Source: a virus
Lineage: Duplodnaviria; Caudoviricetes
Reading direction: 5' to 3' (one strand)
DNA length: 28,179 bases
Virus record (IMG/VR): IMGVR_UViG_3300032116_001049
Location: 1-28,179 of that record
The notes under the pieces were generated by a model. It was not told the DNA's origin. It ran no database searches and saw only the letters and a list, made by a program, of their open reading frames with translations. The translations under genes and the position numbers were made by a program. Position 1 is the first letter of the stretch. Every line of letters starts with the position of its first letter. Shown here piece by piece: positions 1 to 28,179 of this stretch.

Positions 1-535
1 CTGGGTCTGTCACCACCGAAGACGATGAGGCCGTGTGCGTATGCGATACCACAATCGCATTTGCAGAGCCGCCTGTGCCATTGACCGCATAGGTCGAACC
101 AGCACCCACAATAAACCGGTCTCTGAGATCAGGCGTTCCGTTGTTACCGTTACACAATACCCAGCCCGCAGGGATTGAGCCGATAGAGCCGGACCAAAGA
201 ACAATCACGCCTGCGGGAGTGGGTGTCGGTGGAGATGGCGCAACCCCAATAATTCCATAGAGGTTGTCATAGGTTTGGATAGTTACATCATCCGAATCCT
301 TGAGAACAAACTTGTAGAAGTAGCCCTCGTCAAGCCAGATGGTCGAAGGGGGTCTGCCGTCCGTTCCCAAGATGATCGGGTTGGTGTTCGCAATAAGCCC
401 ATTGACATCCGTGTAGGTTGGAAACGGTGTCGTTGATCCTGCTTGGTAGGTATAGATTCTTCCCGCATTGAGGGGCAACCCATCATTGCTGAAAAATTGG
501 AATCCGTTGCCTACTGGTGAAAGATTGACTGCCAT
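1..535 (-). CDS. Tail fibre, N-terminal part (head-binding-like domain plus tail collar domain); runs off the window
   Basis: Not in the ORF track. Manual translation from ATG at 535: MAVNLSPVGNGFQFFSNDGLPLNAGRIYTYQAGSTTP...NTNPIILGTDGRPPSTIWL...PAGVIVLWSGSIGSIPAGWVLCNGNNGTPDLRDRFIVGAG...SHTHT. No stop before position 1. The GWxLCNG..TPDLRDRFIVGAG motif is typical of phage tail collar domains. Confidence 0.85.
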   Translation of the reverse strand, partial: MAVNLSPVGNGFQFFSNDGLPLNAGRIYTYQAGSTTPFPTYTDVNGLIANTNPIILGTDGRPPSTIWLDEGYFYKFVLKDSDDVTIQTYDNLYGIIGVAPSPPTPTPAGVIVLWSGSIGSIPAGWVLCNGNNGTPDLRDRFIVGAGSTYAVNGTGGSANAIVVSHTHTASSSSVVTDP

Positions 536-537
536 GA

Positions 538-2709
538 TTAGTCCTTACCGATGTCTTTGAGTTTAGTTTTTGCCCCCGCCAACGGTTCCAGCGTTTTTTC
601 CGTTTCTTTGGCCGCTTTTCTTGCAGACAATTTTTCGCGCCCAAGTGTAGCAACCGGCACAGGGATTCCAGTCTTGCTCATTACGGTCAGATTGATGCCC
701 TGCTCCGCAGCGCCTGCGGCCTGCTCTGCCAATGCGCCGACAAGGGTTCCGCTTCTATTGAAGAACGAACCGCTCGGAGATGATTTAACCCGCTTGGCCA
801 CATCGCCCAAGACCCGCATGGTTTGAACGGTCTCGCCTGGGAAGATGTCCAAGAGTTTCGGTTCCATCGCCTTAAACTCTTTGGCATAGGCCGCAGGACT
901 GAAGTCGCCATTTGCGTTCACCGCCTTGTCGCGGATGCGTTGCACCACCGCCGCGGCCAAGACCTGTTTTTGATCTTCGCCAAGGTTCTGGATCATCTGC
1001 TTGAGTTGCGCCTGAGTTCCCCGTGCGCCAAACAAGAAAGTGTCCGCAAACCGCTCGTCAGCGACCTTGTTGTCAATAGCGGCTTTATACGCGGGGTCGG
1101 CTTTAATCCGCTCAAACCGGTTCCGAGCCGCAGACCTCGCCTCGTCTGCCAATGACTTGAGCCCCGCCGCTTGTTTGCTCAACGGAAGTTTCTCAAGTTC
1201 ATCAATTAGCAACGATGCGGCCATGCGGACATTGCCATCGCTTGAAGTTCTGGCGGTTGTCCCAAGGTTGCGGCGCAAGTTCTGATAAGTCTCAAAGTCC
1301 ATTGCGCCAGACTCAGCCAAGTCTTTTAGTTCTCTAAACTCGGGCAAGTCTTTCTCAGCAAGCCTAAACAGAAGGTTCTTTTTAAGAGCCTTTTCTGAGT
1401 TGCCATAAAGCGCCTTTACATCGACCGGAAACTGTCCGCCAGCCGCATCCCGCAGGGCCGTATATTTGGCATCAATGTCTGCGGTTAACTGGTTGTCTAG
1501 TTGCTGATAGGCGTTCTTGAGCGTGTTGCCAATGGCCACCGGACGGGTGTCAAACACATCCGGCGCGGCCATATCTCGCAGAGCATCAAGGTTTTCCACC
1601 AATGCCCTGTTCTGCTCGTTGAACCGGTATGCCAGTTCAGGATTCTTGCCCCGCTGGTTGTATTCCCGACTGAGCGCAATGATGTCGCCGGTAGCCTGTC
1701 CAGCAGTTAGTTGCACCGGAACGGGAAGATTTAGAGCCTCGGCATGGGCCTCGATGACCGCAGGATTGCCCTTCTTCCAGCCAAGTTCTCGAGCCTGCGC
1801 CCGATAGGCTTCTGGAAGCGCATTAACCGCGGCCTCGAATCTAGTCTGGTCAGCACGGCCAGCCGCGCCAACACTTCGCATCCCAATGCCTTCGAGGGCA
1901 GGAGCGGTGGCGGCTTTTACATCGCCAGGAATTGCCTTGGTGGCCGCGGCAACCTCTTGTCCGGTCTGAGCGACATAGCCTGGGAGCGCCCTCGGAGAAA
2001 CAATCGGGGCGGTTCTGACCCGCCCAAGAGCCACCAATTCAGGCGCTGGAGCGGCGGGCAATGCCCCAAATATCTGACCAAGACCGGCAACCGCCTCTTG
2101 GCCGACTTCGGTGCGCGGCGCAAAGGTCATGGACTCCATGCGCTCTTTGAAGACTTTTTCTTTTGGTTGCTTTGAGCCGAGAGCCCGAGCCGCCAGTTCT
2201 TCGTATGCCGCAATCGGAGCCGCAATTGCGCCCGTGGCGGTGGTCAATGCGGCCTCGCCAGCACCGACTAGGTAATCTTTTATCGACCGAGACTTGCGGG
2301 GGGCAGGCTGATCACGCACCAATCCCATCGGCCCCATGGTTGGCACTTCGGCTTGACGGGAGGCTTCTGCTGCCTGCGCCTGTTGTTTTTGCCGCGTGTC
2401 GAGTTCTTGAATGCGAGAGGAGAAAATTTGATTGACATCTGTCGGGGCAGACGGAGTCTTTGGAGCGTTTCTAATGCGGTCATCAAAAATGTCCATGACC
2501 GGATCAGGAGGGCCACCAACGCCGGAAACCTGAATGACAGGAGACCCACCAACGCGCTCAAAAAACTTGCTGCGCACCTCAATTGGATAGGCGTTAAAGG
2601 TCTCGGGATTGGTCAAAATGTCCCGAGGGTTGATCCCCATGTCCATCATCGCCCGAGTGGCCTTGTTGACCATGTCGGGCGTTAGATTCTCATGCCGGAA
2701 TTGATCCAT
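538..2709 (-). CDS. Large internal virion/DNA ejection protein (P22 gp16-like position)
   Basis: 723-aa Ala-rich, helical-looking ORF; third of three consecutive genes after the GNAT gene, matching the P22 gp7-gp20-gp16 order. Call is positional. Confidence 0.6.
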   Translation of the reverse strand: MDQFRHENLTPDMVNKATRAMMDMGINPRDILTNPETFNAYPIEVRSKFFERVGGSPVIQVSGVGGPPDPVMDIFDDRIRNAPKTPSAPTDVNQIFSSRIQELDTRQKQQAQAAEASRQAEVPTMGPMGLVRDQPAPRKSRSIKDYLVGAGEAALTTATGAIAAPIAAYEELAARALGSKQPKEKVFKERMESMTFAPRTEVGQEAVAGLGQIFGALPAAPAPELVALGRVRTAPIVSPRALPGYVAQTGQEVAAATKAIPGDVKAATAPALEGIGMRSVGAAGRADQTRFEAAVNALPEAYRAQARELGWKKGNPAVIEAHAEALNLPVPVQLTAGQATGDIIALSREYNQRGKNPELAYRFNEQNRALVENLDALRDMAAPDVFDTRPVAIGNTLKNAYQQLDNQLTADIDAKYTALRDAAGGQFPVDVKALYGNSEKALKKNLLFRLAEKDLPEFRELKDLAESGAMDFETYQNLRRNLGTTARTSSDGNVRMAASLLIDELEKLPLSKQAAGLKSLADEARSAARNRFERIKADPAYKAAIDNKVADERFADTFLFGARGTQAQLKQMIQNLGEDQKQVLAAAVVQRIRDKAVNANGDFSPAAYAKEFKAMEPKLLDIFPGETVQTMRVLGDVAKRVKSSPSGSFFNRSGTLVGALAEQAAGAAEQGINLTVMSKTGIPVPVATLGREKLSARKAAKETEKTLEPLAGAKTKLKDIGKD

Positions 2710-4067
2710 TATCGGAGGGTTCCTGTGCGGGTAAGTTTTTCAATCGCCTGATATTTCCGCTGAAGTTCGCGCAGTTCTTCTTGATTGTTGGGCAGAATCT
2801 TATCAAGCGCCGCCTTTTGAGCCGCTGGATCGCGCACATCGCGCAAGATAGCCATCACCTCAAAATTTCTAAGGTCAGAGTTTTGCGACCATGCCTGCTG
2901 GAAGTCCGCAAGGTTGGCATCGCCAAACCGCCGCGCAAACTCTTGAGCGCCACGGGTGCGGGCATCAACCTCTGTTAATTCGCCACGGAGCCTGCGGGCA
3001 ATCTTGATTAGCACATCGGGCGGATAAGTTGCGTCACCGGTTCCAGCGGCTACTTGGGCGGTCTGCTGGTCGGTGGCGGCGTTGTTTGCCTTATTGATTG
3101 CCATCTGAACTTGGGCAATGTCTTTGGCTAGTTCTTTGTATCGGGCATCGCCAAGATTTTGCCGTAGTGCGCGCTCAATGTCAGCGGCCCTTCCCGTTTG
3201 GAACCGCACATCTTTGGCAAGGTCATCTGCAATTCGGATGATTTCCCCAACGCTTCTATTTCCGCGAGGCACTTCTGCCTGCGCTTCCAACAAGGTCGTG
3301 CGAGTTTTTTCCCCCGATGTTCTTGCGCTTTCCTCGCCTGGAGCCATCGGACGAATGTCGCCAGCCGGTCGGACGGGGAATCGAATGGGGAAACCTGCGC
3401 CTTGCGGTGCGGCTTGTTGCCGGATTGGTGCGGTCATATCCGGAGAAGTAACACCCCGAGGCGCGGCTTGAGGTTGACCCGCAGGGGCGGCTTGAGGAGC
3501 GGCCTGCGGTGCGCCTTGAATTGGCACAGGCGTTAGCGTTCCAGAGCCGCGTCTAAATGCCGCAGGAGCGCCTGCCTGTGTGGTCAGTTCTGGGGTTTGG
3601 AGGCCAAGTTGTGAGGCTGGTCCAGCCGCTGACTGGATGACATTATCAAAGTATTGGGCCATCGCCTTGGGGTTCTGCATGGCGATTCCCGTTGCCGTTG
3701 CGGCCATCCGCTCTACCGTGGAGCGGGGGATGCCAAGATTAGCCGCCTTTGCTTTGATTTCATCAAGCGCAGAAAGCGCCGCATCAGAGTTGCCAGATGA
3801 GATACGGGGGTCGTTTCGATACCCTCCGATGATGGTCATCAGTTGAGCATTTTGGTCTTTTGACAAGTTAAACAAAGCCTGCTCTTGGCCAGTTTTTGCG
3901 GTTTGAGTTGCAATCCGCGCTTGCTCTGCTTGCTCGGGGAATACTTGCTCGGCCTGCTGGTAGGCTTGCATTCCACGGGCAAAGTTAAGCATTTCCGGCA
4001 GGCTCATTGTTGGGGTGGTTTTAACCCCCAAAGAGATTGACGGGTCAATGTTGATGTTCTTGGCCAT
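2709..4067 (-). CDS. Internal virion/DNA ejection protein (P22 gp20-like position)
   Basis: 452-aa Gln/Ala-rich ORF; stop overlaps the next start (TAATG); synteny with P22-like ejection genes. Confidence 0.6.
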   Translation of the reverse strand: MAKNINIDPSISLGVKTTPTMSLPEMLNFARGMQAYQQAEQVFPEQAEQARIATQTAKTGQEQALFNLSKDQNAQLMTIIGGYRNDPRISSGNSDAALSALDEIKAKAANLGIPRSTVERMAATATGIAMQNPKAMAQYFDNVIQSAAGPASQLGLQTPELTTQAGAPAAFRRGSGTLTPVPIQGAPQAAPQAAPAGQPQAAPRGVTSPDMTAPIRQQAAPQGAGFPIRFPVRPAGDIRPMAPGEESARTSGEKTRTTLLEAQAEVPRGNRSVGEIIRIADDLAKDVRFQTGRAADIERALRQNLGDARYKELAKDIAQVQMAINKANNAATDQQTAQVAAGTGDATYPPDVLIKIARRLRGELTEVDARTRGAQEFARRFGDANLADFQQAWSQNSDLRNFEVMAILRDVRDPAAQKAALDKILPNNQEELRELQRKYQAIEKLTRTGTLR

Positions 4068-4076
4068 GATTAGTCC

Positions 4077-4805
4077 TTAACCAACATTCATCATCAGAGG
4101 GGTGGACATTGCCGCCGCTGGGGTCGCTACTTGTGCCACCGGTTGCGGCTTCATTAAAGATGACAAAAATGCCATGTTGCCGATGTTTCCAAAGGCTCCG
4201 CCGTACGCATTTGCCGCACCAACCTGTCCTGCCGCTTGAGCCGCAGCCTGTCCTGTAAGCAGACCAGTCTGTTGCGCCGCAAGGTTTTGCGCTGATTGAA
4301 CGCCGGTGTTGGTTGCGTTTTGACCCATTCCAGCAATGTTTCCAAGAATGTTGTAAATGTTGGTTCGTTCTTGTTGCGCTCGGTTGAAAGCGTTGGCGTA
4401 TTCGGTCGAGGCAAGGTCTTGACCAAATTCTGTCAATGACCGCAAGGTGTTTCCACTTAACAAACCGCCGCCAACATTTCGGGCTCTCTCTGTTGCTTGC
4501 GTTCCATACTTCATCCTAAATGCCATGCTTGGGTCGAGATATTGGGCGAGTTGTTCTTCGCCAAACTGACCAGTTAAATATGGCCGCATTGCTCCGATGT
4601 CTCGCAGAGCCGTGTAACCAGTCTCTCGATAAGGGGCAAGGTCTCCACGGGCAATGTCATACATCTCCCGCTCTTGCGCCATCGCTCGGTCAGCCGCTGC
4701 CGCCTGAGTTCGCGCCGCATCTTTTGCTGCTTTTGCCTGCATCCCAGCGCCAACAAGGCCAGCGCCTGCGCTTAGTGCTAAAGCGGTTCCGGTTGCAATA
4801 GCCAT
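4077..4805 (-). CDS. DNA transfer/ejection protein (P22 gp7-like)
   Basis: Hydrophobic Gly/Ala N-terminus, AAKDAARTQAAAA, DLAPYRETG, GGGLLSGNTLRSL..FGQDLASTEY; pattern typical of gp7-like pilot proteins. Confidence 0.75.
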   Translation of the reverse strand: MAIATGTALALSAGAGLVGAGMQAKAAKDAARTQAAAADRAMAQEREMYDIARGDLAPYRETGYTALRDIGAMRPYLTGQFGEEQLAQYLDPSMAFRMKYGTQATERARNVGGGLLSGNTLRSLTEFGQDLASTEYANAFNRAQQERTNIYNILGNIAGMGQNATNTGVQSAQNLAAQQTGLLTGQAAAQAAGQVGAANAYGGAFGNIGNMAFLSSLMKPQPVAQVATPAAAMSTPLMMNVG

Positions 4806-5290
4806 TATTCGATTCCCTTCATAAATGTCCGCTCCATCGGCTCAAATCCGGCGCGGAAATAGACTTTTTCCATCTTGTCTGCCCGCTCATCTTCTAGGGC
4901 AATCATAAACATGGTCTTTGCACCGCGTTCCTTTGCCCATAATTGTAAGTGTTTGAACATCTTATTCCCAGCCCCCGAGCCTCTTGCCGCGGGGGTTAGC
5001 CACCACCAAAGTTCTTGGGCGACCTTATGCGAGGGCGAGAAATATAGGGGATATGCAAGGCCACCAGTTATCCCGACAATCTCCCCGTTAACCTCGGCAA
5101 GCAGGGCGCACATATCGGGGTTTTGCATCGCACCACGCAAGAAGATTTCAAACCCTTTGGGCTCAAACTCGCAGACCTTTTGCATGGGCGAGGCTTTATG
5201 AAAGTCTGCGCTCAGTTGCAAATAAACCGGCACATCGGCCTCGGTGGCCTTTCGCACGGTTATCAGGTGCTGGGTGTCAGATAGGTTCAT
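4805..5290 (-). CDS. GNAT-family acetyltransferase (P22 gp14-like position)
   Basis: N-terminal VRKATEAD; acetyl-CoA motif A in WWLTPAARGSGAG; C-terminal YFRAGF. Confidence 0.85.
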   Translation of the reverse strand: MNLSDTQHLITVRKATEADVPVYLQLSADFHKASPMQKVCEFEPKGFEIFLRGAMQNPDMCALLAEVNGEIVGITGGLAYPLYFSPSHKVAQELWWWLTPAARGSGAGNKMFKHLQLWAKERGAKTMFMIALEDERADKMEKVYFRAGFEPMERTFMKGIE

Positions 5291-5505
5291 GGGTTGTAGT
5301 AAGGCACTTTCTTAGATTCGCCGTTAACAGTCACCTCGATAAACCCCGCAGGGGCCGCAGGCAGAGTCGCGGAGCCAGCGGTCGCGGTGGTGGCGCTGGA
5401 GAAGTTCAGGAGGTTCAAAAAGAACAGTTGCCATGCCCGCGTTGGCCTTTGGGTCTGATCAATCATTGGGGCGGTCGGTATCCGCTGGTTCTGAGGGGTA
5501 GCCAT
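5287..5505 (-). CDS. Small tail protein, possible minimal tail needle/plug (gp26 position)
   Basis: 72 aa between the gp10-like and GNAT genes, coupled at both ends; fibre-tip-like C-terminus ATAGSATLPAAPAGFIEVTVNGESKKVPYY. Confidence 0.5.
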   Translation of the reverse strand: MATPQNQRIPTAPMIDQTQRPTRAWQLFFLNLLNFSSATTATAGSATLPAAPAGFIEVTVNGESKKVPYYNP

Positions 5506-7379
5506 TAGTTCTCCCCCGCCTCGGCTTTGAGGTTCGCAGAGACAATCACCGCCTTCACAGGATCAGAAATTGATACCTCGAAAACCTTGTCCCGCGACCA
5601 ACCCAACCGCCGCCAGATGGCGCGGTTCTGATACTTGCCCTGCTTTCCGATACTGGTCCAGTATTCATTAGACCAAGTCGAGCCGCCGTCATTCGACCAG
5701 CGGAGCATTGCTTGGGGGTCTTCGCCCTGCCCCGAGGATAGTCCAACCCCAGGCTGGAACTGGATTTGAAGTTCATGGAAATACTGCCGCTGAAGGTCCG
5801 AAGTGATATGCGGAGCCCGCCTAATCCTGCGGATGGGGGCGCCGTCATCGGTATAAAAGTTGCGCCCCAGTTGGTAAATCTTGCCGTTTTCGTAATCCCC
5901 AACCAAGACTTGCTGGTTGAAGAATGCGCAACAGTTCCCCCGATGCCGCTCAAACTGGTTGAGGGTGTTCCGATAGAGCCACTTATGCCATAGGCCGGTG
6001 GTGTTGTCATAGGCCCAAGTCAGACCGTTTTCTCCAATCGAGGGGAAGGTCACCACATAGACCTCATGCCCTTCGAGTTGGTAGGTCCACGCAAGAGCGT
6101 CAGAGACATTCTGGTTGACCAAGGTCGTTTCGACCGCATGGGTGGAGATTCTCTCGGGAAAATATCCATTCATGCGCACAATCATGGCCTCGCCACGGTT
6201 GTTCTTGGAGACATAAGCAAAGGAGTTCCCCATTCGAGCGCAGGACCACTTTGCGGCGATTCCCTGCTGAGTCGAGGTGCCTGGGATGCGGGTAAAGGGA
6301 AACGGAACGCCACCGGAGTCAATCCAGACCTCGGATGACATCTCCCCAAGAAGATAGACCTCCCGCCGGTCAACAATGACCGCCACTAGATCATCTGGTG
6401 ATCCATCTTTTGATGCAAAAGATAGGGGGTCGGTAATCGGGGAGAGTAGGTCAGAGGCAGCCCAAAGTTGCGAGTTGGGTTTGTTGTAAAGGAAATAGTT
6501 GTCGGTAATGTCCACCGTGCCGCCGCCCTCGAAGGGACCGTCATTGGCAGGCAGAACCGTCCAGTTGATTGAGTAGACCGTGGCGCTTGCCGCCGTCTGG
6601 GAGGCGCTGACCTTGTAGGTTCCGGTCGAGCCAGCCGTTCCGGTCAGTTGCTCAACAATGATTGTCCCATCGGTGACATTCGCACCCTCTAGGGTCTGCC
6701 CAACCGCCAAGGTTCCGCTAGAGACCGCAGAAACCGTCATGGTCGTGCCAGAAATTGATGCAGTAAACACCGCAGGGGCCGCGACCGAGTTAATCGTGGT
6801 CGAGGTGACTGTCTGCGAGGCGCTGACCGTATAGGTTCCCGCTCCGCCGGTTCCCGTTCCAAGGGCGGTGATTACGGTGTTTGCGGTCACTCCCTGCCCA
6901 AAAATAGCCTGCCCGACCGCAATCGTCCCAGATAGGACTGAGGTCACGGTCAGGGTGGTGGTGCTGATTGAGCCAGTAAAAATGGCCGATGAGGGGCTGG
7001 AAATTAGCCAAGTGTAGCGATAGGCATCGTCCACAATGTAGACATTGACCCCGTTGTCCACAATCCCGACCAGTCCGGTCGAGGTGTTCATTTGCCCGAT
7101 GCACTTGGGTGCATAGTCTGATTCCATCACATAGACAAAATCCCCGCAGACGGTGACCACTTGCTGGCCACCAGAAAGGGTGCGGATTCCACGCACTTCT
7201 TCCTGATTGGGAAGGATCGCAACGGTCTCTAAGCCTGGGGTCGGATAAAGCGCAATGATGCCCCTCTCACCCTGCGCTTTGGTCGGATCAATCTCAGGAT
7301 AGAAATTGATGCACTCTTGCGCATCTTGGTAAATAGAGGGCGCTTCGTAAGCCGCGCCGACAAAGCCGAAATCCGGCAT
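5505..7379 (-). CDS. Tail hub/DNA stabilization protein (P22 gp10-like)
   Basis: Start reassigned to ATG 7379 ([21 protein letters not shown]), which overlaps the upstream TAA. C-terminal [42 protein letters not shown] is characteristic of gp10-like proteins. Confidence 0.88.
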
Positions 7380-8344
7380 TAAAAGCCTCCGGTCAAAATC
7401 CAGCCCGCATCTGCTCTCTTGCCCACAATCAGCGTGTCCTCGAACCTTGCGACCTGAACGGGGCGCATATTGGTGCGCTTGATCGTTGCCTTCGCATGGC
7501 CAGCAAACCCGTTGATCATCTGAATTTGGGTCGGGCTCGCCTTTCCATACATGGGCATGAGCCGCTCGGCAAGACACCAGCGCAGGGCCATGAAATAGCC
7601 TTGGGGGATGATGATTTCGTCATTGATCGAGCCAAACCGCTGGAAAAGGGTGTCCGCAAAGATATGCATCTCGCCTTGCGAGGGGTTTGGCCAGACCGTA
7701 ATCGTTCCCAAAGTCTCGCTTGGTTGGTAGTAAAGCGCACGGGGCCACGGGCCGTTCAGGGTCTTCAATCCGATGAGTTCGTAGTTCTCAAGGTTGAGAA
7801 TCGTGATCGGGTAGTCCAGACCGCCGTTTAGGATGGGTTGCCCGTTCTCGTTGGTGTTGACCCGCACAAACGCAGAGTTGATCGAGAGAGGGCGCTCATA
7901 GAACGCAGAGATGGTGGTCGAGGCGGCGGTCTGGGAGATGTTGACGGTGTAGGTTCCGTCTGAGTTCACATTCCCACCAGCACCCGAGCCGAACCGCACA
8001 ATCTTGGTCCCCGCAGCGATACCGGAGCCAGAGAGGGTCATTCCGAGAGCGATTGCGCCGTCAGAGACATCGGTGACCGTAAGGGTCGTCCCCGAAATGG
8101 AGCCGGTCAGCGTTCCGCCGATTTGGCCCCCAGGGCCGATGGTGTATTGGGTTTGTCCTTGGGTCAGGGTAAAGATGATCTCGGTCTTGTAGAAGACCAT
8201 CATCTGCTCGTTTGACCATTGGTCGAGCATATCGTTGAGCATATCGAATGCGTCTTGCGCATCCGCAGGGGCGGGGGTCTCGCCAGCCTCAAGAGCCCCG
8301 ATGTCTTTGAGAGCGCGGGAGATGATGTCAATGGGCTGGGTCAT
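7379..8344 (-). CDS. Head-tail adaptor (P22 gp4-like) with an inserted beta-rich module
   Basis: N-terminal [32 protein letters not shown]; C-terminal [16 protein letters not shown]; lies directly before the gp10-like gene. Confidence 0.8.
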
Positions 8345-8351
8345 GGTTCAC

Positions 8352-8672
8352 CTATATTTTCGGGGTATAGACCTGGGGCAACCACGGCGCAACCACCGGA
8401 ATTTGGTCTTGCAAGGCCGCTAGTTGCTCCTCTAGCCTAGATGTTATTAGATTTTTACCATCGCGGATAGCCTCTTGATTGATCCAATCAATGACCATCT
8501 GCTCGGTGACTTCGAGATAGGGGGTGACTTCTCCCTCGGGGTCGCGGAACTTCCAGTTTCCTTCGGTCTCGACCCGTTGGCCGTCTTCCTCAATTGCGCA
8601 GAAGTATTTTGCCGACTTGATGACCCCATCGGTCGCACCAATGTCCAAAATCTTCCAAGTGTATTTGATCAT
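8352..8672 (-). CDS. Hypothetical phage protein (tail-fibre-associated)
   Basis: 106-aa acidic ORF with YTWKI and TPYLEVTEQMVIDWI; ATGA-coupled to the upstream gene. Confidence 0.7.
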   Translation of the reverse strand: MIKYTWKILDIGATDGVIKSAKYFCAIEEDGQRVETEGNWKFRDPEGEVTPYLEVTEQMVIDWINQEAIRDGKNLITSRLEEQLAALQDQIPVVAPWLPQVYTPKI

Positions 8673-8833
8673 GGTTGCACCTCATCTGCTGGTTCTGGTG
8701 TGTTGCCTTCTGCAAGCCACTCTTGGAATGGTGGATGATCTTCAGTGCAAGTCAGTCGGCATAGTCCGTCATCGTCAATCCGAGCGTAGATTTGTGGTTC
8801 ACCCTCAACGATAGGAAGCGTTTTGAAAATCAT
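8669..8833 (-). CDS. Small tail fibre assembly chaperone-like protein (54 aa)
   Basis: Not in the ORF track. MIFKTLPIVEGEPQIYARIDDDGLCRLTCTEDHPPFQEWLAEGNTPEPADEVQP; the WLAEGNTPEPAD motif is common in small proteins following fibre genes; GAGG upstream; ATGA overlap with the next gene. Confidence 0.78.
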   Translation of the reverse strand: MIFKTLPIVEGEPQIYARIDDDGLCRLTCTEDHPPFQEWLAEGNTPEPADEVQP

Positions 8834-8841
8834 CTTTTACC

Positions 8842-9957
8842 TCACAGTTCTGCGGAAAAGCCAAGAAACGCTCCCGTAGCGGCAGACCTTCCTTGACCTC
8901 CGTTACCAACCGTTAGCCCCGAAGCAACAGGAAAAGCAACTTGGGACGCAAAAGCGGTTGCGTTAATAAATGTAGGAACACTATTACAGACCGTATTTCC
9001 AGCAACAAACACTTGATAATTACCAGCGGTTCCTGTTTGCTCTAATGCTGATGGACTTGTCCGCATTGTTGTCTGAAATGGAACTAATAACCTAAAACTA
9101 GTTGTTGCTTGTGAATATCCGCCAGCAAAAGGACTACCATTATCAGCAGTTATTCTATAATAATACCTCTGACATAGACTCAACTCAGTCCCGTAATCTC
9201 TGCGCTCAAACGGGGTTGCGACACTACCGACTTCTAGTTGGACTCCGGTGATGTAGAAGGTGGCTCCGTTGGTTCCGACTACGCTGGTTGCGCCTGTGGC
9301 TGAAACAAGATTTGAACCAGTCCAAGCACCAGCAGTGCCGCTGAATGTAGAACCTGTTCCGAGACTAAACTCAGTCCTAATGCCCGCTGAATTATCAGTC
9401 AACCAAGTGCCCGAAGTATCGCCAGCAATTGTTACTGTCTTATATTCAAAAGTGTTCGCTGAACTAATTGTGTAAGAAAAAGGGTAAGAACGATTGGCTG
9501 TTGAATTTCGTAACGACCCGCCAAATGTTCCAGTCAGACTTGAACGAACCCAAAACGACAATGTAACCGTTTTTGCGTCTGCGGTTCCCCAGCCAAGGTC
9601 AGCAATATTAAAACCTTCAATTAACTGACTAACGAAATAATAATCTCCCGCACCAACGCTTGTTGCCGCAGACGAGGTAAATAATAATGAGTTGGTAAAA
9701 CCATTTGGCGCTACTGTTGAGCGTTGCGTAGTTCCTTTGCTAGGATTAATCATTGTGAACTTAAAACGGTCGACAGGAAACACAGCATCGTTAGCAGTAA
9801 CACTCGCCCCAGCATTTCTCTGGTCAATCCTCATGTCACCATTGATAATGCGGTTGCGGAAGCCCTGCAAACTATCCGCAGTCGGGGTCATGCTATTGAT
9901 GGTGGCGGTGTTACCCCCGTTGGCATCCGTTACAGCGTTAACGGCAAGTGTGCTCAT
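8842..9957 (-). CDS. Tail fibre/receptor-binding subunit with a putative carbohydrate-binding-like domain
   Basis: FRNRIINGDMRIDQR...TLSFWVRSS...ITGVQLEVGSVATPFERRDYGTELSLCQRYY, a motif set typical of phage fibre domains. Confidence 0.75.
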   Translation of the reverse strand: MSTLAVNAVTDANGGNTATINSMTPTADSLQGFRNRIINGDMRIDQRNAGASVTANDAVFPVDRFKFTMINPSKGTTQRSTVAPNGFTNSLLFTSSAATSVGAGDYYFVSQLIEGFNIADLGWGTADAKTVTLSFWVRSSLTGTFGGSLRNSTANRSYPFSYTISSANTFEYKTVTIAGDTSGTWLTDNSAGIRTEFSLGTGSTFSGTAGAWTGSNLVSATGATSVVGTNGATFYITGVQLEVGSVATPFERRDYGTELSLCQRYYYRITADNGSPFAGGYSQATTSFRLLVPFQTTMRTSPSALEQTGTAGNYQVFVAGNTVCNSVPTFINATAFASQVAFPVASGLTVGNGGQGRSAATGAFLGFSAEL

Positions 9958-10241
9958 TTAGGAAACCTCGCTTTGATCTCAGCCACCTTTGCTTGCCAGT
10001 CTTCCATCGTGGCTTCACCTCGTTGTGCTTTGAAGAACAATGGGTCTGCTTCGGCTATGTAGGCTGCTTTGCGGTTGGCCTGTGCTTGTTCAGCGGCTTT
10101 AATGGGTTGCAAGCGTTGGATTTCAGCAGCGACCGCAGACTCGTCAATGGCTACCGAATTGCCATCCGTATCAAACGCACCAGCAGTATCGTCAATGGTG
10201 ACTACATTGGGGTAGAGATTGTAAATGGCTTCGTGTCTCAT
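9954..10241 (-). CDS. Tail fibre assembly chaperone-like protein
   Basis: Start reassigned to ATG 10241 (ATGA overlap). Ends RKAAYIAEADPLFFKAQRGE..WQAKVAEIKARFPK. Confidence 0.7.
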   Translation of the reverse strand: MRHEAIYNLYPNVVTIDDTAGAFDTDGNSVAIDESAVAAEIQRLQPIKAAEQAQANRKAAYIAEADPLFFKAQRGEATMEDWQAKVAEIKARFPK

Positions 10242-10843
10242 GCCGCAATCTCCATAACTGTAATAGTGCAAATCGTTCTAGGCCATGTTGCACTATCTGT
10301 GTCGGCAAATGTTCTCCCAATGTAAGCGGTACTCCCACTAGTAATCATTTGAACTTTATATGTGGTAGCGGATGTCGTTGCTGGAGAGTCTAATGTTTGA
10401 AATGTGTAACTGTCTAAGCGGTTTGTGTCTGCTTGATAGGTTAAACCCGAGGATGATCTTGACCTACTTCCAGCAGCATCGCCAATCCCAATTGCGGTTG
10501 AGTCACGCATCAGTCTATATTGTGCCGTATTAGCGTTACCATTTGATGCTCCACACAATGACGCAATTACAAATATTTTGCTTGTTGCTGCTTTAGGGGT
10601 GATAGAAACACTCAAGCCCGTAATGTCCGTGAACGAAGTGCTGGTTGTGCTAAAAGTATCAGTTTTAGTTGTGCTGAGAACCTGAAGAACTGACCCAACG
10701 GGGAACTCTGAGTTTGAAGCCGAAGTTAAAATGGTTCCAGTCTGGTCAGGCAGCGTTAGGGTGCGATCAGTATTACTATTCGGGGCCGCAATGGTGAAAG
10801 TACCCGTGCCAGAGGCGTTACCCGTGATTGCTACTTTGCTCAT
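10238..10843 (-). CDS. Short tail fibre/adhesin subunit
   Basis: Thr/Ser-rich; APNSNTDRTLTLPD, GSVLQVLSTTKTDTFST, DSPATTSATTYKVQ, C-terminal ITVMEIAA. Confidence 0.7.
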   Translation of the reverse strand: MSKVAITGNASGTGTFTIAAPNSNTDRTLTLPDQTGTILTSASNSEFPVGSVLQVLSTTKTDTFSTTSTSFTDITGLSVSITPKAATSKIFVIASLCGASNGNANTAQYRLMRDSTAIGIGDAAGSRSRSSSGLTYQADTNRLDSYTFQTLDSPATTSATTYKVQMITSGSTAYIGRTFADTDSATWPRTICTITVMEIAA

Positions 10844-11088
10844 GGCTTTGGATACCTTTCTTTAACTGCCTGAATCTCCGCTTTCCATGCGTCATAACCA
10901 CCGTGGTAGAGCGTGTCTAGTTGGTCAACAATTGATGGGTATTCAGCCGCTCGTCGTTGAGCATAAGTAATTGAGGCTTCATATTCTTGGGCTTGCGCCT
11001 GTGCTTGAGCGATTTCTTCTGGGGTTAACGCAATGACCTGACGTTCACCAGTTGTTACATTAACTTGTATGCGCTCCATGTTTATCAC
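10840..11088 (-). CDS. Tail fibre assembly chaperone-like protein
   Basis: YAQRRAAEYPSIVDQLDTLYHGGYDAWKAEIQAVKERYPKP, similar in pattern to the C-terminus of the 9954-10241 product. Confidence 0.7.
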   Translation of the reverse strand: MINMERIQVNVTTGERQVIALTPEEIAQAQAQAQEYEASITYAQRRAAEYPSIVDQLDTLYHGGYDAWKAEIQAVKERYPKP

Positions 11089-11687
11089 TCGTAAAGGATA
11101 TTGATAGTGCCAGCATCAAAAGCGTCTGTGCCGTTGACTGTGGTGATTCTTACTTGGGTGAGGGGGTCTGAGAGGGATTTAGCGCCGCCTTGTATATAAG
11201 CATTAGCAGAATCACTTCTTCCAATAACTCCTGACGCACTCCAAGTGTTTGTAGATGAATTTAACAGACTAATAAAAATTGAACCGTGTCGAACAGCGGT
11301 GGCAGCACCAGCATCTTCTACAAAAAATCCAGAAGTATTGTTTGCTCCGCCTGTTTGTGTTCCTGATCTTGCTGCCGTTCCTAAATAACTAGAAGTTTCA
11401 AACCCGCCAGAATCTCCAAGTTGAATAATAGGAACAGAGGTTCCATTCGTACTAACTCCACTAAACATCACCGTAATCCGTTTTACCCACGACGGGATGC
11501 CTGTAAAGTCAATGCTGGTTCCGCTGGTGGATGCTACTGCTGTGCCAGACACTATTGGATAAATGTTGGTCGTTACTCCGCTGGCTTGCAACGCACCGCT
11601 AAAAGTGCCCGTCGTTCCTGTGATCGGACCAGTCGAATCTAAATCTGGCGTTGTAATCCCACTCGTGCCGTCTAAAATAATAGCCAT
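11085..11687 (-). CDS. Short tail fibre/adhesin subunit
   Basis: SGTAVASTSGTSIDFTGIPSWVKRITV...TQVRITTVNGTDAFDAGTINILYE; Ser/Thr/Gly-rich, beta-strand-like. Confidence 0.7.
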   Translation of the reverse strand: MAIILDGTSGITTPDLDSTGPITGTTGTFSGALQASGVTTNIYPIVSGTAVASTSGTSIDFTGIPSWVKRITVMFSGVSTNGTSVPIIQLGDSGGFETSSYLGTAARSGTQTGGANNTSGFFVEDAGAATAVRHGSIFISLLNSSTNTWSASGVIGRSDSANAYIQGGAKSLSDPLTQVRITTVNGTDAFDAGTINILYE

Positions 11688-11688
11688 A

Positions 11689-14472
11689 TCAGATCACCAC
11701 CCATCTTGAACCGGTTGGCACGGTCACCGTCACCCCAGAGCCAACAGTTACCGGCCCTGCGCTACTTGCGTTGTAATCGTTGGGAATCGTGTAACTCGTA
11801 TCAATCGTTTTACTGTTAATGATTATTCCGTTGGCCGCAGACAGAATCTCCGAAGTGACCGTGCCTGTGCTTGGGTTGTATTGCAATTTAGTCGATGAGA
11901 CATCAAGCCCTGTTTCCGTTCCCGTGGTCGCATCGGTAAAGGTCAGGTAACGGGTCGCATTGGTTGAGGTGTCATCGGTAATCGTGATGCCAGACGATGC
12001 CGCAGGAGCCCAAGTCGGAACCCCTGAAGCCTGGGTCAGCACATAACCATCCGTTCCAGCCGCCAAGAATGTAGTCGCGCCCGAGCCGGTCTGGTAGGGA
12101 ACCGAGCCATTTGCACCGCCCGCAAGGTTGGTTGCGGTGGTCGCGCTTGTTGCCGTTGCCGCATTGCCTCCAATCGAGAGGCTTGATGCAGTTCCCGTCA
12201 GTCCCGTGCCCGCCCCGCTAAAACTGGTTGCGGTCAAAACGCCTGTTGAGGGGTTGAACTGGTATTTGGTCGAGGCGACATAGGTCGTTGACAGGGTTCC
12301 CGAGGTTACATCCGCAAAAAGCGGGTAGCGGGTTGCGTTGGTCGTGGTGTCATCGGTGACCGAAATCGATGCCGTGATGGTTGTCCAAGTCGGCGCGCTG
12401 GTCCCGTTGCTGGTCAGAACCTGACCGGTTGTGCCTGCGCTGACAAATGCGGTGGTATCCGCCGCCGATTGGTAGGGAACTTGGCCTGCACCGCCGCCAG
12501 CGAGGTTGGTTGCTTTGCCTGCGGTGATAGTCGATTGAGCCGCGCTCTCCCAGCGGGAATCGCCACTATCCCAGACCACCAAATCGCCGTTTGACGGGCT
12601 CCCGACCGCCACATCATTGAGTTGGTTGAACGATGGGAAGAAGGTTGGCCGCACAAAGACCGAGCCGTTTGCGTTGGCATAAACCACCGCGCAGACCTCA
12701 ACCTTGGCCGCTGGGGCGGTTGGCACGGTTTTGGTCAGACCACCCGCAATTGAGGGGTTCAGATAGAGAATCTGACCATTGACCCATGCCTCACCGCCGC
12801 CCGTAGTGTCAAACCCGCGCACTTCGCCAAATGCCGCGATATAACCCCAATTGTTGGTTGTGAAAGTCTCGGCCGCGATTCCCATCACATATTGCGAGGT
12901 CGCTGGGGTTAATCCGGTGGCCGGTGCCGCAGTCAAACCCCCAGAAGCGCCCAGGGTGCCGGTAAACATAACAACCTGGCCCTTGGTGATGTCGGCTGAT
13001 GCCCTGACCCGATAGTAAGTTTCCTCGCCCAACGCAATGGTGACATTGGCACCCGCGCCGACCAGGTCTAGCGTTTGGGTGTTGTCATCACTATTCCACG
13101 ACAGAGAACCCGCACCCCCAACCACTCCAGAGGGTGTGATGTCCCAGTTGATCTCGTTGACATTTTGCAACGCACCAGCGTCCGACAGGGTAATCGAGGA
13201 GTTCTGGATCAGTTTGCCCGAGGTGGTATCGAACCGCGCAATTGCGTTATCGGTTGCACTCGCAGGGCCGACCACATCGCCGGTGAACTGCTCTGCCGCC
13301 CAAGTCGGGACACCGCCCGCAAGGGTCAGAACTTGGCCATTTGTGCCTGCCGCGAGGAAAGTTGTTGCGCCTGCCCCTGATTGGTAGGGAAGCGACCCTG
13401 TGGCCCCTCCAGCGAGGTTTGTGGCCGTTGTTGCGGAGGTCGCGGTTGCCGCGTTGCCACCGATGGAAAGGGCCGATGCGGTGCCTGTGAGGCCCGTTCC
13501 TGGCCCTGCGAACTGCGTGTTGGCCGTGACGGTCGTGCCTGTTACCGCCGCCGCCGTTGTCCCCCCGATGGTCGTGCCATTAATGTTCCCGCCGGTAATT
13601 GATACCGAGGTGGAATTCTGGGTGGACATGGTCCCCAGACCGGAAACTTGGGTGTTTGCAATCGCAATCGGGCTGGCCGCAAGGGAAGTCAATTGACCTT
13701 GGGCGTTGACCACCGCCGTCAGGGTATCGGATGCCGAGCCATAAGATGCCGCCGTCACCCCTGTGTTGGTGATGCTGAAGGTGTAGCCGGTCAGCGTCAG
13801 GCCGGTTCCAGCGTTATAAAGCGCCGTATTTGAGAACTGGATAAAGACGATGGGGGTGACCCCAAGCGTTCCCCCAGGTTGGTTGGTGCAGACCCACGCC
13901 GAGCCGGAATAAATAGTCCCGCCGGTAACAAACAGATAAGCGGACAGGAACTCGTCATAGGTGTTCGCATCGGTTGACCGCGTCCACCCGCTTGAGGCGG
14001 CGACATAGATGCCGTTGTCCTCTTGAGCAGTCTGGTTGCGCACCAGAATCCGCTCTCCAGCCGTCAGGGTCGATGGCCAATCGCCACCGGCTTGAGTGCC
14101 AAGACCAGACAGAGTGATGTTGCCCGTGGTTGTAAAAGCCGCAGGCTGCTTAAACGCAAGACCCTGCGCAACCGCGTCCACATAAGCCTGATTGACTAGC
14201 GAGGTCGGTCCGCTTGGGACCGAGGTGATGGTTCCCGTGGTCGTGTCGATGTTGGTAAAGGTTGCCGCCGCAGGCGTAACCCCGCCAATAACGGAGGAGT
14301 TGATAGTCGAGTTGGTAATCGACACCCCATCCAGATTGGGGTTGACGGGAGCAAAAAACGGCGTTCCCGCAGGCCCAATCAGCGTGACCGGCTTATACGG
14401 CGGCAGGGGCTCGAAAATCCCCTGAACCGGAACGATGTTTATCGTCTGGGTCTTGGCGGTGTCGTTTGACAT
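11689..14472 (-). CDS. Long repeat-containing fibre protein (927 aa)
   Basis: AGERILVRNQT..DNGIYV..WTRSTDA; GDVVGPASATDNAIARFDTTSGKLIQNS; internal repeats; C-terminal SAGPVTVGSGVTVTVPTGSRWVVI. Confidence 0.8.
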   Translation of the reverse strand: MSNDTAKTQTINIVPVQGIFEPLPPYKPVTLIGPAGTPFFAPVNPNLDGVSITNSTINSSVIGGVTPAAATFTNIDTTTGTITSVPSGPTSLVNQAYVDAVAQGLAFKQPAAFTTTGNITLSGLGTQAGGDWPSTLTAGERILVRNQTAQEDNGIYVAASSGWTRSTDANTYDEFLSAYLFVTGGTIYSGSAWVCTNQPGGTLGVTPIVFIQFSNTALYNAGTGLTLTGYTFSITNTGVTAASYGSASDTLTAVVNAQGQLTSLAASPIAIANTQVSGLGTMSTQNSTSVSITGGNINGTTIGGTTAAAVTGTTVTANTQFAGPGTGLTGTASALSIGGNAATATSATTATNLAGGATGSLPYQSGAGATTFLAAGTNGQVLTLAGGVPTWAAEQFTGDVVGPASATDNAIARFDTTSGKLIQNSSITLSDAGALQNVNEINWDITPSGVVGGAGSLSWNSDDNTQTLDLVGAGANVTIALGEETYYRVRASADITKGQVVMFTGTLGASGGLTAAPATGLTPATSQYVMGIAAETFTTNNWGYIAAFGEVRGFDTTGGGEAWVNGQILYLNPSIAGGLTKTVPTAPAAKVEVCAVVYANANGSVFVRPTFFPSFNQLNDVAVGSPSNGDLVVWDSGDSRWESAAQSTITAGKATNLAGGGAGQVPYQSAADTTAFVSAGTTGQVLTSNGTSAPTWTTITASISVTDDTTTNATRYPLFADVTSGTLSTTYVASTKYQFNPSTGVLTATSFSGAGTGLTGTASSLSIGGNAATATSATTATNLAGGANGSVPYQTGSGATTFLAAGTDGYVLTQASGVPTWAPAASSGITITDDTSTNATRYLTFTDATTGTETGLDVSSTKLQYNPSTGTVTSEILSAANGIIINSKTIDTSYTIPNDYNASSAGPVTVGSGVTVTVPTGSRWVVI
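12007..13507 (-). repeat. Internal coding repeats in the long fibre (approximate limits)
   Basis: The ~70-aa unit GxGTGLTGTASxLSIGGNAATATSATTATNLAGG..GS.PYQ.G.GATTFLAAGT.G.VLT...GVPTWA occurs at ~13297-13507 and ~12007-12217, with a partial copy at ~12383-12513. Confidence 0.85.
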
Positions 14473-14476
14473 AGCC

Positions 14477-14809
14477 TTACTCGGTGGCGACTAGGGTCAG
14501 ATAGATTGAGTTAGTTCCAGAGGAAATGCCCTTCACATAGATGTTGGGCGCTCCGCAATCAATGACGATGGGATAGAACATCGAGGGGGCAAGAACAAAG
14601 GCTCCGCTATTGCCAGAGGTGGCGATTGCAGGCGTGGCCATGTTGGAGTCCGTTGTGCCAAATGTAATCGCCGCCGTGCCGGTTCCGGTGTTGAGGATGG
14701 CAACGCGGAAGGCGCGGGTCGGGGTGTTTGGAACCAGTTGGAGAGCGGCTGACGCAGAGGTGGTCAGGTCGAGCCGGTAAGTGGGAGATAAGATTTTGAG
14801 AGAGTCCAT
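14477..14809 (-). CDS. Hypothetical virion structural protein
   Basis: 110-aa beta-rich ORF with a GAGG Shine-Dalgarno, directly before the long fibre. Confidence 0.65.
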   Translation of the reverse strand: MDSLKILSPTYRLDLTTSASAALQLVPNTPTRAFRVAILNTGTGTAAITFGTTDSNMATPAIATSGNSGAFVLAPSMFYPIVIDCGAPNIYVKGISSGTNSIYLTLVATE

Positions 14810-14823
14810 GATTTGCCTCTTGG

Positions 14824-15510
14824 TTAGGTTTTGTCAATTATCCTACTTTTAAGCCAGTTTCCAATATGTCCTTGGAAGACTTTTATGCCCGCATGGCCCA
14901 TTCCGATTTCGGGATCAATCCACACTTGGCCACCAAGTTCGCGCCATCTCATGCAAAAGGAATAATCTTCTCCATATCGGTGCTTTTTGCGGGTGTCTAC
15001 ATGGGGCTCGAATAAGGGCCAAAACTCGCCATCGACCGCTTTCTCATGCACCCAAGTATTTGGGTGCGCTTCGATCATCTTGGCAATGCAGTTGCGGGAA
15101 ATCTTGAGAAATCCAGTTGGGACGCACTCGACTTCGAGCAGTCCGGTCTCGGGGTCTGCCCACAATTCGGTCTTGTTTTGATCCCATCGCACCGTCCACG
15201 CAAGCGGGTCAACGCGGTGCGGGTAGACACCCGCGACCAAATCGACAGGATGATCCACCAGTTTGAGCAATGCTTTTGTCTCCCAACAGACATCGTTGTC
15301 TACAAAGATCAACATATCGCAGTCGGATTTGTAGAAATTTGAGGCAATTACGCCTCGGCAGTCCGCAATGGCAGAGTTGCCAACATCATCGACCAAAGTG
15401 AACCGGTCGCCTCTAGAAACCAAGGCAATCAAGTCATCAATGAGCGAGTGGACGGTCCCGATATGCACAACCCCTGTATATGTCGGCAACGCGATCATTA
15501 TGTGCTTCAT
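14824..15510 (-). CDS. Glycosyltransferase (GT-A/GT2-like)
   Basis: Start reassigned to ATG 15510 (GGAG upstream). IMIALPTY; DxD motif in LIFVDND; VAGVYP; GEDYSFC..W...GGQVWIDP..GH. Confidence 0.8.
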   Translation of the reverse strand: MKHIMIALPTYTGVVHIGTVHSLIDDLIALVSRGDRFTLVDDVGNSAIADCRGVIASNFYKSDCDMLIFVDNDVCWETKALLKLVDHPVDLVAGVYPHRVDPLAWTVRWDQNKTELWADPETGLLEVECVPTGFLKISRNCIAKMIEAHPNTWVHEKAVDGEFWPLFEPHVDTRKKHRYGEDYSFCMRWRELGGQVWIDPEIGMGHAGIKVFQGHIGNWLKSRIIDKT

Positions 15511-15519
15511 CAAGTCTCC

Positions 15520-15557
15520 AAAGAAAAAAGGGGCCACCCCTTGCGAGAGTGACCCCT
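15520..15557 (-). terminator. Rho-independent terminator
   Basis: Minus strand AGGGGTCACTCT-CGCAA-GGGGTGGCCCC-TTTTTTCTTT: GC-rich stem followed by a U tract, after the coat and 77-aa genes. Confidence 0.85.
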
Positions 15558-15574
15558 GTCCAGCGTCAGAACAT

Positions 15575-15808
15575 TTAGGCGGTTACGCCGATGTTCTTGA
15601 GTGCGGTAATGACCGCGTTTACTGCGGTGGCAATAGCGGTTCCGTCAGCATTGTTCGCAATCGTGCTGATTGCGTTTGCCTGCACAACGGGGGTTTCGCC
15701 GTAAAAGCCGATTTTTCCGCCAGCCAGTCCCAAGGAAACGCCATCAGAGGCGTTACCGTTGAACAAGTAGTTGACGGTTTGGGCGGAAGCGGGGCCTGGA
15801 TTTGACAT
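15575..15808 (-). CDS. Putative capsid decoration protein
   Basis: 77 aa between the coat gene and the terminator; AGGA upstream; KIGFYGETPVVQ..AVNAVITALKNIG. Confidence 0.55.
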   Translation of the reverse strand: MSNPGPASAQTVNYLFNGNASDGVSLGLAGGKIGFYGETPVVQANAISTIANNADGTAIATAVNAVITALKNIGVTA

Positions 15809-15827
15809 GATTAGGTTCCTTTCCTAG

Positions 15828-17075
15828 TTAGGCTGCAACGCGGCAGGCGAGTTCAGGGTAGAGGGGAGCCCAACCGTAGAGAACATCAAGACGGGTGGGG
15901 ATCGAGTCGTTGTTGATCGTGTATTGACGAACAACGCGGATCGAGAGGCCATTCTCTTTGTCGCTTGCGCGGCCAGCGAAATGGACACCGTCAGGCAGTT
16001 CAAGGTCAGCCGTGGCCAGGGTGAACGCATTGCGGTGGAACACCAAGTTCTGGGGCGACACGACACCGGTCTTGTTGAACGGGGTCACAACGGCAGAAGC
16101 AGAGGTGGAGAGCACCGACACATTCTGGAACTGTCCAGCAGTGATGATGGCCGGAGAAACCGTCACCGAGGCGGAGCCGCCAGAAGTGATGGTCACAGCG
16201 GAAGTCACCACAAAGTTACGCAGGACATTGCCACCATAAGGCTGGCGGTTCTGGGGGTTGACTGCGAACACACCCGCAATCTGGATCGTATCGCCAGCGT
16301 TCAGCACGGCGTTAGCGGTCGCAGCAGAGATGGTGATGGTCGAGGTCTGAGCCCAGCCCGTGGTCAGCGAACCGGTGAAGGTAGCCGTGTTGGTGGACAT
16401 CGTGGCCGTGGAATAGGAACCGTAGGTGTGGGACACAATGTTCTGGTCCATATACCAGTTCATGCCGATGGTGTCACGACCCATCAGGCCCTTCTCGTAC
16501 TGCTGAGAGATGGTGCCTTGGGGGTTGAAAAGACCCTTGAGCGAACCAACGATGGAAGCGCCCGTGAAGGGATCAACCACGCAAGAACGCTTGCCATCGC
16601 GGGGAGCGCCTTCGCCATCCAGATACGCTTGGGCGGTCAGGAAGGTTGCGATATCAGAGGGAACAACGCCAGCGGTTCCAACGGTGTTGGCGGTGTTGTC
16701 AACGGCCATGGTCGTGCCATCAAAGTCGATTTTGTTGGCAATAGCGGCAATGGCGGGCTTGAGAACGCGGTCGCTGAACATATCGAGCGACAGGGCCAAG
16801 TCCTGAGTCGTGAACTGAGTGTCCACATGGAACTGAGTCGAGAGGGTGACCGGAGTCGAGGTCTCGTTGAAGTCCTCAACATTCAGGGCAGGGCCAGTCG
16901 TTCCAATGAAACGGCCAGGGCGGCGGACATTGACTGTGTTACCAATCTTTGCACCGACAACCGCAAACTGGTCATCATAGTTACGGTCAACACGACCCGT
17001 AAAGGTCAGTTCGTTTTCCAAGACCATCAACGCTTCGTTGGTGATCATGGAGATGGTTAGCAAGTTATTTGCCAT
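15828..17075 (-). CDS. Major capsid (coat) protein, P22 gp5-like
   Basis: MANNLLTISMITNEALMVLENEL..GAKIGNTVNVRRP..NLVFHRNAFTLATADL..RLDVLYGW; GGAG Shine-Dalgarno. Confidence 0.93.
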   Translation of the reverse strand: MANNLLTISMITNEALMVLENELTFTGRVDRNYDDQFAVVGAKIGNTVNVRRPGRFIGTTGPALNVEDFNETSTPVTLSTQFHVDTQFTTQDLALSLDMFSDRVLKPAIAAIANKIDFDGTTMAVDNTANTVGTAGVVPSDIATFLTAQAYLDGEGAPRDGKRSCVVDPFTGASIVGSLKGLFNPQGTISQQYEKGLMGRDTIGMNWYMDQNIVSHTYGSYSTATMSTNTATFTGSLTTGWAQTSTITISAATANAVLNAGDTIQIAGVFAVNPQNRQPYGGNVLRNFVVTSAVTITSGGSASVTVSPAIITAGQFQNVSVLSTSASAVVTPFNKTGVVSPQNLVFHRNAFTLATADLELPDGVHFAGRASDKENGLSIRVVRQYTINNDSIPTRLDVLYGWAPLYPELACRVAA

Positions 17076-17105
17076 TTTGATTCTCCAAATAAGTTAGGGT
17101 TTGCC

Positions 17106-18035
17106 TCACCTAATCTTCCCTGCGGCCCTTGCGGCTTTCCATTGCGCGTAGGTTCCATGAAACTCTCGGTTGGAATCCAATCCGGTATCGGCTGGATTTC
17201 CGCCCGCTTTCAAAGGGTTGATCGGTGCGGGTGCATTCGACTTCTTCGCAACAGGTGTTTCTTTAGGCTTAGAAGGCGGTTCTGATTTCTCAAACTTGGC
17301 CTCTAAGCGCCCGATGGCACGGAGTTGGGAGGTGATGGATTTTTCCGCCAGTCCCCGAGCAAAATCTGGATTCTCGGCGAGGTAATAGAGGATTTGTGGT
17401 CCTACATCACTCTCAATGATCGCATCGGTGACCGGTTGCGAAACCGAGACATCACTTGACGCAATCATTTCCTCGTAATCCGGCATCTCTGACTTAGCCT
17501 GCTCAAGTCTTTCTTGGAACTTTTGTCTCATTCGAGACTGTTCCTCTTGAGCCCGCCTTGCAAGTTCAGCCTGATCCCGCTCCCGCATCTTCTTGTCCGC
17601 AGTCCATTCAGCCAGAGCCTCCGCATACTCGATGGCATCATTGAATTGAGATGGATCGGGTTTTGGATCGGGTTCCTCCGACTTCTGGGGGGAAACCTTT
17701 GCCTCCAAGTCCTTCAATCTCGCCTCAAGAGCCTCCCGAGCCTGACGCTCACGCTCCGCTTCTTGGCGGGCCGCTTCGCGTTGCTTGGTCAGTTCCGAAA
17801 ACCGCTTCTCTAATTTCGGGTTTTGCTTCTTCTCACCTGTCGCAGCCTCATTCTCGGCCTCTGGTTCACTCCCCGCTTGCTCGACAACCGGCTCCGCATC
17901 TGCGGCCTCAGTTGGAGCGTCATTCGTGGCTAAACCAAGTTTTTTTGCCTGAAAGTCGGCCAAATTTTCACTCGTTACCAAGTTCGCAGCCTGTCTTTTA
18001 GGTTGCTCTTGGACTACTTCTGCTGCTTCGGACAT
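17106..18035 (-). CDS. Scaffolding protein
   Basis: Start reassigned to ATG 18035 (GGAG upstream). Charged coiled-coil; KRFSELT, GPQILYYLAENP, AIGRLEAK, APAPINPL; lies between portal and coat. Confidence 0.85.
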   Translation of the reverse strand: MSEAAEVVQEQPKRQAANLVTSENLADFQAKKLGLATNDAPTEAADAEPVVEQAGSEPEAENEAATGEKKQNPKLEKRFSELTKQREAARQEAERERQAREALEARLKDLEAKVSPQKSEEPDPKPDPSQFNDAIEYAEALAEWTADKKMRERDQAELARRAQEEQSRMRQKFQERLEQAKSEMPDYEEMIASSDVSVSQPVTDAIIESDVGPQILYYLAENPDFARGLAEKSITSQLRAIGRLEAKFEKSEPPSKPKETPVAKKSNAPAPINPLKAGGNPADTGLDSNREFHGTYAQWKAARAAGKIR

Positions 18036-18084
18036 GGATTTCTCCAAGAATTAACCCAATGAAACCCATTGGTAGGTTTTAACT

Positions 18085-18113
18085 ATTAAAAACTGTTTCC
18101 TGATAGTTGTCAA
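18085..18113 (-). promoter_or_regulatory. Sigma70-type promoter upstream of scaffold/coat
   Basis: TTGACA (18113-18108, overlapping the portal stop) - 17 nt - TTTAAT (18090-18085). Confidence 0.7.
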
Positions 18114-20359
18114 CGCGGTCCCATCGGCTCATTCGGGATGTTGGGGACCGACAAGGGTTGGGGTTGCATTTGTTGGGCTTGAAGCGCCGCAAGCATCTGG
18201 TCATCCATCATGGGCATTTGATTGGACTGAACCGGCGCATTGGCCATGCCCATTTCCTCTCGCAGGAAGGGGGTGGATGTTTGATGAATTTCGCCCTCTG
18301 CAAATGCCGCCACTTGATCCTGCTCCGCGTCCCTACGGGCAATTTCTGCTTGGAGAGCCCTGGCATCCATTCCTTTGAGCAACAGTTTTGTGATCGCATC
18401 GAGTTCCGTCCGATTCTGGTCAGTAACTGACCGCAGGATGTCTTGGTTGACCTTCGCCTCGTTAATCGTCTCGGTATTGAACGCCCGCGAGGTGACATCC
18501 ATGAGTTTGCGGCGAGTCTGGCCTTCTTCCTTCATTTTCTGGACATCGGTCTGGTGCTGGAGGTTCAGCGTCAGGGCCGCAATCTGTTGCTGGAGGTCGG
18601 CAATCATCTTCTGGCTGGCCATGAGTTGCATCTGAGCCTGCGGGGGAATGTCTGATTTCTCGTCAATCTGAGCCATCGGGTTCATGGCCGCAAGCCGGTC
18701 GGCAATCACATCCGCGCCAGGGAAGTCCATGTTGCGGAAGACCAAGTCACCGGCGGCGTTAAACAGTTCGGGGTTTGCCTGTAGGAGCGGGACCATCGCC
18801 TCGACCGCCTCTTGGCGCTTCGATTGGTAGCCTGGGCCCGTGTCCATAAAGACATCGTATTCGCCCACGGTTACATCGTTGAGGATTTTCTCCGCGCCCA
18901 TCTCATCGAAAACCCGCTGGTTGATGGTCACCATCTCCGGCTGGTTGTCATATCCGATGATCCGCATGACCCGTTCTTTGTCGTAAATCTTCGGGATCAG
19001 GTCAAGGATGATCCGCCCCGTCTGTTTCAAGGAGCGGGTGAGGTTGTCGTAATAGTGGAAGTTCGAAAGGTCAATCTGCATCTGCTGGCCGCGAATAGCC
19101 TTGCCAGACTGGTTGCCCTGCATGAACTGGTTGGGGTCGAATATCCCGACCACGGTCTGAAGGTCATTGTTGATCGCACTCGTTGCCTCAACGATTCCCG
19201 CGGGCGGGGGTTCAGGCTGGAGCCTTTGCGGTGCGGGAGCGGGTTGCCCCTCGATGTCCTTCTGTTTGTATCTCAGGACCGGCGTGGCTTTCACATTGGC
19301 CTGCGCCCACTCGTTCTCATGCCCCTCGTCTTGGCCTTCAGCAAGTAACCACTTCGCTTTAGGGGCAAGCGCAACCGACTCGGTCAGAGCGGTTCGCCAG
19401 TAGTTATACATCCGCTGCGGGTCTTTAGCCTGCCGCACCAATCCATACTTCTTGCGCTTGTCATCGACCACCAGTTGCTGGCCGTAGACCGGAACGATGG
19501 GGATATATTTGCCCACCCAGTCGCGTTCTTCGAGAACTTCCATGCCGGTCAGTTTTGCCCACTTGATGGTCTTGCGCATGGTGTCGCGCTCGGCAACCAC
19601 CATAATTCCTGCGGCTTCCATGATCTCGGGAGCGGGAGCGTCCTCTTTGTAAACCTGAGTCCCATCCGATAGCAGGAGCAGTTTGGTCTTCTTGCGCTCG
19701 GTATACCACCACTCCGCAATCCGAATATCGTCCTTCATTATCCAATCGGCATCCGCATCGCCCGTCCCGCGCATGGTGAAGTTGCCGCCATCGTCAGCGC
19801 CAGGGTATTGGGCCTTGAAGTCCTTTTTGCTCATCACCTCGGTGATCAGGCAAGACTCGGCATCCGAGCCGTCCGGCATCTGGGAGTTGGGGTCGAAATA
19901 GACCGTGAACGGGTTGGCAATGGGTTTGATGAATATCTCTTGGTCGAATGAGTCTTCCCGAACATAGTCGGTGACCACTCTCCAATAACCCCAACCCATG
20001 CGCACCGCAAACTCGAAGGCGGTGTCGTAGGCGGAGTCAGCGTCCGAGTTGACCTCGATATGCTTGAAGATGCCCGTCAGGATGTCCGCAACCTTGGCAT
20101 TCGCCTGGGAGTTCATCGAATGCGCCTTCATGCGGGGGCGCGCCTGTCTCTGCTGGTTGCAGACTTGGCGGATAAATCCATCGAGTTTGTTGATGGTCAG
20201 GCAGGGTCGTGCCTCTAAGTTTCGGGAGTTTTGCACCTCGACCGGCCATTGGTCGCCCGAGGAAAATTTGAGGTCATCCAGAGCATCCTGCCGGTTGTAG
20301 GAGTCAGCGTCATTGCTGAACCGGAGAAACTTCTGCGCGTCTTGTATCCGCTTGTCCAT
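18110..20359 (-). CDS. Portal protein, P22 gp1-like
   Basis: DDLKFSSGDQWP..RPCLTINKL, GLVRQAKDPQRMYNYW, NDVTVGEYDV..GPGYQSKRQE; long Gln-rich C-terminus. Start reassigned to ATG 20359. Confidence 0.93.
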   Translation of the reverse strand: MDKRIQDAQKFLRFSNDADSYNRQDALDDLKFSSGDQWPVEVQNSRNLEARPCLTINKLDGFIRQVCNQQRQARPRMKAHSMNSQANAKVADILTGIFKHIEVNSDADSAYDTAFEFAVRMGWGYWRVVTDYVREDSFDQEIFIKPIANPFTVYFDPNSQMPDGSDAESCLITEVMSKKDFKAQYPGADDGGNFTMRGTGDADADWIMKDDIRIAEWWYTERKKTKLLLLSDGTQVYKEDAPAPEIMEAAGIMVVAERDTMRKTIKWAKLTGMEVLEERDWVGKYIPIVPVYGQQLVVDDKRKKYGLVRQAKDPQRMYNYWRTALTESVALAPKAKWLLAEGQDEGHENEWAQANVKATPVLRYKQKDIEGQPAPAPQRLQPEPPPAGIVEATSAINNDLQTVVGIFDPNQFMQGNQSGKAIRGQQMQIDLSNFHYYDNLTRSLKQTGRIILDLIPKIYDKERVMRIIGYDNQPEMVTINQRVFDEMGAEKILNDVTVGEYDVFMDTGPGYQSKRQEAVEAMVPLLQANPELFNAAGDLVFRNMDFPGADVIADRLAAMNPMAQIDEKSDIPPQAQMQLMASQKMIADLQQQIAALTLNLQHQTDVQKMKEEGQTRRKLMDVTSRAFNTETINEAKVNQDILRSVTDQNRTELDAITKLLLKGMDARALQAEIARRDAEQDQVAAFAEGEIHQTSTPFLREEMGMANAPVQSNQMPMMDDQMLAALQAQQMQPQPLSVPNIPNEPMGPR

Positions 20360-20361
20360 GA

Positions 20362-21663
20362 TTAGCCCATCCATGAGCCCGCTGGTTGATAAGTTGCCTT
20401 CTTCGCGGTCTTGCGGGGCTCATTTACCACCAGACCGATATATCTAAACGCATCCGCCCCGTGGGAATAAATATCGTGCAAGGGCGTTTTGCTGAATTGC
20501 TTGGTGTCTGGATCAACATCATACCGATAGTGACGCAGACATTGAAGACCCTGATGGCAGTTCTCGCGGTCGAAATAGCACTTATTGAACATGGTCCGGC
20601 TGGCGTTAATCGAGTCCGCAATCGGGGTTCGAGGGACGATTTGCACCTTATATCCCGCAGCCCGAACAATGTCGGCAATAGACCGACCGGCCGCGGCTAG
20701 GGTCGAGTTCTCCGCGTCATGCGGTAGCCAGACCGTGTCGTAGTGATAGCCAAACTTCTGCATCTCGGCCATGTAGTAGGACATGGTCTTCTGATTGTCC
20801 TCAATGTATCGGATGAGCCTGATCTCGAACCCGATGAATTGGACGAACCAGATGGCCGTGTTGTCCGCCCAACCGAGGTCAAAGACCGCGTGGACTGGTT
20901 TGATCGGGTCATAAGGAACGCGGGTCAGCCTGCCTTCGAGGTCCGCAACGGTAATCTCATTGGCAAAGACCGCTCCGTCAACAGTCTTGCGGCAGATTCC
21001 CTCCCAGACCGTGTTGTAAGCCTCTTGGTCCCTGACTTGGAGGTTGTCTTTCTCGTCCCGCAGGGTTTGAGGAAACCAAGGGTTGTCCCGCCAAGTAATC
21101 TTCTGCACCACCGCGTTGGGCGGCGGAGAGACCACAAACCGCTGGTAGGTGTCATCGGTCTCTAGTTCAGGGTTGAAGGTGATCCATATCTCCGAGCCGT
21201 CCTTTCGGATGGTCGGGATCAGCACATTCCATGAGGTTTTGGAAACAGTCTGCGCCTCCTCGACCCAGCAGATGTCCACGCCCTCAAATGACTTCACATT
21301 GGTGATGTTGTTCTTCAGCCCAATGAAGAAGAACTCCGAGCCATTCTTGCCTCGTATGGTCGTTTGGGTGACCTCATAGAACGATTCCAGCCCGAGGGCG
21401 GCGATTTGGTCGGTCAGGAGTTTATGGACCGAGTCCTTAATTGAGACCTGAAACTCACGGGCGCATAGGATTCGGGTGGGTTTCTTGGCCGCGAGGATCA
21501 GGAGGGCTCTAGCGACTCCCCAAGACTTTGCTCCACCTCGACCCCCGTAGAGAACCTTGTAACGCTGCGGCTCAAACAGGCACTTGAGTTTGATGGGGAA
21601 TTCAGCCTTGGCGACCGCCTGCTGGAGTTGCTCTTGGTCTATCTGCTCCGGCGCATCAATCAT
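20362..21663 (-). CDS. terL: Terminase large subunit (PBSX/Terminase_3-like)
   Basis: Walker A YGGRGGAKS; Walker B CWVEEA; TFNP coupling motif; nuclease DLG and HGADAFRY. Confidence 0.95.
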   Translation of the reverse strand: MIDAPEQIDQEQLQQAVAKAEFPIKLKCLFEPQRYKVLYGGRGGAKSWGVARALLILAAKKPTRILCAREFQVSIKDSVHKLLTDQIAALGLESFYEVTQTTIRGKNGSEFFFIGLKNNITNVKSFEGVDICWVEEAQTVSKTSWNVLIPTIRKDGSEIWITFNPELETDDTYQRFVVSPPPNAVVQKITWRDNPWFPQTLRDEKDNLQVRDQEAYNTVWEGICRKTVDGAVFANEITVADLEGRLTRVPYDPIKPVHAVFDLGWADNTAIWFVQFIGFEIRLIRYIEDNQKTMSYYMAEMQKFGYHYDTVWLPHDAENSTLAAAGRSIADIVRAAGYKVQIVPRTPIADSINASRTMFNKCYFDRENCHQGLQCLRHYRYDVDPDTKQFSKTPLHDIYSHGADAFRYIGLVVNEPRKTAKKATYQPAGSWMG

Positions 21664-21925
21664 CTTGCGGCTTCACAAACATGACCTGAATGCCAGACAG
21701 GATTGGTGTCCCATCGGAGTTCTGCATCTCGGTAGTTTGGACTGCCTTGCCATCGAGTCGGTCGATGACCTCTTTGACCGCCCAAGCCTCTCCCTGCTCT
21801 GCCTGCGTGATCAGTTCGTTGACGATGCGCTCCAGCCTGTGAGGCTCTTGCGTGAGCCGTTTGCGCAGTTTGTCGTAGAACATCTTGCCTTTGACGGCAT
21901 TGGTATTTCCTATCGGTGCGGCCAT
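21656..21925 (-). CDS. Terminase small subunit (putative)
   Basis: MAAPIGNTNA..AVKEVIDRLDGKAVQ; overlaps the TerL start. Confidence 0.7.
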   Translation of the reverse strand: MAAPIGNTNAVKGKMFYDKLRKRLTQEPHRLERIVNELITQAEQGEAWAVKEVIDRLDGKAVQTTEMQNSDGTPILSGIQVMFVKPQDD

Positions 21926-21939
21926 GTAGATTGTCTCAA

Positions 21940-21968
21940 TCTATAAGTTCCAGTCCCGCAAGTGTAAA
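21940..21968 (-). promoter_or_regulatory. Possible sigma70-type promoter for the packaging genes
   Basis: TTTACA (21968-21963) - 17 nt - TATAGA (21945-21940), with an A tract upstream, in an AT-rich intergenic gap. Confidence 0.4.
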
Positions 21969-22009
21969 TTGTTTTTTAACCCTTGTGAATAGTTTGAGTT
22001 AGTAAACAG

Positions 22010-23755
22010 TCAGTTTCGATAGACGAACAATTCCATTGGATCGACATCAAGCCCATAAGGGTTGAATGTCTCTCTATTAAATCCGGCGTTCTCTATTCGT
22101 TGCGCAAAGGGAAAGTTTGCGGCTCTTTCGGCTGGGGTAAGGTTCATCCGCGTCTGAGCCAATCTCGCAATCGCTTCACCTTCTAGCCTTCTATAAAGTT
22201 CGTAATTTTCTAGGTTCTTTTGGAGTTCATTCAGTTTGTTGTATTTGGTTGCCGTGGCGCGATACTCGTTGGCTCTATCTGCGAGTCTCGATACTTTCCG
22301 GTTCGCGGACGCGCCCATCTTTTTGGCTTCTTCGGGTGAATAGTCCTGTTGCGCAACACGATAGGATGGGTCTTTTTCCTGCACTTTGTTCTTGATAAAC
22401 GCTGCCGCACCCCTGAACCACTCATCGCGCTCTGGGCCAGCCCGTTTTGGTTGAGGGCCAGCAATCCCTCGGTATTCGTGACCGTAGGCATACCAGTCTT
22501 GCATATTGTAAATAGAACGAGGCCGGATGCCCTCGCCTCGCGCAATCGCGTCCAATTTGTGCATATATTGGGCTTTTGAGGCAAGACCAAGGTCTCCAAG
22601 GCTTCGTTTGAAGTCTTCGTAAGCGCCTTTATTGGCTTTGAGGATCGGATCGTTTCTTTCCGCAAAATACAGTTGTTTTGCTGCGTCTTCAGGGTTTCCA
22701 CCCCGACCATGTCCTTCAAGACTTTGAACTGCGTGTTGAAGTTCATGGATCATGGTTGATTTGGCGGCTTCGTTTACATCATCGCCCCCAATCATATTTC
22801 CACCGCCAGTCGTGACCAATTGACGGTTTTGACTATATGTCCCCCGATGGCGAGCGCCGGTCGGTTCCCTGGCAATGTCCAAACTTCCCATCAATCCAGG
22901 CGACCCCGTAACACCAGGGTAGGCTTCCCGCAATGCCTGATGCTGAAAATACCGCTCAAGAGGTCTTGGCTCTAGATGCCCACCGCTTGCAATGATGTCA
23001 TCCGCAAATGCGAGGGCTTTGTCTTGCGCTTCTTGAGGAACCAAGTCGCTACTTGATCCAACCCCCCAAACGCCCTTTTTTTCGTCTGGAATGTAGTTGT
23101 TGCGTTGCAACCACGCATTCGCAATGTCGAACCTTTCCCGAGCAGGCGGTAGACCTTCAAAATCCAGTCTAGCCATGTCATCTGGTATTTCAGTAACCCA
23201 TTCCCGACCGGCTGGCAACCGAGCCAATTGCGTTTCCCGCCAAATTCTCTCTGGGCCAGCGCCCCTTTTTTCTAATTCCTCGGCAGCCGCCACTTGTTCG
23301 GGTTTAATTTTGGTCGATTTCTGACCGACAAAAATGCGGCTCAACGGAACCATTGACCCCGCTTCGTCCAAAACCCCCATAGAGGTTGCCTTGGGGTTGC
23401 CGGTAATAAATTGCACCATCGCATCGCCAGCCTCGTCCGCAACCACTTTTGCGCCTCGTAAGGCTGGCCGCACACCCGTTGCCATCAACGCCACATCCGC
23501 AATGTCGGTCAGTTCACCTTCCCTGCCGGTTTTAACGATAGGCAGGCGGCGGTTCGTCACCCCTGTTGGCATTGCCAAAGGCGAGTTGCCATAAGCGAGG
23601 TTTTCAAAGGTTGATGCTTTGGGCATCAGAACTTTGAATGGGTTTACATCGGTAAAAGGGATGATTTGGCCCATCGGGCCTTGGAGGTCAGCAAGAACCT
23701 CCGCAATTCGCTTGAGTCGCGGGTTAACAACCGGACTGGCCCGCATCTCGGCCAT
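22010..23755 (-). CDS. LPD23-like domain/HExxH metallopeptidase-like protein (polyvalent-protein type)
   Basis: IWRETQLARLPAGREWVTEIPDD; STMIHELQHAVQSLEGHGRGG; YRRLEGEAIARLAQTRMNLTPAER. Confidence 0.7.
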   Translation of the reverse strand: MAEMRASPVVNPRLKRIAEVLADLQGPMGQIIPFTDVNPFKVLMPKASTFENLAYGNSPLAMPTGVTNRRLPIVKTGREGELTDIADVALMATGVRPALRGAKVVADEAGDAMVQFITGNPKATSMGVLDEAGSMVPLSRIFVGQKSTKIKPEQVAAAEELEKRGAGPERIWRETQLARLPAGREWVTEIPDDMARLDFEGLPPARERFDIANAWLQRNNYIPDEKKGVWGVGSSSDLVPQEAQDKALAFADDIIASGGHLEPRPLERYFQHQALREAYPGVTGSPGLMGSLDIAREPTGARHRGTYSQNRQLVTTGGGNMIGGDDVNEAAKSTMIHELQHAVQSLEGHGRGGNPEDAAKQLYFAERNDPILKANKGAYEDFKRSLGDLGLASKAQYMHKLDAIARGEGIRPRSIYNMQDWYAYGHEYRGIAGPQPKRAGPERDEWFRGAAAFIKNKVQEKDPSYRVAQQDYSPEEAKKMGASANRKVSRLADRANEYRATATKYNKLNELQKNLENYELYRRLEGEAIARLAQTRMNLTPAERAANFPFAQRIENAGFNRETFNPYGLDVDPMELFVYRN

Positions 23756-23899
23756 TTACTTGCCCTTTTTCTTCTTCGCGGCTTCCCGCTTGACCGAATA
23801 GGCAATAGCCACGGCCTGCTTGGGTGGCTTGCCAGCCGCAATCTCAGCCTTCACATTCTTCGCAAAGGCTTTCTTGCCGATGTCTTTGATCAGAGGCAT
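23756..23899 (-). CDS. Small Lys-rich protein (47 aa)
   Basis: Not in the ORF track. MPLIKDIGKKAFAKNVKAEIAAGKPPKQAVAIAYSVKREAAKKKKGK; abuts both neighbours exactly. Confidence 0.8.
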   Translation of the reverse strand: MPLIKDIGKKAFAKNVKAEIAAGKPPKQAVAIAYSVKREAAKKKKGK

Positions 23900-24067
23900 T
23901 TACTTCTTCTTGGCGGTCTTCGCTGATTCCGCAAAGGCTTTGGCGGTGGGAGCGCCCTTGCTTCCAGGCGTTCTCATCCGCTCGACCTTCTTCGCACCAG
24001 AGGCTTTCTGGGCCTCGATCCGCTCACGCTTTGCGTGAATGTTTGCGTAAAGCCCAGCCTTTGCCAT
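23900..24067 (-). CDS. Small Lys-rich protein (55 aa)
   Basis: Not in the ORF track. MAKAGLYANIHAKRERIEAQKASGAKKVERMRTPGSKGAPTAKAFAESAKTAKKK; TAATG coupling to the upstream gene. Confidence 0.8.
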   Translation of the reverse strand: MAKAGLYANIHAKRERIEAQKASGAKKVERMRTPGSKGAPTAKAFAESAKTAKKK

Positions 24068-24276
24068 TACGAAATCGCCGCAAGGGTGTCCACGCGGAGC
24101 CAGTTGGTCCCGTTGGAGAACGCCATCACAGGGTTTCCAGCCGCACCGTTGGAAACATAGATCATTTGACCAGCATTCGCCGCCGAGGGGACGGTGGCCA
24201 CGGTGTAAGCCTGAAATTGAACCAGGGTGACGGCGGGATCAGCGTAAGCAACGCCGGTGGAGATTGAGTTAGCCAT
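24067..24276 (-). CDS. Small beta-rich protein resembling a fibre/decoration motif
   Basis: YTVATVPSAANAGQMIYVSNG..PVMAFSNGTNW; AAGGA Shine-Dalgarno. Confidence 0.7.
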   Translation of the reverse strand: MANSISTGVAYADPAVTLVQFQAYTVATVPSAANAGQMIYVSNGAAGNPVMAFSNGTNWLRVDTLAAIS

Positions 24277-24293
24277 GATGTTTCCTTTCGTTG

Positions 24294-24578
24294 TTAACAG
24301 TTCCAGTTTTTAAGAGATGCTGCCTTCCGAGTCGGTCTTCCCTTCTCGTCCTTCATCGGCCCTGGCATCCCGCTCATCCGCGCACAGAATGAGGCTTTGC
24401 GGCCCGCATCTGCCTTGGTCTTGGGGTTTGGTGCAGGGGGTTTGAGGTTTGCATTGTTCTTTGCGTTGTATTCCGCCCGCCCCTTGGCGGTCATTCCCGC
24501 ACCCTTTTCGGTGGGGTTGTAGTTCTTGCCCTTGCCGGTCGTGGTCTTCGCAATGGGCTTGTTAGTGGTTTTTGCCAT
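24294..24578 (-). CDS. Basic hypothetical phage protein
   Basis: Start reassigned to ATG 24578 (GAGG upstream). GMTAKGR..NLKPP..RKASFCARM..SLKNWNC. Confidence 0.75.
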   Translation of the reverse strand: MAKTTNKPIAKTTTGKGKNYNPTEKGAGMTAKGRAEYNAKNNANLKPPAPNPKTKADAGRKASFCARMSGMPGPMKDEKGRPTRKAASLKNWNC

Positions 24579-24867
24579 TTGAATCCTCGATGAAGCAGAC
24601 ATCCTTCCACGACATCACGATGAGTTCTTCGCCGTCCACTTCCATTCTTGGATAGGAGAGATATTCCTCCGCAGTCCCAAATCTGATCCGTTGACCAATT
24701 TCCATCGGATTTGGAATCAGGCGACCTTTCTTGTCAATCTCGCCTGGGCCGACCGCCAGCACCTCGCCGGTGTTGGGCAGTTCATCCATCACTACATGGA
24801 GAACATTGCTCTTGACCCGCTCAATGGGTCTGACAACGATTCGGTCACGCAGAGGTCGCAGAGTCAT
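24562..24867 (-). CDS. groES: Co-chaperonin GroES/Cpn10-like
   Basis: LRPLRDRIVVRP..GEVLAVGPG..GQRIRFG..EVDGEELIVM. Confidence 0.88.
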   Translation of the reverse strand: MTLRPLRDRIVVRPIERVKSNVLHVVMDELPNTGEVLAVGPGEIDKKGRLIPNPMEIGQRIRFGTAEEYLSYPRMEVDGEELIVMSWKDVCFIEDSNGKNH

Positions 24868-25063
24868 CTTTTGGCCTTCTCCCGCGCTTTTTAGGCGCTT
24901 CTGGTGCTGGTTGCGGTATGGTTTCCAGTAGGGGCTCTGGAAGCGGCTCGACCAATTGGTGTTCGCCGCACCACATTCCAGCCTGTTTCGTTACTGTCTC
25001 AGGAAACCGCCTGCAATGCCCGAATTGGGTTCCCTGATAAAACCGGCAATTGCCGCAATTCAC
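24845..25063 (-). CDS. Four-Cys metal-binding protein (HiPIP-like spacing)
   Basis: CGNCRFYQG..GHCRRFP..GMWCGEH; GTG start overlapping the upstream TGA. Confidence 0.65.
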   Translation of the reverse strand: MNCGNCRFYQGTQFGHCRRFPETVTKQAGMWCGEHQLVEPLPEPLLETIPQPAPEAPKKRGRRPKDDSATSA

Positions 25064-25236
25064 TTTTGGTAAATCTCGCCAGAATTGTTGGTTCCCATGT
25101 TGGTGTCGCGACCCTTCATGGTCATCTTTTCGCCCATGGGCTTGTTCTTGCCAGCCTGCTCAACGGCGTTCTTGACCGGCTCTTTGCGGCCAGACTTGTC
25201 GTTGCAATGGGAAGGCACTTTGAAGGAGTTAGCCAT
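25060..25236 (-). CDS. Small basic protein (58 aa)
   Basis: Not in the ORF track. MANSFKVPSHCNDKSGRKEPVKNAVEQAGKNKPMGEKMTMKGRDTNMGTNNSGEIYQK; AAGGA Shine-Dalgarno; GTGA overlap with the next gene. Confidence 0.75.
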   Translation of the reverse strand: MANSFKVPSHCNDKSGRKEPVKNAVEQAGKNKPMGEKMTMKGRDTNMGTNNSGEIYQK

Positions 25237-25247
25237 TTTGATTCCTT

Positions 25248-25604
25248 TCAGGAGAGGTTTTGCAGTTTGTAGAGCGTGGAGTTAATCAGGTCGAGGATTT
25301 CGTCAACAGTATTTTGGAGTTCCGAGTCATCTGGAAGGTGCTTGCGGTTCGCATCCACATACTTCTGGAGCGCCTTGAAATACTTGGTCGGCTCTTTCTC
25401 AATCTCAAATTCTTCATCGAATTCATTGAGCGGGCCGTAGCGCCCCATGTACGACTCAACCAGGCGGTCCACCAAGTCGGGGATGGCCTCATAGTATTTC
25501 GCAAGCGCCTTATGGGTTGCATAGTTCTTCGTCTGCCAATGCTGAAGGTGCGCACAGGTCGCAGAGTTCAGCAGCGCAAGCGAAAAAGCCTCAATGTCTC
25601 TCAT
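25248..25604 (-). CDS. Ferritin/Dps-like protein
   Basis: Start reassigned to ATG 25604. HLQHWQT..ATHKALAKYY..VDRLVESYMG resembles the Dps HW..H..Y..D..E ferroxidase pattern. Confidence 0.7.
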   Translation of the reverse strand: MRDIEAFSLALLNSATCAHLQHWQTKNYATHKALAKYYEAIPDLVDRLVESYMGRYGPLNEFDEEFEIEKEPTKYFKALQKYVDANRKHLPDDSELQNTVDEILDLINSTLYKLQNLS

Positions 25605-25608
25605 ACCA

Positions 25609-25848
25609 TTATTGTGACGCATCGGAGGGGGCGAGGCAATAGACATTGATGATTTTTGGCCCCTTCCTGAGATTGTTTGCAGACTTGTCCGCAACCACCT
25701 TGCAATCTCTGTTTACTAATTTCCACAGGACCGCTTTGAGCGAGTGCGGCTTCGCTTTTAGGTGCGCCGCAATCTGCGCCGAGGTGATGTTGGGCTCCCT
25801 CGCCAGAAGGTCGAGGATGTCTTGGGATAGTTTTGATCTGCGCTTCAT
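25609..25848 (-). CDS. Winged-HTH DNA-binding protein
   Basis: ILDLLAREPNITSAQIAAHL..SLKAVLWKL; start uncertain (25848 or up to 25914). Confidence 0.6.
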   Translation of the reverse strand: MKRRSKLSQDILDLLAREPNITSAQIAAHLKAKPHSLKAVLWKLVNRDCKVVADKSANNLRKGPKIINVYCLAPSDASQ

Positions 25849-25910
25849 GCGCCGATTGTAAACTGTTGATCGGGAGGCGGGTGTGTTCATCGACCGAATC
25901 TTCTTTGTAT

Positions 25911-26279
25911 TCAAGTCACCGCCCCCCTGCTGATTTTTACCATGCCGCCAACCCGATCAGCCTTCCGAATGGTAAGGGTGAACCGCTTGTCGTTGACCCC
26001 CCAGCCGTCCGCAAGACCATCCAGCCCCGCCTTTATCGCCGCGAGGCAGTTATCGAGGTCGTGCGCCCTCCGGTTGGGTGGGATGAACTCAATGTCCAAG
26101 TGGATCGCGCCATCGGCAGGAAACTCCCATTTGGATTGTTTGGCAAGCATATAAGCCGCAAGCCGGTATTTCTTCTTAGCGTTGGCCACCGCCCCCCAAT
26201 GCTCCCTTGCGTTTGGGGAGAGGGTTCGAGGGGGCCACGGGAGAATCACCTTATCGGGTGAGTTTTTCGATTGTGTCAT
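25911..26279 (-). CDS. rusA: RusA-like Holliday junction resolvase
   Basis: LPWPP..SPN; PPNRRAHDLDNCLAAIKAGLDGLAD..VNDKRF. Start may be GTG 26249. Confidence 0.85.
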   Translation of the reverse strand: MTQSKNSPDKVILPWPPRTLSPNAREHWGAVANAKKKYRLAAYMLAKQSKWEFPADGAIHLDIEFIPPNRRAHDLDNCLAAIKAGLDGLADGWGVNDKRFTLTIRKADRVGGMVKISRGAVT

Positions 26280-26508
26280 TCAAGACGCTCAGTTCTGTTT
26301 TTTTGGTGACATTCCAAATAGCCCTGCGGCCATGGATTCCGTTGTGACTGCCTTGGTGACAATCCTTGCAGAGGGGGATGCAAGTGAACTGGAGCCCCTG
26401 CTCGATATGGTGGGCATCCGAGGGTCCAGCCGCGCCGCAGACCCCGCAGGGCATCTCTTTGACCGCCAGCAGATGCCGCCGCTCTCTTGCGTTGAGCCGG
26501 TTATTCAT
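26251..26508 (-). CDS. Ref-like HNH/zinc-finger nuclease
   Basis: Start reassigned to ATG 26508. PCGVCG..DAHHI..CIPLCKDCHQG..GIHG. Confidence 0.7.
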   Translation of the reverse strand: MNNRLNARERRHLLAVKEMPCGVCGAAGPSDAHHIEQGLQFTCIPLCKDCHQGSHNGIHGRRAIWNVTKKTELSVLNDTIEKLTR

Positions 26509-26725
26509 AGTTCTTTTTGATCCTCTGCTTCTTTTTGCAAACCTTATCGCAGCCGCAATGCGGCTCCCGCGTGTAATCCTCCACCAGACCGAATTGCCGC
26601 TCAACCTCCGCAGCCAAGTCTTTGCGCATGATTTTGCAAGGCTGGCGCATGACAATCCTTTGCCTGCAATCCGCGCAATGAAGGTCAAAGATTCCGCAAT
26701 CATCTTTGCAATAGTCACAATCCAC
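26501..26725 (-). CDS. Cys-rich hypothetical protein
   Basis: 74 aa with CDYC, CADC and CGCDKVC; GTG start abuts the TAG of the 26726 ORF. Confidence 0.6.
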   Translation of the reverse strand: MDCDYCKDDCGIFDLHCADCRQRIVMRQPCKIMRKDLAAEVERQFGLVEDYTREPHCGCDKVCKKKQRIKKNYE

Positions 26726-27548
26726 CTAAAACTTCCCATGCTCGTCTAGCCACTTCTGGAACTTGTCCATTTCCAATGGCTTCAAGTCTGTCCAACCGAG
26801 AGGCCACCCCATCAGCCACTCGACCCACATCGGGTTCAACTTCCCACCATTTCCCGCCCCCATCTGCCTGGCTTCTTCGATAGTCGTGTTTTTCTTGAGC
26901 AATTCCCAACTTCCCGTTCCCCCGCACATTCCTTTCGTCCTGGGCGTGGGCCAATTCACTTGAGCCGTCAATGTTGGGGTGTTTCTCATATGTTCGCTTG
27001 GTGCGTTGGTCTCTTTGCTCATGTGTGCTGTTGGCGTTGTCCAGCGGAGGGGGGGGGGGAGAAGTTTGCTTTAATCCAAATTCTGTCTCGCTGGTGCGGA
27101 GCCCCGACATCTGCTGCTCCCAGCACTCCCCATTTCGCATCAAACCCCATCGAGGCCAAGTCTCCGAGAACGGTTCCAAGTCCCCTAGAAGTGAGCATTG
27201 GTGAGTTCTCCACAAGGACGAATCGGGGTCGTACTTCGTGAATGATCCTTGCCATTTCTCGCCACATTCCTGACCGTTCTCCGTCAATTCCTGCTCCCTT
27301 TCCTGCTGCGGAGATGTCTTGGCATGGAAACCCGCCAGATACGACATCAACAATTCCTCGCCACGGCCTTCCGTCAAAGGTTTGAACATCATCCCAAATC
27401 GGGAAAGGGGGGAGAAATCCGTCATTTTGTCGGGCGCACAATACGCTTGCTGGGTAGGGTTCCCACTCAACTGCACAGACTGTTCTCCATCCAAGGAGAT
27501 GTCCCCCAAGTATTCCTCCACCAGCGCCTGCGAAAAGAGCCAACTCAT
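26715..27548 (-). CDS. 277-aa chimeric frame: methyltransferase beta-chain N-terminal half joined to alpha-chain C-terminus (motif X)
   Basis: Open across the whole locus in the +1 frame relative to alpha; ends RLEAIGNGQVPEVARRAW (C5-MTase motif X). Confidence 0.6.
   Translation of the reverse strand: MSWLFSQALVEEYLGDISLDGEQSVQLSGNPTQQAYCAPDKMTDFSPLSRFGMMFKPLTEGRGEELLMSYLAGFHAKTSPQQEREQELTENGQECGEKWQGSFTKYDPDSSLWRTHQCSLLGDLEPFSETWPRWGLMRNGECWEQQMSGLRTSETEFGLKQTSPPPPPLDNANSTHEQRDQRTKRTYEKHPNIDGSSELAHAQDERNVRGNGKLGIAQEKHDYRRSQADGGGKWWEVEPDVGRVADGVASRLDRLEAIGNGQVPEVARRAWEVLGGL
26726..27022 (-). CDS. Methyltransferase beta-chain C-terminal part (TRD-like region plus motif IX)
   Basis: TPTLTAQVNWPTP..GKLNPMWVEWLMGWPLGWTD matches motif IX (consensus like LTP.E..RLMGFP..W); the frame is open upstream to the C tract (LRWTTPTAH). 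Confidence 0.7.
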   Translation of the reverse strand: MSKETNAPSEHMRNTPTLTAQVNWPTPRTKGMCGGTGSWELLKKNTTIEEARQMGAGNGGKLNPMWVEWLMGWPLGWTDLKPLEMDKFQKWLDEHGKF

Positions 27549-27552
27549 TCAT
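27019..27552 (-). CDS. DNA (cytosine-5) methyltransferase alpha chain, motifs I-VIII, truncated after the C11 tract
   Basis: LFAGAGG (I), GGFPCQDIS (IV), LVENSP (VI), PHQRDRIW (VIII); stops 10 codons after the tract. Confidence 0.9.
   Translation of the reverse strand: MNELALFAGAGGGILGGHLLGWRTVCAVEWEPYPASVLCARQNDGFLPPFPIWDDVQTFDGRPWRGIVDVVSGGFPCQDISAAGKGAGIDGERSGMWREMARIIHEVRPRFVLVENSPMLTSRGLGTVLGDLASMGFDAKWGVLGAADVGAPHQRDRIWIKANFSPPPSAGQRQQHT
27049..27059. repeat. G11/C11 homopolymer tract at the frameshift point
   Basis: Eleven consecutive G on the plus strand; the longest homopolymer I noticed in the window. Confidence 0.95.
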
Positions 27553-27929
27553 GCAGCCCTCATCGCGGCTCTCATCACCGCCGCCTTAAAGTCTTGCGGG
27601 TGGATAAATTGGGACTCCAGAATGCCGAGTTCTTTGCCCTTGGCAACAATCCCTGGCCATGTCTCATGCCATTCCTTGCCGTCAACAACCCCAGGCAGGG
27701 TCACTTTTAGTTCATCGTCCCACCGCTCCCCGCGCAACCAAGTCGCAGGATAGGGGATGAATTGCCCATCGTTCTTTCGCCATTGGTCGCTTTTTGCCTG
27801 GGCTTCGATTGACGCAAGGAGGTCAGGCAGAGCCGGTCGGATGTTCTGGGTCTGCGTCCATGCCTTTCTTGCATCGCCCTTGGCGACCCGCTTTGGGTAG
27901 GCTTTCCAGAAGGTGTCAAAGTCGGTCAT
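27549..27929 (-). CDS. Phage replication-initiator-like C-terminal domain protein
   Basis: Start reassigned to ATG 27929 (ATGA overlap). FDTFWKAYPKRVAKGDARKAW..QFIPYPATWLRGERWDDE. Confidence 0.75.
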   Translation of the reverse strand: MTDFDTFWKAYPKRVAKGDARKAWTQTQNIRPALPDLLASIEAQAKSDQWRKNDGQFIPYPATWLRGERWDDELKVTLPGVVDGKEWHETWPGIVAKGKELGILESQFIHPQDFKAAVMRAAMRAA

Positions 27930-28179
27930 GCGTTCTTTTCTTTCAGTTTGGCTTCGATGGCGCGGGAAAACGCTGAATATTGCAATGGATCGTAATGAGT
28001 AAAAATTTCCCAAGTTTCATCGCTGGTCAGCCCAACCCATTCACGCTTATGACCCCATACCCCAACCTCGCCAACCTTGGCTAAATCCGGCTGTGCTAGG
28101 GCTTGGTGTAACGCTTCTTTCGCATCATCCACTTGCCCCCATGCCAGAGCCTCTAACGCCATCTCTGCTGCTTTGCGTA
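27926..28179 (-). CDS. Hypothetical phage protein (probably 5'-truncated by the window edge)
   Basis: RKAAEMALEAL..KREWVGLTSDE..FSRAIEAKLKEKNA; frame is open to the window edge. Confidence 0.7.
   Translation of the reverse strand, partial: RKAAEMALEALAWGQVDDAKEALHQALAQPDLAKVGEVGVWGHKREWVGLTSDETWEIFTHYDPLQYSAFSRAIEAKLKEKNA

Follow-up and report, generated by a model that had tools for sequence, protein, structure and literature searches.

A length-variable poly-C tract that probably switches both frames of a two-frame phage cytosine methylase

Analysis of a 28,179-base stretch of DNA (the window), part of the genome of a tailed phage whose portal and coat genes are of P22 type, identified a cytosine methylase that is encoded in two overlapping frames (alpha and beta) and is probably phase variable. 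A length-variable run of C within the gene is likely to act as a heritable on/off switch, setting the register of both methylase frames through slipped-strand mispairing. Slipped-strand mispairing at simple repeats drives ON/OFF methyltransferases in bacteria (phasevarions). The coat proteins nearest to that of the window were from uncultured spring-water phages (83% and 77%).

The tract, G11 on the plus strand and C11 on the minus (coding) strand (Table 1), was the sole run longer than 7 bases in the window; the next longest were three T7 runs, and all remaining G or C runs were 6 bases or shorter. It lies directly after the RDRIW motif of alpha. The beta ATG (MSWLF..., +1 frame) is 4 nt downstream of the alpha ATG, and beta overlaps alpha entirely. 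As in a contingency locus, the repeat lies within an open reading frame (ORF) and its length sets the frame. At C11, alpha had 177 aa, ending ...ANFSPPPSAGQRQQHT before a stop codon, and the beta-frame ORF read into the C-terminus of alpha, giving 277 aa with the GNGQV segment at the end. The tail of beta was then reachable only through an ATG at 27022, which overlaps the stop codon of alpha and opens a 98-aa ORF (26726-27022). Both frames were in register at C10 (alpha, 278 aa; beta, 273 aa) and at C13 (279 and 274 aa), and at C9 or C12 the front of alpha was joined to the tail of beta. These translations bore out a first-pass annotation of the sequence, which had proposed that the one C11 tract shifts both overlapping frames, truncating alpha and running the front of beta into the C-terminus of alpha, and that C10 or C13 repairs both proteins. 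Set to C10, the gene in the window was complete in both frames, with no further stops or frameshifts. The tract in the window is one base longer than the in-register length, and this genome is likely to be in the off state. The frame crossover at the tract was confirmed independently by PHROG profiles, the halves of which were split over ORFs: the front of the 277-aa ORF matched phrog_1008 and its tail matched phrog_363, with the other halves of these profiles on the 177-aa and 98-aa ORFs.

Table 1. Coordinates in the window of the methylase gene, its parts, and its neighbors
Feature	Position	Strand	Match or remark
C11 tract (G11 on +), the probable switch	27049..27059	-	C11 in X1 and X2; one base shorter in X5 and X9
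Alpha catalytic front, 177 aa at C11	27019..27552	-	PF00145, E 6e-31, profile positions 4-159; phrog_363, 54-218
Alpha motif LFAGAGG	27537-27517	-	
Alpha motif GGFPCQ	27336-27319	-	
Alpha motif ENSP	27210-27199	-	
Alpha motif QRDRIW	27093-27076	-	
277-aa chimeric ORF at C11, beta front plus alpha tail	26715..27548	-	phrog_1008, 35-153 (front); phrog_363, 236-311 (tail)
IGNGQV, putative motif X, in alpha tail	26777-26760	-	
Beta tail	26726..27043	-	phrog_1008, 256-281; alignment
Two W[PT]TP-headed variable modules in beta tail	from 27043 and 26953	-	Putative target-recognition part
LNPMWVEWLMGWP, putative motif IX, in beta tail	26839-26801	-	
Second probable switch position of the family, here G-K-G	27295..27303	-	No tract
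Replication-initiator-like gene, upstream	27549..28013	-	phrog_270, E 1e-22
74-aa ORF, HNH-like small ORF, and RusA-like resolvase, downstream	25911..26725	-	phrog_34, E 1e-21; weak HNH PHROG hits

Alpha scored 108.5 bits against PF00145 (cut-off, 22), as expected of the front of a C5 cytosine DNA methyltransferase, and matched M.HhaI by profile (E 4.5e-19); its score against TIGR00675 was below the whole-protein cut-off. The predicted structure of a natural in-register alpha (L064) matched HhaI and HaeIII (E 1e-11, 167 columns). The catalytic front combined FxGxGG, PCQ, ENx, and RxR motifs with this HhaI-like predicted fold, and the four corresponding sequences LFAGAGG, GGFPCQ, ENSP, and QRDRIW are those that we take to be motifs I, IV, VI, and VIII. 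Among the tail segments, the conserved NPxWxEWLMGWP and GNGQV segments matched PHROG methyltransferase families, and HMM searches against Pfam, NCBIfam, and solved structures gave no confirmation of motifs IX and X; the names TRD (target-recognition domain), motif IX, and motif X for conserved tail segments are presumptive. Residues 191 to 259 of the L064 alpha model had a pLDDT of <50 (predicted disordered), with a confident terminal helix, and the model of beta alone was of low confidence (mean pLDDT, 51) and was not taken as evidence. The repeated modules in beta, together with the pLDDT of <50 across alpha 191 to 259, point to a target-recognition part in beta rather than in alpha. The variable part of beta consisted of shuffled modules, each starting with W[PT]TP (26840-27043 in the window, and the alignment); relatives with a common module 1 differed in module 2, and between one and three module copies were present.

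The stop codon of the upstream replication-initiator-like gene overlaps the ATG of alpha (ATGA), and a promoter/terminator scan gave signal at chance level. Elsewhere in the window, a phage-borne GroES/Cpn10-like gene was found at 24562-24867 (PF00166, E 5e-9), a 581-aa ORF with a weak LPD23 match preceded the terminase (22010-23755), and a GNAT acetyltransferase was encoded in the tail-gene region (4805-5290). Antisense to the coat gene, an open frame of 378 codons (15924-17060, plus strand) is probably a shadow frame.

The two-frame layout was common among relatives. Both frames were intact in 67 of 80 viral loci (the best 80 of 578 relatives) and in 53 of 80 loci from genomes, with most of the remaining loci cut by contig ends or missed by the motif patterns, and both were open in all 7 GenBank phage records checked (L390-L396), each of which had one frame annotated. 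In register is thus the normal state of the family. The second chain, with putative motif IX, lay in the alternative frame, the layout of a two-frame heterodimer. Alpha was the frame annotated in five of the GenBank records, and only beta was annotated, as hypothetical, in Pseudomonas phage phPA-G and Ralstonia phage Gerry. All seven records were tract-less, and no cultured phage carrying the tract was found; cultured phages with a tract-less two-frame gene are ready material for study of the heterodimer. In L034, L049, L050, L114, L325, and L332, putative motifs IX and X were both in the beta frame, with an HNH-like ORF in the third frame between them in L049 and L050.

Pattern scans of 64, 29, and 79 loci produced 124 matching records including the window, of which 82 were recognized as methylase, 78 had at least 150 nt of sequence on both sides, and collapsing identical records left 50 distinct haplotypes. 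The 42 records not recognized as methylase were chance matches and contig-end copies (L097/L153/L251, L100/L155, and L166), and 4 further records had flanks of <150 nt. Some tract copies were missed by the pattern (L118/L123, C9 and in register; L141, interrupted run and out of register). The 50 haplotypes had tracts of C8 to C16 at the same junction and covered all three registers: 26 were in register, 13 were at +1, as is the window, and 11 were at -1. Varying lengths at this site are what the first-pass annotation had suggested looking for. Length varied among otherwise near-identical genomes, as expected of a contingency locus: L156 (C12) and L164 (C13) had 0 mismatches over 1280 flanking nt, as did L162 (C12) and L172 (C11), and L241 (C13) and L244 (C12) had 1 mismatch over the same length. 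With identical records counted once, more than one length was present in each of the 12 multi-member same-flank families. Four of the 12 held two in-register lengths three bases apart, which are not the product of one-base errors from a single true length and which imply passage through off states (at no given rate). At least five different first modules followed the C run.

Frameshifts were found in 24 of 50 haplotypes with the tract and in 1 of 126 without it (0 of 125 classified plus one unclassified that looks shifted; Fisher test, P = 1e-14, with the haplotypes related, falling into 29 same-flank families). When the run was given an in-register length, 19 of 20 out-of-register haplotypes were complete, and decay of a pseudogene was rejected on this result and on the completeness of the window gene at C10; the combination of tract-less relatives and a decaying copy, named beforehand as evidence against switching, was not what was found, as relatives held the tract. 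In 158 related loci, G/C runs of at least 9 numbered 11 per 140 kb of methylase gene (2 of the 11 in one garbled contig end, L028) and 1 per 406 kb of flanks. Candidate phase-variable phage methylation, as the window had first been read, was largely supported by the C8 to C16 lengths, the near-identical pairs, and the intact off copies. Independent origins of the C tract were considered, with 12 to 14 label changes on the tree; this claim was dropped because a single clade was not rejected (AU test run without L028, P = 0.050) and the genes likely recombine. Interrupted or shortened runs were seen at the junctions of L141 (C6-T-C7, out of register) and L146 and would be expected to stabilize a state.

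All 24 public sequencing runs listed were contigs, which drop minority variants, and contigs spanned the tract in 4 of the 8 runs compared. X1 and X2, possibly from one campaign and with X1 possibly not independent of the window, each had one 324-nt contig over 26822-27145 with C11 and zero differences (depths, 40.8 and 13.1). The contig in X5 (26820-27172; depth, 5.5) had 0 mismatches and one G fewer, which is in frame, and that in X9 (26924-27133, 209 nt; depth, 9.9) was shorter by one G and had a single substitution at the run edge, which would be expected to stabilize a state. X5 and X9 differed from X1 and X2 in year and habitat label. Among the pieces listed for X3 and X4 no contig spanned the tract, X11 had no cover at the tract, and the contig in X10 ended at 27048. 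The assemblies L109/L158 and L188 were 100% identical to the window over 1.6 to 1.8 kb, with C11 (L221 was likewise identical and was left out of the count). One allele is seen in both states, in contigs of different samples. The tract was not uniformly C10, and an assembly or sequencing error, raised at the outset as an alternative, is unlikely given unchanged C11 in X1 and X2 and the in-frame form of the allele, shorter by one base, in X5 and X9.

Other family members carried G9 to G15 near alpha nucleotide 245 (57 loci, 48 haplotypes), with 32 haplotypes in register and 16 out of register and some pairs identical over 1600 nt. Among the 54 G-tract loci whose start could be read (two of which end before the junction), no C run of at least 8 was found, and no G run was found in the 28 C-tract haplotypes readable at the G site. 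That C and G tracts were never in the same locus read is suggestive of one switch per gene. L264, a 33-kb contig in a Burkholderiaceae MAG bin (a possible host hint), had G11 in place of the C run at the junction (alpha nucleotide ~495) and was out of register.

A miscount of the run in short-read consensus, with the true genes all in register, is very improbable as an account of the off copies. Short reads struggle at the run, and single low-depth contigs may be wrong: only contigs were seen, breaks and garbled ends occurred at the run (L028, L100, and L143), and contigs of 10 of 64 relatives ended within 100 nt upstream of the module and 1 downstream, some of them garbled. The C tract was present in about 5 of 80 unselected viral relatives; all 4 that could be read were in register. 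However, C11 was unchanged in two runs (depths, 41 and 13) and in L109/L158 and L188, genes were out of register even at short runs (3 of 5 at C8-C9), out-of-register states recurred in separate records with +1 and -1 about equally common, and in-register lengths differed by three inside same-flank families. It is also unlikely that the tract is an unselected weak spot, where slippage of the run knocks out a gene that the phage can do without and switching brings no gain. A Pro run in both frames of doubly coding DNA can be written only as poly-C, and synonymous changes cannot break such a run; the tract is a minority trait for which a single origin was not rejected; and the gene can be lost, as premature stops were found in 6 of 125 tract-less copies. 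Against this, the Pro run is itself dispensable (PPP at that point in 4 of 80 alphas), and the G site reads AGKG without a run in 65 of 76 cases. Moreover, second lesions were absent from 19 of 20 off copies, the in-register share (26 of 50) exceeded one third (binomial test, P = 0.007, on nonindependent haplotypes), and only 1 such run was found in the 406 kb of flanks.

There is a slim chance that the tract works as a dial with three settings for the architecture of the enzyme, and not simply as an off switch. Each length deals half-genes differently because both frames move together; under this reading, to which we give little weight, the same four half-genes would be dealt into different chains by length, and the -1 and +1 products could complement each other. 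The family would also, improbably, have come to this kind of dial at two sites, using C as well as G runs. Three-state rewiring, in which the pieces at +1 or -1 would assemble by themselves or by mutual complementation within a cell, is highly doubtful. The +1 state of the window keeps all motifs, in the catalytic front, the front of beta with motif X, and a restarted piece with the modules and motif IX, and the -1 state puts the front, modules, and motif IX in one chain; in L034, L049, and L050 the beta frame naturally holds IX together with X. There is precedent for IX-X as a separate chain and for complementation between fragments (PMC3404938), and partial activity from internal Met codons of M.EcoHK31I beta is described in the accessible part of PMC2836561. 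In the same part of PMC2836561, however, N-terminal deletions of at least 42 residues abolished M.EcoHK31I activity in vitro. The ATG of the 98-aa ORF overlaps the stop codon of alpha, but the code itself gives rise to such an overlap (xTG + A), and the restart was not conserved across module types: several had no start at that point, and in the commonest type the stop fell 51 to 55 codons past the RIW tryptophan, inside putative motif IX.

For the preferred reading, a heritable on/off switch, the in-register gene gives an alpha with the catalytic front and GNGQV tail and a beta with the variable modules and EWLMGW motif, and other tract lengths join the wrong halves; near-identical natural genes appear in all three registers. 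Length changes would arise by slipped-strand mispairing. By analogy with M.EcoHK31I, alpha and beta would form one enzyme, and out-of-register genomes would presumably make no working enzyme. The phage lineage would then be a mix of methylating genomes, shielded from restriction enzymes that are blocked by methylation, and nonmethylating genomes, invisible to 5mC-dependent (Type IV) enzymes. Because the enzyme would act in trans, a new length variant should keep the methylation of its parent for one round and take its own state at the next infection. The off state may leak, since no motif is lost from the window: all are found in three ORFs, every one of which has a start codon. By analogy, the switch is likely to serve as a hedge between Type II and Type IV restriction, for which the trade-off measured for T2 agt is a precedent (PMC12633550).

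The first proposal of contingency loci in phages came in a 2025 preprint, which deals mostly with laboratory coliphages and rare variants (PMC12633550). The present data describe a large environmental phage methylase family with long G/C tracts at fixed sites, in which a third to half of the tract-bearing consensus sequences were out of register, and a poly-C site, new here, with one allele in both states. A single base would control two overlapping genes at once, and bet-hedging between methylation-blocked and methylation-dependent restriction becomes directly testable. As a warning for annotation, such copies would be taken for pseudogenes or sequencing errors.

T2 agt and T4 rIIA are phage contingency loci (Gomez, Barrick and Waters, bioRxiv 2025, PMC12633550). 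According to the available text of that preprint, homopolymers in T2 agt, a phage DNA-modification gene like the one described here, undergo reversible frameshifts, the agt states trade sensitivity between two Type IV systems, and reversion and fitness were measured. T2 agt and T4 rIIA each have a single frame and an A run, and the reads put their mutant frequencies at about 1e-4 to 1e-3, according to the same text; here, in contrast to T2 agt, the run is C8 to C16, two overlapping frames move together, the gene codes for a C5 methyltransferase, and roughly half of the environmental consensus sequences with a tract were out of register. A poly-G tract in the methylase gene of Bordetella phage BPP-1 (Liu et al. 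2004) is mentioned in the same preprint as not studied further; it shares with the present gene a homopolymer in a phage methylase, and no two-frame layout is mentioned there (available part of PMC12633550).

M.EcoHK31I (Lee, Kam and Shaw 1995) is a two-polypeptide C5 methyltransferase in which, as here, alpha has the catalytic motifs and motif X and the chain with motif IX is in another frame (available parts of PMC2836561 and PMC3404938). In those sources the target-recognition domain is assigned to alpha and no repeat switch is described, whereas here the variable W[PT]TP modules are in beta (PMC2836561, PMC3404938). Beta here also differs in starting 4 nt after alpha and overlapping all of it, and no cognate endonuclease was seen. 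The available portions of papers on Paracoccus and Sinorhizobium prophages (PMC5537653, PMC3925955, and PMC6536676) do not describe the two-frame enzyme. A search of mostly open-access literature gave no description of a two-frame phage C5 methylase with both of its frames switched by one repeat.

In Type III mod phasevarions, slippage at simple repeats turns a bacterial methyltransferase on and off, and a Type IIG methyltransferase of C. jejuni is reportedly phase variable as well (PMC4889913). These bacterial methyltransferases are chromosomal, single-frame, and mostly adenine-specific, and they affect host gene expression, whereas the enzyme described here is an orphan cytosine enzyme of a phage. 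The trait common to both would be switching by repeat length.
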